Positions 1 through 64,000 of a stretch of DNA of 64,000 bases are shown piece by piece. Position numbers and translations under genes: made by a program. Location: NCBI GenBank assembly GCA_003402285.1, contig QFXG01000028.1, positions 45,422 to 109,421 on the forward strand, written 5' to 3'. The stretch is from Candidatus Nitrotoga sp. SPKER. Its GTDB lineage: Bacteria; Pseudomonadota; Gammaproteobacteria; Burkholderiales; Gallionellaceae. Under the pieces are notes generated by a model, which ran no database searches, was not told the DNA's origin, and worked only from the letters and a program-made list of their open reading frames with translations. Position 1 is the stretch's first letter. Each line of letters starts with the position of its first letter.

Positions 1-222
1 GTGGCGAGCATCCACGATAGCATTCACAAGAGCAGCTCGCTCTGTAATTTGTGCAGCTGCGAGATCACGAATTTCGTTTTGAAATGCCTTGACCTGCGCT
101 TCGCTTTTCTCACTTGCTACCCTGCCATCAACGTAGCTCTGGTATGAGAAGAAAAACGATATTCCAAGGCCAATTGCCGACACGAGCAAGCTGACTGTGG
201 CAACACATATTGCGATTCTTGT
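1..222 (-). other. Open frame continuing in the same frame directly after the TAG stop (223-225) of the 300-aa ORF and running off the left edge. It encodes a hydrophobic helix followed by a charged helical segment. There is no ATG; the first possible starts (TTG 189, GTG 183) lack a Shine-Dalgarno.
   Basis: Hand translation of the minus strand gives TAG-TRIAICVATVSLLVSAIGLGISFFFSYQSYVDGRVASEKSEAQVKAFQNEIRDLAAAQITERAALVNAIVDARH, with 74 codons and no stop down to position 1. Confidence 0.35.
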
Positions 223-1125
223 CTATCGTCCCGTGCTCTTTGCGTTTTCGATGTAGTCGGCCTGCATACGCAATGCAGTGTCGTTCATACTACGGATGAG
301 TTCTGCGGCTTGAGCAGCCATGGGCCGCAAGTCTTCAATTTGCTTAACGACATTTCCAAGTTTTTCGTTTGTTTCGTGAATTGGGTTCTTCGGAATTTGA
401 ATCTCGGACGTTCGGTAATTCAGACCATCAAGCCTCCGCTCTTGGGCATTTGCTTCAGCAGCCGAGATATACTCCATAGCATCCAGCGCAGCGCTGCCAG
501 CAAGCGACTGGGATATCAACTGATTCATACCTTCCCATTTATTTTTCTCCTCAGCAAGTATTCGTTCAACTTCTGAATAGCCACGGGCATACTTATTAAT
601 TGTGTCCTGAAGTTGATTTGAAAGTCCGAGATTGCGTTGCATCGCCTCTAATGTTGTTCCAGCAAAAAGTGACTTAGATAGAGGCCTCGTCAATCCCTCC
701 CATTGTGCTTTTTGTTCAGAGGCATAGTGACGGAACGCACGAACGAGAAGGTCACAAGCCGACTCATCAGTAGACATTTCGAGATCATTACCTTTGTGAG
801 TTTTGAGAAGATACCGGTTCTTCTGAATCAGCTTTTCTGCAAATTCTCCTAATTCCTCGTTCGTTACTGAATCCAGTTCTTCCGTCATAAGGCTGGGTGC
901 ATTAGTTAAATCGGCTTCATAGGTTCGTCCTTCAATGGGTCGCCGTGCCAATTCACCAAACAGCCAGCGCACAAAGTCTAAAGTAAGGATGCCGGAGGAA
1001 TTCAATTTCTTATTCGCTTGAGAAATATGGTTAGTTTTTAGACAAAGACAACGAACAGTACCAAGCGATTGAAGTTCAAGACTGAACTCACACATACGGG
1101 CAAGATCACGGATATTAAGCGCCAT
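223..1125 (-). CDS. hypothetical protein (300 aa), no family recognised
   Basis: Long ORF with AAGGTAAGGTG upstream of the ATG at 1125. No motif I can assign. It lies just downstream of a methyltransferase-like remnant. Confidence 0.6.
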   Translation of the reverse strand: MALNIRDLARMCEFSLELQSLGTVRCLCLKTNHISQANKKLNSSGILTLDFVRWLFGELARRPIEGRTYEADLTNAPSLMTEELDSVTNEELGEFAEKLIQKNRYLLKTHKGNDLEMSTDESACDLLVRAFRHYASEQKAQWEGLTRPLSKSLFAGTTLEAMQRNLGLSNQLQDTINKYARGYSEVERILAEEKNKWEGMNQLISQSLAGSAALDAMEYISAAEANAQERRLDGLNYRTSEIQIPKNPIHETNEKLGNVVKQIEDLRPMAAQAAELIRSMNDTALRMQADYIENAKSTGR

Positions 1126-1172
1126 AGATTCACCTTACCTTGAAAACTTTCATCACTACATCCCCAAAATGG

Positions 1173-1427
1173 TTAATAATTTTCACCGCAATTCGATCTG
1201 ACGTCATCGACCATGTGCAGATCGGCGTTCATGCGCGCCTTAAACACGGGGATACGACCCCGCTTATCAAACTCGGAGGAATGCGCGTCGTAGTTAAAAG
1301 TACAAGCGATGAGCATATCGAAATCGGCATCACCAGCCTCTCGTGCAGCAGAAACCAAATCAGGACGGGAAACGATGCCGAATTCCGGCCCGTTGAGAAT
1401 TGAGCGATCGAAGAATGCGTTTGTCAT
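1173..1427 (-). pseudogene. Possible C-terminal remnant of a DNA methyltransferase-like (defence-associated) gene
   Basis: The 84-aa ORF has no SD, and an in-frame TAG lies 11 codons upstream of its ATG. The tail ...FDMLIACTFNYDAH...KARMNADLHMVDD resembles, from memory, C-termini of large standalone N6-methylases. The upstream 590 bp has no credible ORF. Confidence 0.25.
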
Positions 1428-2015
1428 ATTGTTGTTATTGACGCGATTTTGCTTTAGCTACGGATAGTATTCCGTGCCGCATAGATGGGCAATCAACTAG
1501 AAAACAAAAAACCGCCGAGCAAATAGAGGCTTCAATATTTCTGAACATGTAGACAAGTTTTTTTGAGCAAAGCTTGATCGACAACTCATTAATTTTGCGT
1601 CATTAATTATCGCCGAATTCTCCTGCTTTCTGCTTTGCCACCTACAGCCAGAATACGTTGGATGCGCTCCGCCCATCAACTAACGGCCTTCTTCTCCGAA
1701 CAAGGGTAGCGCGTTATAGTAGAACTATACTCTGCCGCTTGTTCACCGGAATACATGCTCAACCCGCGCCTATTAATCTGGCTGGGATATATTTGAACTT
1801 ATCAGCCAGTCAAACTGCCAAATTGTATAGTGACTGCACCTTGCCACTTCAAACTCCATTTAGCTGTATCAATAAATGGAAAAATGCTTATGATTATGTT
1901 TCTTCTGGCACAGTTAAAGATTCCGCCAAGCCTATATAATCAAAACTCTGTAATACATACTTTTATAACTGACTCACTGTGAGCCATTAATTATCAATCA
2001 CGTTCAGGAGGCTCG

Positions 2016-2546
2016 ATGCAAAAAGTTATTCTTTCACTATCATTATTATTCGCGGTATCAACAGCCCATTCAGCAGAATCTCATATGCGCCCAGGATTAT
2101 GGGAAATGACGACAACGTCAGGTTTGTTATCGCTCGTGCCGATGATTCCACCCGATCAAATGCAAAATTTGACGAACCTGGCTAAACAGTACGGGTTTGA
2201 TATGCCCAAGATCAATAATGGTGCAGCAACCTCTCAGGTTTGCATTACCCAAGAAATGGCGAATCAAAAAATTCCAACTGTTTTGAATCAAAATCAATAT
2301 GGCTGTGATATTAAAAATGCTGTCCAAACTGGCAATGACTATAAAATAAATCTTATCTGCGAGAACTCCGTCCTTAAGGGAAATGGAGTAACCGAGGGAA
2401 TTTTTACGAGTCCAGAAAGTTTTACCGGACGAACTGAATTTAATGGCGTTGTACAGGGCAATCCAATTAATGAACGCGCCTACACTGACGGTCGATGGAT
2501 TAGTGCAGACTGCGGAACAGTGAAACCTTTCCGTGATCCTCGTTAA
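2016..2546 (+). CDS. DUF3617 family secreted protein or lipoprotein
   Basis: Signal peptide MQKVILSLSLLFAVSTAHSA, then the PGLWE motif and spaced Cys residues typical of DUF3617. GGAGG lies before the ATG. Confidence 0.75.
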   Translation: MQKVILSLSLLFAVSTAHSAESHMRPGLWEMTTTSGLLSLVPMIPPDQMQNLTNLAKQYGFDMPKINNGAATSQVCITQEMANQKIPTVLNQNQYGCDIKNAVQTGNDYKINLICENSVLKGNGVTEGIFTSPESFTGRTEFNGVVQGNPINERAYTDGRWISADCGTVKPFRDPR

Positions 2547-2718
2547 GCAAATTTATAACAGCTATGTCATGCGGAAAAGTTTGTTCGGTTATGGCTCGAA
2601 GTTAAAGTGCGATAAAATAGCAAAATTGCTTGGCCCCTCAACACGGGGAAAACCGGCAATCTTAATGATTTCGAAAATCTGTTATTATTAGCCTCCAATA
2701 AAAATAAGTGTTCCAGGT

Positions 2719-4323
2719 TTGCAATTTAAAATTAAAAATTTATATGTAAAGGGTTGCCCCGCCTTTATAAGGTTTATTTCACGACTAACCGCAGGGTTGC
2801 TACTGGGAGGTACACTGTCGCTGTTTGGTTGTACGACTGTAGGACCTGATTTTAAGCAACCTGATGCGCCTGCTGTAGCAAGTTACACCGCACAAAAATT
2901 ACCAATACAAACTGTAACAGCACAAGGTAATTTTGGCGGAGCTCAAAATTTCGTAGTCGGAAAAGATGTCCCCGTGAATTGGTGGCAAAATTTTGGCTCG
3001 CCCAAACTTAATGCGCTCATCGATCAAGCCTTAAACGCCAGTCCAACGTTAGATGCAGCGCAGGCTACCTTGTTCCAAGCACAGCAAACCTATGCTGCGC
3101 AAGCAGGTTCTTTGCAGTATCCCCAGGTGAATGCCAAGCTGAGTGGACAGCGTCAAAAATTTAATCCTTCAAGTTTTGGTCAAGGTGACGGTAGCAGAAT
3201 ATTCGAATTATATAACGCGGGCGTAACGGTCAGTTATAACCTTGATCTTTTCGGCGGTAACCGTCGTACTCTAGAAACTTTTGCTGCGCAGGCTGATTAT
3301 CAACGTTATCAGTTTGAGGGTGCACGACTTACACTTGCTGCCAACATCACGACTGCTGCAATGTCACAGGCGCAGTATGCCGCACAGATCAAGGCCACTG
3401 TGGCTATTCTGGCAGCGCAGAAAAAACAGTTGAATATTGCGAAACAACGCTTCGAGCTAGGAGCCGTGCCTCGCAGTGACGAATTTACTTTACTTACTCA
3501 GGTAGAGCAAACTCGCGCCAGTATTCCGCTCTTGCGTAACAATCTTGATAAAGCCAATCACTTACTCGCTGTATTAATAGGCCAACCACCCGAGACGGCG
3601 CAAATACCTAAATTTGTTTTAGCCGATTTTAATCTGCCGGCAGAGTTGCCTCTTGTCATCCCTTCAGAACTGGTGCGTCAACGTCCTGACATTCAGGCGT
3701 CTGAGGCCTTGCTGCATGTCGCAAATGCGCAGTATGGGGTCGCCCTGTCCGCTATTTACCCGCAAATTACCTTATCTCCTACTCTGGGCTCGCAGGCTCT
3801 CGCTGCATCCAGTTTATTCGGAGCCGGATCGGTCATTTGGACTTTGGTAGGCCAAGTAACACAACCCTTGTTCAATGCTGGCCTCAAAGCGGGGGCTAAG
3901 TCAGCAGAAGCGGGATTCAATGCAGCAGCAGCTAACTATCGCCAAACCGTGCTGCAAGCTTTACGTAATGTTGCTGACGTTTTGCGTACACTGGACAATG
4001 ACGCACAAATATTGCAAGCACAGGCTGCCGCCGATGCCTCGGCACAAGCATCGCTTAATCTTATTCAGCAGCAATTTCTATTAGGCGGCGTAAATTATTT
4101 ACAACTACTGACCGCGCAACAACAGGCGCAACAAACCCAGATTAACTTAATTGCCGCGCAAGTTCAGCGTTTGACGGATACTGCCGCGCTTTATCAGGCT
4201 ATGGGGGGTGGCTGGATTGCCGCATCAAAACAACGGGCGGAGATATCGCCGCCGCATACTCAATTAGCAATGCAGAATACCGAGCACAAAGGTGTTGTGC
4301 GGCATCGTTTGAACCAAAAGTGA
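2719..4323 (+). CDS. RND efflux outer-membrane factor lipoprotein (NodT family)
   Basis: Lipobox LSLFGC followed by TTVGPDF, and two OEP-type repeats. First gene of an efflux operon. The start is a TTG, so it is uncertain. Confidence 0.9.
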   Translation: MQFKIKNLYVKGCPAFIRFISRLTAGLLLGGTLSLFGCTTVGPDFKQPDAPAVASYTAQKLPIQTVTAQGNFGGAQNFVVGKDVPVNWWQNFGSPKLNALIDQALNASPTLDAAQATLFQAQQTYAAQAGSLQYPQVNAKLSGQRQKFNPSSFGQGDGSRIFELYNAGVTVSYNLDLFGGNRRTLETFAAQADYQRYQFEGARLTLAANITTAAMSQAQYAAQIKATVAILAAQKKQLNIAKQRFELGAVPRSDEFTLLTQVEQTRASIPLLRNNLDKANHLLAVLIGQPPETAQIPKFVLADFNLPAELPLVIPSELVRQRPDIQASEALLHVANAQYGVALSAIYPQITLSPTLGSQALAASSLFGAGSVIWTLVGQVTQPLFNAGLKAGAKSAEAGFNAAAANYRQTVLQALRNVADVLRTLDNDAQILQAQAAADASAQASLNLIQQQFLLGGVNYLQLLTAQQQAQQTQINLIAAQVQRLTDTAALYQAMGGGWIAASKQRAEISPPHTQLAMQNTEHKGVVRHRLNQK

Positions 4324-4338
4324 GCATGGAGTATTTTC

Positions 4339-5481
4339 ATGACTAAAGGCACGACCAAGCGCATGATCATCATGCTGCTCATAGCTGCAGTAATATTCGG
4401 CGGAATTTATGCTTTTCAACAATTTCGCAACAAAATGATACAACAAGCTATCAAAGGACAAGCTAACCCACCGCAAAGTGTTTCTACCACCGTAGCGCAA
4501 ACATCTACTTGGCAACCTTCAGTCGAAGCGGTAGGCAATCTGCGTGCTTCTAATGGTACCAGCCTGGCAGCTGAGGTCAGCGGCATCGTTACCGCCATAC
4601 ATTTTGATTCGGGAGCAATGGTAAAAACGGGTCAATTGATCTTGGAACTGAATGCCGCGCCGCTTAAAGCTCAGCTGGAACAATTCAAGGCTACCGTCCG
4701 ACTTGCCAAACAGACTTTCGACCGTGATCTTGCGCAACTCAAAATGCAGGCAGTCAGCCAAGCGGCAGTCGATATTTCAGCAGCCAATTTAAAAACTGCC
4801 TTGGCTCAGGTAACGATGCAAGAAGCAATGATTGCACAAAAAAGTATCCGAGCTCCCTTCTCTGGTCAGCTGGGTATACGCCAAGTAGATCTTGGTCAAT
4901 ATGTCGCGCCCGGCACCGCGCTTGTCAATCTGCAAAAACTTGATCCCATGTATCTGGACTTTACGGTACCACAGGCCCAGATTGACTTGATTCATGTCGG
5001 CGAGAGTGTCTCTGTGCAAACCAATGCGTTTCCGGATAAAGCTTTCACTGGCACCATTTCCGCGATTGAACCGCAGATAGATATATCCACGCGTAATCTC
5101 AAAGTACGAGCAAGTATTGCCAATCCTAAAGGTGAATTGCTACCTGGATTATTTGCTACGGTACGGGTAAAGAGAGGGAAAGAAAAGCAGTACATCACTC
5201 TGCCAAATTCAGCCATTTCTTATAATCCTTATGGCAGCACCGTATTTATAGTGAAAAATGAAGGAAAGGGGGCAGATGGTAAGCCTAAGCTGGTGGTCGA
5301 GCAACGTTTTGTCACGACCGGCGTTACCCGCGGCGATCAAGTGGCAGTATTAAGCGGTTTACAAGTGAATGAGGTTGTAGTTACTTCAGGTCAACTCAAA
5401 CTACGTAATGGCACGCCAATATTTGTAAATAATAGCCTGCAGCCGTCTAACAATCCCAATCCTCAGGTAAAAGACGAATGA
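4339..5481 (+). CDS. RND efflux periplasmic adaptor (membrane fusion protein)
   Basis: N-terminal TM anchor and HlyD/MFP-type barrel-sandwich and coiled-coil sequence. Its stop overlaps the RND pump start (ATGA). Confidence 0.9.
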   Translation: MTKGTTKRMIIMLLIAAVIFGGIYAFQQFRNKMIQQAIKGQANPPQSVSTTVAQTSTWQPSVEAVGNLRASNGTSLAAEVSGIVTAIHFDSGAMVKTGQLILELNAAPLKAQLEQFKATVRLAKQTFDRDLAQLKMQAVSQAAVDISAANLKTALAQVTMQEAMIAQKSIRAPFSGQLGIRQVDLGQYVAPGTALVNLQKLDPMYLDFTVPQAQIDLIHVGESVSVQTNAFPDKAFTGTISAIEPQIDISTRNLKVRASIANPKGELLPGLFATVRVKRGKEKQYITLPNSAISYNPYGSTVFIVKNEGKGADGKPKLVVEQRFVTTGVTRGDQVAVLSGLQVNEVVVTSGQLKLRNGTPIFVNNSLQPSNNPNPQVKDE

Positions 5482-8400
5482 GCAACACTGCAGGCGCAGC
5501 GATTAGAAAATTTACTGACATTTTCGTCGAACGTCCAGTTCTGGCAACCGTCATTAGTTTAGTGATACTGGTGCTGGGCTTACGCTCGCTGGCCTCATTG
5601 CCGATACTGCAATATCCTTACACCCAAAATGCAGTCGTCACCATCAGCACAGCGTATCCCGGCGCCGATGCCAATCTGGTAGCGAGTTTCATCACTACTC
5701 CACTGGAAAATGCCGTCGCTCAGGCCAACGGTATTGATTACATGACCTCCAGCAGCACGCAGGGAGTGAGCGCTATTAGTGCCAATCTTCGATTAAATTA
5801 TGACCCAAGCAATGCCTTAACCGAAATTAACACCAAGGTGAATGCGGTTCTTAATCAGCTGCCGCCTCAAGCACAAAAACCCACACTTTCCGTCAGCATT
5901 GGGCAGACCATCGATGCGATGTACATCGGTTTCTACAGCGATGTTCTCAAGCCTAACCAAGTCACTGACTATCTCGTGCGTTCCGTTCAAACCAAACTAC
6001 AAGCGATTGAAGGCGTACAAGTTGCCGAATTATTGGGCGCAAAAAATTTCGCCTTACGGGCATGGCTTGATCCACAGAAACTTGCCGCTGTTGGTCTCAC
6101 GGCTGCCGATATTTATAGTCTTTTGGCTGCCAACAACTTTCTCTCATCCAGCGGCCAATCCAAGGGACAAATGGTACAGATCAACTTGAATGCATCTACT
6201 GCGCTGCGGTCAGTAGATGAATTCAAGCAAATGGTCATCAAGCAACAAGGCAACTCGGTTGTGCGCTTAGCAGACGTAGCGAATGTTACTTTGGGCGCTG
6301 ATGACTATGACACCAGCGTGTCGTTTGACGGTAAAAAAGCGGTATACGTGGGAATTCAGGTTGCGCCCGCTGCCAATCTGCTGGATGTGATTGCTCGCGT
6401 ACGCAAAGTCATGCCTGAAATTCAGGCACAGCTACCGCAGGGTATGAATAGCAACATCGTTTATGACTCGACCAAATTCGTCAATTCGTCAATTAACGAG
6501 GTCGTTAAAACGCTGGTGGAAGCTGTTCTGATTGTCACAGCAGTGGTATTTGTTTTCCTGGGCTCGCTACGCTCGGTGCTCATTCCAGTGATTGCGATAC
6601 CCCTTTCCCTGATAGGCACTTTCTCAGTGATGCTGGCTTTGGGCTATTCCATCAACCTGCTCACACTCTTAGCGCTCGTACTTGCCATCGGGCTAGTGGT
6701 AGATGATGCCATCATCGTAGTAGAAAACGTAAATCGTCATCTGGAAGAAGGACTATCGCCTTTTGACTCAGCGGTGAAGGCGGCGCGTGAACTGGCTAAT
6801 CCTATTATTGCGATGACCATTGTGCTTGTTGCAGTCTATGTACCGATAGGCTTTATGAGTGGCCTCACTGGCGCACTGTTTACCGAATTTGCTTTTACGC
6901 TGGTCGGTGCTGTAACTATGTCAGCTGTGATCGCGCTGACACTTTCGCCGATGATGTGTTCGCGTCTCCTACGCTCGCCCAAGCGTGAGGGGGGTAACTG
7001 GCAAGATCGTTTAGAAATATGGTTGGATAAACAATTTGAACGGTTACACGTTCGATATGAAAAAACCCTACATGGCACACTCAATTTCGTCACAGTAATA
7101 GCCATATTCGCGTTAGTAATCATAGGCGGGATTTATTTTCTGTACACCACCTCGATGTCTGAACTCGCTCCGCAGGAAGACCAAGGTGTGCTGATTGCAG
7201 CCTCTTTTAACGCGCCCGATGCAACACTACAGCAACGAGAAATATTTGGTGAACAGATTCAGAAAATTTTCAAGGCCCACTCGGAAACAGATCACATTTT
7301 CCAGCTAAATATGCCGACACAGGTTATCACCGGCATGGTACTCAAGCCTTGGGATGAGCGTGCTAAAACCTCCATGCAACTACAGCCCCAAGTACAAAAA
7401 GAATTAGGGGAAATCGCAGGCACGCAGAATGCTCTTTTCCAGCCTCCTCCGCTGCCCGGTGCACGCGGATTGCCAATACAATTTGTGATTACTACTACAG
7501 AGCCATTCTCCAAGCTCTATGACGTATCCCAGAAATTTTTGCAAGAAGCTGAAAAAACGGGCGAATTTATTTTCGTACAATCAGATTTACGCATTGACCT
7601 ACCTCAGACTACGGTAGTAATTGATCGCAATATGGCGTCACAGCTTGGGCTAAATATGCAAGATATCGGCTCTGGCCTGTCTGCCATGCTGGGAGGTGGA
7701 TATGTAAACTATTTCGAGCTTGAGGGTCGGTCTTATAAAGTTATTCCTCAGGTTGCACAGCGTTTCCGCCTGAATACAGACCAACTCAAACACTATTATC
7801 TGCGTACCGCAAGCGGACAAATGGTACCGCTATCTACAGTAGCTCATCTGGAAAAAAGTACCGAACCAGAAACCATCAATCACTTCCAACAACAAAATAT
7901 GGCGACCATACAGGGAGTGGCCTTTCCCACTATTTCACAAGGTCAGGCACTGGAAAGACTTAAAACTTTAGCGCAAGAAACCTTACCGGCCGGATATAGC
8001 TACGACTATTCAGGCCCCTCACGACAATTTATACAAGAATCAGGCGGACTGTTACTTACCTTTTTCTTTGCTATTGTTATTATTTTCCTGGCACTTGCCG
8101 CTCAATTTGAAAGCTTCCGCGACCCTCTTATCATTTTAGTGTCTGTGCCCATGTCTATTGCAGGAGCATTAATTTTTATTAACCTGGGTATTGGGGGTAC
8201 CAAGCTTAATATTTACACTGAAGTTGGCTTGGTAACACTCATCGCCCTAATCTCAAAACATGGCATTTTGATTGTGGAATTCGCCAATAATTTGCAACAA
8301 ACAGGATTGAGCAAACGTGAGGCCATAGAGAAAGCTGCTGGTTTACGTCTACGCCCCATATTAATGACAACTGCTGCCATGGTACTGGGTGTTTTACCGC

Positions 8401-8576
8401 TCATCACAGCCAGCGGTGCGGGAGCAGTGAGCCGTTTTAATATGGGCTTGGTGATCGCCAGCGGCTTATCGATAGGCACATTATTTACCCTGTTCGTTGT
8501 ACCTGGTATGTATATGTTACTTTCTGCTGAACGTAACCATGAAGCAATCGTACCAAGGTCAAATCCCCAAACTTAA
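5478..8576 (+). CDS. HAE1-type multidrug efflux RND permease (AcrB/MdtB-like)
   Basis: 1032 aa. N-terminus FTDIFVERPVLATV..., 12-TM RND architecture and the conserved VVDDAIVVVENV motif. Confidence 0.95.
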   Translation: MSNTAGAAIRKFTDIFVERPVLATVISLVILVLGLRSLASLPILQYPYTQNAVVTISTAYPGADANLVASFITTPLENAVAQANGIDYMTSSSTQGVSAISANLRLNYDPSNALTEINTKVNAVLNQLPPQAQKPTLSVSIGQTIDAMYIGFYSDVLKPNQVTDYLVRSVQTKLQAIEGVQVAELLGAKNFALRAWLDPQKLAAVGLTAADIYSLLAANNFLSSSGQSKGQMVQINLNASTALRSVDEFKQMVIKQQGNSVVRLADVANVTLGADDYDTSVSFDGKKAVYVGIQVAPAANLLDVIARVRKVMPEIQAQLPQGMNSNIVYDSTKFVNSSINEVVKTLVEAVLIVTAVVFVFLGSLRSVLIPVIAIPLSLIGTFSVMLALGYSINLLTLLALVLAIGLVVDDAIIVVENVNRHLEEGLSPFDSAVKAARELANPIIAMTIVLVAVYVPIGFMSGLTGALFTEFAFTLVGAVTMSAVIALTLSPMMCSRLLRSPKREGGNWQDRLEIWLDKQFERLHVRYEKTLHGTLNFVTVIAIFALVIIGGIYFLYTTSMSELAPQEDQGVLIAASFNAPDATLQQREIFGEQIQKIFKAHSETDHIFQLNMPTQVITGMVLKPWDERAKTSMQLQPQVQKELGEIAGTQNALFQPPPLPGARGLPIQFVITTTEPFSKLYDVSQKFLQEAEKTGEFIFVQSDLRIDLPQTTVVIDRNMASQLGLNMQDIGSGLSAMLGGGYVNYFELEGRSYKVIPQVAQRFRLNTDQLKHYYLRTASGQMVPLSTVAHLEKSTEPETINHFQQQNMATIQGVAFPTISQGQALERLKTLAQETLPAGYSYDYSGPSRQFIQESGGLLLTFFFAIVIIFLALAAQFESFRDPLIILVSVPMSIAGALIFINLGIGGTKLNIYTEVGLVTLIALISKHGILIVEFANNLQQTGLSKREAIEKAAGLRLRPILMTTAAMVLGVLPLITASGAGAVSRFNMGLVIASGLSIGTLFTLFVVPGMYMLLSAERNHEAIVPRSNPQT

Positions 8577-8581
8577 GGACC

Positions 8582-9469
8582 CTATGTAATTCGTAGTAAA
8601 CCCGCAGTTTTTCCAGAATAGTCACGTGCAAATTGCCAGGCCACACGACCGCTGCGCGAGGCGCGCATCATTGACCACTGCAGCGCTTCACGGCGAATCA
8701 CGTCGTCCCAATCCTTAAGATCAACGCCAAACACACCCAGCCAATGTCGTACGATCTGCAGATAGGCTTCCTGATTAAAACTGTAGAATGACACCCACAA
8801 ACCGAAACGATCCGATAACGAAACTTTCTCTTCTACCGCTTCCCCGGGATGCAGCTCACCATCATCACCGTACGTTGTCTGCAGATTCTCGGAAAAATAT
8901 TCCGGCATAAGGTGGCGGCGATTGCTGGTGGCATAAATTAGCACATTATCTGGTACAGAAGCAAAGCTGCCATCGAGTACCGTCTTGAGCGCCTTATAAC
9001 CCGGTTCACCGTCTTCGAAGCTCAGATCATCACAGAAGATAATGAAGCGCTCAGAGCGTTTACACACTAAATCGACAATGTGTGGCAAATCGACGAGGTC
9101 GGTCTTGTCGACCTCGATCACGCGTAGACCGTCAGCCGAGTATTCTGTCAGCATCGCCCGGACAATGGAACTCTTACCCGTACCACGCGCTCCGGTCAGC
9201 AATACATTATTGGCACGCTCGCCATATACGAACTGACGCGTGTTATCGTCAACGCGCTTCTTCTGATCGTCGATATCCTTCAGATCAGACAATTGAATGG
9301 GCTGCAAAACGTGCAGCGGCTCCAGCCAGCCACGAGTTTGATGCGTACGCCAGCGCTGAGCCAAGGCGCTCCAGTCCGGCATCGGAGGGGCTGGTGGTAA
9401 GCTCGCTTCAAAAAGCGACATAAGATGCTCGGCGCGCGCGACCAATCGCTCGATATCATCTGGATTCAT
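8582..9469 (-). CDS. DUF815 family AAA ATPase
   Basis: Walker A LLTGARGTGKSS and overall DUF815/COG2607-like sequence. Confidence 0.85.
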   Translation of the reverse strand: MNPDDIERLVARAEHLMSLFEASLPPAPPMPDWSALAQRWRTHQTRGWLEPLHVLQPIQLSDLKDIDDQKKRVDDNTRQFVYGERANNVLLTGARGTGKSSIVRAMLTEYSADGLRVIEVDKTDLVDLPHIVDLVCKRSERFIIFCDDLSFEDGEPGYKALKTVLDGSFASVPDNVLIYATSNRRHLMPEYFSENLQTTYGDDGELHPGEAVEEKVSLSDRFGLWVSFYSFNQEAYLQIVRHWLGVFGVDLKDWDDVIRREALQWSMMRASRSGRVAWQFARDYSGKTAGLLRIT

Positions 9470-9976
9470 TGACTTTCCTCCTTGTTCCGGCTTCCCTTAT
9501 TAATGCTCAAGACCATAGCATCTATATACAGGTGCTCGAGCTTCTTTTCAGCCAAGTTACCCACAACAATCTCCAACAACAAATACAACACTATCCCGAA
9601 CTGAGAAGCATATATTTGCGGGACGCATCAAAGGTCGCAAACTAGTGTTGCACTGAATTATGCACAGCTCGCTACGATGATGACTACCAGCAAATAAATT
9701 TGATGTAAATTAATGGCAAAAATAGAAAATTCAAACGCGTATGTCAAATTAACAACGAACGTTTACACTTCATGACTTCCGCGCAAAAGCAGTCACAGAT
9801 CTGATCAAAGGTGGAAAAAAGTAAGCGAACTGACTAGCCATAAAACCGAAAATATTCCGGTCAAAGTGTACAGCCATCGAGCCGGTAGAAAATCTAAAGT
9901 AGTGAAAAGTTTTATAAAAACGACTCTTCATTTTACTGAAGTAAGCCAGCACCAATCTGAAACTGCTTGATTTATA

Positions 9977-10053
9977 TGGGGTGACTGATGGGGCTCGAAC
10001 CCACGACAACCGGAATCACAATCCGGGGCTCTACCAACTGAGCTACAGCCACC
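9977..10053 (-). tRNA. tRNA-His (GTG)
   Basis: Hand-folded cloverleaf. The extra G-1 is present, the anticodon loop is TTGTGAT, the T-loop is GGTTCGAGCCC, and it ends CCACCCCA. Confidence 0.9.
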
Positions 10054-10083
10054 ACGGGGTAAAACATCAACAAGATGTGTCGT

Positions 10084-10160
10084 TGGCGTGCCCGACAGGA
10101 ATCGAACCTGTAACCCCCAGCTTAGAAGGCTGGTGCTCTATCCGGTTGAGCTACGGGCAC
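10084..10160 (-). tRNA. tRNA-Arg (TCT)
   Basis: Reverse complement is GTGCCCGTAGCTCAACCGGATAGAGCACCAGCCTTCTAAGCTGGGGGTTACAGGTTCGATTCCTGTCGGGCACGCCA, with anticodon loop CTTCTAA. Confidence 0.9.
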
Positions 10161-10203
10161 AATTTCCTGTGGAGCCATTCGACTCTGTACCACTAAGATA
10201 TAC

Positions 10204-10280
10204 TGGTCGGGGTGGAGAGATTCGAACTCCCGACATCCTGCTCCCAAAGCAGGCGCGCTACCAGGCTACGCTACACCCCG
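10204..10280 (-). tRNA. tRNA-Pro (TGG)
   Basis: Reverse complement is CGGGGTGTAGCGTAGCCTGGTAGCGCGCCTGCTTTGGGAGCAGGATGTCGGGAGTTCGAATCTCTCCACCCCGACCA, with anticodon loop TTTGGGA. Confidence 0.9.
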
Positions 10281-10445
10281 AAAGCGGAGCACTATACCTC
10301 GCAAACGATAAAAAATCAATAATGTTCGGGGTTATTTGTCGCTGACCTACTGAAATATTTACCCTCTATCGCCCAATGGAGATATATTATTTCGTGTCAC
10401 TCCTTGCTACTAGCATGGGACTTTTATGCAACAAAATGCCCTCTG

Positions 10446-11012
10446 CTATTTCCGTGCAATTTGTGGCAAGGCGAGTTTTAAGTAATAAATCATTGACCAT
10501 AATGTCAAAATAGCAGCAAGATAAATCAGCAATGTACCTAATGCATTAGCAGGCAAACCCACCAATGATTCATGACACAACAGTAACAATATGGCAATCA
10601 TCTGAAATACAGTTTTCACCTTACCCAACATGGAAACAGCAGTGCTCTTGCTTTCACCAAGCTGAGCCATCCATTCGCGTAGTGCAGAAATGGCAATTTC
10701 ACGACCTATAATAATGAAAGCAATGATCATATCCACATAGCCAAGCTTTACCAACATAATCAATGCAGCAACCACCATCAGCTTATCGGCGACCGGATCG
10801 AGAAATGCGCCAAAAGCGGAAGTCTGATTGAGCGCGCGCGCAAGATAACCATCAAGCCAATCGGTAAGAGCGGCCGACGCGAAAATCACCGTACTGAATA
10901 AATGTTTGTGGTGCAGAGAAAGTGTTGTATCAGGCAGGTAAAACACCCCGAGAAACACCGGTATAAGCATAATACGCAACCAAGTCAACAGATTTGGGAT
11001 ATTAAGTGGCAT
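10446..11012 (-). CDS. pgsA: CDP-diacylglycerol--glycerol-3-phosphate 3-phosphatidyltransferase
   Basis: N-terminus NIPNLLTWLRI... and the CDP-alcohol phosphatidyltransferase motif D(x2)DG(x2)AR...G(x3)D(x3)D. The uvrC-pgsA-tRNA synteny matches enterobacteria. Confidence 0.95.
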   Translation of the reverse strand: MPLNIPNLLTWLRIMLIPVFLGVFYLPDTTLSLHHKHLFSTVIFASAALTDWLDGYLARALNQTSAFGAFLDPVADKLMVVAALIMLVKLGYVDMIIAFIIIGREIAISALREWMAQLGESKSTAVSMLGKVKTVFQMIAILLLLCHESLVGLPANALGTLLIYLAAILTLWSMIYYLKLALPQIARK

Positions 11013-11014
11013 GA

Positions 11015-12826
11015 TTAATGCAATTGTTGATAAATTTTTTCCGCCAGCGAGAGACTAATACCCTCTACCTGTGCTAACTCTTCCAAACTGGCTTGATACA
11101 CTCCCTGCAGCCCTCCGAACCGAGCGAGCAAATTACGCCTGCGCCGCTCTCCTACCCCGCTGATTTCTTCCAGCATGGAAGCTGTGCGTGTTTTACCGCG
11201 CTTGGCGCGGTGTCCGCTAATAGCAAAACGATGCGCTTCATCGCGCACCTGCTGAATTAAGTGTAACGCCGGATTGTCCGGCAACAATTGTAGCGGTTTT
11301 TCATGCTGCGGAAGCAATAATTGCTCTAACCCGGGCTTACGTTCCACGCCTTTGGCTACACCCATTAACGGGATTTCCATCAAGCCTAACTGTTCCAATA
11401 CCTGGCAAGCCACAGTGAGCTGACCTGCACCGCCATCTATCAAAATCAAATCGGGACGCTTGCCTTCCCCTATCTGTAATTTTTGATAGCGACGAAACAA
11501 GGCCTGACGCATGGCTGCATAGTCGTCTCCCCCAGTAATGCCGCTAATATTGTAACGCCGATACTCCGCAGTACGCATAGCCAAATTATCGTAAACGACA
11601 CAGGAAGCCACAGTCGCTTCGCCCATGGTGTGACTGATATCAAAACATTCAATACGTGACAGTTGCGGTAGCGCAAGCGCTTCGCGCAATTTCTCCAATC
11701 GAGCAAGCTGCCCAGCCTGCTGGCCTGCTTGCTGGTGTAATGTCAGCAGAGCATTTTTCAGCGCCATATCCAGCCATTGGCGCCGCTCACCACTCACACT
11801 ATGACGTATCTGCACTTTATGCCCGACCTGCTCACCAAGTAATTCTTCCAGGGTATTGGCCGCAAGAGGCGTGCTGGTGAGAATAAGAGGCGGAACACTA
11901 TGGTTTAAGTAATGCTGTGCCAGAAAAGCATACAGCACTTCGTCAGCCGCCTGCCCTTCAGCATTTTGCGGAAAAAGACTCTTGTCACCGAGATGTTTGC
12001 CACCGCGCACCATGGCCAAATTCACACACAGCACGCCATTCAACTCAGCGACAGCAACAATGTCCGCATTCGTTGCACGACCACTTTCCATGAACTGCTT
12101 TTGCTGCACCGTATGCAGCGCATGCAACTGATCGCGTAACGCAGCGGCCTGCTCATAATGTTGGGCCTCTGCCGCTTGTTCCATGGCTAGTCGCAATAAG
12201 CCGTCTACCTCACCTTGCTTACCCTGTAATAGCAAACTTGCATTACGCACATCAATTGCATAATTCTGTTGGCTAATCAGGCCAACACAAGGGGCAGTAC
12301 AACGATGAATCTGATGCAGTAAACAAGGACGAGCGCGATTAGAAAATGTGCTGTCTTCACACGTACGGATGCGAAAAATTTTCTGCAACAACTGTATGCT
12401 TTCCTTAGCGGCATGTGAGTTTGGGTAAGGTCCAAAGTATTGATGATGCTTACCAGTCGCACCACGGTAATAAGCCAGACGAGGAAAACCATGTGCGGTC
12501 AAGACGATATATGGGTAAGATTTATCATCTCTAAAAAGTATGTTATATCGTGGTTTTAAGGTTTTTATTAAGTTATTTTCCAGCAGCAGTGCCTCAGCCT
12601 CGGAGCGAGTGACCGTCACCTCAATGCGTGCAATATGCGACACCATCAAACTGATGCGCGGTGAGATATTTTTTTTCTGGAAGTAGGATGCGACGCGTTT
12701 TTTAAGCTGCCCAGCTTTGCCGACATAAAGCACTTGCCCTTGACTATCCAGCATACGATACACACCAGGCAATAAGGGCAGGCTGGCAACAAATGATTTA
12801 AGATCAAATTCGGATGCTTGGGTCAA
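11015..12826 (-). CDS. uvrC: excinuclease ABC subunit C
   Basis: 603 aa. GIY-YIG N-terminus (PGVYRMLD...LYVGKA), a UVR domain and a C-terminal (HhH)2. Confidence 0.97.
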
Positions 12827-13476
12827 GCTAGATCACGGCTATGCAAATGTAAAACAATTGCGCTGAAAACGGCATGAAACATGGCCTCGGTCAGGCGCTT
12901 GGTCTGGGTATTGTAGCGGCTGCAATGGTAACTGTCATACAGCATGATGCCATTCGGCAGTACATGCCGCATGCCATGCGAAAATTTATAGTCTTTTATT
13001 TTCAAGTCCAGCGCACGCAGCACCGCAAAATGAGCAATCGCCCCTAAAGCCAACACAACTGCGCCCACCGGTAAAGAAACCAGTTCAGCCACCAGATATT
13101 GATTGCATTGTCGCACTTCGGCAGGCTCCGGCTTGTTCTGTGGTGGTAAGCAACGCACAGCATTCGTAATGCGGCAATCGTTTAAACTCAATTCGGGATT
13201 AGCATTGTCTGCCCCATTCAGAGGCTCGGCTTGGCTGGCAAAACCAAATCGATAAAGTGTGGAATACAACAATTTCCCTGCAAAATCGCCAGTGAACGGA
13301 CGACCTGTGCGATTCGCTCCATGCATACCGGGTGCCAATCCTACTATCAGAAGACGCGCCTGCGCATCACCAAAAGATGGCACAGGGCAAGCATAGTAAT
13401 CTGGATGCGTTTGGCGTACCTCATCCAGAAAGTTCGCCAAGCGTGGGCATAAACGACAGGTCGTTGAAAATTTCAT
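12823..13476 (-). CDS. uracil-DNA glycosylase superfamily protein (family 4/5 type)
   Basis: Motif [19 protein letters not shown], with an N-terminal Cys cluster and C-terminal H/C residues. Confidence 0.85.
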
Positions 13477-13874
13477 ACGCTACATATCAAAATAATCGAA
13501 ATGCAAAATACCGATTTAAAAATAGATACCGTAGTTATCCATGTTTATTAAATGAAACCCAGCGAACCTTGGATACTCTTATGATTATAGAAATAAATAT
13601 GCAAATATTGTACAACTTATAGCCTGAATTACCCTCGCCTTGAACGAGGTATACGATACATTTATCAACTTAATATTTTATTTATCTAGGTAAATATTCC
13701 TAATTCGTCTGTTCTCGGCGACAGTAACATTTACTGCATTTCAAGCAGTTAGAATTATCATGCAACCTTTCTGTTGCCAGGTAACGACACAAACATTCCA
13801 ATTATCCATACCTTATCAATCAAAATATTAAAATATAATATTAATCGATTGTTTCAAAAAAGATTAATTAATGT

Positions 13875-13890
13875 TGGCACGATATATGCT
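13875..13890 (+). promoter_or_regulatory. Candidate sigma-54 (-24/-12) promoter
   Basis: TGGCACGATATATGCT versus consensus TGGCACG-N4-TTGCW. GG and GC have the correct 10-nt spacing, with one mismatch in the -12 element. It lies 49 nt upstream of the ATG at 13939. Confidence 0.4.
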
Positions 13891-13938
13891 TAGTTTATCA
13901 ATACAGCAATATTGCTGAGCTGATATTAAGGAAAAAAG

Positions 13939-14217
13939 ATGAATTATTCTTCAACTTTACAAAATAAAGCGGCCCAATCAATAGCGCTTGCTTCTATGCT
14001 GTTAATTGGCGCGATTGGCATTGTTCAGGCTGATTCTGTTACAAAAGAAGGTGCGCCGTCTTGGGCAGCTTACGACACAAACAATGATAACTCTGTTAGT
14101 TTGGAAGAAGCCACAACTAATAAAATGCCCCCCCAAATCTTCAAAGAACTGGATACCAACCATGACGGTAAATTAAGCTCTGATGAATTCACAAAAGAAA
14201 GTAAGCCTATGAAATAA
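13939..14217 (+). CDS. secreted EF-hand calcium-binding protein
   Basis: Signal peptide ending VQADS and two canonical EF loops, DTNNDNSVSLEE and DTNHDGKLSSDE. Confidence 0.8.
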   Translation: MNYSSTLQNKAAQSIALASMLLIGAIGIVQADSVTKEGAPSWAAYDTNNDNSVSLEEATTNKMPPQIFKELDTNHDGKLSSDEFTKESKPMK

Positions 14218-14255
14218 TTTAAAGTTCTGTTTTTTTCATAAAAGCTCCCCTTCTG

Positions 14256-14287
14256 GTGCGTCAGCTCCCCCTGACGCACTTTTTTTT
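14256..14287 (+). terminator. rho-independent terminator
   Basis: 9-bp stem GTGCGTCAG / CTGACGCAC with loop CTCCCC, followed by T8. Confidence 0.8.
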
Positions 14288-14412
14288 CAATCACCTGAAC
14301 AATTTGATTCATATTTAAACAAATTGAGTCAGTACAAAATCCCACATTAGGCGGGTAAACTCAAGATAACATTGATAGCGTAAGAATAGAAATTCACCCA
14401 CTCTCACCTAAA

Positions 14413-14928
14413 CTATCGTAACTCAGCACCCATAAAATCACCCTTACCAACTTCTAGGCCATTGTGCCGCAAGATCGCATAAGCGGTAGTAGCATGAAAG
14501 AAAAATTGTGGCAGACCATAGTGAGATAAGTAAGTGTGGCCAACCATTTTTTTCTCTTTTGGTGTGCCTAGTCGCAATACGATCTCACGCGTTTCGCTAC
14601 CTTCGAATTGTGCTGGCGTTAGACTTTCGATAAACAATAAGGTCTTGCTAATTCGTTCCTGTAACTCGGCGAAAGTTTGTTCGTTATCCTCATACGCTGG
14701 TACCTCAACTCCTGCCAGCCGCGCTGACACACTTTTAGCGAAATCGGCAGCAATCTGCACTTGACGAATCAAGGGAAACATATCAGGGAATAGCCGTGCA
14801 TCCAGCAATACTGTCGGTTTAAATTTTTTCTCACTAGCGAATGCTTCAGCCTTGGTCAAAATAACGCTGAGGCTGTTCAATAGCTGTTTAAAAACAGGTA
14901 CGGACGTGGTGTACATATAAGTGGCCAT
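14413..14928 (-). CDS. DUF1993 domain protein
   Basis: MYTTSVPVFKQLLNSLSVILTKAEAFA...ARLFPDMFPLIRQVQIA is typical of the DUF1993 family. Confidence 0.8.
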   Translation of the reverse strand: MATYMYTTSVPVFKQLLNSLSVILTKAEAFASEKKFKPTVLLDARLFPDMFPLIRQVQIAADFAKSVSARLAGVEVPAYEDNEQTFAELQERISKTLLFIESLTPAQFEGSETREIVLRLGTPKEKKMVGHTYLSHYGLPQFFFHATTAYAILRHNGLEVGKGDFMGAELR

Positions 14929-15277
14929 AGATTTTTCTCGGTTAGTTAATAAAAGTTATTTCCATGCACAAAAATTTTATTTTGCATGAGTAGACATGGT
15001 TTTCCTTGCAATTATGATTTTATAGGAATCTCAATTAGCATTACACTCAATTCAGCAACCAATTATTTATGATCAATATCGAGCTATTTACGAGATATTT
15101 CTGACGTGCGTTCCTGTCCATTTTTAGCTAGTGGTATACCATAACGCTTAAATATGACATCATCCAGAAAAACCAGACAAAAAAAGTAGGGCGGTATTTA
15201 TACGTTACAGTCAGCATATATGTTACGCGGAGCTAAATAGAATCTACAAGATGACCATTTATTACAAAGGTGAAATA

Positions 15278-15556
15278 ATGCTAAATAAAGAAATCGTCAT
15301 AGAAACGCTTCATTGTTTACCTAATGCGTATCCGCAAATGCTTGAAAAACGATTTCCTCATGTCCTCAATAAAATTATTGAACTCTGGGATTCCCCTCAT
15401 TGCGAAGCCTATTTCACCGATCTGTTACAACCTAATGGTCGTGGTGGTGGAAGACTCAATCGGGATGGCTTCCCAGATGAAGCGTGGCAGGAAATATTTC
15501 AACTAAACGAGCTTTGCTGGATGCGCCGGACTGAACTTGAAGACAGTCAACACTAA
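15278..15556 (+). CDS. conserved hypothetical protein (about 92 aa)
   Basis: The ORF runs 15251-15556. The internal ATG at 15278 has AAAGGTGA upstream. A strong hairpin follows the gene. Confidence 0.55.
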   Translation: MLNKEIVIETLHCLPNAYPQMLEKRFPHVLNKIIELWDSPHCEAYFTDLLQPNGRGGGRLNRDGFPDEAWQEIFQLNELCWMRRTELEDSQH

Positions 15557-15559
15557 ATA

Positions 15560-15590
15560 AACAACCCCGCCCCAAGGGGCGGGGTTGTTT
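15560..15590. terminator. GC-rich hairpin between convergent genes (probable bidirectional terminator)
   Basis: AACAACCCCGCCCC-AA-GGGGCGGGGTTGTT. A T-run (TTTATTT) is present on the minus-strand side. Confidence 0.6.
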
Positions 15591-15658
15591 ACCCGAAAGC
15601 GATTAAACAATGAAACAAGCTTTGGAATTCCATATATAGAAGCACCTTCAAGAAATTT

Positions 15659-16087
15659 TTATCCTCGAATCAGCTTGCCATTTTTCACCTTGACACGATC
15701 CCCTACCTGATAGCTAGTTTTTGAAGAATACTTAAAGGTCTGGCTTGAGCCGTCCTCCATCTCTACAAAAACATGATACCTGACCCCAGATTTTGCTTTT
15801 TTCTCCACTTGGTGACCGGCATAAGCGCCTCCGAGAACACCTCCAATAGTCGCTAAATCTTGACCTCTTCCACTTCCCACTTGGTGGCCCACTACACCGC
15901 CCAATACACCACCTGTGACAGCTCCAACACCACTTCCCTGCCCCTCGATTTTTATAGTCTTAACATCTGTGACCGTACCACACTCATTGCAAACTGCTTG
16001 AGCTGTTTGGCTAAAAATAGCGATAGTTAAGAAAGTAGATATAACCATCGTGATACGAGATGAAAGATAATATTTAGAACGTTTCAT
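15659..16087 (-). CDS. glycine-zipper 2TM domain protein (17-kDa-antigen-like outer membrane protein)
   Basis: Signal peptide, then GAVTGGVLGGVVGHQVGSGRGQDLATIGGVLGGAYAG. Confidence 0.8.
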   Translation of the reverse strand: MKRSKYYLSSRITMVISTFLTIAIFSQTAQAVCNECGTVTDVKTIKIEGQGSGVGAVTGGVLGGVVGHQVGSGRGQDLATIGGVLGGAYAGHQVEKKAKSGVRYHVFVEMEDGSSQTFKYSSKTSYQVGDRVKVKNGKLIRG

Positions 16088-16386
16088 GATTCCCCCATAA
16101 ATTTTTTGGTTAGCGTGAAAAAAGCATATAGAACGATATGTTGTTTACACATATAAATATCATCCGACGACTAGTGGATAGGATATTAATATTACCTCAA
16201 TTTTAATTACTGGCATCTTTGATTATTAATGGTGGGGGATGTATCGAAAAACTATTAATCGCGGATTATATAAATTTTGAGTTACCAACCAGAATGATTT
16301 CTTCTTATAATAATAAACATTATCTATTGATAGATTACTGGATTCACAGTAGTGCGTGTTAATTCCCATTTATTTAAAGAACACTT

Positions 16387-16740
16387 ATGACACTAAAGAA
16401 CAGTAAGCTGGACAAAATCGTGCTGGATGCACGTCAAAATGCAGAAAAACGTGCCATGGGATATCGCGAGCAAGCACTCAAAATGTATCCTTGGGTTTGT
16501 GGCCGCTGTGCCCGTACCTTTACCCGCGAAAATCTTCAGTTATTAGAAGTCCACCACAAAAACAACAACCATGACCATAATCCCCCAGATGGTAGCAACT
16601 GGGAGCTTTTATGTACTTATTGCCATGAAAATGAGCATTCGCGAGTTAAGGACTTAGCAGGTCGCTCAGATGGTAAGAGCCCAGAAACTCTGGCAACCTT
16701 TAATCCTTTCGCAGACCTTAAAAATATCTTAAAAAAATAA
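16387..16740 (+). CDS. yajD: YajD-family HNH nuclease
   Basis: GYREQALKMYPWVCGRC...HHKNNNHDHNPPDGSNWELLCTYCHENEHS...FNPFADLK is colinear with E. coli YajD as I recall it. Confidence 0.9.
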   Translation: MTLKNSKLDKIVLDARQNAEKRAMGYREQALKMYPWVCGRCARTFTRENLQLLEVHHKNNNHDHNPPDGSNWELLCTYCHENEHSRVKDLAGRSDGKSPETLATFNPFADLKNILKK

Positions 16741-16752
16741 TAGACGAAAGTA

Positions 16753-17031
16753 TCATTGAATGGATGAAAAAAATGGGCGAGAATTTTTGCTATACATCAC
16801 GGGCAAATTGAGGCGTTTGGCTTCTTTTTTTATTTTTTCTGCCAAACTATGATTAATAAAATTTGTTACCACTACGATTAACTCGGTATTTTTGGGAATA
16901 ACTCGAGATTGTTCGCCAGGCTTGCGGCCATTCCAATGTTCGATATCAACAATCCCACGACCGAAAAGTTCATTTCTGATAGTTGTGACTTTATCACCCC
17001 CTACAATTAATGCCGCCATTTGATTCCCCAT
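16753..17031 (-). CDS. DUF2325 domain protein
   Basis: ALIVGGD...IEHWNGRK...VVVTNFINHSLAEKIKKEAKRLNLPV pattern. Confidence 0.7.
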   Translation of the reverse strand: MGNQMAALIVGGDKVTTIRNELFGRGIVDIEHWNGRKPGEQSRVIPKNTELIVVVTNFINHSLAEKIKKEAKRLNLPVMYSKNSRPFFSSIQ

Positions 17032-17283
17032 ATTTAGTATGTTGGAATCAGTCTAAAAGATAAATTTCTTTTTTAAAACCAAAAAGATATTATATCTTTT
17101 GCAGTATTTAAGATATGTAAAACCAGCTAAACCAAGTGCCCACTTTGCACTGTTTTTAAGGGTCGCTGGGTTCAGCTATATTCATAAAATACATTGAATT
17201 GAATTTCTAGCTTACTCGCGTAATTTACTTACGGCACAACATAGATTTAACTACACCAATAACAACAAGTACCAGTTCTTATT

Positions 17284-18129
17284 TTAAGCTGCAACGCTTA
17301 AGGTCAAATCTACTTGTTCCCAACTAAGCGCAGGTGCAGGACGCCCAAGGAAATAGCCTTGCACCCATTGCGCCCCAGCATGTTGCGCAAGCTCAAGTTG
17401 GCTTTGGGTTTCAATACCCTCAATAATTACTTCCGCACCCAGTTCACTAATAATTTCGACCAGCTTGGGCAGAATGCGTTGCATGCGGTTATTGTGTTCT
17501 GCAAGGTGAATAATACTGCTATCCAGTTTTACATAGTCAGGCGAAAATTTGCACAACCGGTTGATATTGGAATGTTCTTTACCAAAATCATCAATGGCAA
17601 TTTTATAGCCCCGTTCACGGTAATTGACTATGGCATCATTCAGCAAATTATCTTGGCTGACTGCACTCTCATTAATTTCGATAACAACCTTATCAGTTGG
17701 CAATGAATGATTATGCAGTACTCGTTCAAATATTTTCCCATGCGAATTGACTGCCACAAGTAACTCGGGATGCACATTAAGAAATAGCAAATCTTTGCTT
17801 GGGCCCATGTTTAAATAGTTTAGCGTATGCAAAGTACGGCATAACCGATCAAATTTCACCAGCTTCTCGGCGACTTCTGCCTGTTTGAACGCGGCGGGGG
17901 GAGTGATAATATTACCTTCAAGATCGAATGCTCGTAACAATGCCTCATATCCCAAAAGTGCATGTGTGGCTAAATTGAATATTGGCTGAAACACGCTCCG
18001 CAATTGCAAACCGATGAAGTTCGCTCGTACATCATTTTCTTGAACTTCGATCCTATAATCGTTGAGATTAAGACTTAAAACATCGCGTAGCTCATTCTGT
18101 AATGCATTTAAGCGATAAAGTTGTGACAT
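17284..18129 (-). CDS. stand-alone EAL domain protein (putative c-di-GMP phosphodiesterase)
   Basis: Motifs QPIF, YEALLR, DDFG, EGIET and QGYFLGRP. No GGDEF or sensor domain. Confidence 0.9.
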   Translation of the reverse strand: MSQLYRLNALQNELRDVLSLNLNDYRIEVQENDVRANFIGLQLRSVFQPIFNLATHALLGYEALLRAFDLEGNIITPPAAFKQAEVAEKLVKFDRLCRTLHTLNYLNMGPSKDLLFLNVHPELLVAVNSHGKIFERVLHNHSLPTDKVVIEINESAVSQDNLLNDAIVNYRERGYKIAIDDFGKEHSNINRLCKFSPDYVKLDSSIIHLAEHNNRMQRILPKLVEIISELGAEVIIEGIETQSQLELAQHAGAQWVQGYFLGRPAPALSWEQVDLTLSVAA

Positions 18130-18141
18130 GACAAAATACCC

Positions 18142-19146
18142 TTATTTCCTGGAATAAATTTGGTCGAACAAACCCCCATCTTTAAAATGCACGGCTTGCG
18201 CTTGCTTCAAGCTGCCAAATACTTCATTCACAGTGAATAGCTTAAGTGGCGGCAAAGTGCCGGAATATTTCGCCAGAATCACCGGATCACGTGGGCGCAG
18301 TTCATGTTGCGCGGCGATATCTTGTGCTTCCGGTGAATACAGATGCTGTAGATAGGCTTCCGCTACTTTGCGTGTGCCGCGTTTGTCCACCACTTTGTCC
18401 ACTACGCTCACCGGCAAATCCGCTACGATGCTGATAGGCGGGTATGCGATGTCAAATTTGTCGGCACCATATTCCTGTTTGATGAGTTGCACCTCATTCT
18501 CAAAGGTAACCAGCACGTCACCGATATTACGTTGTACAAAGGCAGTGGTTGCACCACGCCCGCCGGTTTCCAATATGGGTACATTGGCGAAAATCTTGGC
18601 TATCAAGTCTCTCGCCTGCGTTTCATTCCCGCCTTGTTTAATGATAGAACCCCAAGCTGCCAGATAAGCATAGCGCCCATTGCCGGATGTTTTGGGATTG
18701 GCAATAATTACCGAAACACCAGTTTTCGCCAGATCGGCCCAGGTTTTAATGCCTTTCGGATTGCCTTTACGTACCAGAAACACTGAAGTCGAGCTGAAAG
18801 GCGAACTACCATATGGCAAACGTTCAGCCCAATTGGCTGGAACCAGATGTTTGTCTGCCAGAATGTCTACATCAATGGATTGGTTCATCGTTACTACATC
18901 TGCTTCCATCCCATCCAAAACAGACCGCGCCTGTTTGCTGGAGCCGCCATGCGACTGGTTAATGGTCAGATCATCTGCGGTTTTTTGTTTCCAGAATTTA
19001 ATAAATAACGGATTGTAATTTTTATAAAATTCGCGCGACACATCATAGGACGCATTTAACAGTGTTACCTTGGCAGCAAAACTGGGTTGCACAACTGTCA
19101 CTAATATGGCAAGCAACAGTGAGACTGGCAATAAATATTTCATCAT
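18142..19146 (-). CDS. sbp: sulfate/thiosulfate ABC transporter periplasmic binding protein
   Basis: Sbp/CysP family sequence (LLNASYDVSREFY...HGGSSKQARSV). The ORF extends to 19167, but the ATG at 19146 has AAGGAA 8 nt upstream. Confidence 0.9.
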   Translation of the reverse strand: MMKYLLPVSLLLAILVTVVQPSFAAKVTLLNASYDVSREFYKNYNPLFIKFWKQKTADDLTINQSHGGSSKQARSVLDGMEADVVTMNQSIDVDILADKHLVPANWAERLPYGSSPFSSTSVFLVRKGNPKGIKTWADLAKTGVSVIIANPKTSGNGRYAYLAAWGSIIKQGGNETQARDLIAKIFANVPILETGGRGATTAFVQRNIGDVLVTFENEVQLIKQEYGADKFDIAYPPISIVADLPVSVVDKVVDKRGTRKVAEAYLQHLYSPEAQDIAAQHELRPRDPVILAKYSGTLPPLKLFTVNEVFGSLKQAQAVHFKDGGLFDQIYSRK

Positions 19147-19223
19147 TTCACGTGTTCCTTTCATCATATTCTTCTGCGGTCACATAGCTTCTTAACTATT
19201 TTTGCTATGCCATTCTTCAATTA

Positions 19224-19254
19224 TAAAAACAGGGCAGATGCTGCATCTGCCCTG
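19224..19254 (-). terminator. rho-independent terminator after the porin gene
   Basis: Minus strand reads CAGGGCAGATGCAGCATCTGCCCTG followed by TTTTTAT. Confidence 0.75.
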
Positions 19255-19331
19255 AAACTGGACAAGGTTGTCAGGAAGGACAGGAATAGAACCTCTAAAA
19301 CTAATGCAGTACTATCCAATAATTAAAAATT

Positions 19332-20978
19332 TTAAAAGGCGTAAAGTGAAGTTTCCACATACAAAAAACTTGAGTTATCTTTACGCCCTGGCTGTATTAA
19401 CTGAGACGTTTTCTTAGTGAAGTCACCCGCCATGAAATATGCATAACCCACATTAAGTCCTATGTATTTGCTAATCGGATATCGCACGCGAATATCGAAC
19501 TCTTCTCCTATATTTTTGCCACTTTTACCAGTGGTATCGAGTAGGTTAGCTCCACCATTCCAGCGGTCAGTGGCACTGGCTAACTCATACCAGTTGTATC
19601 CAAAGTCAATTTTTAATTTACTGGTAGGATTAAGCTCAAAGCGAACCTTGGAAGCATGGATATTTTCCATCTGGATATAGTCATTATTGGACCACGGCCT
19701 GGCAAAACCAAATAAGCGCTCAAAGCGTTGACTTTTCTTATCATTTGGATTTTTATCGCCGCTAGCAAAGCCAATGCTGCCGCTAACGCGAGGCTTCCAT
19801 GCATGTTCGACGGTGTAACCTGCCTCTAGATTATAGCCGTAGGCGTCATGATCAAGCCCGCCATCCTCACCCCATTGCTTGACATAATTAACGTCGTAAT
19901 CCAGACCCGTATTGCTTACCACACCATAACCACGTAAACCAGCGGTATGAATTTCACGATCTTTACGGGCACTAGTAGCTGCAAGTGACCCATCTGAAGC
20001 ATATTGAACTTTGCTACCATTTTGTCGAAGTAAATAGTAATAGGGTTGCAGTGTGATAATTTTTGACCATTTACGCCAATCCCCGACAGCGCCATAGAAC
20101 CATTGAGCATGATCGGCTTGATCCATTGTTTCTATTAAACGAACCATGGGTTGTAGCGCAAACACGTCTGCTTGCCAGTCACTTTTTTGCTGACCTAAAG
20201 TTGCCCGTAAGCCTTGGAAGGAATTCGTTGTATTACGCCATTCATTGCGTGCAACCAGACGTCTGTCTGTTAATTCGAATGCCATGCGACCAACTTTCAC
20301 ACTGATAGGCCTGTCGTTACCCAGATCATCTTTACCTAGCGCGTCTTTAAAATACAACTCTCCGTAGCCTTGAATGAAATCAAGCTTATTAATATCCTTA
20401 TTGTCAGGTGCGAAAACACTGCCAAAGCGTCGCGAATCTTGAATTTCGATGGTAGCGCGTACCGGATCAAATTTACTTTTTACAGCAGCATAAAAGCGGT
20501 TACGAAGTAAAATGGGTGTATCTAAGGCATCCCTATTACGTCGAAAGTCATTGTCACGATATTCATAGCGAATTCGAGATTCCAGACCCAAATCGACCCA
20601 GTCCACATTTTCCAAGCCTTCTATATCTTTCAACCATGTCTTGTTGAGTTGTCTGACATAGCGGGGGGGCTCAGTTTCACGCTGCAAGCCATAGCTACGG
20701 ATTGGAACATAATAGCTGGGGTTTGCTGCCGCGGTATTTGATGCTTCCGCTTTAGACGGCTCTTTAATTTTCAAAGAAGCATTTTCCTTTTCTATCTCCT
20801 GCAATCGTTCAGATATGCGTCTTTTTTGGTCCAATTCTTCGGCTTGCTGTTGACTTAACTCCAATTCATTTGCCTGCGCAAAGGTACTTAGTGGTGTTAT
20901 TAATACAGTACCAGCCAACAGACTGGCAGTTATCCGTAACCGAAAAAAAATTTTCTTGTGTAACTGCAATGCTTTCAT
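19332..20978 (-). CDS. alginate-export (AlgE-like) family outer-membrane beta-barrel porin
   Basis: Signal peptide, a coiled-coil linker, then ESRIRYEYRDNDFRR and alternating beta-strand sequence ending in aromatic ...SLYAF. Confidence 0.75.
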   Translation of the reverse strand: MKALQLHKKIFFRLRITASLLAGTVLITPLSTFAQANELELSQQQAEELDQKRRISERLQEIEKENASLKIKEPSKAEASNTAAANPSYYVPIRSYGLQRETEPPRYVRQLNKTWLKDIEGLENVDWVDLGLESRIRYEYRDNDFRRNRDALDTPILLRNRFYAAVKSKFDPVRATIEIQDSRRFGSVFAPDNKDINKLDFIQGYGELYFKDALGKDDLGNDRPISVKVGRMAFELTDRRLVARNEWRNTTNSFQGLRATLGQQKSDWQADVFALQPMVRLIETMDQADHAQWFYGAVGDWRKWSKIITLQPYYYLLRQNGSKVQYASDGSLAATSARKDREIHTAGLRGYGVVSNTGLDYDVNYVKQWGEDGGLDHDAYGYNLEAGYTVEHAWKPRVSGSIGFASGDKNPNDKKSQRFERLFGFARPWSNNDYIQMENIHASKVRFELNPTSKLKIDFGYNWYELASATDRWNGGANLLDTTGKSGKNIGEEFDIRVRYPISKYIGLNVGYAYFMAGDFTKKTSQLIQPGRKDNSSFLYVETSLYAF

Positions 20979-21061
20979 TCAGATATTCCTTAAAATTATG
21001 GGAGATTCAGTGGTACGGTCAGCCTGAAAACAACCCTTGATCGTTTATCTCATTCTTCCCG

Positions 21062-21277
21062 TTATAATTTTGCAATTGATATTTCGGTAGATTTCACTAA
21101 TGCCACTACGTCTGAGCCAATACTTAACTCCAACTCGTTGATAGAACGGGTGGTAATAACTGAAGTTACCGTGCCAAATGGCGTGCCTACCACGACTTCC
21201 GATACCACGGATCCGGTTACAATTTCAATTATCTTGCCCTTGAATTGATTCCTTGTATTAATTGCTTTGATGGTCAT
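21062..21277 (-). CDS. TOBE-domain (Mop-like) molybdate/sulfate-binding protein
   Basis: NQFKGKIIEI..G.V.SEV...VTSVIT..S...L.L..G..V.ALVK typical of single TOBE proteins. The ATG at 21277 is preceded by GGAGG. The track ORF extends to 21337. Confidence 0.8.
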   Translation of the reverse strand: MTIKAINTRNQFKGKIIEIVTGSVVSEVVVGTPFGTVTSVITTRSINELELSIGSDVVALVKSTEISIAKL

Positions 21278-21371
21278 TTTTCCTCCGGAATATTGGTCAT
21301 ATCTAACCGACTGCATATCGATCCTGATATTGAACACTGTTACATTTATATTGGTATCAGCAATAAGTTCA

Positions 21372-21626
21372 CTAATTTAGCCAGGCGTGTTCCCACCTAA
21401 TGTCCAACTGAGATCGCGCAGCTGTAATTGCATCTATACCCGCCCGAATTTCATAGAGCAGCAGACTGTTCGAATAACCATTTAACTGTTGAAAGATCAC
21501 ATCAACATTTAAATATTCCTTCTGATCGGCTCCGAGTACGAATTGAAGAACACTTTGATAATTATTCAATTCGCTGTTTGTGTTTACCGCTTGAGCGGCC
21601 AATTCGTCTTTGTTGTTTGTGTCCAT
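21372..21626 (-). CDS. hypothetical protein (84 aa)
   Basis: Strong SD AAGGAG 6 nt before the ATG. Embedded between sbp paralog 2 and the TOBE gene, on the same strand. Confidence 0.6.
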   Translation of the reverse strand: MDTNNKDELAAQAVNTNSELNNYQSVLQFVLGADQKEYLNVDVIFQQLNGYSNSLLLYEIRAGIDAITAARSQLDIRWEHAWLN

Positions 21627-21718
21627 GAGCTACTCCTTGATTAATTGGAAAAATTAATTTATTAAATTAAAATTAGCAGCACACCACATTCGACAAATCA
21701 GCCAGATACGCATAACCA

Positions 21719-22726
21719 CTATTTTTTGGAATAAATCTGATCAAACACACCACCATCCGCAAAGTGTTCCTTTTGTGCCTTGCTCCACCCTCCAAACTCT
21801 CCATCAATGGTAATAAGATTCAGTTTCGGGAACTGTTTGGCATATTTCGCGGCCACTTTTACATCCGTAGGACGATAGTAATTTTTGGCTGCGATTTCCT
21901 GACCTTCCGGGCTATACAGATAGTTCAAATAAGCTTCTGCCACTTTACGTGTGCCATGTTTGGTAACGTTCTTATCAACCACGGTAACGGGAGGCTCGGC
22001 CAGAATGCTCAGCGAAGGTGCCACGATGTCAAATTTATCCGGCCCCAGCTCCTTGACAGCAAGAGAAGCTTCATTTTCCCAAGCCAGCAATACGTCGCCA
22101 ATTCCGCGCTCAACAAAAGTAGTTGTAGAACCGCGCGCGCCCGAATCTAATACAGGCACATTGGCAAACAATTTACTGACAAACTCCTTGGCCTTGGCTG
22201 GATTGTTGCCATTCTTCTTTAACGCATATCCCCAAGCTGCAAGATAATTCCAACGCGCGCCCCCTGAAGTTTTAGGATTAGGCGTAATGACAGATACACC
22301 GGATTTAACCAAATCATCCCAGTCTCTAATCTTTTTTGGATTGCCCTTGCGTACCAGAAACACGATGGTGGATGTATAGGGCGAGCTATTGTGATTCAAG
22401 CGTGTTTGCCAGTTAGCCGGAATTAAACCGGCCTTACTCTGAAGTACGTGCACATCGTAAGCCAGGGCCAATGTCGCAACGTCTGCTTCCAGACCATCAA
22501 TGATGGCGCGTGCTTGCTTACCCGAGCCGCCATGTGATTGCTTGATGGTGACATCATCGCCAGTCTGTACTTTCCAGTGCTTGATGAATGCTTCATTAAA
22601 TTCCTGGTAAAACTCACGCGTTGGATCATAGGAGACATTCAACAACTTGATGTTTGCCGCCAGGACAAGCGGACTTAGGGTGGTGAATAGCAATGCCAGT
22701 GTCGATGTGATAATAATTTTATGCAC
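21719..22726 (-). CDS. cysP: sulfate/thiosulfate ABC transporter periplasmic binding protein (second paralog)
   Basis: Sbp/CysP family ([13 protein letters not shown]...[11 protein letters not shown]). GTG start with AAGGAA upstream. The Sbp versus CysP assignment is arbitrary. Confidence 0.9.
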
Positions 22727-22961
22727 TTAAATTTCCTTTAAAGTTAAAGTCCATTAACAAATTTGTCGCGAATGTTCATGAGCGAGGTGTGCATTCTGGA
22801 GAGGTTCTTTTTCTGCGTGAACCAATTAATTCTTAATTGCATATCTGTTTTTTATATATAGGAAAAAATGAAAGAATAAGATGAGCTATACAATGAACCG
22901 CACAACGAAATTGACAGTTCTGCGCAAAACACGGAAACTACATAACAGTGCCGATTTGACA

Positions 22962-23040
22962 TCAGCTTGCGGGGCACTTTAAAAATTCCAGCTAAAGCGA
23001 AGCAACCCGCTCCGCTTAAGCTGAACGGGTTTTGTTTTTG
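22962..23040 (+). promoter_or_regulatory. Candidate structured leader (possible SAM-responsive element plus weak terminator) upstream of metX
   Basis: CAGCUUGC...CCAGCUAAAGC elements are reminiscent of SAM-II GCUU/AAAGC pairing. Alternative hairpins are AAGCG/CGCTT and AACCCG/CGGGTT, the latter followed by TTGTTTTT. Confidence 0.2.
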
Positions 23041-23051
23041 GGGATTCTCAA

Positions 23052-24191
23052 TTGAACGCATCAACTAGCATCGGCATCGTCAGCCCACAACACGCGCAGT
23101 TCAACACCCCTTTTTCATGTCAAAGCGGGGCTGTGTTGCCGAGTTACGAGCTGATATATGAAACTTACGGCACCTTAAACAAAGATAAATCCAATGCTGT
23201 CCTGGTCTGCCATGCGCTTTCCGGCCATCATCATGTAGCGGGCTATTACGCAGATGATCCGAAAAACGTTGGGTGGTGGGACACGATGATCGGTCCTGGC
23301 AAGCCTATCGACACGCAGAAGTTTTTCGTCATCGGGCTGAATAATCTTGGTGGCTGTCATGGTTCCACGGGGCCCATCAGCATCAACCCGGAAACTGAAA
23401 AACCTTATGGCGCAAGCTTTCCCATAGTGACAGTGGAAGACTGGGTGAAATCGCAAGCTCAGCTGGCTGATAAACTCGGCATTAATCAATTTGCTGCAAT
23501 AATTGGTGGCAGCCTGGGCGGGATGCAAGCATTGCAATGGTCGCTGGCATATCCGGAATGCGTGCGCCATGTACTGGCGATCGCCTCAGCACCTCGCCTG
23601 ACCGCACAGAATATTGCGTTCAATGATGTGGCACGCAACGCAATTTTGACTGACCCAAACTTCTACGGCGGCAATTATTACGAGCACGGCGTGGTGCCTG
23701 CACGTGGCTTGCGCTTGGCGCGCATGCTGGGGCATATCACCTATCTTTCAAACGATGCGATGGCGGACAAATTCGGGCGTGGCTTGCGCTCCGATAAATA
23801 CAGCTACAGCTATGATATCGATTTCGAAATCGAATCTTACCTGCGCTACCAAGGCGATAAATTCGCCGCCTATTTTGATGCCAACAGCTATTTGCTTATG
23901 ACCAAGGCGCTGGATTATTTTGATCCCGCCCGCGAATACAATGATGACCTGAATAAAGCTTTCGCCGTTGCTCGCGCAAATTTTTTAGTTCTGTCATTTA
24001 CCACCGACTGGCGTTTTGCACCGGAACGTTCGCGCGCCATCGTCAAAGCACTCCTTCATAACCGCCTTAAGGTAAGCTACGCTGAGATTACCTCAACGCA
24101 CGGGCATGATTCTTTTCTGATGCAGCATACGCACTACCATGATGTGATGCGCGCTTACTTCGACAATATTGCCAGAGAGTTTACTGCATGA
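23052..24191 (+). CDS. metX: homoserine O-acyltransferase MetX
   Basis: SIGIVSPQ...[10 protein letters not shown]...[15 protein letters not shown] (alpha/beta hydrolase nucleophile elbow). TTG start with GGGGA upstream. Followed by metW. Confidence 0.93.
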
Positions 24192-24802
24192 GTACGCACG
24201 ATCACTCCACACTCGCCGCAACCCGCCCCGATTTTGCTGCAATCGCAGCATGGATTCCGAAGGGTGCTTCAGTACTGGACTTGGGTTGCGGTGACGGCAG
24301 CTTGCTGCGCTATTTGCAGGGCACGAGCAAGGTGCAGGGCTACGGCGTAGAAATAAGCGACGAAAACATCGTGGCGTGTATTCGGAATCAAGTGGATGTA
24401 ATTCAAGGTGACTTGGAATCTGGACTTTCCGGCTTTGAAAGCAATGCCTTTGATTATGTCATCCTGTCACAGACGCTACAGGCCACGCGTCACACGGAAC
24501 CTCTGATGCAGGAAATGCTGCGCGTGGGACGTGAGGGTATCGTCAGTTTTCCTAATTTCGGCTACTGGCGAAACCGTATGAACATATTGCAAGGCAATAT
24601 GCCAGTGTCTGAAGTTTTGCCTTATCAGTGGTATGACACACCCAATGTTCATCTGTGCACACTGCATGATTTTGAGACATTCTGCCACGATAACAAGATG
24701 AGCATTCTCGCCCGACGCGTCATGACAGGCGATAGCGAGATAAAACTATTGCCTAATCTGTTGGGTAGCACAGCGGTGTATCGCTTCAAGCGTGCTGTTT
24801 AA
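24188..24802 (+). CDS. metW: methionine biosynthesis protein MetW
   Basis: SAM-methyltransferase-like LDLGCGDG and the MetW C-terminus. ATGA overlap with metX. Confidence 0.93.
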
Positions 24803-24805
24803 TTC

Positions 24806-26065
24806 ATGAGTGTGATCGCGCAGCTGTTCACGCGGCGCATGTTGATTTGTGTATTCACCGGCTTCAGCTCTGGCCTGCCGCTGTACCTGTTGTTCAATTT
24901 GGTGCCCGCCTGGCTGCGTAGCGAGCAAGTTGATCTTAAAACCATCGGCCTATTCGCACTGATCCAGTTTCCCTATACCTGGAAATTCCTGTGGTCACCC
25001 CTGCTGGATCGCTATGTCCTGCCTATCCTTGGGCGCAGACGCGGCTGGATGCTGCTCACCCAACTGGGTCTATTGGCAGTCATTGCATCGATGGGAGCAT
25101 TTTCACCGCAAAGCGATCTGCACACAATTGCCTACATTGCAACGCTATTGGCATTTCTGAGCGCCACTCAAGACATCGTGCTGGATGCCTACCGGCGCGA
25201 ACTGCTGGCAGAAAATGAGCTGGGATTGGGTAATGCGGTACATGTAAACGCCTATCGCATCGCTGGCTTGGTGCCAGGTTCACTGTCACTAATCCTGGCA
25301 GATTTTATGCCATGGAGCCTGGTGTTTATCATTACAGCGTTGTTCATGTTGCCCGGCATGGTGATGACGCTCATGGTAAAAGAGCCACTGAATATTAACC
25401 CGCCGAAATCCCTGCGTGATGCGGTTGTCGAACCGTTTCACGAATTCATCACTCGGCATGGCTGGCACAGCGCGCTGCTCATCCTCACCTTCCTGTTCTT
25501 TTACAAACTCGGCGATAGCATGTGTACCGCACTGGCCACCCCGTTCTATCTGGACATGGGATTCTCTAAAACACAAATTGGCTTAATCGCCAAGAATGCA
25601 GGACTTTGGCCCGCTGTAATTGGTGGCTTACTGGGTGGATTATGGATGGTAAAGATCGGCATCAATCGCGCCTTATGGTTATTTGGTGTAGTCCAAGTGG
25701 TATCAATCTTTGGTTTCTTTTGGCTGGCATCGGTTGGGTACCATGCCGAAATCACCACCGTGGAACTCACCCAACTCGCCATAGTGATTGGCATAGAAGC
25801 CTTGGGCGTGGGGCTAGGTACAGCCGCGTTCGTCGCCTTCATTGCGCGCACCACCCATCCCGCCTACACCGCCACGCAATTTGCGCTATTTACCAGCCTC
25901 GCAGCAATGCCACGCACCTTCGCCAACGCGGCGACTGGCTGGCTGGTGGAAGCAATCGGCTGGACGGGATTCTTTTTGCTATGCGCACTACTGGCACTAC
26001 CAGGGATGATATTACTATTAAAAGTGGCACCATGGAATGGGTCGAATCCATTGACACATCAATAA
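24806..26065 (+). CDS. ampG: AmpG family muropeptide MFS permease
   Basis: GFSSGLPLYL...WLR...KTIGLF..I..PYTWKFLWSPLLDRY signature. Confidence 0.9.
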   Translation: MSVIAQLFTRRMLICVFTGFSSGLPLYLLFNLVPAWLRSEQVDLKTIGLFALIQFPYTWKFLWSPLLDRYVLPILGRRRGWMLLTQLGLLAVIASMGAFSPQSDLHTIAYIATLLAFLSATQDIVLDAYRRELLAENELGLGNAVHVNAYRIAGLVPGSLSLILADFMPWSLVFIITALFMLPGMVMTLMVKEPLNINPPKSLRDAVVEPFHEFITRHGWHSALLILTFLFFYKLGDSMCTALATPFYLDMGFSKTQIGLIAKNAGLWPAVIGGLLGGLWMVKIGINRALWLFGVVQVVSIFGFFWLASVGYHAEITTVELTQLAIVIGIEALGVGLGTAAFVAFIARTTHPAYTATQFALFTSLAAMPRTFANAATGWLVEAIGWTGFFLLCALLALPGMILLLKVAPWNGSNPLTHQ

Positions 26066-26091
26066 CGTTAGCAAAAAAAGATTTGTATCTT

Positions 26092-26101
26092 ATTAAATTT
26101 T
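26092..26101. repeat. Target-site duplication, left copy (ATTAAATTTT)
   Basis: Identical 10-mer directly abutting both IS ends; the other copy is at 27072-27081. Confidence 0.7.
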
Positions 26102-27071
26102 ATGCCTCTGAACAAAGCCCCGCATGACCTGTCCAACCTTGCAGGTAGTAACGGACAGGAGGGAATCATGAAAACGGAAAGCATGACCTTGCTGGGATGG
26201 CAAGAGCGATTCGGGACGGAAGAAATCTGCTTGGAGCAGTTGATCCGCTATCGCTGGCCGGATGGGTTCATCTGCCCGCACTGCGGGCACGATCAAGGTT
26301 ACTTTATCGGAGGTCGGCATATTTACCAGTGCACGGCCTGTACGCGCCAAGTATCGGTAACGGCTGGTACGATCTTCGAGGCCAGCAAGCTGCCGCTGGT
26401 GAAATGGTTCTGGGCTATATACCTGATGGCTTCCGACAAGGGCGGCATCTCGGCCTTGCGTCTTGCGCAGCAGATTGAGGTGTCGTGTATTACGGCGCAC
26501 CGGATGTTGAGGAAGATCAGGCAAGCGATGGGACATCGGGACAGCCTCTACCGTTTGGGAGACTTGATCGAGGTGGATGACGCACTGGTGGGTGGGCGTC
26601 ATACGGGCGGAAAGCGAGGCCGTGGCGCGGAAGGTAAGACACCGATTCTGGTAGCGGTGGAAAACCGGGGCGAGAAAGCTGGGCACGTAGCGATGGAAGC
26701 CGTTGCATCGGTGACCCATAAGGCGGTGAGAGCCTTTGCCAAGCGTCATATCAATCCCGCGCAATTGGTCAGGAGCGATGCGCTGGCTAGCTTGTCGTCG
26801 TTGGGAGAAACTCAGCACCATGCGGCACGGGTGACGCCTGCGGGCAAAGCGGGTGAATGGTTGCCTTGGGTGCATATCACCATCGGCAATCTCAAGGCAT
26901 TCTTGCTGGGCACGTATCATGGGGTGTCAGGTAAATATCTTCAGGAGTATTTGAATGAGTTCTGTTATCGCTTCAACCGCCGTCGAGTGCTTCATGAACT
27001 ACCGCTGCGCTTACTTAATTCCTGTGTGCAGCATGTGCCCATAAGGCATGCGGGGCTTTGTTAAGAGGCAT
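26102..27071 (+). mobile_element. IS1595-family insertion sequence (970 bp)
   Basis: Terminal inverted repeats ATGCCTCTGAACAAAGCCCCGCATG (26102-26126) and the reverse complement of 27047-27071 match at 24 of 25 positions. One transposase ORF, flanked by direct repeats. A 60-nt hand count gives about 57 % G+C. Confidence 0.85.
26168..27064 (+). CDS. IS1595-family transposase (N-terminal Zn-ribbon plus ISXO2-like DDE domain)
   Basis: FICPHCGH...YQCTAC zinc ribbon and the ISXO2-like core. The ATG at 26168 is preceded by GGAGGG. The track ORF starting at 26102 would begin inside the IR. Confidence 0.85.
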   Translation: MKTESMTLLGWQERFGTEEICLEQLIRYRWPDGFICPHCGHDQGYFIGGRHIYQCTACTRQVSVTAGTIFEASKLPLVKWFWAIYLMASDKGGISALRLAQQIEVSCITAHRMLRKIRQAMGHRDSLYRLGDLIEVDDALVGGRHTGGKRGRGAEGKTPILVAVENRGEKAGHVAMEAVASVTHKAVRAFAKRHINPAQLVRSDALASLSSLGETQHHAARVTPAGKAGEWLPWVHITIGNLKAFLLGTYHGVSGKYLQEYLNEFCYRFNRRRVLHELPLRLLNSCVQHVPIRHAGLC

Positions 27072-27081
27072 ATTAAATTTT
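27072..27081. repeat. Target-site duplication, right copy (ATTAAATTTT)
   Basis: Identical to 26092-26101. Confidence 0.7.
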
Positions 27082-27617
27082 GCACAACCTAACATGGCCG
27101 CAGCAAGCTTTTTCGGCGTGCGCCCTTGAATTCACCCCATAATCTTGCCGGGTGCCATATTAAGCGGCAACTCAGGAGAATATGCATGTAATTTACTCAT
27201 AACACCTTTGAAGATCCTAATATAAATACACCACTTCTCTCTCACCAAGTTCCGAGTTCACTCCGTCATATCTCCATTCAGCACCTTATAGCAATACTTT
27301 GTTACCAGACAAAGTGGTACTCAATTTAAAACACCGTATGGCTAACATATATCCATTCATGTGACATGTTGTTACAGCTAAAACTGACTAGCTAACCCGT
27401 TGGTTTAAATCATGTGATTAATAATTCGTCATCTATCGAAACTCCACTCCACACGGACATGTAAATCGTATCTATGCTGCGTGCGGCATCGTTCGTTGGC
27501 TCAGCTTTCCAACCTATATTGTACGAATTATTCAGTTCAGGCTACAATTACTAAAACGCGAACAATTTTTATTTACATTTAAAATGGTGCCAGCCACCTT
27601 ATCAGGAAGGAATGTTC

Positions 27618-28130
27618 ATGGGGACCGCTGAACTTGTCCTGCAGCAAGAAGTGCACGCTCTCTACAGCAACCACCACGGTTGGCTGTATGGCTGGCTGCG
27701 CAAAAAATTGGGCTGCTCGCATCGTGCTGCCGATCTGGCACATGATACTTTTGTGCGGTTGCTTGCCCGCGAAGAACCGGTGACCATCCAGGAACCGCGT
27801 GCCTTTCTTACAACTGTGGCACAGCGCGTGCTGGCCAACCATTGGCGGCGCGAACAGATCGAACGAGCCTACCTTGATGTGCTGGCACGAATGCCGGAAG
27901 CCTTGATACCATCGCCGGAAGAACGGACCATCCTGCTTAAAACACTCGTCGAGATCGACTGCCTTCTTGACGGCTTGCCAGCTTTGGCCAAGCGCGCGTT
28001 CTTGCATGCCCAGCTCGACGACATGACGCATGCTGAAATCGCGACCGAACTCGGCATCTCCATCAGCACCGTCAAGCGCCATCTGGTGCGTGCGGGCATC
28101 CAATGCTATTTCGCGTTGACGGCGGACTGA
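27618..28130 (+). CDS. FecI-type ECF sigma factor
   Basis: YSNHHGWLYGWLRKKLGC...ADLAHDTFVRLL and a region-4 HTH EIATELGISISTVKRHL. AGGAAGG lies 7 nt before the ATG at 27618; the ORF opens at 27612. Confidence 0.88.
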   Translation: MGTAELVLQQEVHALYSNHHGWLYGWLRKKLGCSHRAADLAHDTFVRLLAREEPVTIQEPRAFLTTVAQRVLANHWRREQIERAYLDVLARMPEALIPSPEERTILLKTLVEIDCLLDGLPALAKRAFLHAQLDDMTHAEIATELGISISTVKRHLVRAGIQCYFALTAD

Positions 28131-28143
28131 GGTAAATACTCTG

Positions 28144-29235
28144 ATGAGTCTGGACGCAAGCTTGGGAGTAAATCCCGATGCAAACAACGAGCCATCTTTA
28201 TCGAGGCCCCCTCGCAACGACCATGGCCTTGGCCGCTCCAGCGACATCCCGCCGCACGTTGCTCGGCGTGCGGTGGAATGGTTGGTAGAGCTGCAATCCG
28301 CTGACGTCAGCACCACCACCCGGCAGAGCCTCCAGCACTGGCTTGGCTTACATCCCGACCACGAACGTGCCTGGCAACACATAGAGGCCGTCAATGGTCA
28401 GCTACGTAGCGTGGTCTCGTCCATGGCTTCGCCCATTGTACATGCTACATTGGTCCCCCGCCGTTCAGTCAAACGCCGTGAGGTGATCAAGACCTTGGTC
28501 GTCCTGTTGTTCGCAGGGGGTACAACCTGGGTAACCAAAGACAGTATGCCTTGGCGTGAATGGACAGCGGATGAGCACACTGGCGTGGGCGAACGGCGCA
28601 CCGTCACCTTGGCCGACGGCACCATCGTCACCCTGAACACCGACAGCGCCATTAACATTCGCTTCAGCGCCACCGAACGCCGCGTGAGGCTGGTCAGCGG
28701 TGAAATATTAGTGAGCACCGGCAAGGATGCCGGTCACAACGGCAACGGCCGCAGCGGTAATGGCGTGACGCGCCCCTTTGTGATTGAAACCGCGCAGGGT
28801 GAACTCCAACCACTGGGCACACGCTTCGTCGTACGCCAACAGACAAATGCTAGCCGGGTGGATGTCTTCGAAGGCGCAGTCGACATTCGCCCGCACAATG
28901 GCGCCGAGGCAACCCGCATACTGCGCGCTGGCGAGCAAACCCGCTTTACTCGCAACGTCATCAATGAACCCATCACGATCAATGATACCGAAGCCGCGTG
29001 GATCGACGGCATGCTGGTAGCGAGTGGCATGCGCCTGGCCGACTTCCTCGTCGAACTCAGCCGCCACCGTCCCGGCCGCCTGAGATGTGATCCGGCCATC
29101 GCCGAACTGCTCATTTCCGGCAGCTATCCACTGGCCGACACCGATCGCATCCTCGATACCCTGCCAACCACGCTGCCGGTAGAGATTCACTTTCTCACGC
29201 GCTACTGGGTCACCGTACGGCCAGCTCATACATAG
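28144..29235 (+). CDS. FecR-type anti-sigma factor / transmembrane sensor
   Basis: N-terminal A.EWLV.L.S motif, a central TM segment and a periplasmic FecR domain (TLADGT.VTLNTDSA...). Confidence 0.88.
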   Translation: MSLDASLGVNPDANNEPSLSRPPRNDHGLGRSSDIPPHVARRAVEWLVELQSADVSTTTRQSLQHWLGLHPDHERAWQHIEAVNGQLRSVVSSMASPIVHATLVPRRSVKRREVIKTLVVLLFAGGTTWVTKDSMPWREWTADEHTGVGERRTVTLADGTIVTLNTDSAINIRFSATERRVRLVSGEILVSTGKDAGHNGNGRSGNGVTRPFVIETAQGELQPLGTRFVVRQQTNASRVDVFEGAVDIRPHNGAEATRILRAGEQTRFTRNVINEPITINDTEAAWIDGMLVASGMRLADFLVELSRHRPGRLRCDPAIAELLISGSYPLADTDRILDTLPTTLPVEIHFLTRYWVTVRPAHT

Positions 29236-29260
29236 CTTTGTACTGCCTCACCAAACCTGC

Positions 29261-29280
29261 AGCCGAAAAATATTTCGGCT
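29261..29280 (+). other. Stem-loop in the fecR-receptor spacer
   Basis: AGCCGAAA-AATA-TTTCGGCT, an 8-bp stem with no following T-run. Confidence 0.4.
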
Positions 29281-29317
29281 CAGGTGGTCTATTTTCGATT
29301 CTCGCGTGACATAGGAG

Positions 29318-31747
29318 TTGAACACATCACATCTCCAACCAGCCAGAGAGGAATCAAACATGGAGCAACACGACAGAGCCGACACCGGCAGCAGCATCGA
29401 CACCCGTAACAACGGCAAGGCGCCAAGTCTTAAACGCTTCACCCGTAGCCTACTGGCATACGCCTTTACAACGACGACTTTTACGACAACGGCCATCTGG
29501 GCAACATCGGTACATGCGGCCGACGCAGCGATCATCACAACTGCACGCACTACCTACAACATACCCCCTGGTCCACTTGAAGGTGCACTCAACCATTACG
29601 GTCGCGAGGCAGGCATTTTATTGTCCTACCCGACCGAGCTCACGGCTGGACGGCGCAGCCCAGGCTTGACCGGCACCCACAGCGTGCAGGAAGCCCTGCC
29701 GCTGCTGCTTGCCGGCACCGGCTTGACGGCAGTGGCTCAGCCAGGGGGCGGCTGGACGCTAGTGAAGCAGGGTGAACCTAGCAAAACCTTGGAGGAAGTA
29801 ACGGTTAGCGCAGACTGGCTTGGTTCTCCCACGCCGAAAGCGGCGAAGAAACACCCTGGAGCGCGGACGGTCATCACCAATCAAGAGCTGACCGAATCCG
29901 GTGCTCGCACTGTGGAAGACGTATTGCGCACTGTCCCCGGTGTGCGGGTCTTGGACGAAAGTGGTACAGGTACTCTGCCTAATATCGGTGTGCGCGGACT
30001 CAATCCGTTGCGTAGCGAACAAGTTTTGGTGTTGGTTGATGGTATCCCAATTACTCTCGCACCTTATGGACAAACCGGCCTGTCATTATTTCCACTAACG
30101 ATTAATTCAATCGAAACTATTGACGTAGCAAGGGGGGGGGTCGCAGTGCACTATGGTCCGAATAACGTTGGTGGCGTGATTAATTTTGTGACTAAGCAAA
30201 TTCCACAAAAAACATCACTGACAATCAAGGAAACGCTATCGTTTGCCCCCAATAGCCAGCTGTTGACCGACAGTTATCTGCGTGTTGGCGGTTTCGTCAG
30301 CGACAAACTCGGCTTACAGATACAAGCAAACGTTATCGACGGAAACTCAGCACGTGCCCATTCCAAAACTGCAGTGACCAATTTGATGTTAGACGCCAAT
30401 TGGTTTGTCACCGATAAAGCCGAGATTAAGGCTGGCCTCCAGTATTACAAAACTGAAAACGAATTACCCGGTGCATTAACACCACAATCATATGAACGTA
30501 ACCGCAACCAGTCGACTCGGCCATTGGATCGATTCAACGGCGATACCGTGCGGGGACATTTAATCTACAACCAATACTTCGATAATGGTGCGGAACTTAG
30601 CTGGACGAACTTCGGGCATAAAAGTAACCGCGAGTTTATCTTTGGTAACGCCACCAACGCAGACATCGCGTCAACACAGAAACAATCGGCGCCTCGAGAT
30701 TTTTTAGTGTACGGCAGCGAACCACGATTCACATTTAATGTTGACGGTGGGATTAAGCAGAAAGTTTCTGTTGGTGCACGCTATATGCGTGAGGAAGTTG
30801 ACTATCTCGTTGATGCACGCACCTTGGCAACAGGTGCTTATAGTGTTTCTCGCAACTGGCGTTTCGAAAACGATGCCTATGCCATATACATGAGTGATAC
30901 TTTCATACTGTTAGACAACAAGTTGAAAATCACTCCGGGTATTCGCCGTGAGCAAATAGACCTTTACTACCGCAACAACCTTACCGGTGCGCAAACTCGT
31001 AATCCGACCACGGATTGGTTACCGGGCTTAGACGTTGGATACCAAGCAAATAATGAGGTATTTCTGTTTGCAAATACTCACAAGTCGATGCGCCCTGTTC
31101 AGTTCACGCAAATTACGTTTGCCGCTGATCTGGCGTCCGAAAAAGCACAAAATTACGAAGTCGGAATTCGCTGGACACCGACTAAAAATATCGATACCAC
31201 TCTTACGGCCTTTCGTTTTGATTTTGACAATAAGCTCGAATTCGTGAATCAACTGGTGGGTTTTCGAAATCTTGGGAAAGCCCGCCATCAGGGGGTAGAA
31301 ACTGAGTTTGCATGGCGACCGGAGCAAATCCTCGGTCTCGAACTTAAAACTAGTTATACCTATGTCGATACTAAACAGCTTTCTGGTGCATTTCTTGGCA
31401 AGGAATTGCCTTTGGCAGCACACCATCAATTTAATCAGCGGGTCAACTACCGCAGCGGAAACTGGAATTGGAACCTCAATGGTCTTTACCAAAGCGAATC
31501 ATTTAGCGACGGAGCCAATACGGTAACCGAAAACGCTACCGGATCAGTCGGGAAAATTCCGTCGTATTCGGTATGGAATGCACAAATCACGCACAATTTA
31601 CGCTGGAGCAACAAAAAAATTAAAGCGGGACTGGCGATCAACAATTTATTCAATAGTGATTATTACTTCCGCGGCGTCGACTACAGTCAAGGCCGATTGC
31701 CGGCGCCCGGACGGACGGCTTTGTTATCACTGCAAATTGATATTTAA
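29318..31747 (+). CDS. TonB-dependent siderophore receptor/transducer with N-terminal STN signalling domain
   Basis: Signal peptide ...ATSVHAADA; STN domain (YNIPPGPLEGALNHYGREAGILLSY...); TonB box EEVTVSA; plug; 22-strand-type barrel; C-terminal ...LSLQIDI. The start may be the internal M at 29360. Confidence 0.92.
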   Translation: MNTSHLQPAREESNMEQHDRADTGSSIDTRNNGKAPSLKRFTRSLLAYAFTTTTFTTTAIWATSVHAADAAIITTARTTYNIPPGPLEGALNHYGREAGILLSYPTELTAGRRSPGLTGTHSVQEALPLLLAGTGLTAVAQPGGGWTLVKQGEPSKTLEEVTVSADWLGSPTPKAAKKHPGARTVITNQELTESGARTVEDVLRTVPGVRVLDESGTGTLPNIGVRGLNPLRSEQVLVLVDGIPITLAPYGQTGLSLFPLTINSIETIDVARGGVAVHYGPNNVGGVINFVTKQIPQKTSLTIKETLSFAPNSQLLTDSYLRVGGFVSDKLGLQIQANVIDGNSARAHSKTAVTNLMLDANWFVTDKAEIKAGLQYYKTENELPGALTPQSYERNRNQSTRPLDRFNGDTVRGHLIYNQYFDNGAELSWTNFGHKSNREFIFGNATNADIASTQKQSAPRDFLVYGSEPRFTFNVDGGIKQKVSVGARYMREEVDYLVDARTLATGAYSVSRNWRFENDAYAIYMSDTFILLDNKLKITPGIRREQIDLYYRNNLTGAQTRNPTTDWLPGLDVGYQANNEVFLFANTHKSMRPVQFTQITFAADLASEKAQNYEVGIRWTPTKNIDTTLTAFRFDFDNKLEFVNQLVGFRNLGKARHQGVETEFAWRPEQILGLELKTSYTYVDTKQLSGAFLGKELPLAAHHQFNQRVNYRSGNWNWNLNGLYQSESFSDGANTVTENATGSVGKIPSYSVWNAQITHNLRWSNKKIKAGLAINNLFNSDYYFRGVDYSQGRLPAPGRTALLSLQIDI
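30132..30140 (+). repeat. G9 homopolymer inside the receptor coding sequence
   Basis: Read directly as aGGGGGGGGGt, encoding R-G-G in VARGGVAVHYG. It is the longest G/C run I saw in the window. Confidence 0.95.
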
Positions 31748-31758
31748 GAAAGCCCATC

Positions 31759-32967
31759 ATGAAAGAACTGATTATTTTAACTCACGTAATAACCGATTCT
31801 GTAAATGCTGGCTTTATTCCTGCCGCACAGCGCCTGGGTTTATCCATCATATTATTGACTGACCATACTGAAGCTCACAGGCAATATTTTAATCAAGTGG
31901 AGCTTCCTGCTTACCCTAATGAAATTGTTGCCTGCGATGTGTTCAACCCGCTAGCAGTAATCGAAACGATCACTTGCCGTGCGGAAACACCGGTAGCAAT
32001 TTTTTCCAACAGCGACCACCTGCAAACCAGTACGGCAATCGTTGCCGACTATTTTGGTTTGCCACGCAAAAACTGGCATGTCACATATCGCGCCAAAAAT
32101 AAGGCGGAAATGCGCGCCGACTTAAAAAATCGCGGTCTCGATATGCTCTGGTTTGCGGTTGTCTGCGATAAAACGGCGCTTGCTCAAGTTTTGAATAGCG
32201 TTCCATTTCCATGCATCGTCAAGCCTCGTGAAGGCGTTGCCAGTCAACAAGTCAGCTTGAGTTATAGCCGTGCCGAACTCGAGGCACACTGTGCTGCTGC
32301 TTGGAGCACCCAGCCGGAGCAACCTTTGCTTCTTGAAGAATATATCGAAGGTCCACTCTATACGCTGGAAACTCTTGGCGACGATAAGAAAGTCTGCATA
32401 CTCGGTGGATTTAAAGTGAAATTGTCGCCGCCACCGCACTTTGTCGAGCTAGAGGCAAGCTGGGGGACGGGGTTAACAAACGCGCAAGAAACCCAAGTGG
32501 TCGACATTATTCGCTGCTTTGGTATTGGGTTTGGCGCGTGCCACACAGAATTTGTTATGACCGATAAAGGTCCTCGTCTAATCGAAATAAACTATCGTAA
32601 TATTGGCGATTATCGCGAATTTTTAATGCAAGACACGCTCGATATTCCGTTATTTGAAATCGTTTTACGTCTTTATATGGGCGAGCCTCTCCCACCTTTG
32701 AATATCGCTCCCGATGCGGGATTAATTCGTTACTTCACCGCACACTCTGCGGGCCGACTTGCCAACGCGCCGGAAGCATTTGTCCAGAATGCAGATGATA
32801 TTCAAGTCACTTATAAGCCGCTACGTATGATCGGCGATATTATCCATCTGACCAACTCTAACAAGGATTATCTTGGAGTACTGCGCGGAGCGGGTTCAGA
32901 TGCCCAACGTTTAGATCTGGAGATGAACCGAATTACTAATGGGTTAGCATGGAAGATCGACGCATGA
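31759..32967 (+). CDS. ATP-grasp ligase (PvsA-like, siderophore biosynthesis)
   Basis: ATP-grasp core (FPCIVKPREGVASQQV...LLLEEYIEGPLY...E.N.R), at the position of pvsA in pvsABCDE-type clusters. Confidence 0.8.
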   Translation: MKELIILTHVITDSVNAGFIPAAQRLGLSIILLTDHTEAHRQYFNQVELPAYPNEIVACDVFNPLAVIETITCRAETPVAIFSNSDHLQTSTAIVADYFGLPRKNWHVTYRAKNKAEMRADLKNRGLDMLWFAVVCDKTALAQVLNSVPFPCIVKPREGVASQQVSLSYSRAELEAHCAAAWSTQPEQPLLLEEYIEGPLYTLETLGDDKKVCILGGFKVKLSPPPHFVELEASWGTGLTNAQETQVVDIIRCFGIGFGACHTEFVMTDKGPRLIEINYRNIGDYREFLMQDTLDIPLFEIVLRLYMGEPLPPLNIAPDAGLIRYFTAHSAGRLANAPEAFVQNADDIQVTYKPLRMIGDIIHLTNSNKDYLGVLRGAGSDAQRLDLEMNRITNGLAWKIDA

Positions 32968-34814
32968 AATCGATTGCTAACAAAACTATTGACAATATCC
33001 GTTGGGATTACCCTAACGCCGAGCATGCTGCATATATTTGTCATCGAGTGCTTGACACATTGCTGCGCGAGGACGTACGCGAATGTGTAAGCCGTTCAGA
33101 GCTGATACCGAACACCGCCTTGCCTGCGGCATTAAGTAAGTATGCAAAGGTTAGCCTTGTTTGGCTTAAGGTAACCCATTTCGACGATGACGACTCCCTA
33201 TGGATTCCAGTCGTCAAATCCACATTCATGCAAGATTGGTGCGGAGCTGGATTCCCGCTGCTATGGCAGGAGGGTGAGCAGGTTAGAGGACTGTATTCCA
33301 TAGAAGACATTATCACTTGTTTTACTCGCGGCCTTAATCCAGCCGCAGTACTTCCGTTTAACGCATTTGCGGCAGAGTGTCAGGTGGCCGCTGAGCATCG
33401 CCAAGTCAGTGAAACCGAACGCGAACGCTGGTTTAACGAGTTACGCGCACTGCATGGCGTAACGATTGACAAGCAGCTGCCAAATTGGCATACCTGTCTG
33501 CTGCACTATGATCGGCTCGGTGCGTTTCTCGATCATCCGTTTTATCCTACTGCGCGTGCCAAACTCGGTTTCGATGCCGAGGCACTCGCCACTTACAGCC
33601 CTGAATTTCAGCGTAACTTCCTGTTGCACTGGCTAGCGGTGCCTCTCGCCCTTTATCACCCGAGCATAGGTAACGAACGTGGCCTGCCACTTGTATGGCC
33701 TACTTTCGAAGCCGTCGGCCTGCCTGCCACGATGATAAATACGCATGCTTTGATTCCGATACATCCATTCGTATGGGAACATGAACTTGCTAATTTTCTT
33801 GGTGAGGCTGGATTACATGATGTAATTCGCGCTCCACATGCTTATCTCAGGGTCGTGCCGACGCTTTCGGTGCGTACCGTTGTGATGCTCGATACACCTG
33901 AATGGCATTTGAAATTGCCGCTGACAATCCGCACTCTTGGTGCGAAAAATATTCGCACCATTAAGCCAAGTACGATCCAGGACGGTCACAGCATCCAAAC
34001 CTTGCTTACTGATATTGCCGCATGTGAACCGTTAATTGTAAATCGTCTGCTGCTGACACGCGAAGACTGTGGTGGACATGTCGACAACCGAATGTTCCTC
34101 GGCTATATCCTGCGCCATTATCCGGTCGACACCCTGTGCGAAAGCACGCTGATCCCAGTGGCAGCGCTATTGGCCCAAACATCGACTGGAAATACGGTTG
34201 CCGAGGAAGCAGCGGCACAATTCTACGACGGCGATCTTGAAGCTTTCTTAGATGATTATCTTGATCTAACTTTGCGCTTACATTTGCTGTTGTGGCTGCG
34301 TTATGGCATAGCCCTTGAATCAAATCAGCAAAATTCCGTTGTCGTATTAAGCCAGGAAGAACCGCGGCTGCGCTTGTTGCTGAAAGATAACGATTCGGCG
34401 CGCATCCATCTCGACTATCTAGCTCAGCGTTGGCCGAATTTGGCGTCTCATGTTGCCGAATTGCAGGATCGACGCATTGTTGTTGCAGACGAGTTACCAC
34501 TGGCACAAATGTTCACGACGATTACCTTGCAACTCAATATTGCCGTATTGGTCGAACGCTTCGCGACTATTCTCGGCTTGCCTGCCACCGCTCTGTATTC
34601 CCGCGTTAAGCTACGAATCGAAACCATTTTGTCGGAATTAGCTGCAGATGGAGAAAATACAAAGCTGGCAAATCAACTACTACTCGAAGATGACCGGCTT
34701 TATATCAAATATCTGCTGATCGCCGCCACTCTGGCTGAAAAAACCGAAACGGGTGCTACAGATGTTAACAAATTCTATGGTCGTAGCGCGCCTAATTTTT
34801 TGAGATCGACATGA
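32964..34814 (+). CDS. IucA/IucC family NIS siderophore synthetase (PvsB-like)
   Basis: IucA/IucC hallmarks (PIHPFVW..., TLSVRTV, FEAHLQN-like ESNQQNSVVV, LLKDND). The ATGA overlap at 32964 is the preferred start; the ORF opens at 32949. Confidence 0.85.
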   Translation: MKSIANKTIDNIRWDYPNAEHAAYICHRVLDTLLREDVRECVSRSELIPNTALPAALSKYAKVSLVWLKVTHFDDDDSLWIPVVKSTFMQDWCGAGFPLLWQEGEQVRGLYSIEDIITCFTRGLNPAAVLPFNAFAAECQVAAEHRQVSETERERWFNELRALHGVTIDKQLPNWHTCLLHYDRLGAFLDHPFYPTARAKLGFDAEALATYSPEFQRNFLLHWLAVPLALYHPSIGNERGLPLVWPTFEAVGLPATMINTHALIPIHPFVWEHELANFLGEAGLHDVIRAPHAYLRVVPTLSVRTVVMLDTPEWHLKLPLTIRTLGAKNIRTIKPSTIQDGHSIQTLLTDIAACEPLIVNRLLLTREDCGGHVDNRMFLGYILRHYPVDTLCESTLIPVAALLAQTSTGNTVAEEAAAQFYDGDLEAFLDDYLDLTLRLHLLLWLRYGIALESNQQNSVVVLSQEEPRLRLLLKDNDSARIHLDYLAQRWPNLASHVAELQDRRIVVADELPLAQMFTTITLQLNIAVLVERFATILGLPATALYSRVKLRIETILSELAADGENTKLANQLLLEDDRLYIKYLLIAATLAEKTETGATDVNKFYGRSAPNFLRST

Positions 34815-35983
34815 AAAATGAGCGGCGTGGCATCGTCGCCACCATCATGGTTTGCCACTTTATAGCAGCTTTCGCAGCGCTTGGCATGCCGCCGTTTTTT
34901 GCGCTGATACTCAATAAATCATTGCACAGCGAAGCCACCTATCTGGCTGGGTGGTTATATGTCATGCCAACTTTTTTTACTGCGATAAGCAGCCCGTGGT
35001 GGGGTAAGTTGGCGGATAAATACGGCAAGAAGCCGTTATTGCTACGCGCTGAATTAGGTTTGGCGGGAAGTTTTCTTCTTGCCGGGTTTGCCCCAAATAT
35101 CTGGGTATTTTTCATTGCATTATCACTGCAAGGTCTGCTCGGCGGAACCTTCGCCGCATCTAACGCTTATTTGGCAACCATAGTAAGCGGTACGGATCTA
35201 ACCCGCAGTTTGACGTTGATGCAATGGTCGGCACGGGCAGCGCTGGTGATCGCACCGGCGGGATTGGGCCTGCTAATGACTGTCGAATCTCCTATTGAAT
35301 TATACCGCTACCTGGCGCTGTTACCGCTAATTGCGGCGTTGTTCATTGGATGGCTGCCTGTTTACCAAGTACAAACGGCAACTAAAGCACCAATGCAGAC
35401 CACGGGTAAAGCGAGAGAAGTCACATCTCAGCAAGTCTACGCCTTGCAGTTCGCGTTCATATTTGCCACCGTAATTACTTTTCCTTATTTTATTCCCTTT
35501 ATTCAAACTGATTCCGGCTCAGTTTCGCTGGCTATAGCCGGGCTGCTGTTTGGGCTCCCGCATTTGATCTATCTATTGTGCGCAATGCCATTGAGTCGTT
35601 ATTTGGAGCAGCGCGGCTTGGTGTTCATGCTGTCGATATCATACCTGTTGCTAGCTGCATCATTGTTCGGTCAGGCACTGTTTCCGTCGCTACCTGCCGT
35701 GATTACCTGGCGCATCGTAATGGGATTCAGCATGACCATCGGCTTCATAGGATTGCATGCGTTGATCGCGGGCATCGTAACCAGTGGCAATGCGGGGCGA
35801 ACCTTCGGCTGGTTTGAAAGTAGTTCCAAATGGGGCGCCGTTATCGCCGGTTTGATTGCAGGTACTGCGGTTCAAATGCTCGATTTACGCGCACCTTTTT
35901 TTATTGGCGCGTTCACTTTGTTCATTGCTGGCTTATATCTGGCTGGCTTAGCGGCATATCGTTTACACCTAAATAATTCTTAG
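34811..35983 (+). CDS. MFS transporter (PvsC-like siderophore exporter)
   Basis: 12-TM MFS with the WGKLADKYGKKP loop motif. ATGA overlap with the upstream gene. Confidence 0.85.
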   Translation: MKNERRGIVATIMVCHFIAAFAALGMPPFFALILNKSLHSEATYLAGWLYVMPTFFTAISSPWWGKLADKYGKKPLLLRAELGLAGSFLLAGFAPNIWVFFIALSLQGLLGGTFAASNAYLATIVSGTDLTRSLTLMQWSARAALVIAPAGLGLLMTVESPIELYRYLALLPLIAALFIGWLPVYQVQTATKAPMQTTGKAREVTSQQVYALQFAFIFATVITFPYFIPFIQTDSGSVSLAIAGLLFGLPHLIYLLCAMPLSRYLEQRGLVFMLSISYLLLAASLFGQALFPSLPAVITWRIVMGFSMTIGFIGLHALIAGIVTSGNAGRTFGWFESSSKWGAVIAGLIAGTAVQMLDLRAPFFIGAFTLFIAGLYLAGLAAYRLHLNNS

Positions 35984-36005
35984 TCATTACTAATTAGGAG
36001 GATCC

Positions 36006-37844
36006 ATGCATACAAACAATTTAGCGGAAGCCATTGACTCCGTACAAATAGCTCAACAGGAAGCCGGCCGACGCTCTATGGAAACATTGCTTAATTGTTA
36101 TTGCCGTGAGGTGGCAGGCCCGGAAGGGCAGTTAAGCGTGGGGCCTTTATTCGGCCAAAACGATAATCCGGTATCCATACGACTGGCTTTACAGCGTAGC
36201 GGCGGCCGCATCATGCACGTTCGACTGCCACTTACCGGAGATCGTCTGCTCACGGTAGTTGATGGTTCTTCCCCCACTAGCAACTACCGCTACCAATCAC
36301 CATTCTATTGCAAATCCCCGGGAAAACCCTGGGCCTTGTTAGATTGGCAAGTGTTGGCGGGGCTTTTGCTACGCGAGATGTCGTTGAAGAATAAACTGCC
36401 TGTCAACGATGAGTTGATGCAACAGATTCATGACAGCATTGCAGTAACTACTGCCGTGCTATGCGCCTCCCATCCTGGACGTTTTTCACAGGAACCATTA
36501 CAGGCATTCATTGAATCCGAACAATCGCTGATTTTTGGCCATCCGTTTCACCCCGCTCCGAAAAGCCGCCAAGGCGTTTCTTACGAAGACATGTTGCGTT
36601 ATTCGCCAGAAACAGGGGCGAACTTCCCTCTGCATTATTTCGCAGTACGCCGCGAATACTTATTGCAACAATCGGTGCTTACAGAGTCGTGTGATCAAAT
36701 CGTCACGGCCCAGGCACCTGCCGGCCTTGCCGCTGACGATGAGTTTGCTTTGATTCCGACCCATCCGTGGCAGGCACGTTATCTGCTCGGCCATACAAGG
36801 GTTGCGGCAGCAATCCGAACCGGACGTATTTGCGACCTGGGGCAGCAGGGGTCAAATTATTATCCTACCTCGTCAATCCGCACTCTGTTTCATCCCGATA
36901 ATCCGTATTTCTATAAATGTTCGTTGAACATCCGAATAACCAACTGTGTACGCAAAAATGCGGTTTACGAACTTGAGGGCGCGCTGCAAGTGACCAGAAT
37001 CATGCGCGCATTAATGCCTAGCTTGGAGCTGCAATTCCCGGGTATCCGAGTATTGGAAGAGCCAGCGTTCATCTCGGTAGATTTAAAGCAGGAGGATCAG
37101 TTTGCCAAGGAGGTGACCGAAGGCTTCGGCATGATCCTGCGGCAAAATTTCGCCGATGTGCTGCTTACCGGCGTAACGCCTATTTTGGCCGGGGCGTTAT
37201 TCGGCAATCACGTCTATGGAGAAGCTCGCATTCGCGAATTGCTTGCTGACATGGAGCAGCATAGGAAAATACCCTTCGAGGATGCGGCCGAACAATGGTT
37301 TTCGCGTTACGTCGCCGAAATCATGTATCCGGTACTGTACTGCTATTTCGCTCAGGGTGTCATATTCGAACCGCACTTGCAAAACGTTGTAATCGGCGTG
37401 GCCGGAGGGGAACCCAAACAGGTTTTCTTGCGCGATTTCGAAGGGGTCAAGCTGGTGAAAGAGCGCTATTGCGCAAATCGACTGGAAGCCATAAGTCCGC
37501 GCGCCCGCGAGTCCCTCTGGTATAGCAATGATCAGGGATGGAAACGAGTTGCCTATTGCCTGTTCGTCAACAATTTCTGCGAGGCGATCAGCCAGATCAG
37601 TGCGGGTAAACCTGCATTACAAAATCGCTTATGGGCGATGGTACGGCACCATCTGCATGTTTATCAAAGTCAGTATGGGGACGACGTTTCGACACGGTGC
37701 ATTAATGCCTTGTTTAATGGTGAGCCGCTTCCAGGAAAAGCAAATTTGATCAACCGATTCTTCAAGCGGCCGGATCGCGCTTCTGAGTATTTGCCGGTTA
37801 ATAACCCGCTGGGTGCGCTGGGAGAGGATGGAGCATGGAGTTAA
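36006..37844 (+). CDS. IucA/IucC family NIS siderophore synthetase (PvsD-like)
   Basis: GHPFHPAPKSR, IPTHPWQ, TSSIRTL, FEPHLQNVV and LRDFEGVK motifs. Strong SD TAGGAGG. Confidence 0.88.
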   Translation: MHTNNLAEAIDSVQIAQQEAGRRSMETLLNCYCREVAGPEGQLSVGPLFGQNDNPVSIRLALQRSGGRIMHVRLPLTGDRLLTVVDGSSPTSNYRYQSPFYCKSPGKPWALLDWQVLAGLLLREMSLKNKLPVNDELMQQIHDSIAVTTAVLCASHPGRFSQEPLQAFIESEQSLIFGHPFHPAPKSRQGVSYEDMLRYSPETGANFPLHYFAVRREYLLQQSVLTESCDQIVTAQAPAGLAADDEFALIPTHPWQARYLLGHTRVAAAIRTGRICDLGQQGSNYYPTSSIRTLFHPDNPYFYKCSLNIRITNCVRKNAVYELEGALQVTRIMRALMPSLELQFPGIRVLEEPAFISVDLKQEDQFAKEVTEGFGMILRQNFADVLLTGVTPILAGALFGNHVYGEARIRELLADMEQHRKIPFEDAAEQWFSRYVAEIMYPVLYCYFAQGVIFEPHLQNVVIGVAGGEPKQVFLRDFEGVKLVKERYCANRLEAISPRARESLWYSNDQGWKRVAYCLFVNNFCEAISQISAGKPALQNRLWAMVRHHLHVYQSQYGDDVSTRCINALFNGEPLPGKANLINRFFKRPDRASEYLPVNNPLGALGEDGAWS

Positions 37845-39073
37845 GGTTAGCTGAAGTATTTGAAAGCATTTGCGCTGCACAGGCCGATACCGACGAGCCA
37901 TTGTGTGCCTATGTATATGACTTGGCGGCCTTGCGGCGGCATGCGGCAAATTTGATCAGAACTTTGCCTGAAGGCTATGAATTGTTTTACGCGATAAAAG
38001 CCAACTCTGATCTACCAATTCTGCAGACACTGGCGCCAATCATGGATGGCTTCGAGGTGTCCTCGGGCGGCGAGCTAGCCTGGGTGCGCGAACACTTTGC
38101 AGATGTGCCGGTGATTTTTAGCGGCCCGGGCAAATTGGATCAGGAGCTCGGTGAGGCGATAGATCAAAATGTTGATTGTCTGCATATCGAAAGCCTTAAC
38201 GAATTGCGGCGGTTAGCCGAGATCGCCATCCAGACAGGTAAAGCCGTGGCGATATTGTTACGTATCAACATGGTCGTCGACAACTTGGCAGAAACCAGCC
38301 TGATGATGGGTGGAAAACCAACTCCATTTGGCATTTCTATTCACCAATTGCCAGAATGCATGCGATGGTTACGGGCGCATCCTGAAATTCGGTTGCGCGG
38401 CTTCCATTTTCACTTGTTGTCACACCAGCTCGATGCCCAAGCCCATCTGCAACTGGTGGCGTCATACCTGAGACAAGTACGGCGATGGTGCGATGTATAC
38501 GAGCTAGAAATCGACCATGTCAATGTAGGCGGCGGTATTGGTATCAATTACCGGCAACCTCAACAGCAATTCGACTGGACAATTTTTAGCGCCGGGTTGG
38601 CAGCGTTGTTAAAAAATAGCGGCTTGCCTGGAATCCGTGTACGTTTTGAGTTGGGACGTTATATTACCGCCGCCTGCGGCTACTATGTAATGCAGGTTAT
38701 CGATATCAAGCGGAGCTACGACAAGAACTTTATAGTCGGCAGAGGCGGCTCACATCACTTTCGCACGCCTTACGCGCAAGGTCACAGTCATCCGTTTCAT
38801 GTAATACCGATCAATACATGGCAATACCCATTTCCGCGTCCTGATATTTCCAACGAGAAAGCAAATATAGTGGGGCAATTATGCACACCGAAAGACTTGC
38901 TGGCGTTCGACGTGCCGGTCAAATCGGTGCGTTGTGGCGACTTGCTGGTATTCCCCTATGCAGGTGCCTATGCCTGGCATATATCTCATCACGATTTTTT
39001 GCGCCATCCCCATCCGCAGCAATGGTATTTGCCGATAGAGGAGCAACCACATGTTGCAAACCAATCAACTTAA
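37835..39073 (+). CDS. Type III PLP-dependent decarboxylase (DAP/ornithine decarboxylase fold, PvsE/SbnH-like)
   Basis: FYAIKAN (PLP lysine), GFEVSSGGEL, GGGIGI and the C-terminal beta-barrel sequence. Confidence 0.85.
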   Translation: MELRLAEVFESICAAQADTDEPLCAYVYDLAALRRHAANLIRTLPEGYELFYAIKANSDLPILQTLAPIMDGFEVSSGGELAWVREHFADVPVIFSGPGKLDQELGEAIDQNVDCLHIESLNELRRLAEIAIQTGKAVAILLRINMVVDNLAETSLMMGGKPTPFGISIHQLPECMRWLRAHPEIRLRGFHFHLLSHQLDAQAHLQLVASYLRQVRRWCDVYELEIDHVNVGGGIGINYRQPQQQFDWTIFSAGLAALLKNSGLPGIRVRFELGRYITAACGYYVMQVIDIKRSYDKNFIVGRGGSHHFRTPYAQGHSHPFHVIPINTWQYPFPRPDISNEKANIVGQLCTPKDLLAFDVPVKSVRCGDLLVFPYAGAYAWHISHHDFLRHPHPQQWYLPIEEQPHVANQST

Positions 39074-39812
39074 GCAGGCGCTCGTTAATGGCAAGACTGT
39101 TTTCGGATTGCTCAATTCAATTCCGTCGCCGTTGGTAGTCGAAATGATCGGCTATGCGGGCTACGATTTCGTGATTCTAGACATGGAGCACGTTTGCGTG
39201 AATCCAGAAACACTTGAAAACATGGTGCGGGCCGCCGAATGCGCCAACATGACACCCTTGGTCAGAGTGCCCAATGCCGCGCCGGAAAGCATCTTGCGTG
39301 CATTGGATTGTGGCGCTCAAGGGATCGTCGTACCGCATGTGCGCAACCGCTTCGATGCCGAACAAGCAGTCGCCGCCAGCCGATATTTTCCGCTGGGAAG
39401 CCGTGGCATCAGTGGGGGACGCACCACCGGTTTTGGCACTCTCGATCTGCCAAGTTATTTTGAGCGAGCTAATGCTGAAATCATGGTAGTAGCGATGATT
39501 GAGGATAAAGAAGGTATTGATAATCTGGATGCCATTCTATCTGTCGCCGGTATTGACATGGTGCTTGAAGGGGCGATCGACTTATCACAATCTTATGGTC
39601 TGCCAGGGCAAGCGCGGCATCCGAGCGTGGAAGCTGCAATCGATAAAATTGCTACCGCCTGCTTCGAGCGCAATGTCAAATTCTGCGCGATTCCGCGTGC
39701 CGCAAATCAACTGAATGCATGGAAAGAGCGCGGTGTGCTGGCCTATTTGCTGGGAGACGACCGGGGAGTAAGCTTTCGGGCGCTCAAAGCTCACTTGGTG
39801 GAATTTAAATAA
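39051..39812 (+). CDS. HpcH/HpaI aldolase / citrate-lyase-family protein (SbnG- or MhpE-like accessory enzyme)
   Basis: GYDFVILDMEH...RVP...LD.GAQGIVVPHV... class II aldolase fold motifs. GAGGAG SD. Overlaps the decarboxylase gene by 23 nt. Confidence 0.85.
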   Translation: MLQTNQLKQALVNGKTVFGLLNSIPSPLVVEMIGYAGYDFVILDMEHVCVNPETLENMVRAAECANMTPLVRVPNAAPESILRALDCGAQGIVVPHVRNRFDAEQAVAASRYFPLGSRGISGGRTTGFGTLDLPSYFERANAEIMVVAMIEDKEGIDNLDAILSVAGIDMVLEGAIDLSQSYGLPGQARHPSVEAAIDKIATACFERNVKFCAIPRAANQLNAWKERGVLAYLLGDDRGVSFRALKAHLVEFK

Positions 39813-40269
39813 CTTGATAGATGAAGCTGACAATGCTGCGCTTTGCTGATGTTTTTCTATCCCCCAAGCTAACGCTCAGACTTAGAGACAGGCCGAAGAA
39901 ACAGGGAACTCCCTGTTGTGTCCGTGACAGCTGATCACACAGAAAGCTTCAAGCCCAATATATTCAGGGCGGTGACCGGATATGGTGCCGTTTGATGCAT
40001 CGCACGTAATTACACTCGAAGTGCTCGATGCATAGGCTGCCACCAGCTTGTTTCGTGCCCTTGTATAGCGCGGTCGGTGTTACGCGCGCGCAGTTAAGCA
40101 GTTGGACTTACGTCAACATCGCCATTCGTGGCATCCTGGTCGAAAATCGGGACCCGAGACATAATCTTTCGGGCCATATTGCTTACTTCAATAGGTCCAT
40201 TTAATTGAAGATATTTATAGCGCAGACAACCCTTCAGGAAGCGAAATAAAACTGCCGGAGATATAAGCT

Positions 40270-41370
40270 GTGACTGCTAGAAAAATTGTTTTCCAATTAC
40301 ATCTGTATACCGGTTTGGCTATCGGATTACTGCTGATATTAAGCGGGCTGACCGGTAGCGTGTTGGTATTTCGCGAAGAAATCGAGGCGCTGGTATATCC
40401 TGAATTGATGCACACGGTACCGCGTGACGAGCGTGTTTTTTTACAGACGGTGCTAGAAACAGTGCAGCACGCCTATCCGGAAGACAAACCGGTTTTCATT
40501 CGTATGCCGCGCACTCCAGAGCAAACCTATTTAGTTAAGATGAACTATGCGCATGATTTGTTCGTTTATGTTGATCCTTATAACGGCATGATCTTGGGTG
40601 AACATCGGCAGGAAGATACATTTACCGGATGGATTGCGCTTCTGCACACCGAACTTTTAAGTGGCGATCGTGGCGAAATTATCCTTGGTGTAAGTGCATT
40701 GCTGCTGATTGGCATGAGCATAACCGGCCTTATTTTATGGTGGCCGCGAAACAGAAAGTTTTCCCCGGGATTTAAAATCCAGTGGGCAGCACAATGGAAA
40801 AGAATGAATTTTGATATGCATCGTGCCTCGGGTATTTACACCGTTTTATTTCTTTTATTTACAGCTTTTACAGGCACATCTTTAGTATTTAATAAAACGG
40901 TTATCAGCTTGATCAATACCATCACTCAAAGCCCACCGCGGGCTGCCCCACCGCATTCCGACTCTCGTCAAGCAGGGATGCCGAGGCCTGCACTCGACAT
41001 GATGTTGCATCAAGCCGACTATATGGTGCCTGCCACCACCACCTGGATTAATCTTCCCCAAAAACCGGGGGCGCCCTTGGTGGTACGAAAAAAATTCATC
41101 CAAGAATTTCATCCAAATGGTAGAAGTTTCATCTATTTAGATCAATATTCGGGAAAGGTATTACAGGTGGAAAACGCGTTGACGGCCTCTCTGGGTACGC
41201 GCATTTTTAACACACTTTACCCGATACATATTGGTGCAATAGGCGGGGCACCTACCCGTCTTTTACAGGTGATCATCGGTTTATCGCCGCTCATTTTATT
41301 TACCACTGGCTATATCATGTGGTGGAACCGAAGGAAGGCGAAACGATATCACTCCCGCCTAATAAAATAA
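40270..41370 (+). CDS. PepSY-associated TM-helix protein (putative periplasmic ferric-siderophore reductase, FoxB/PiuB-like)
   Basis: N-terminal ...LHLYTGLAIGLLLILSGLTGSVLVFREEIE, four TM segments and a PepSY_TM pattern. GTG start with GGAG upstream. Confidence 0.8.
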   Translation: MTARKIVFQLHLYTGLAIGLLLILSGLTGSVLVFREEIEALVYPELMHTVPRDERVFLQTVLETVQHAYPEDKPVFIRMPRTPEQTYLVKMNYAHDLFVYVDPYNGMILGEHRQEDTFTGWIALLHTELLSGDRGEIILGVSALLLIGMSITGLILWWPRNRKFSPGFKIQWAAQWKRMNFDMHRASGIYTVLFLLFTAFTGTSLVFNKTVISLINTITQSPPRAAPPHSDSRQAGMPRPALDMMLHQADYMVPATTTWINLPQKPGAPLVVRKKFIQEFHPNGRSFIYLDQYSGKVLQVENALTASLGTRIFNTLYPIHIGAIGGAPTRLLQVIIGLSPLILFTTGYIMWWNRRKAKRYHSRLIK

Positions 41371-41536
41371 TGCGTAAGTTTGAATATGCAAACAGGCTTC
41401 CTCAACTTACGTCACTGTTCCATTGAATATCCGTTTTAAGCTCATTCGTTCGTGTCCATTTTCTTCAACTTACATCAATAAAAAGTCAATTTAAAATTTG
41501 AAGGAATGAAGATAAATCTACTTCTCTAAGCGCCAA

Positions 41537-42433
41537 CTATGTATGACCGGATAAAGAACAATGATATTTGTCCAGCTCAATCTGAATAGTGACGTGTCCA
41601 ATGGTAAAGTTATCGTGCAACTCTTCCGTAACACGGCACAGAAACTCATTCCCTGGATGTCCGCCGCACATGACCAAATGAACGGTCAGTGCAATTTCTG
41701 AAGTACTCATCGCCCATACATGCAGATCATGTATTTCGATGACATTTGGCTGTGCTGTCAGATAATTTTTCACATTATCTAATGTGATTGATGCCGGCAC
41801 ACCGTCCAGAGAAAGATGTAAAGCCTGGCGTAACAAATCCCATGTACTCCACAATATCACTACAGCAATGACCAGGCTGATTGCAGGATCGAGCCAAGCC
41901 CAACCAGTCCAGATAAACATCGCACCTGCGATAACCACACCGAGTGAAACCAGCGCATCTGCCGCCATATGAAGAAAAGCACCACGCAGGTTAAGATCTT
42001 TTTTGTTGCCGGACATGAATAACCAAGCGGTGATGCCGTTGATCACTACTCCAATAGCAGCAACCAGCATGACGATGCCGCCCTGAATCGGCACCTGATG
42101 ACTGAATCTACCAACGGCTTCCCACACGATGCCGCCTATCGCAATCAGCAATATCATCGCATTAAACAATGCAGCAAGAATCGAGGCTCGCCCCAAGCCG
42201 TAAGTATGTTTCTGATTAGGTCGCAGCTGTGCCAGATATAAACCGCCATATGCCACAAGTAAACCGAGCACATCGCTCAGGTTGTGCCCGGCATCGGAGA
42301 GTAGTGCGAGCGAGTCGGCTTGCCAGCCGAAAATTGTTTCAACGACGACGAACATCACATTCAATGCAATGCCAATGACAAATGCTCGACCGTAGTTTGC
42401 AGTGTGGCTGTGCGAATGATGATGTGCTGTCAT
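41537..42433 (-). CDS. czcD: cation diffusion facilitator family metal efflux transporter
   Basis: His-rich N-terminus MTAHHHSHSH, SDAGHNLSD and HMAADA metal-site motifs, and a cytoplasmic C-terminal domain. Confidence 0.9.
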   Translation of the reverse strand: MTAHHHSHSHTANYGRAFVIGIALNVMFVVVETIFGWQADSLALLSDAGHNLSDVLGLLVAYGGLYLAQLRPNQKHTYGLGRASILAALFNAMILLIAIGGIVWEAVGRFSHQVPIQGGIVMLVAAIGVVINGITAWLFMSGNKKDLNLRGAFLHMAADALVSLGVVIAGAMFIWTGWAWLDPAISLVIAVVILWSTWDLLRQALHLSLDGVPASITLDNVKNYLTAQPNVIEIHDLHVWAMSTSEIALTVHLVMCGGHPGNEFLCRVTEELHDNFTIGHVTIQIELDKYHCSLSGHT

Positions 42434-42921
42434 GATATTCCTTAAAGAGCAGCGGTGACATGAACACTAGCAGAAAAATCTCCTGTAAACAATGGGCTAA
42501 CGCTAGCCCCTACCATAAACACAGTAGCTATATGTTGCGATCCAACTGTCGCATCACCCGTACTAAGCAATCGATTTTTTCGTAAGTGTGACGGATTCAA
42601 CATACCTCAAACACTTCTTTAGGTGATGCAAAGATGTTGCACGACATATCGGTGCGATATACTGCCAAACGCGCTAGCTATCAGAGCTAAATCCGCAAAT
42701 AACTTTAGCCCACTAAAACACTTCAAATATGACCGCTCTGCAAAAACTGCTGAAAACTTTTCGACAAACATCTGTCACAGAGCGGAAAAGCAGTGGAAAC
42801 AATGGGCAACCCGCGTTATTCGCTGGAACTGTTCATGCGCGTGGTGACGGTGAGCCTGGAAACGATGAAATTGTGAACAGCCTGTCAGCCCGGAAGCGGC
42901 ATCTGATTTGACGGGGGATGC

Positions 42922-43653
42922 ATGACTATCCAGATTGTTGAAATTCTCGACCGCTCGATTCAGGGCGTCACCAGGCCGTTCTATTGCCGCTGCGAAGATG
43001 GGCAAACTTACTTTGTCAAAGGCCGGGGGGCTGGCAGGCAAAGCTTGATTGCAGAGTACGTGGGTGGACGGCTGGCGCGCGCCTTTGACCTGCCGGTTCC
43101 TGATTTTGAAATCGTGGAAATTCCGCCCGAATTGATCCGGTGTTGCAGCCGGGGAGATGCAAACGAACTGGGTACGGGGCTGGTATTCGGCTCCAAGGCA
43201 TTGCCACATGTGCAGGAGTTTTCCTTTTCACATATTACCCAAGTGAATGAGTAAGCTCGCAAGGATGTGGTGCTGTTCGACTGGTGGGTGCATAACGCGG
43301 ATCGTACTTTGAGCGAGAAAGGCGGCAATCCAAATTTGCTGTGGGATCAAAAAAATTCGAGGTTGGCCGTTATTGACCACAATCAGGCATTCGACCCGGA
43401 CTTTGATTCGCTACAATTTGCGCAGACTCATGTATTCAATGGCAGCCTTTTGAATATCATAGATGATTTGGTGGAGCGCGATGTCTACCGCAATCGTTTG
43501 GCGGATGCAATTGTCGAATTCAATTCCGCTTGCGATAATGTCCCTCCAGAGTGGTGGTGGGAAGATGATGGAGTCCCAGCCAATTTCAACCGTGATGCAG
43601 CAAGTGAAACTCTCAACCGATTTACCGATGATATTTTTTGGAGGATAGCGTGA
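42922..43653 (+). pseudogene. HipA-like serine/threonine kinase interrupted by one in-frame TAA (43252-43254)
   Basis: ORFs 42922-43254 and 43267-43653 share one frame; the codons between them are TAA GCT CGC AAG GAT. Kinase-like motifs are WWVHNADR and VIDHNQAF (catalytic-loop D-x-H-x-x-N). Confidence 0.7.
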
Positions 43654-44480
43654 TGAATAAATACGCCTGTCAGTACGCTATCGTCCGCTTCCTACCTTAT
43701 TTGGAAACCGGCGAGTTTGCCAATGTGGGCATTGTGATGTTTTGCCCGGATGCCAGGTTATTCGAGTTCAGATTATTGCGGCATATCCGACGCATCACGT
43801 CATTTTTCGAGGAATTAGATGCAGGTATCTATCGCCGCGCCGCCAACGATTTCAAGCAAGAACTAAAACGCATCCATAACTGGCTTGATCCAAAACAAGA
43901 GAACCGGATAAATGCAGATTTGGCTCGTCATCTGTTTGCCGAGCTGACGCGCCCGCGCGAAGCCATGATGCGCTTTGATACGGTTCGCGTGGTGCTGGCC
44001 GACGATCCGGTACAGAAATTCGATGAGTTGTTCGGTCATTATGTGGAACGCAATTTTGCGACCAAAGCTTATCAAGAACAGTTGCTGGAAAAAAATGTGC
44101 GTAGGATTTTGACGGACGCAAAGCTGGACAAGCAATATCGCCCCGAGACATTGGGGGATGCTGCCACCTATCACACGCGCCTGCCCTTTGTGCATCGAAA
44201 GAACGGGCGCGCAGTGAAGGCGATTAAACCACTGCATCTGGCGCACGAAGACCCCGCACAAATCTACGATCACGGCTGGGCCTGGTTGGGAAAAGTGGAA
44301 AAATTGCGGGCTTTAAAATTATTGCCGGATCGAATTCTGTTCCCGGTGCAGAGGCCAACCGAAAATGATGGTAGGCGCTTTGAAATGTTTCAGGAAATTA
44401 CTCAAAAAATAGCCGCGAATGATGTAGTGGTCATACCCGATCAACAAACTCAAAAAATTATCGAGTTTGCTCAAGATTAA
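43653..44480 (+). CDS. DUF3037 domain protein
   Basis: N-terminus YACQYAIVRFLPYLETGEFANVGIVMFCP is characteristic of DUF3037. Its ATG overlaps the kinase stop (TGATG), with GGAGGA 7 nt upstream. The track ORF opens at 43638. Confidence 0.8.
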   Translation: MNKYACQYAIVRFLPYLETGEFANVGIVMFCPDARLFEFRLLRHIRRITSFFEELDAGIYRRAANDFKQELKRIHNWLDPKQENRINADLARHLFAELTRPREAMMRFDTVRVVLADDPVQKFDELFGHYVERNFATKAYQEQLLEKNVRRILTDAKLDKQYRPETLGDAATYHTRLPFVHRKNGRAVKAIKPLHLAHEDPAQIYDHGWAWLGKVEKLRALKLLPDRILFPVQRPTENDGRRFEMFQEITQKIAANDVVVIPDQQTQKIIEFAQD

Positions 44481-44499
44481 GTTGGGATGAGGCAATCAT

Positions 44500-45615
44500 A
44501 TGAAAATCGGAATACCCAAAGAAATCAAAGCAAATGAAAATCGGGTCGCATTGGTTCCATCCGGTGCAGAATCGCTTATTGCGGCTGGACATTCTGTGCT
44601 GGTCGAGGCAGGTGCTGGATTCGGTAGTGGCTTTAGTGACGAGCAGTATCTTGCAGTAGGCGCACGTATCGTCTCTGATGCCAACGTAATATGGGCGGAT
44701 GCCGATCTGATTGTTAAAGTTAAAGAGCCGATTGAGCCAGAGTGGCAGCACATCAAGCCTGGCCAAACACTGTTCACCTATTTTCATTTTTCCGCTAATG
44801 AAAAACTAACCCGAGCACATCTGGATTCTGGTGCAACTTGTATCGCTTATGAAACGATTGAATTGCCTTCACGTGAATTACCACTACTAACCCCCATGTC
44901 TGAAGTGGCCGGACGCATGGCCGTAAATGAAGGGGCCAAATATCTCGAAAAATTATATGGTGGACGGGGCGTTCTGTTAGGGGGTGTCCCCGGTGTGCCA
45001 CCCGCACATGTTGTCATCCTCGGCGGCGGTGTAGTGGGCATGAATGCCGCCAGAATGGCAGCAGGTCTGGGCGCAAGTGTTACCCTTCTTGACATTTCAC
45101 TGGAGCGGCTACGCCATCTGGGCGATGTCATGCCCGCTAACGTACAGTTGATTTTTTCCAATCGGCACAATTTACAGGAACAGATTGCCAGCGCCGACCT
45201 TGTCATCGGTGGGGTGTTAATCACCGGAGCCATTGCACCCAAACTGATACGCTACGATGATCTCAAGACCATGCGCAAAGGCTCAGTGATCGTAGATGTT
45301 GCAGTGGATCAAGGCGGTTGCATTGAAACAACCCATCCCACCACCCACGAGAATCCAATTTATGTAGTCGAGGGAATCATTCACTATGCTGTGGCAAACA
45401 TGCCCGGCGCCCTCCCCCGCACCTCTACGCTGGCGCTAACCAATGCGACTTTGCCTTATGTAATGCAAATAGCAAATAAAGGCTGGAAACAGGCACTAAA
45501 GGATAACGCTGCGTTGCGCAAAGGGCTCAATATCGTGAATGGAAAAATCACTCATCACGCAGTCGCCCAGGCATTCGCAATGCTGGCCTACGCGCCGGAA
45601 AATTTTCTCGATTAA
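44500..45615 (+). CDS. ald: alanine dehydrogenase
   Basis: MKIGIPKEIKANENRVALVPSG... and the Rossmann motif VVILGGGVVGMNAA. Confidence 0.95.
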   Translation: MKIGIPKEIKANENRVALVPSGAESLIAAGHSVLVEAGAGFGSGFSDEQYLAVGARIVSDANVIWADADLIVKVKEPIEPEWQHIKPGQTLFTYFHFSANEKLTRAHLDSGATCIAYETIELPSRELPLLTPMSEVAGRMAVNEGAKYLEKLYGGRGVLLGGVPGVPPAHVVILGGGVVGMNAARMAAGLGASVTLLDISLERLRHLGDVMPANVQLIFSNRHNLQEQIASADLVIGGVLITGAIAPKLIRYDDLKTMRKGSVIVDVAVDQGGCIETTHPTTHENPIYVVEGIIHYAVANMPGALPRTSTLALTNATLPYVMQIANKGWKQALKDNAALRKGLNIVNGKITHHAVAQAFAMLAYAPENFLD

Positions 45616-46439
45616 TTCTGGATATACAAATCTTCGGCCAGCGATTTTATCGGGCTGGGAGTCGTAACAAGTTGTGCGACAGCCGCGCCTCCATGAAACA
45701 TCCACAATGTGCCCGGCGCCATGGCTTGCCAAGCCTCATTATCAGTCAACGGCACGGTGGCGATAATAGCCACACGATCATTAGGCGTAGTCACGTGGCT
45801 AAAATCGACTGTCATATCCTCATCCTTAAGATGTGCCACATTAAATGGACTATGACGGATAAGGTAGTTTAATTCGGTCGAGCAATGCGCAAAAAGACAT
45901 TCGCCGTTAGATAATAGATAGTTAAAAATACCCCTGCCAGCGAGCTGGTCGGTGAGCTCATGCAGCGCGGCAAACAGAACGTCACGCGTTGGCGGTGTAT
46001 CATTAAAACGAATTCTCAGACTTTGCAGCAACCAGCAAAAAATACGTTCACTGTCAGTATTCCCCACAGGAACAAAACCACCATATAACTCTGGCTGGAA
46101 TTGCGGCAGGTTACCGTTGTGCGCAAAAACCCAGTACTGACCCCACAGCTCGCGCACAAACGGATGGGTATTTTCCAACGACACCAAGCCTTGTGTCGCC
46201 TTACGAATATGCGCAATGACGTTAAGGGATTGAATAGGGTAGTGGCGCACCAGTTCAGCGATAGGCGATTGGGCTGAAGGTTTTGGATCTAAAAATAACC
46301 GCACGCCCTTACCCTCGAAAAAAGCGATGCCCCAGCCATCAGCATGTATGCCCGTTTCTCCGCCTCGTTTCTGAAAGCCAGTAAACGAAAAACAAATATC
46401 AGTGGGAACATTGCAGTTCATGCCGAGCAGTTCGCACAT
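45612..46439 (-). CDS. yafJ: class II (Ntn) glutamine amidotransferase, YafJ family
   Basis: MCELLGMNCNVPTDICFSFTGF..RGG..G.H.DGWGI.F is colinear with E. coli YafJ. Cys2 is the nucleophile. Confidence 0.9.
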   Translation of the reverse strand: MCELLGMNCNVPTDICFSFTGFQKRGGETGIHADGWGIAFFEGKGVRLFLDPKPSAQSPIAELVRHYPIQSLNVIAHIRKATQGLVSLENTHPFVRELWGQYWVFAHNGNLPQFQPELYGGFVPVGNTDSERIFCWLLQSLRIRFNDTPPTRDVLFAALHELTDQLAGRGIFNYLLSNGECLFAHCSTELNYLIRHSPFNVAHLKDEDMTVDFSHVTTPNDRVAIIATVPLTDNEAWQAMAPGTLWMFHGGAAVAQLVTTPSPIKSLAEDLYIQN

Positions 46440-46442
46440 ATC

Positions 46443-46520
46443 TCAAAACAGCGCAAGCTGAGGGTTCGAGTGCAATTTATGATACTTACCGTCTTGTTTC
46501 TTGACGTACTTGCCTATCAT
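46443..46520 (-). CDS. Candidate 25-codon upstream ORF translationally coupled to yafJ
   Basis: Hand translation gives MIGKYVKKQDGKYHKLHSNPQLALF. GGAG lies 5 nt before its ATG. Its TGA ends 3 nt before the yafJ ATG, which has no SD of its own. Confidence 0.35.
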   Translation of the reverse strand: MIGKYVKKQDGKYHKLHSNPQLALF

Positions 46521-46905
46521 GGTTTCTCCGTATTCCAAACCGGTTTTGCAAAAAAACTTCCTTCCAGATTCGCCGCCCACAACTGTTCGCTCATTCGGAA
46601 TGCTTACCCGCAAAGCGGCAGAGAATTTAACCCGAAGAAATTAATCAGTGAGCCTAACTACAGTAACTATTACCAGTACAAAGATAATGATAACTGAGCA
46701 TATCGCAAAAAATACCGGGATCCAGTCTTTCATAAAATACCTCTTTATTTGAAAGATGAATGATTCTAATAATAGATGAAAATAGCTTCAAGTTTTCCTG
46801 AAGATAGATAGGCTTCTATTTTTTAGACGGAGATGAAGTAGATTGCAAATCTTTAATGAGAATAAACGAGGTTTGTCAAATTACTTATGGATCGTCACAT
46901 TGTGT

Positions 46906-47118
46906 TTACAAATATAAATATTTAAGGCAGCGTGTGCATCTAACTTTACCCACGCCCTTTTCGTCATCAAGATGATTTAGGTGTTGAATTGCACCTTTCA
47001 AAAAACAAGTGAGACATGGTAAAGGTTTACCAAAACTCTTAAGGGCGCTACGCCATTCGGTCAAATATGCGTCCACATGTGTTTCTGCATCGCCCCGAAC
47101 TCGAATTTGTTGCAACAT
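46906..47118 (-). CDS. hypothetical small protein with CxxC...CxxC spacing
   Basis: 70-aa ORF containing PCLTC and CTRC. No clear SD, and no competing ORF. Confidence 0.3.
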   Translation of the reverse strand: MLQQIRVRGDAETHVDAYLTEWRSALKSFGKPLPCLTCFLKGAIQHLNHLDDEKGVGKVRCTRCLKYLYL

Positions 47119-47172
47119 TTCTTAAAGCATAAATTCAAGCGACATTACATCTCCTGTTCAAACGTTGACAGT

Positions 47173-47490
47173 TCATTTTGACTTGTTATTAGCAGGTATC
47201 TTTAAGGTGTAAGGATTGTTAGTCGGTGCGTTGCCATAAGGATTGCCATACGGTGAGTAGGGATCAGTAATTTTTGTTGGTGATTGACTCCCGCTATGCA
47301 TTCCATATCCATTGGACGAATAAGTCTGCTCACTCTTATTTTTAGTAAGGTTGCTCGTATGCCGTCCAGGCTGGCTATCCTTTGTCTCAGCTGCTGCATG
47401 CGCAGGACTTGTGAAATCTATATAGATGAGTGTCACTAGGACGGCAATTGCTGCGGCTTGTAATGACATTATTTTGATTTTTGATGACAT
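47173..47490 (-). CDS. hypothetical secreted low-complexity protein
   Basis: Signal-peptide-like AAIAVLVTLIYIDFTSPAHAAA, and a P/Y/G/N-rich tail (PYSPYGNPYGNAPTNNPY). Confidence 0.5.
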   Translation of the reverse strand: MSSKIKIMSLQAAAIAVLVTLIYIDFTSPAHAAAETKDSQPGRHTSNLTKNKSEQTYSSNGYGMHSGSQSPTKITDPYSPYGNPYGNAPTNNPYTLKIPANNKSK

Positions 47491-47735
47491 GGTAGTTTTC
47501 TTATTTATTTTTAATTTTTTCGATAATGAGAATTATCCTATTTATAGACAAGCAGAATAGCAAGCTTTAATAAAAATAAAAAGGAAGTTATGTATTTGAC
47601 TCCCTTACATTCTGTTACGTATACATCTCTGCCTGTCGTGCTTATTCCCAAATACGATAAGCAAAGCTGAATTTATGATTTTTACTATGTTCCTGGCGTC
47701 TATACACTTTACGACTGATTTGATTAAAGGATACT

Positions 47736-48569
47736 TTGATGGCGTCATTCAAAGCACACAGCGTGTTGCCGGGATTCAATCTGGCACTTGGCTTCACGCT
47801 TTTATATCTCTCGTTGCTCGTACTAATTCCCCTATCTTCGTTGTTCTTCAAAACAGCGACACTGGGCTGGGACGGTTTTTGGGAAGTGGCCACAGGCGAT
47901 CGGGTGTTGGCCTCGCTGCGTGTCACTTTTGTCGCGTCTTTTGCCGCTGCGGTACTGAATGCCATTTTTGGTCTAGTAGTTGCTTGGGTGCTGGTACGCT
48001 ATACGTTCCCGGGCAAGCGTTTAGTGGATGCGTTGGTGGATTTGCCATTCGCCTTGCCTACCGCCGTAGCGGGCATCACTCTAGCCATGCTGTATGCGCC
48101 TAACGGCTGGATCGGCCACTACTTTGCCGAGCATGACATCAAAATAGCGTACACCCCGCTCGGCATAGTGGTGGCGCTCACTTTCATCGGCTTGCCCTTC
48201 GTGGTACGTACCGTACAGCCAGTATTGGCGGATGTTGAGGCCGAAATAGAAGAGGCAGCCGCGAGCTTGGGTGCAAATCGCTGGGATGTATTCCGTCGAG
48301 TTATTTTTCCTTCAATATATCCAGCTTTGTTGACAGGTTTCGCATTAGCTTTTGCTCGCTCGATTGGCGAATATGGCTCAGTCATTTTCATTGCAGGCAA
48401 CATGCCGTTCATTTCAGAAATTGCACCATTGCTAATTGTCGCCAAACTGGAGCAATACGATTACGCAGGTGCCACGGCAATTGCTTTGGTCATGCTACTA
48501 ATTTCATTCGCCCTGTTATTGGCTATCAATGGGTTGCAGTGGTGGAGCAACCGCCGGGAAATCAGATGA
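47736..48569 (+). CDS. cysT: sulfate ABC transporter permease CysT
   Basis: Typical CysT N-terminus ([24 protein letters not shown]) and the EAA loop [12 protein letters not shown]. Confidence 0.93.
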
Positions 48570-49447
48570 TGTCTTTACCTCAACCATTGATCAACAATCG
48601 AAAAATCGCCACACATGAATCCAAAGCGGTGACGCTCTTACTCATCACTGTTGCGCTGTCATATCTGTTGCTTTTTCTCGGCATACCTTTATTTGCTGTG
48701 TTCTACGAAGCGCTGGGCAAAGGCTGGGCTCTTTACTGGACGGCATTACAAGATCCGGATGCGTGGTCAGCTATCGAATTGACCTTGATTGCAGCGGCTA
48801 TTGCGGTGCCAGCCAACCTGGTGTTTGGTGTCGCAACGGCGTGGGCTATTGCCAAATTCGAATTTCGAGGAAAAAGTGTATTAATCACATTGATTGATCT
48901 GCCGTTTGCCGTCAGCCCGGTAGTGTCCGGCTTGATCTATGTACTACTGTTCGGCGCGCAGGGCTGGTTCGGACCATGGCTGCAGGAACATGACATCAAA
49001 CTTATTTTTGCGGTACCGGGCATCGTGTTGGTCACCGTTTTCGTCACCTTTCCCTTCATTGCTCGTGAGTTAATTCCGCTAATGCAGGCACAAGGCAAAG
49101 ATGAAGAAGAAGCGGCGGTATCACTTGGCGCTTCCGGCTGGCAAACCTTCTGGCGCGTCACCGTGCCCAACATTAAATGGGGTCTGCTGTATGGCGTGAT
49201 CTTGTGTAATGCCCGTGCGATGGGTGAATTCGGCGCGGTGTCAGTGGTGTCCGGGCACATTCGAGGTATGACCAACACCATACCGCTGCACGTAGAGATT
49301 CTTTACAACGAATATAACTTTGTTGCGGCTTTCAGCGTAGCCTCACTGCTGGCCTTATTAGCGTTGGTTACGCTACTCGCCAAATCGATCGTAGAAATTA
49401 AGGTCAAGCGTAATGGCAACAGGCTTCCTCATGGAGAAACAGAATGA
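48566..49447 (+). CDS. cysW: sulfate ABC transporter permease CysW
   Basis: CysW family with the EAA loop [21 protein letters not shown] overlaps the cysT stop. The track ORF opens at 48539 (GTG). Confidence 0.93.
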
Positions 49448-50457
49448 GCATCACGATTCAAAATTTGAATAAGCAGTTCGGCAATTTTACTGCGCTAAAC
49501 AACATCAATCTTGAAGTCAATAGCGGCGAATTGCTTGCGTTACTGGGACCTTCCGGGTGTGGCAAAACCTCGTTGCTACGCATTATCGGCGGACTGGATG
49601 TACAAAATTCCGGCAAAATACTTTTTCATGGTAAAGACGTTGAACAGCGCGATGCACGTGAGCGCAATGTCGGTTTCGTGTTCCAGCATTACGCGCTGTT
49701 CCGTCACATGACCGTGTTCGAAAATGTTGCTTTCGGTCTCCGCGTAAAACCGAAAAAGGAACGCCACACCGAAACTGAAATCAAGCGCCGCGTACATGAA
49801 CTGTTACAACTGGTGCAACTCGATTGGCTCGCGGATCGCTATCCAGCACAACTTTCCGGAGGCCAGCGACAACGCATTGCATTAGCACGCGCATTAGCAG
49901 TTGAACCACAAATCCTGCTGCTGGATGAACCATTTGGCGCGTTGGATACCAAGGTACGCAAAGAACTACGCCGCTGGTTGCGTCGCTTGCATGATGAACT
50001 TCATATCACCAGCGTATTCGTCACTCACGATCAGGAAGAAGCCCTGGAAGTGGCAGACCGCATCGTGGTCATGAACAAAGGCAACATTGAACAAGTGGGT
50101 TCACCCGATGACGTATATGCCAGCCCTGCCTCACCTTTCGTGTACCAATTCATTGGTAATGTAAATTTATTTCACAGCCGGACGCATGCCCTTTGGACGC
50201 AGCAACAAGGCGATGCCGTAGCCTACGTACGCCCGCATGACATTGACATTAGTCTGATACCGCAGCACTCTTCCCTGCCGGTAGTGGTGAAACAAGTGCG
50301 CGCCATCGGGTCGGTGGTACGACTGGAAGCAGTCATCGGGCATGATGGTGAAGTGGTGGAGATCGAACTAAGTCGCGAACGTTTCAACCTCACCCCGGTG
50401 GCTGTAGGTGATGAAATATTCATCCGGCCCCGGCAGATTAAACTGTTCGAAGAATAA
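49444..50457 (+). CDS. cysA: sulfate/thiosulfate ABC transporter ATP-binding protein CysA
   Basis: Walker [10 protein letters not shown], signature LSGGQRQR, Walker B LLLDEP, and a C-terminal TOBE-like domain. Confidence 0.95.
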
Positions 50458-50468
50458 TAGAGGAACTC

Positions 50469-51401
50469 ATGAATTTTCAACAATTGCGTATCATCCGCGA
50501 AACGGTCGCAAACAATTTCAATCTCACCGAGGCAGCTAACGCACTGTTTACCTCACAGTCGGGCGTCTCCAAACACATTAAAGATTTAGAAGATGAACTG
50601 GGCATTGAGTTATTCGTGCGTAAAGGTAAACGACTGTTGGGATTGACCGAACCCGGACGTGAACTTGTAGGAATCGTTAATCGTATTTTATTGGATGCGA
50701 AAAATATAACAAACTTAGCTAACCAATATAGCGGACGTGATGAAGGTCGCCTTACTCTGGTTGCTACACATACTCAAGCACGCTACGCCCTGCCTCAAGT
50801 GGTGACGAAATTCAAGAAAGCATTCCCCAAGGTGCATTTAAAACTACACCAGGCCAGTCCTAATGAAATAGTTTCCATGCTGCTCGATGGCCAGGCAGAT
50901 ATAGGCGTGGCCACTGAAGCACTGTCCGATGTTACCGGACTCGATATATTTCCTTATTACTCCTGGCACCATGCAGTCATTGTGCCTGCCGGACATCCGT
51001 TAGAGAATGTTCATCCGATCTTGCTGGAAGCGATTGCGGATTACCCCATCATCACCTACCACGATGGCCTAACCGGACGGACCGGAATAGACCAGTCTTT
51101 CGCTACGGCGGGACTGGAACCAGACATCGTCATGTCCGCACTGGATGCAGACGTAATTAAGACCTATGTCGAGCTGGGACTAGGCATTGGAATCATTGCT
51201 TCAATGGCATTCAATCCATCCAAGGATACCGAGCTTCGTTTACTCGACAGCACCCACTTGTTTGGCAAAAACACCACTTATATCGCTTTGCGGCACGGAC
51301 ACTATCTACGCAACTTTGCATACCGTTTCATCGAGCTGTGTTCTCCTGCACTTGATGAAGCGGTAATTCGTGCTGGTGTGGCACCCCTTCAAGCTGATTA
51401 A
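50469..51401 (+). CDS. cysB: CysB-family LysR-type transcriptional regulator
   Basis: MNFQQLRIIRE...NLTEAANALFTSQSGVSKHIKDLE is a CysB/Cbl-type HTH. It lies immediately downstream of cysTWA. Confidence 0.88.
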   Translation: MNFQQLRIIRETVANNFNLTEAANALFTSQSGVSKHIKDLEDELGIELFVRKGKRLLGLTEPGRELVGIVNRILLDAKNITNLANQYSGRDEGRLTLVATHTQARYALPQVVTKFKKAFPKVHLKLHQASPNEIVSMLLDGQADIGVATEALSDVTGLDIFPYYSWHHAVIVPAGHPLENVHPILLEAIADYPIITYHDGLTGRTGIDQSFATAGLEPDIVMSALDADVIKTYVELGLGIGIIASMAFNPSKDTELRLLDSTHLFGKNTTYIALRHGHYLRNFAYRFIELCSPALDEAVIRAGVAPLQAD

Positions 51402-53125
51402 TCAACGTTCAACTTCTCCAGCAATTCACGTATTTTTAACGGATCGTTAGCACGCAATATTCTTTGCGTCAGCGTATCAAGCTCTGGCAGGTTTGTGTTT
51501 AGTACACACTGCTTAACACTAAGCAGTTGCGCTGAATTCATGGAGAATTGACGCAAACCGAGACCAAGCAGCAGACGAGCGTAGTCGGCATTACCAGCCA
51601 TTTCTCCGCATACTGAAATCGGAATACCCGCCTTATTGGCGTTACCAATGATGTGCGCCAACAGGTATAAAATAGCGGGATGCAACGGATCATATAAGTG
51701 AGCAACCTCTTCATCGGTACGGTCTATTGCCAACGTATACTGAATCAAATCGTTGGTACCAATGGAAAGAAAATCCAGCTTCTTGATAAATACATCAAGC
51801 ACCAGAGCAGCAGCAGGAATTTCTATCATGCCGCCAATTTGTATTTCCCGATTATAGGGAATACCTTCATCATCCAGCCCTTGCTTGACATGACCGATGA
51901 ATTGCAACATCTGGTTAATTTCCGACACACCGGAAAGCATGGGTATCAGTATTTTTACGTTGCCATAATGCGAAGCGCGTAACAAGGCACGCAATTGAGT
52001 ACGAAACATTTGCGGTTCAACCAGACACAGTCGGATCGCGCGCAAACCCAATGCGGGGTTACTGGCAACCCGTTGGGCACCATTCAGTTGTTTGTCCGCA
52101 CCAAGATCAAAGGTACGAATGGTGACGGGCAGTCCTTTCATTCCTTCTGCCACAGTGCGATAAGCTATAAACTGTTCTTCTTCATCCGGCAGGACATCAC
52201 GATTAAGGAACAGAAATTCGCTACGAAATAAGCCTATACCCGTTGCACCATTTTCATAAACTTCCGCCAAATCTTGTGGAAGCTCAATATTCGCGTGCAG
52301 CTCGATAGCAGTACCGTCTAGTGTATTGGCAGGGGTGGATTTGAGACACTTAAGTTTTTTCCGATTTTCTTCCCAGTGGTTTTGAATCAGTTTGTATTGA
52401 ACCAGAACCTGTTCATCCGGGTTAACAATAACTACACCTTGCCTACCATCCACGATGACCAGATCGTTCTCACGCATCAACTGGCGCGCACGATGCAAAC
52501 CCACCACGCAAGGCGTACTCAGACCACGCGCTATGATGGCAGTGTGCGAGGTGGCACCGCCCAAATCGGTAAGAATGGCGCAAAAATGTTGCGGCTTAAG
52601 TTGAATCAAATCAGCCGGGCTAATATCGTGTGCAACTAAAATCATTTTCACGCCAGGTAGGGTGGCAGGCGGCACATAGCCCGGCTGGCCGATCAGTTTC
52701 TTAAGCACGCGCTCCACTACCTGTACCACGTCAGTTTTACGTTCACGCAGATAAATATCGTCAAACGCCTCGAATTGAGCTACCAGAGCATCCATCTGTA
52801 TCTTGAGCGCCCATTCTGCATTACATTGTTCGCGCTCTATCATTTTGCGGGACGCCAGCTCGATGTGCTCATCGGCCAAAATCATCAAATGCAGATCGAG
52901 AAAAGCATCAAACTCTGCCGCTGCATGTAGCGGACGATTGCTGCGCAATCCAGCTAGTTCCTGGCGCGTGCTTTCCATCGCCGCGTCGAAGCGCGCAACT
53001 TCCTCATGCACCAGATACTTGGGCATCACATAGTGCACAACTTCTAACACAGTATGTGAAACAAGATGAACATGACCGATGGCAATACCACTGGAAACTG
53101 GAATGCCATGCAGGGTAAAACTCAT
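51398..53125 (-). CDS. ptsI: phosphoenolpyruvate--protein phosphotransferase (PTS Enzyme I)
   Basis: GGATSHTAIIARGL (phospho-His) and a PEP-utilising TIM barrel (FLSIGTNDLIQY). Confidence 0.95.
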   Translation of the reverse strand: MSFTLHGIPVSSGIAIGHVHLVSHTVLEVVHYVMPKYLVHEEVARFDAAMESTRQELAGLRSNRPLHAAAEFDAFLDLHLMILADEHIELASRKMIEREQCNAEWALKIQMDALVAQFEAFDDIYLRERKTDVVQVVERVLKKLIGQPGYVPPATLPGVKMILVAHDISPADLIQLKPQHFCAILTDLGGATSHTAIIARGLSTPCVVGLHRARQLMRENDLVIVDGRQGVVIVNPDEQVLVQYKLIQNHWEENRKKLKCLKSTPANTLDGTAIELHANIELPQDLAEVYENGATGIGLFRSEFLFLNRDVLPDEEEQFIAYRTVAEGMKGLPVTIRTFDLGADKQLNGAQRVASNPALGLRAIRLCLVEPQMFRTQLRALLRASHYGNVKILIPMLSGVSEINQMLQFIGHVKQGLDDEGIPYNREIQIGGMIEIPAAALVLDVFIKKLDFLSIGTNDLIQYTLAIDRTDEEVAHLYDPLHPAILYLLAHIIGNANKAGIPISVCGEMAGNADYARLLLGLGLRQFSMNSAQLLSVKQCVLNTNLPELDTLTQRILRANDPLKIRELLEKLNVD

Positions 53126-53391
53126 GCACCTTCCCCAAAATAATCATTAATCAGGGCAACAATTGCATCCATCGCCTCCCCCTCTTTTTCGCCACTGGTT
53201 TCAATGTTAATGGTGCTCCCTTTGGCAGCGGCCAACATCATTACACCCATAATACTTTTTGCGTTCACACGTCGACCCGCACGTGACAGCCATACCTCGC
53301 AAGGAAACTTTGATGCAAGTTGAGTCAACTTGGACGAAGCACGCGCATGCAGCCCCAATTTGTTAATGATTTGTGCATCTTGATTCAACAT
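53122..53391 (-). CDS. ptsH: HPr phosphocarrier protein
   Basis: IINKLGLHARAS (active-site His) and GEKEGEAMDAIVALI. The start at 53391 is preferred over the ORF-track start at 53403. Confidence 0.9.
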   Translation of the reverse strand: MLNQDAQIINKLGLHARASSKLTQLASKFPCEVWLSRAGRRVNAKSIMGVMMLAAAKGSTINIETSGEKEGEAMDAIVALINDYFGEGA

Positions 53392-53788
53392 GACATCCCT
53401 CATCCGTATTCATTAAAACGATACATTCACGGCCTCCTTCCAACGCCTTCTGGGCGACTTCGGCCAGCGGCTTGTGGCGATAGCAAACTGCGCGCAACAA
53501 CATAGGCAGATTGACACCAGCCACCCCTAGCGCCCGGCCAGGCTCAAACAGCCGCCGTCCAATATTGCACGGGGTCGCACCAATCAGGTCGGACAACATC
53601 AATACACCTTCTCCTGTGTCCAATTCCGCCATGAGTTCGCGCCCTTCTTCTACTTTACGCTGAGGGTCGTCATCCGCCAGAACCGACAATACCCTCAAAT
53701 TAAGCGACACATCGCCCATAACATGCCGTACGCAATCAACCAGGCTATCACCGAGACCATTGTGGGTTATCAATAAAATTCCGATCAC
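53363..53788 (-). CDS. PTS EIIA component, mannose/fructose family
   Basis: MIGILLITHNGLGDSL (active-site His). Its 3' end overlaps the HPr start by about 29 nt. Confidence 0.85.
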   Translation of the reverse strand: MIGILLITHNGLGDSLVDCVRHVMGDVSLNLRVLSVLADDDPQRKVEEGRELMAELDTGEGVLMLSDLIGATPCNIGRRLFEPGRALGVAGVNLPMLLRAVCYRHKPLAEVAQKALEGGRECIVLMNTDEGCHVESRCTNH

Positions 53789-53836
53789 GTCAAACTCCTA
53801 GACATAAAACAACGGAAAACAATCAGCAAACTTGAA

Positions 53837-55108
53837 TCACGCTTCCATTTCTTCCAGCTCTAACGCCGCCGCCAACAATGCAATTCTAGCCACGACAGCG
53901 TATGCGTAAAAGCGGTTCGGCATATCGTCCGGTGCGCAATCCGGGTTAGGCAAAATACAGCTGGTATCAAACGCCAGCGGAACAAAGTGCATGCCCGGTG
54001 CATTAAGATTCTCATCCACAGCACGTCCGGTATGCACGCGATAGAAACCGCCCACCACGAAATGGTCGACCATATACACCACCGGCTCGGCGACCGCATC
54101 ATTAATACTCTCAAAAGTATAGACACCTTCCTGCACCAACACATCGGAAACGTGCATACCTTCTTTCACCACAGCCATTTTGTTGCGTTGTTTGCGATTG
54201 AGACTCCGTACTTCACTGGCGTCCTTCACAGTCATGATACCCATGCCGTAAGTGCCGGCATCGGCCTTGACGATAACAAATGGAGCCTCCTTGACACCAT
54301 ATTCAGCATACTTCACTCGCATCTTTTGCAGAATGCTGTCCACATGCGTGGCTAAACATTCCTCACTGGAACTCTGCTTAAAATCAACCTGGCCGCAGCT
54401 AGCAAAATAAGGGTTAATCAGCCAGGGATCTATGTCCAGCAGCTTGGCAAATTCAGCCGCCACACGGTCATACGCACTGAAATGCTGCGACTTCCGCCGT
54501 GTGGTCCAACCCGCCGCCAGCGGCGGAAGCGTGGTCTGCTCCAGATCTTTCAAGATATCCGGCACACCAGCAGAAAGATCATTATTGAGCAACACTACAC
54601 ACGGATCAAAATTTTCCAGCACCAAACGGTTTCCTTTACGCTGCAAAGGTTCCAGCGTGAGTGTGCTGCCATTGGGCAATGCCAGTTTGGTGGCCTGAGT
54701 AATTTCCGGCAACATGGTGCCAATACGCACATTCATCCCCGCCCGTTTAAGAATCAAGGCAAGCTGAGCCACGTTTTGCAGGTAAAACGTGTTACGTGTG
54801 TGATTCTCGGGAATCAATAGAACGCCGCGCGCTTCTGGGCAGATTTTTTCAATCGCGCTTTGTGCAGCTTGCACGCACAACGGCAAAAAATCGGGATTAA
54901 GATTGTTAAAGCCGCCCGGGAACAAATTAGTATCCACCGGTGCCAGCTTGAAACCACTATTACGCAAATCCACCGAAGTGTAAAACGGTATAGTGCGCTC
55001 TGCCCATTGCGAGCGAAACCAGTGCTCGATAGTGGGCTGTGCGTCGAGCATCCGCCGCTCGAGATCAAGCAGTGGTCCATTTAGGGCAGTAGTAAGATGT
55101 GGAATCAT
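53837..55108 (-). CDS. gshA: glutamate--cysteine ligase (GshA, short proteobacterial type)
   Basis: ...PFYTSVDLRNSGFKLAPVDTNLFPGGFNNL... is characteristic of this GshA family. Confidence 0.88.
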   Translation of the reverse strand: MIPHLTTALNGPLLDLERRMLDAQPTIEHWFRSQWAERTIPFYTSVDLRNSGFKLAPVDTNLFPGGFNNLNPDFLPLCVQAAQSAIEKICPEARGVLLIPENHTRNTFYLQNVAQLALILKRAGMNVRIGTMLPEITQATKLALPNGSTLTLEPLQRKGNRLVLENFDPCVVLLNNDLSAGVPDILKDLEQTTLPPLAAGWTTRRKSQHFSAYDRVAAEFAKLLDIDPWLINPYFASCGQVDFKQSSSEECLATHVDSILQKMRVKYAEYGVKEAPFVIVKADAGTYGMGIMTVKDASEVRSLNRKQRNKMAVVKEGMHVSDVLVQEGVYTFESINDAVAEPVVYMVDHFVVGGFYRVHTGRAVDENLNAPGMHFVPLAFDTSCILPNPDCAPDDMPNRFYAYAVVARIALLAAALELEEMEA

Positions 55109-55227
55109 AGGATCTTTATATATGGGCTATTAAAAAGAAATACAAAGCGGACATTGTAGCCCAGCCGCCCTGACCGGTGTGAGTTGCACACGTGATAGAA
55201 TGTGCGCCTTAATTTTTTGAGTACGCC

Positions 55228-56826
55228 ATGTTATCTACCGCTAATATCACGATGCAATTCGGCGCCAAGCCGCTGTTCGAAAACGTTTCTGTAAAATTTG
55301 GAGATGGCAATCGCTATGGCCTGATCGGCGCGAATGGCTGCGGCAAATCCACCTTCATGAAAATTTTAGGCGGAGATCTGGCGCAAACTTCTGGTCATGT
55401 AATGCTGGATAAAGGCGAACGCCTAGGCAAACTGCGCCAGGATCAATTTGCTTTTGAGGACAATACCGTATTAGAAGTAGTGATGATGGGACACGCCGAA
55501 ATGTGGGAAGTCATGGTAGAGCGCGATGCAATCTATGCCAACCCGGATGCCAGCGAAGAAGATTACATGCACGCCGCCAACCTTGAAGCGAAATTTGCCG
55601 AATTCGATGGTTACACAGCCGAAGCACGTGCGGGCGAATTACTTAACGGTGTAGGAATTCCTCAAGAGCTACACAATGGGCCGATGCGTGCGATCGCACC
55701 AGGTTTTAAATTGCGTGTGCTATTAGCCCAAGCACTATTTGCCGATCCTGAAATTTTGTTGCTGGACGAACCAACCAACAACCTCGACATCAACACCATA
55801 CGTTGGCTGGAAGATCTACTGAACGCCCGCAAAAGCACCATGATAATCATCTCGCATGATCGCCATTTCCTGAACAGCGTGTGTACCCATATGTCTGATC
55901 TGGACTATGGCAAAATCACCACTTTCCCCGGCAATTATGACAATTACATGCTGGCCTCCTTGACCGTGCGTACGCAACTCGCCACTGATAATGCCCGCGC
56001 CAAGGAAAAAGTTGCTGAACTCAAAGCATTCGTGGCGCGCTTCTCGGCGAATGCATCGAAGTCAACCCAGGCGCAATCCAGGGCGAAACAGATCGACAAA
56101 ATCAAAATCGAAGACATTAAGCCATCTACCCGCCAATATCCCTTCATGCGCTTTGAATATGATGAACGCGAGAAACTGCATCGCGTTGCGGTGGAAGTAC
56201 AAAAAATGAGCAAAGGGTTTGATCGACCGCTATTTTCTAATTTCAATTTCCGTGTTGAAGCCGGGGAACGCGTCGCCATCATCGGCCCCAACGGTATTGG
56301 AAAAACCACCTTACTACGCTGCCTGGCGGGCGACCTTGAAGTAGATAACGGCACCATTAAATGGACAGACAAAGCCAACGTCGGATACTTCGCACAAGAT
56401 CACGCACATAACTTCGTCAAAGATGACTCCCTCACCGATTGGATGACTTATTGGAGACGCGAAGGAGATGACGATCAAAAGGTACGCAGCGTTCTTGGAC
56501 GTTTACTGTTCTCCGGCGACGAAGTTAAAAAAAGCGTAAAGGTGTTATCGGGTGGTGAAAAAGGACGCATGATGTTCGGCAAACTCATGCTGCAAAGACC
56601 CAACGTATTATTGATGGATGAGCCAACCAATCACCTTGACATGGAATCCATCGAGTCACTCAACACCGCGCTGACGGAATACAAAGGCACGCTCATATTT
56701 GTCAGCCATGACCGCGAATTTGTAACTTCACTCGCTACGCGTATTATCGAAATTACCCCGCAAGGTATATCAGACTATCATGGTACGTATGAGGAATATC
56801 TGCGTGATCAAGGCGTGACGATATGA
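55228..56826 (+). CDS. ybiT: ABC-F family ATPase YbiT
   Basis: Two ABC cassettes. The N-terminus [46 protein letters not shown] is nearly colinear with E. coli YbiT. Confidence 0.92.
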
Positions 56827-56926
56827 ATGTGTAGCAAGTCTATGGCTGTACAAAAGCATCGCTGTGGGCGCTCTATTTTTTTATGATTCTGAGCCCCACT
56901 CTCGACACAAAGCAGAAGTCCACCTT

Positions 56927-56976
56927 TTCACTGTTTTAAAGTCATTTCTAATTCACTGTTTTAAAGTCATTTCTAA
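56927..56976 (+). repeat. Perfect tandem duplication, 2 x 25 bp (TTCACTGTTTTAAAGTCATTTCTAA)
   Basis: Read directly: copies at 56927-56951 and 56952-56976, ending 61 nt upstream of the DUF3800 ATG. Confidence 0.95.
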
Positions 56977-57037
56977 CTAATAGTTATACAAAATTTAGGA
57001 TACTCTCTGCTTCCAAAGCTCAGCCAAACTCTCTCAC

Positions 57038-58129
57038 ATGAGTATTTCATTCTTTTTCGATGAAAGTGGTCACAGTGGCGACGCCGTGAATTCTGGAGAC
57101 GCCTACGATTTCATAGACCAGCCTTACTTTGTGCTTGCATGCTTGGGTATAAAGGACGAAACGAAACTGGTCCAGCAGATCAATACATTGAAAATTACTC
57201 ATCGGATACCAGTGGGAGAATTGAAGTCGAAGTTACTACAGAATCGTCCATCTTTCGTATCCGATCTGCTGTCCTTAGTATGCGACCAAAGATTGCCGTT
57301 CTTCGTTGAAGTAGTCGACAAAAGGTATTTCGTGTGCATGCATCTAGTCAATAGTCAGTTATTGCCTGCAATCATGGGGTACAGAGATGGCCCCGAAATG
57401 CATTTTCTCAAAAATCATCTTGTGGATTTTCTGTACGACGAAATATCAGATCATGTTCTAAATCGATTCGTCGCAGCTTGCATGGAGCCGTCCGACGATT
57501 CGTTAATGAGCGCATTTGGAAGTCAACTGCTGTTCTCCGCCGGAAAATGTTCGGCCTCAGGCGCTCAGGGTACACGTGACAGTATGCATCACATGGTTAG
57601 CGAAGTGATAAAGGAGTATGGTGAAATGCGAATGAAAGATACTGAAGCCTACCTCCAATTTCTGCCTTCCCCTGATTTTAACAAGCGAGGCAAGCAGGTC
57701 TGGATGCTTCCAAATCTCTCATCATTCACAAATATCTATGCCAGGATAAATCTGTTCCGCAAAGGAAAGCTGGCGGGTGCGCGGCTTGTCCATGACCAAC
57801 AACTTGAGTTGGAAGATATTCTTCTCAACTCCAAGCGCGCAGCAGAATCCATTAAGGACTCTAAGATCAAACCGTTCACACCTCATTCGGACTATCTGTT
57901 CAGTGAGAACGCCTCTCTCGAATTCGTGCCGTCCCATGAGTGCATTGGTATTCAGTTAGCCGATGTGATTGCGGGTACAGTAATGCGGTTTTATCGTGCT
58001 CGGTTGCGCGGAAGTACAGCGTACTCGCCGGAGACGGCGGCAGTTGTAATGAAGCTATTGCGAAGATCTGATGCATCTACTGGCATCGGTATGTATCAGG
58101 TCGTTCCCCAACGTTTTGTGTTGAAGTGA
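57038..58129 (+). CDS. DUF3800 domain protein
   Basis: N-terminal FFFDESGHSGD and C-terminal IQLADVIAGTV motifs typical of DUF3800. No SD before the ATG. Confidence 0.75.
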   Translation: MSISFFFDESGHSGDAVNSGDAYDFIDQPYFVLACLGIKDETKLVQQINTLKITHRIPVGELKSKLLQNRPSFVSDLLSLVCDQRLPFFVEVVDKRYFVCMHLVNSQLLPAIMGYRDGPEMHFLKNHLVDFLYDEISDHVLNRFVAACMEPSDDSLMSAFGSQLLFSAGKCSASGAQGTRDSMHHMVSEVIKEYGEMRMKDTEAYLQFLPSPDFNKRGKQVWMLPNLSSFTNIYARINLFRKGKLAGARLVHDQQLELEDILLNSKRAAESIKDSKIKPFTPHSDYLFSENASLEFVPSHECIGIQLADVIAGTVMRFYRARLRGSTAYSPETAAVVMKLLRRSDASTGIGMYQVVPQRFVLK

Positions 58130-58348
58130 ATATTCAACTGTGTTTAGGTAAAATACAAGCCTGCATCGCTAACGTCGACCAGTTTTGCTGACTTCCTACT
58201 GATCTATAGTTTCAACCTCCCATTCACGGCATCGAAAATCCAGATGGTTCCAGTGCGGCATTGGCACAAAGCAATCTGTCGAGTCGGAAACCCACACCTT
58301 ATTCAAGCTAACCTGCTGCTTTTTTGGTTGACGGTTCAGCTAGACAAT

Positions 58349-58930
58349 TCATGCGTTCGCCGATCCCATATTGTCAGAAATAGCACACTTGTCGTCGTCA
58401 CAACCTCCACTCCCTGCAGCAGCTTGCTCTTGCTCTTGATTACTATTGGGATCGATCGCAACCTCACTCACCAGTTGGCCAATCATTGCTCCCACACGCA
58501 AATCATCCATACGGCCGAAATGATTGAGTCGGATGCGTCCTTGCTGATCTAAAATAATCAGCGTCGGTGTGCCTCTCATACCAAATAGTTCCATCGTATG
58601 GGGAATGTTGCCTGATATTGATGGTCGATCTACAGCAACCGGGAAACGGATACGGTATTCATAAAGAAACGCCTCTAAAGCTACGGGGGTCATTGCGCTG
58701 TGATGCTCAAAGACACTGTGAATGCCGATCACGGCAACATCTGCTGCCGGAAAAGTCTCATGGATAGCCGCAGCTTGTGGCAGACCATGTGACACACAAC
58801 CAGGACATAGCATCTGGAATGCGTGCAGGACAACCACGCGTCCGCGTAAATCTGCAAGCGTAATAGAACGTAGTGTATTAAGCCATTGAGATACCTGTAA
58901 TTCTGGAGCAACTGAGTTAATGTTAGGCAT
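58349..58930 (-). CDS. thioredoxin-fold redoxin (TlpA/AhpC-TSA-like)
   Basis: LADLRGRVVVLHAFQMLCPGCVSHGLP, with a CPGC active site. Confidence 0.8.
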   Translation of the reverse strand: MPNINSVAPELQVSQWLNTLRSITLADLRGRVVVLHAFQMLCPGCVSHGLPQAAAIHETFPAADVAVIGIHSVFEHHSAMTPVALEAFLYEYRIRFPVAVDRPSISGNIPHTMELFGMRGTPTLIILDQQGRIRLNHFGRMDDLRVGAMIGQLVSEVAIDPNSNQEQEQAAAGSGGCDDDKCAISDNMGSANA

Positions 58931-58998
58931 ACTATTCTTCCTGATTAAAGATTAAGTATTGCTGGGAGAGCCGAGGCCGCTCCCAGCAAAGCTGCTAG

Positions 58999-59544
58999 CT
59001 AGTCAGCTATGCGTAGATTTATTTTAGGAAAATCGACCGGCACATTAAAAGCCAAATTAACATAGTTGGTAAAAATGTTTAATGCGACGTGGGCCATGAT
59101 TTCAACGATCTGTTCATCGTTGAACCCCACCGATCTTAATTCAATGACATCGGCATCGGTGATTTGCGCACGATTGGCAACCAGCTTCAAGGCAAAACGC
59201 AAAACGGCGGCGGTTTGTGGGTCATCTGATTGACCGGCTTGAGCGGCTCCCATCTCAAGTGCAGAAACCCCGGCATTTTGACCCAACACTGTATGAGCTG
59301 CCAAGCAGTATTCGCAGCGGTTTCTGTCGGCAATTGCGACTGCAATTTTTTCCCCGAGCTTAGCGCCCAGAATGCCAGAACCAAGTGCGCCAAACGAACC
59401 TCACATACTTTTTAACGCCGCGGGTGAATTAGCCACTGCACGGAACATGTTTGGCACAGCGCCAAAAGCTCCATGAATTTGATTCAGAATAGCCTTGCGA
59501 TTTTCTGTAGTTACGTTAACGTTAATGAGTTGAACACGAGACAT
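58999..59544 (-). pseudogene. AhpD-like carboxymuconolactone decarboxylase family gene with an in-frame TGA at codon 48 (59401-59403)
   Basis: Hand translation from the ATG at 59544 (AAGGAAA SD) gives MSRVQLINVNVTTENRKAILNQIHGAFGAVPNMFRAVANSPAALKSM-TGA-GSFGALGSGILGAKLGEKIAVAIADRNRCEYCLAAHTVLGQ..., which continues into track ORF 58999-59304. The CxxC motif is intact. Confidence 0.8.
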
Positions 59545-59640
59545 GATAAATTTTCCTTTATATATTCATTGATTAAGATAAATCTACCGCACTTTTCCAA
59601 TAAATGGAGCGCATACCGTTTTAACGATGCAATTCAACAG

Positions 59641-60321
59641 CTAAAACTGACCATCGCGGACGTACGGATAGCTCCATAGAATGGTCTGTAATAAAACAGA
59701 CTTCACCCAAGCGGCATGCATTTTCTCGACATCGGCCGGACTCACACTTTTCTTCGCAAGAAAAGGCTTAAGCGTTGTTGTCACAGGGATCGTGAGCGCG
59801 GGCAGATAGCGGAAATTTACTTGAGGCACACTTTGTATATGATCTGTTTTATTTTTTTTGATCTTGGTGTGACGAAGAGCAATTTCGTATTGATAGTCGA
59901 GCCATGCTTGATCATAGTTCGCATCAGCCGTATCTAATATCCACTGGCCGAATCGTTTACGGACTGCATTCAGGTAGTCACCATCTGGCTGACCTGTCTT
60001 GGTGTTTTTGAAATACTCGACAAGCTCCGGTGTAGACGCAACGAAACCGTACCAAACATCCAGAATGGCATCTGTTTGATTGGCCAAAATCTCTTTGCTT
60101 TTACGCAAATAGAGCACATCCTCATCGGTGAAGAGCAGTGTCTTCTTCAATGACTCCACATCCTTAAGCGTATAAGGTGTAGTCACAGCTGATTTCTGGC
60201 CGAATGTGTATCCGGGAATTTGGGTCTGCGGGCCCAAAGCTGATCCGCTGTGTGCGGATGCGACCGGAACGACTACACCAAGACCAACTGATACCGCAAA
60301 AGAAAATAAACGATTTTTCAT
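59641..60321 (-). CDS. Protoglobin-domain protein with an N-terminal Sec signal peptide
   Basis: MKNRLFSFAVSVGLGVVVPVASA-HS signal. DVWYGFVASTPELVEYF...YEIALRHTKIKKNKTD matches the protoglobin family pattern as I recall it. Confidence 0.65.
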   Translation of the reverse strand: MKNRLFSFAVSVGLGVVVPVASAHSGSALGPQTQIPGYTFGQKSAVTTPYTLKDVESLKKTLLFTDEDVLYLRKSKEILANQTDAILDVWYGFVASTPELVEYFKNTKTGQPDGDYLNAVRKRFGQWILDTADANYDQAWLDYQYEIALRHTKIKKNKTDHIQSVPQVNFRYLPALTIPVTTTLKPFLAKKSVSPADVEKMHAAWVKSVLLQTILWSYPYVRDGQF

Positions 60322-60406
60322 AAATAAATCCTTTGGTGATTAAAATAAAAAAGCTCGAAAATATTGATTTAATGATTTTTAGTTAGGTCAACATGATTTA
60401 TTAAAA

Positions 60407-60417
60407 TAGGATTCCTA
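60407..60417. promoter_or_regulatory. Palindromic candidate operator TAGGATTCCTA upstream of the protoglobin gene
   Basis: Perfect 5-1-5 palindrome, 86-96 nt upstream of the ATG at 60321. The same core recurs at 61143-61153. Confidence 0.4.
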
Positions 60418-60449
60418 AATATTAAAGTTAAAAAAAAGTAATACGACAC

Positions 60450-61109
60450 TTAAACACTTTCAAGCTCCCGCCAGTTTTGAACTGCAACGACTGTTTGGGC
60501 CTGATCATGTTCGGGACAATCGAGACGCAACAAGCTGACAGAAAGTGGCGCATCAACCAACATACAGTGGTGTGGCGTTTCAGAATCAGAATGCCTGTTT
60601 ACAGCAAAGTACTTACATGTGACACAGGCACGGATCTCAGGGAATCGATCCGACTGCTGCAACCTGCCAATTAATGCCAGAAGAGATTTAAACAAAGCAT
60701 CCTGAGTGGACGAAGGAAGACCAGAAACAGCTTCATGCGCAAAACCAACCGAATTGGAAATTTTTGCAGCCAAATCTTGCCCTGATTTTGTTAACCTCAA
60801 TGCCACAGCGCGTCCATCTTCAGAATCACGTCCCTTTTTGATTAATCCTTTAGCTGTGAGCGAAGCAATTGAGTCACTCGCGCTGGCGGCCGTTACGCCC
60901 AGATGTTGAGCTATCCACGATAAACGTACACCTGTTTGTCGTGACCGCAGTGCTTCAAGGATATCCACTTGTGTCGGATTAAGCCCTTCAGTCGTCGCAA
61001 ATTGCCACGTTCCGCTGCGTAATACTGAAGCAATTCTCGTAATGGCACTGACAATACGCTCGCTTTCCGCAGGTGTATCTTGCCAAGGTAAAGTGTCTTT
61101 CGTTTTCAT
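60450..61109 (-). CDS. MarR-family transcriptional regulator with a Cys/His-rich C-terminal extension
   Basis: Winged-helix MarR core (LNPTQVDILEAL...) plus the tail CVTCKYF...HHCML...LDCPEHD. Confidence 0.85.
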   Translation of the reverse strand: MKTKDTLPWQDTPAESERIVSAITRIASVLRSGTWQFATTEGLNPTQVDILEALRSRQTGVRLSWIAQHLGVTAASASDSIASLTAKGLIKKGRDSEDGRAVALRLTKSGQDLAAKISNSVGFAHEAVSGLPSSTQDALFKSLLALIGRLQQSDRFPEIRACVTCKYFAVNRHSDSETPHHCMLVDAPLSVSLLRLDCPEHDQAQTVVAVQNWRELESV

Positions 61110-61142
61110 GTTGATAGTTTCTTCGAAATCCAGATCATTGTA

Positions 61143-61153
61143 AAGGAATCCTA
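61143..61153. promoter_or_regulatory. Second copy of the palindromic motif (AAGGAATCCTA) upstream of marR
   Basis: 10 of 11 positions identical to the reverse complement of 60407-60417. It lies 34-44 nt upstream of the marR ATG at 61109. Confidence 0.4.
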
Positions 61154-61162
61154 ATTAAATAG

Positions 61163-61516
61163 TTACGGCAGAATATCCAGTACAGTTTCAGATGGCCGAC
61201 ACAAGCGTGTTCCCAAGGGTGTGACGACAATCGGGCGATTGATCAAAATCGGATTTGCAATCATGAAATCGATCAATTCGTCATCGCTCCATTTCGGATT
61301 ATCCAGATCCAGCTCTTCAAATAGCGCGTCATTACGGCGTAACACTTCGCGTGCAGGCTTGCCAATGGCCGCGATCAACCTCACCAGTTCGGCACGGCTT
61401 GGCGGCGTTTTCAGATACTCGATAACATGCGGTTCAATACCCCTATCGCGAATCATCGCCAACGTGTTGCGCGAAGTCCCACAGCCAGGGTTGTGATAGA
61501 TCGTTGTGTCACTCAT
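61163..61516 (-). CDS. arsC: glutaredoxin-dependent arsenate reductase
   Basis: TIYHNPGCGTSRNTLAMIR...PILINRPIVVTPLGTRLCRPSETVLDIL is nearly colinear with R773 ArsC. Confidence 0.9.
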   Translation of the reverse strand: MSDTTIYHNPGCGTSRNTLAMIRDRGIEPHVIEYLKTPPSRAELVRLIAAIGKPAREVLRRNDALFEELDLDNPKWSDDELIDFMIANPILINRPIVVTPLGTRLCRPSETVLDILP

Positions 61517-61709
61517 AAGATTATTTTACTGAAAAAATTCAGACCCAATCATACCAAGACTTGGAATTATTGACTAACTACCTAAAGCGTGACGGATACG
61601 TAGATTAGCCTACCCCGCCCCTATGCAAGAGCTGCCAGAAATTGAAACCCCAAAGACTACTGCATGATTTTTCTTCTTGGAAAAATTAAAAAGAATTTAA
61701 TATTTCCAC

Positions 61710-62381
61710 TTAACGCGGGTTTTGCGTCACAAGAAATATCTTTTCCTGCAACTGGGTTATACCCTTGTCACGAAATCGTGGTTCCTTGTCAAGAATATCA
61801 GCGCTATGCAACACGCTCACTTCGCCTGTTTTTTCATAAAGCGCCCTTACCTCCGGCTCTTTCACGCTAAAAGGCGGGCCCTGCATTTCATGCTGGGGAT
61901 AATCAAAGGTGACTAGCAAGGTATTTACCCCAGAAGCCAAAATAGTCTGCATGTGAGCTGCATAAGCACTACGCATCGATGGGGGGAACGCGATAAGTGA
62001 GGCGCGGTCAAAAACTGCGCTCACGCCGACTAAATCTTCTGATGTTAGCTGGAAAAAATCGCCGCAGTAAAGCCGAATGCCTTCTGTCTGGTAGATACTG
62101 AAGGTACCGCGTTTTGTGACTGACGCAAACAGACCGCTTTCAGCAAAGAATGCCTCGACCGCCAATGGACTGATTTCCACACCAACCACTTCATAGCCTT
62201 GTGCTCGCAGCCAAAGCATGTCGCGACTCTTACCACAGAGTGGCACGAACACACGACTGCCCGGCGCAAGGTTCAGTGCAGACCAGAATCGCTGCAAGTG
62301 CGGGTTAATTTCTTTCTGATGAAAACCTGTTTCATTTCTAGACCAACGTTCACGCCAATAATCCGTATCCATATTCATCAA
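61710..62381 (-). CDS. tpm: thiopurine S-methyltransferase
   Basis: YWRERWSRNETGFHQ...VFVPLCGKSRDMLWL...GYEVVGVEISPLAVEAFF, the TPMT signature. Confidence 0.9.
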   Translation of the reverse strand: MMNMDTDYWRERWSRNETGFHQKEINPHLQRFWSALNLAPGSRVFVPLCGKSRDMLWLRAQGYEVVGVEISPLAVEAFFAESGLFASVTKRGTFSIYQTEGIRLYCGDFFQLTSEDLVGVSAVFDRASLIAFPPSMRSAYAAHMQTILASGVNTLLVTFDYPQHEMQGPPFSVKEPEVRALYEKTGEVSVLHSADILDKEPRFRDKGITQLQEKIFLVTQNPR

Positions 62382-62434
62382 CGCTCATCAATCGAATAGT
62401 CAGTTATCAAGAACATGCTAATGCACTTCAAAAT

Positions 62435-62992
62435 TCAATCTCCAGCGTGGCTGCTTTCTTTTCCGTGGTCTTCCGCCCTGTGGGTCAGAAACAGCGAAGC
62501 ACCAACCAAAGCAATAGCGCCGCCAAGATAAAGCAGATCGAGCGGAGACGATATTTTCATATTCATCGCTTCTTCAAACAGAGTAACGATTAAGATCATC
62601 AGAATTACCTTGGCCAGCCGCGCTTTTAGATCATCCAGACTCGCGATAACCAGAATCTTACTGGAGGTCTTGCTGCCATGTGCTTCATCAATGTCACTGA
62701 CAAACAATTCATACATACCAAGCGAGAAAATCAGCATGAAAGTAGCAAGCAGGTAGCCATCCACCACTTCCACCACATGGCTGATGGTCTGGTCATGAAG
62801 AAGCTTGCGTGCCTCTTCGGTCAGAGTGGTATCGGCGTAAGGTAGCATGTGGCCGACAAGGTACACCACATCCACTGTGGCCATGTAGAAAATCGCAATA
62901 GCAGCGGCCATGCTTGCCACAACGGCGACTACCACTACGAAGCGTCCGTTCCACAACGTCGCTTCGAACCATTTTTCGATAGCTTTTAACAT
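62435..62992 (-). CDS. yqhA: YqhA (UPF0114) family membrane protein
   Basis: E..LW.GRF N-terminus, VDGYLLATFMLIFSLGMYELFVS and LDDLKARLAKVI pattern. Confidence 0.8.
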   Translation of the reverse strand: MLKAIEKWFEATLWNGRFVVVVAVVASMAAAIAIFYMATVDVVYLVGHMLPYADTTLTEEARKLLHDQTISHVVEVVDGYLLATFMLIFSLGMYELFVSDIDEAHGSKTSSKILVIASLDDLKARLAKVILMILIVTLFEEAMNMKISSPLDLLYLGGAIALVGASLFLTHRAEDHGKESSHAGD

Positions 62993-63145
62993 GTTGGTAT
63001 TTTATTTCCTGATAGCTAAATGCGAAAAACAAGTTTATGAAACACCGTGAACCCACCTAAAAATATTTTAGGATTAATGATGATCAAACACAAAGTAAGC
63101 AGAGTTTTTCTGGTGTAAATATCAGGATAGTTATAAGTCATAATA

Positions 63146-63183
63146 AATAAAAAAGGCTTACAGGGTTTAAGCTGCAAGCCTTT
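63146..63183 (-). terminator. rho-independent terminator of the Gly-Cys-Pro tRNA operon
   Basis: Minus strand reads AAAGGCTTGCAGCTTAAACCCTGTAAGCCTTT followed by TTTTATTTATT. Confidence 0.7.
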
Positions 63184-63191
63184 GATTTGTC

Positions 63192-63268
<77 letters not shown>

Positions 63269-63333
63269 AAAGGGCAAATTATAACAGAGCAAAGAAATCC
63301 ACGGATAAAATTTTGGGCTAAATACGCTTGAAA

Positions 63334-63407
63334 TGGAGGCGGGGGTCGGAATCGAACCGGCGTACACGGCTTTGCAGGCCGCTGCATGACCACTCTGCCA
63401 CCCCGCC
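63334..63407 (-). tRNA. tRNA-Cys (GCA)
   Basis: Reverse complement is GGCGGGGTGGCAGAGTGGTCATGCAGCGGCCTGCAAAGCCGTGTACGCCGGTTCGATTCCGACCCCCGCCTCCA, with a U73 discriminator. Confidence 0.9.
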
Positions 63408-63462
63408 ATGTTGCGGATGCTTTAATAAAATAAAGGGAAAGCAAGACACTTTCCCAAGAAGT

Positions 63463-63538
<76 letters not shown>

Positions 63539-63907
63539 AAAAATCGAAGTCCGCATTATAGTGATATTGCTATCAGTGTCAAGAAAACGGCATAAGTTCT
63601 TATCGCACAAAGCAACTCTTCAGGCTGGTGGCATATGATTTTCCGGTATAACTCACCCCGAGAAACTATATAAATTTGATCCTATAACTCAAAAAAAGAA
63701 GCAGAATCCAAAACGCACCGTTTATTTTCTATAATACCGAGCAAATCAATAGATTACTGGCAAAAATGCGCTCGCTCAATTCATTCATTACCCAACTTGA
63801 TTGAGAAAAAAATTACGATGTTTTTGCTAACGTGGCAGGCATCTCTGTATAATGCACGTTGTGAAATGAATCTGTTAGCAATCCTCATTCCAAACTTGCT
63901 TTATCTC

Positions 63908-63996
63908 GCCCGGGTGGTGAAATTGGTAGACACAACGGACTTAAAATCCGTCGGCTGGAAACGGCTGTACCGGTTCAAGTCCGGTCCCGGGCACCA
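63908..63996 (+). tRNA. tRNA-Leu (TAA), class II with long variable arm
   Basis: GCCCGGGTGGTGAAATTGGTAGACACAACGGACTTAAAATCCGTCGGCTGGAAACGGCTGTACCGGTTCAAGTCCGGTCCCGGGCACCA. Confidence 0.9.
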
Positions 63997-64000
63997 ATAT

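Follow-up and report, generated by a model that had tools for sequence, protein, structure and literature searches.

Among the described anti-phage systems, the one closest to the locus analysed here is HipAD, which is reported to pair a HipA_2 kinase toxin with a DUF3037 'HipD' antitoxin (Brenes & Laub, Cell Host Microbe 2025, pmid 40409266). In a study of the Retron-Sda1 operon, deletion of the kinase abolished defence and deletion of the DUF3037 gene was toxic (PMC12548924), and in the DefensePredictor study, where the pair appears as DS-6, a catalytic mutant of DS-6A lost defence and an interface between DS-6A and DS-6B was predicted by AF3 with an ipTM of 0.76-0.79 (PMC13092281). The pair of E. 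coli phage PhiR5_1 is annotated as HipA toxin and HipD antitoxin (GenBank PV340545.1), and the PDC systems are defined by their embedding in defence operons, or guilt-by-embedding (Payne et al., bioRxiv 10.1101/2024.01.29.577857). From this literature, in an intact HipAD the HipA_2 kinase would act both as the toxin and as the effector, HipD, the DUF3037 protein, would bind and neutralise it, and phage infection would free the kinase activity, with cell arrest or a block of the phage as the outcome.

We analysed a related locus within a 64,000-nucleotide stretch of Candidatus Nitrotoga DNA, hereafter the window, in which the following features lie side by side.

41537..42433, minus strand: left flank, a CzcD-like cation-diffusion-facilitator gene of 298 aa, outside the module (Pfam Cation_efflux and ZT_dimer on the identical gene of L087)
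42729..42789, plus strand: 5' remnant of a Type ISP gene, start codon and about 20 codons (MTALQKLLKTFRQTSVTER), resembling the Type ISP N-terminus in relatives
42790..42921, plus strand: 3' remnant of the Type ISP gene, reading AVETMGNPRYSLELFMRVVTVSLETMKL* in a frame that differs from that of the 5' remnant (alignment A2, translations)
42922..43653, plus strand: pseudogene of a HipA_2-family kinase (HipAD toxin, PDC-M66A), 243 codons with one in-frame TAA
43252..43254, plus strand: the premature TAA, codon 111 of the kinase; Gln in relatives, TAA also in the Logan assembly of SRR7085473
43640..43645, plus strand: GGAGGA Shine-Dalgarno sequence of the DUF3037 gene, within the 3' end of the kinase and 7 nt ahead of the ATG at 43653
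43653..44480, plus strand: intact DUF3037/HipD-type gene, 275 aa, PDC-M66B, presumed antitoxin (Pfam, PADLOC, PhiR5_1 homology)
44500..45615, plus strand: right flank, an alanine dehydrogenase gene of 371 aa, outside the module (Pfam AlaDh_PNT_N and AlaDh_PNT_C on the identical gene of L087)

The first-pass annotation had described a single kinase reading frame split by one stop codon and coupled to the gene downstream, and both points hold: the ORFs 42922-43254 and 43267-43653 lie in one frame whose sole interruption is the TAA (read-through translation ...QVNE*ARKDVVLFDWWVHNADR...VIDHNQAF..., with fragments of 110 aa and 128 aa on either side), and in the TGATG overlap the kinase TGA (43651-43653) and the ATG of the DUF3037 gene (43653-43655) share one A, with the GGAGGA inside the kinase end where it had been placed. 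Neither a second kinase nor a second DUF3037 copy was found in the 64-kb window. A promoter and terminator scan of 42300-44700 returned site numbers no higher than in shuffled sequence, no promoter of the remnant operon stood out from consensus matches expected by chance, and the short upstream repeats inspected held no convincing operator. The GC content of the pair (0.47-0.56) does not mark it as clearly foreign.

Both proteins belong to the families of HipAD, with Pfam matches far past chance level. In the profile searches that the first-pass annotation had proposed, and which agree with its family assignments, the joined kinase product matched HipA_2 (PF20613; E 3.4e-89, profile positions 1-238 of 240) and the DUF3037 protein matched PF11236, the N-terminal DUF3037 domain (E 1.8e-25). 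The PADLOC models PDC-M66A and PDC-M66B recognised the read-through kinase (4e-15) and the DUF3037 protein (1e-26, positions 1-263 of 281), respectively. P0001, a kinase 87% identical to that of the window, aligned end to end with the HipA of PhiR5_1 at 33% identity (E 5e-44), and the DUF3037 protein aligned with the annotated HipD of this phage at 26% identity over 269 of 275 residues (E 4e-33). The likeness extends to size (243+275 aa in the window, 249+275 aa in PhiR5_1) and to gene order, kinase then DUF3037, with TGATG in the window and a 4-nt overlap in the phage. The expectation of a two-gene module of kinase toxin and partner, of toxin-antitoxin and defence type, is thus borne out by the family match, whereas its classification as uncharacterised has to be corrected: the pair thought unstudied is HipAD, also named PDC-M66 and DS-6, an anti-phage system described in 2024-2026 (PMC12548924; PMC13092281; PV340545.1), of which the window copy appears to be dead.

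No NCBIfam model matched any of the three ORFs. The two proteins gave no sequence-level match to solved structures, and PDB sequences searched with profiles of the two families yielded nothing meaningful, fold searches being used instead. With an AF2 model of P0001 (pLDDT 92.8), Foldseek recovered the kinase folds of PI4KII, CotH, CtkA, HipA and HipT, the HipA-related matches including 4pu5, 3tpt and 3dnt, and 8ezr for HipS-HipT. The homologue alignment shows as invariant kinase residues D127/R128, N136/N138 and D152/N154; from this conservation and from the motifs of PI4KII, we take VIDHNQAF to be more likely the Mg-binding DFG equivalent and HNADR the catalytic loop.

The DUF3037 protein (AF2 model, pLDDT 84.5) gave many Foldseek matches of its C-terminal half to restriction-endonuclease-like nucleases, all of them weak, the best reaching E 0.011 in the PDB and E 1.5e-3 for a viral 'Restriction endonuclease'. 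Taking as hallmarks of PD-(D/E)xK enzymes an alpha-beta-beta-beta-alpha-beta core and a D...(D/E)xK catalytic motif, no canonical acidic motif was evident among the invariant residues of DUF3037 alignment A3. No Pfam HTH family matched the protein and none was recognisable in the secondary structure of its model. The earlier description of the partner as something other than HipB holds. Pfam HMMs did not detect DUF1829, the domain with which DS-6B is reported to be annotated, in any of 38 members of this subfamily.

In a survey of 80 genomes, likewise proposed in the first-pass annotation, the gap between the kinase and the DUF3037 gene that follows it was 0-45 nt in 79, and restriction-modification (R-M) genes were the commonest upstream neighbours of HipA_2/DUF3037 pairs, the top families being Type I HsdS (9), N6_Mtase (6), Eco57I (6) and ResIII (5) among 94 neighbours in 47 genomes; both the synteny and the defence-type context that it had anticipated are therefore present.

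Type ISP enzymes (LlaGI/LlaBIII-like) are single polypeptides of about 1600 aa that carry a nuclease, a helicase-like ATPase, a methyltransferase and a TRD. In L081-L084 a near-complete Type ISP gene of 1548 aa is found immediately upstream of a pair 85% identical to that of the window, and relatives retain the gene in full (about 1640 aa) or in part, with the domains Mrr_cat_2, ResIII, Helicase_C, ISP_coupler, N6_Mtase and Type_ISP_C. The spacing between the Type ISP gene and HipAD is only about 15 nt, in two unrelated genomic contexts. The two ends left in the window are collinear with this gene: the 5' remnant matches the Type ISP N-terminus of L001/L002 (MTALQKLLETFRQASVTEREK...) and resembles that of L081 (…LLNNFRNAAVTEREK), homology to L001/L002 stops at 42789/42790, and the 3' remnant (42790-42921), with additional deletions of 23 bp and 1 bp in alignment A2, matches in translation the C-terminus ...AVETMGNPRYPLELFMRVATVSLETIKIVNSLPALDIYG... 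of L002/L001/L081; a 103-aa ORF of L081 holding this tail matches PADLOC REase_MTase_IIG at positions 1552-1641 of 1646. The pair, which had been described as alone between czcD and ald, does lie between these flanks but is not alone, since 42729-42921 is a Type ISP deletion scar. The 60-aa ORF at 42729-42911, once considered as a third component, is an out-of-frame fusion of the two Type ISP ends and no gene, and it stops 10 nt before the kinase ATG instead of the 11 nt first given. With about 20 N-terminal and about 28 C-terminal codons retained, mutually out of frame, the window can make no Type ISP enzyme. The junctions differ between the window and HW29 (L022), and LAW (L001) carries a partial deletion, which indicates that the Type ISP gene was lost independently in three sister lineages.

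A further lesion lies in the kinase gene. Codon 111 is Gln in L001, L002, L022 and L081, and because all three genomes closest to the window have Gln there, encoded by CAA, CAA is the ancestral codon; across the homologues of alignment A1 the position is Q in 10 of 16 and E in 3 of 16. The Gly-rich loop, K33 and E45 precede the TAA, whereas the invariant D127/R128, N136/N138 and D152/N154 all follow it, so that translation would end without reaching either the catalytic loop (HNADR...N) or the Mg-binding Asp of IDHNQAF. For this reason the locus is best classed, from its sequence, as a degenerate HipAD/PDC-M66/DS-6 member and not as a working system, in keeping with the earlier proposal that one nonsense codon, here CAA to TAA, inactivates the kinase. 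The best 120 of 543 kinase homologues are all uninterrupted, mostly of 242-250 aa with a few shorter partials or longer calls. Recoding or read-through of the TAA was rejected, since the homologues all lack a stop at this codon, no evident signal accompanies it, and TAA is not known to be recoded in table-11 bacteria. The 80-genome survey contained no dead toxin beside an intact DUF3037 gene; the kinase of L016 is truncated at its N-terminus, but its DUF3037 gene is also disrupted and it is thus no example, while a 3'-end frameshift in the kinase of L002, a long-read MAG, went unflagged by the screen.

Given that the stop differs by one base from the relatives' CAA, is present in one genome only and yields a 110-aa fragment recorded solely from the NCBI genome, it could be an artefact of sequencing or of the consensus, or else a minority variant, in an organism whose HipAD is intact and working. 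The Logan assembly of SRR7085473 is nevertheless identical to the window over 6828 bp, TAA included, and although this assembly probably derives from the same reads as the deposited genome, and so excludes an assembler error without bearing on a read-level artefact or minority variant, the adjacent codon has changed as well (V112A) and the kinase has accumulated 9 nonsynonymous and 2 synonymous changes specific to this lineage, as expected for a real pseudogene. We consider an artefact or a minority variant very unlikely. Even with a genuine stop, the kinase might still work as two polypeptides if translation re-initiated at GTG 43267/43270, in the manner of the split HipS/HipT of HipBST: AAGGA lies just ahead of GTG 43270, the second ORF retains all catalytic-loop residues, and split HipA-type kinases do exist, HipS-HipT (8ezr) being among the fold matches. 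Here, however, the break is inside the kinase core, with the Gly-rich loop, K33 and E45 on one side and the catalytic loop on the other, which is not the case in HipS/HipT, no such split occurs among the 120 best listed homologues or the 80 genome loci, and the nonsynonymous excess points to relaxed constraint, so that a functional split kinase seems extremely improbable.

The substitutions also separate the two genes. On the window lineage the DUF3037 gene shows 13 synonymous and 4 nonsynonymous changes, against 2 and 9 for the kinase (Fisher p = 0.006, on small counts), and dN/dS against Nitrotoga relatives is 0.08-0.18 for DUF3037 and 0.39-0.61 for the kinase. Intact kinases of the sister lineages have raised values too (0.25-0.51), so the kinase may already have been evolving fast in this clade before the stop arose. 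The whole island, DUF3037 gene included, may instead be non-functional and on its way to loss, the latter gene being intact only because the kinase died too recently for decay to show. The three independent losses of the Type ISP gene indicate that the island is dispensable in the clade, and some 17 lineage-specific DUF3037 changes are all there is to judge by; yet over the same period DUF3037 changed in the ratio 13:4, with dN/dS near 0.1, while the kinase changed 2:9, and the DUF3037 gene retains its own Shine-Dalgarno sequence and start codon. We regard such wholesale decay as possible but doubtful. It is also conceivable, if rather unlikely, that DUF3037/HipD is kept by selection after the death of the toxin and, as a separate matter, that HipAD and the Type ISP gene once formed one co-transcribed, two-layer defence operon; a retained DUF3037/HipD might serve for immunity or 'anti-addiction' by neutralising HipA_2 kinases brought in by phages or plasmids, or its restriction-endonuclease-like C-terminal half could have an independent role.

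Taken together, we think it very probable that what remains here is a small Type ISP + HipAD defence island in decay between czcD and ald, whose toxin is dead and whose antitoxin is left intact as an orphan. As a broken copy of published HipAD beside the scar of a restriction enzyme gene, it is an ordinary case of island decay and no new kind of module. The original island would have consisted of a single-polypeptide Type ISP gene of about 1640 aa followed, about 15 nt downstream, by the HipAD pair. In the window lineage the Type ISP gene would have been deleted except for about 180 nt, leaving the out-of-frame fusion that can be read as a 60-aa ORF, and the change of CAA to TAA at codon 111 would have struck the kinase, with probable loss of the toxin and of the defence function. 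The intact DUF3037 gene, with its own Shine-Dalgarno sequence and apparently under purifying selection, would persist as an orphan antitoxin that is presumably still expressed or useful. Counter-selection of a toxic kinase is a possible cause of the TAA, and the data fit general decay of the island as a whole just as well. The locus is of modest value as a natural example of defence-island erosion, with the R-M gene deleted, the toxin hit by a nonsense codon and the antitoxin seemingly under purifying selection, and losing the toxin ahead of the antitoxin is what one would expect of a toxin-antitoxin module.

Compared with the canonical HipBA of E. coli (HipA/HipB), the locus has a HipA-related kinase fold and, by analogy, a toxin neutralised by a co-operonic protein partner, but the kinase is of the HipA_2 family, with 243 aa and no HipA_N or HipA_C match in Pfam, and the partner lies downstream whereas HipB lies upstream and has an HTH. 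HipBA is ruled out by the HipA_2-only Pfam match, by the upstream ORF being an R-M scar and by the lack of an HTH match in the partner. The context is similar to the guilt-by-embedding cases in R-M, BREX and DISARM operons, the partner in the Nitrotoga clade being the Type ISP enzyme, except that in the window the host R-M gene is itself gone by deletion. The closest likeness is to HipAD, by the same two Pfam families, matches to both PADLOC models and end-to-end homology. The locus differs from it in the TAA that makes the kinase a pseudogene, in the DUF1829 annotation reported for DS-6B and undetectable with Pfam HMMs in this subfamily, and in an identity to the E. coli HipAD of only 26-33%, so that toxicity and defence for the window pair are extrapolated from homologues at that distance. 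Whereas the E. coli example occupies the cI-kil slot of its lambdoid prophage, the window copy is chromosomal, in a nitrite-oxidising betaproteobacterium beside a Type ISP R-M scar. In environmental Betaproteobacteria HipAD is thus seen appended to R-M genes of both Type ISP and Type I, beyond the E. coli prophage setting in which it was characterised.

Read through its premature stop, the kinase of the pair matches Pfam HipA_2 (PF20613) over profile positions 1-238 of 240 (E 3.4e-89), and the N-terminal 131 residues of the downstream protein match DUF3037 (PF11236; E 1.8e-25), in keeping with the HipA-like kinase and DUF3037 named in the first-pass annotation; no NCBIfam model matches either protein. 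The elements of the locus are:

42922-43254, + strand: kinase ORF part 1, 110 aa as read in the window
43252-43254, + strand: premature TAA, the sole break between the two kinase ORFs, followed by four sense codons
43267-43653, + strand: kinase ORF part 2, 128 aa, in the same frame as part 1
43640-43645, + strand: GGAGGA, 7 nt 5' of the DUF3037 ATG
43651-43653, + strand: kinase stop TGA, whose final A is the A of the next gene's ATG (43653)
43653-44480, + strand: DUF3037 gene, a 275-aa ORF
one flank, - strand: CzcD-like gene with Cation_efflux/ZT_dimer domains
other flank: alanine dehydrogenase gene

The kinase reading frame contains the motifs WWVHNADR and VIDHNQAF. As initially proposed, the two kinase ORFs form one frame split by a single TAA, and both the stop/start overlap and the GGAGGA Shine-Dalgarno sequence before the DUF3037 gene were recovered in the window reading.

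A survey of one genome per species yielded 80 kinase loci, the closest three of which (93-94% protein identity) are those of Candidatus Nitrotoga sp. LAW (L001), a long-read Nitrosomonadales MAG (L002) and Candidatus Nitrotoga sp. HW29 (L022), all syntenic with the window in blastn (czcD-pair-ald). Codon 111 specifies Gln in these three and in P0001, an intact, 87%-identical homologue from metagenome contigs (L081), indicating that the ancestral codon was CAA and that the change was a single C-to-T transition. A sequencing artefact is unlikely, since the exact window DUF3037 protein is also found on the Logan assembly of run SRR7085473, where a stretch of 6828 bp matches the window base for base and has the TAA as well, which excludes an error of assembly; if the deposited genome was built from the same run, however, both assemblies rest on one set of reads. 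The substitution pattern also argues against an artefact: codon changes found only in the window lineage comprise 2 synonymous and 9 nonsynonymous in the kinase (V3I, A29T, G56D, W74C, Q111*, V112A, H160D, G181D and F202S), whereas the DUF3037 gene has 13 synonymous and 4 nonsynonymous (Fisher p = 0.006, on small counts). The knockout of the kinase by one TAA, as first annotated, thus holds. By analogy with HipS/HipT, re-initiation at GTG 43267/43270 could produce a two-piece kinase, an unlikely reading given that the break falls within the kinase core and that no split relative occurs among the 80 genome loci or the best 120 of 543 homologues, which are all uninterrupted (most of 242-250 aa, with a few shorter partials or longer calls).

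In pairwise comparison with the Nitrotoga relatives, dN/dS of the kinase is 0.39-0.61 and that of DUF3037 0.08-0.18, and on the long branch to L081 it is near 0.1 for both genes; in the sister lineages, values are raised for the intact kinases as well (0.25-0.51, on small counts). It is plausible, and compatible with the roughly 17 DUF3037 substitutions, that the whole island is neutral debris in which DUF3037 has merely not decayed yet. In the reading that we favor, the antitoxin gene has retained a ribosome-binding site of its own and shows the signature of purifying selection. Between the window and L001, L002 and L022, dS is 0.04-0.08 for the kinase but roughly twice as high, at 0.14-0.18, for the DUF3037 gene beside it (small counts); recombination or codon constraint might account for the difference.

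No solved structure was matched by the kinase at the sequence-profile level. The AlphaFold2 model of P0001 (pLDDT 92.8, pTM 0.90) retrieved protein-kinase-like folds in Foldseek, namely PI4KII alpha/beta, CotH, CtkA, Fam20C, HipA (4pu5, 3tpt, 3dnt) and HipT, with E from 2e-5 to 3e-3 and TM-scores of 0.4 to 0.56. In two alignments, the invariant residues include K33 (YFVKG) and E45 on the 5' side of the stop and D127-R128 (HNADR), N136/N138 (GGNPNLLW) and D152/N154 (IDHNQAF) on the 3' side. From this conservation and the motifs of PI4KII, HNADR...N is the putative catalytic loop and IDHN the putative DFG equivalent. The window kinase ends after 110 residues, ahead of every catalytic-loop residue, and the system would consequently be unable to act.

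The window encodes a full-length DUF3037 protein, in which the residues that are invariant across 38 aligned sequences are conserved. Its AF2 model (pLDDT 84.5, pTM 0.55) comprises an N-terminal three-stranded sheet with helices, corresponding to the DUF3037 domain, and a better predicted C-terminal half (residues ~138-275) of order alpha-beta-beta-beta-alpha-beta-alpha-beta-alpha. Foldseek against the PDB gave no strong match to this model (best E 0.011), the weak repeated matches being restriction-endonuclease-like (R2 RLE, BstEII, SfsA, Hef/XPF, EcoO109I, DdmD and cap-snatching endonucleases); in the BFVD viral library, two matches over the full length, both to unnamed proteins (E 8e-10 and 1e-8), were followed by 'Restriction endonuclease' and PD-(D/E)xK proteins. 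No canonical D...(D/E)xK motif was seen among the invariant residues of the alignment and, if this fold assignment holds, the C-terminal domain is probably non-catalytic.

In tblastn, the DUF3037 gene starts 0-45 nt 3' of the kinase in 79 of the 80 loci; in the remaining one, the contig stops at the kinase. Such loci occur in Beta-/Gammaproteobacteria, Bacteroidota, Acidobacteriota and Campylobacterota, and the pair is also carried by 22 plasmids (e.g. of Pseudomonas syringae/amygdali and Vibrio) and three phage records. In PADLOC-DB the kinase matches PDC-M66A (4e-15) and the DUF3037 protein PDC-M66B (1e-26, positions 1-263 of 281), PDC standing for 'phage defence candidates', a set of systems predicted on the basis of gene embedding within R-M, BREX and DISARM operons (bioRxiv 10.1101/2024.01.29.577857). 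In 47 genomes, the two ORFs closest on the upstream side (94 proteins) belong most often to the families Type I specificity subunit (9), N6_Mtase (6), Eco57I (6), ResIII (5), DEAD (5) and HsdM_N (3); the dominant recognizable context is therefore R-M embedding or adjacency, as expected for a PDC. Of the checks raised in the first-pass annotation, the conserved synteny of the pair is present, and R-M genes are frequent upstream of it.

A nonsense-inactivated kinase with an intact partner was seen nowhere else in the 80-locus survey. In L016 the kinase lacks its N-terminal part, and the DUF3037 gene is disrupted too; the disruption screen missed a frameshift at the 3' end of the L002 kinase. Four MAG loci (L012, L035, L063 and again L016) have a DUF3037 in-frame stop or frameshift beside an apparently intact kinase, an arrangement that should be lethal if DUF3037 is an essential antitoxin; these breaks may be assembly errors, or the kinases may be already inactive. 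In L002 (6700-6735) the frameshifted kinase ends in DDIFGG and a stop, the DUF3037 start is ATA and the upstream R-M gene lies in several ORFs, all probably homopolymer assembly errors and not biology.

The pair does not sit alone, as had been thought. Homology to L001 and L002 breaks at 42789/42790 (blastn), where L001 contains a further 883 bp and L002 a further 4.7 kb, belonging in their ORF lists to a large gene that starts MTALQKLLETFRQASVTEREKGTYFEE and terminates in AVETMGNPRYPLELFMRVATVSLETIKIVNSLPALDIYGANAGSGT and a stop ~15 nt 5' of the kinase ATG. At the same position, the metagenome contigs with P0001 and the closest intact pair (L081-L084) have a 1548-aa ORF with Mrr_cat_2, ResIII, Helicase_C, ISP_coupler, N6_Mtase and Type_ISP_C domains, matching PADLOC REase_MTase_IIG over positions 2-1558 of 1646; judged by these domains, the gene encodes a Type ISP R-M enzyme. 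The 60-aa ORF suspected of being a third component was rejected as such: it joins the first ~20 codons of this gene (MTALQKLLKTFRQTSVTER) out of frame to its last ~120 nt, which in the correct frame read AVETMGNPRYSLELFMRVVTVSLETMKL and a stop, and is a deletion scar. The end-points differ between the window (out-of-frame scar, 42729-42921), HW29 (L022 5776-5985, an in-frame mini-fusion joining …RNEATY to VVTVSLETMK…) and LAW (L001 4901-5985, 883 bp retained), indicating that the gene was lost at least three times independently in the clade.

In L081 and L084, the Type ISP ORF (1381-6027 and 1393-6039) is ~95 codons short of the ~1643-aa length in L002, and the missing C-terminus is a separate 103- or 62-aa ORF (L081 7674-7985; L084 6117-6305) matching REase_MTase_IIG positions 1552-1641 of 1646, so the R-M gene is interrupted there too. 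In L081 (6028-8000), L082 and L083, an inserted 437-aa ORF with no Pfam family and a weak ZorA-like PADLOC match (2.6e-4) separates the Type ISP gene from the kinase, flanked in L081 by two direct copies of ~90 bp from the ISP 3' end (6153-6242, 7845-7934); L084 is without it (compare 6040-6320). The insert resembles a cassette acquired at the junction deleted in the window. Elsewhere in the window, an AT-rich stretch of ~1.2 kb (46447-47638; GC 0.35-0.40 vs ~0.47-0.52 around), missing in L001 and L002 and partly present in HW29, holds small ORFs only, including one of 105 aa (47173-47490, - strand) with a signal-peptide-like N-terminus.

The orphan DUF3037 gene may still be expressed, perhaps from what survives of the Type ISP promoter region 5' of 42729. 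A promoter scan of the locus was uninformative, sigma-70-like matches being not above chance in number. One of them, TTGTCG-17-GATAAT with an upstream TG (43511-43539), lies in the kinase 3' region ~115 nt 5' of the DUF3037 start, in sequence constrained by the conserved ACDNVP coding motif, and could be an internal antitoxin promoter.

Toxin- or defense-type was right in kind for a pair with a dead kinase, but the module is not uncharacterized. The HipA-like kinase and DUF3037 pair of the Retron-Sda1 operon, assigned by PADLOC to PDC-M66, protects against phage Bas51 with the retron not needed; kinase deletion abolishes this defense and DUF3037 deletion is toxic (PMC12548924). In the DefensePredictor work, this architecture was validated under the designation DS-6, 'renamed HipAD'; a catalytic mutant of its kinase loses defense, and AlphaFold3 predicts a DS-6A/DS-6B interface (ipTM 0.76-0.79) (PMC13092281, citing Brenes & Laub 2025, pmid 40409266). 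In tblastn against phage genomes, the window DUF3037 protein retrieved a gene of Escherichia phage PhiR5_1 (PV340545.1) annotated as 'HipD antitoxin' and preceded by 'HipA toxin', the two (249 and 275 aa, 4-nt overlap) lying between cI and kil. PhiR5_1 HipA belongs to HipA_2 (E 1e-76) and HipD to DUF3037, both match PDC-M66A/B, and each can be aligned over its whole length with its Nitrotoga-type counterpart, the kinase at 33% identity (E 5e-44) and the DUF3037 protein at 26% (E 4e-33). Given this homology and the PADLOC matches, the window pair is, by sequence, a member of the HipAD/PDC-M66 family. The best-supported reading of an intact HipAD is a type II-like toxin-antitoxin defense (PMC12548924, PMC13092281), in which the DUF3037 protein would keep the kinase inactive until infection frees it to phosphorylate a target, stopping growth or phage development. 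DS-6B is reported with a DUF1829 domain, whereas Pfam HMMs detect none in the DUF3037 proteins of the window subfamily. The locus thus adds a degenerate copy to a system already described in recent publications; what it still offers is an example of how such an island decays in nature and a possible role for an orphan HipD.
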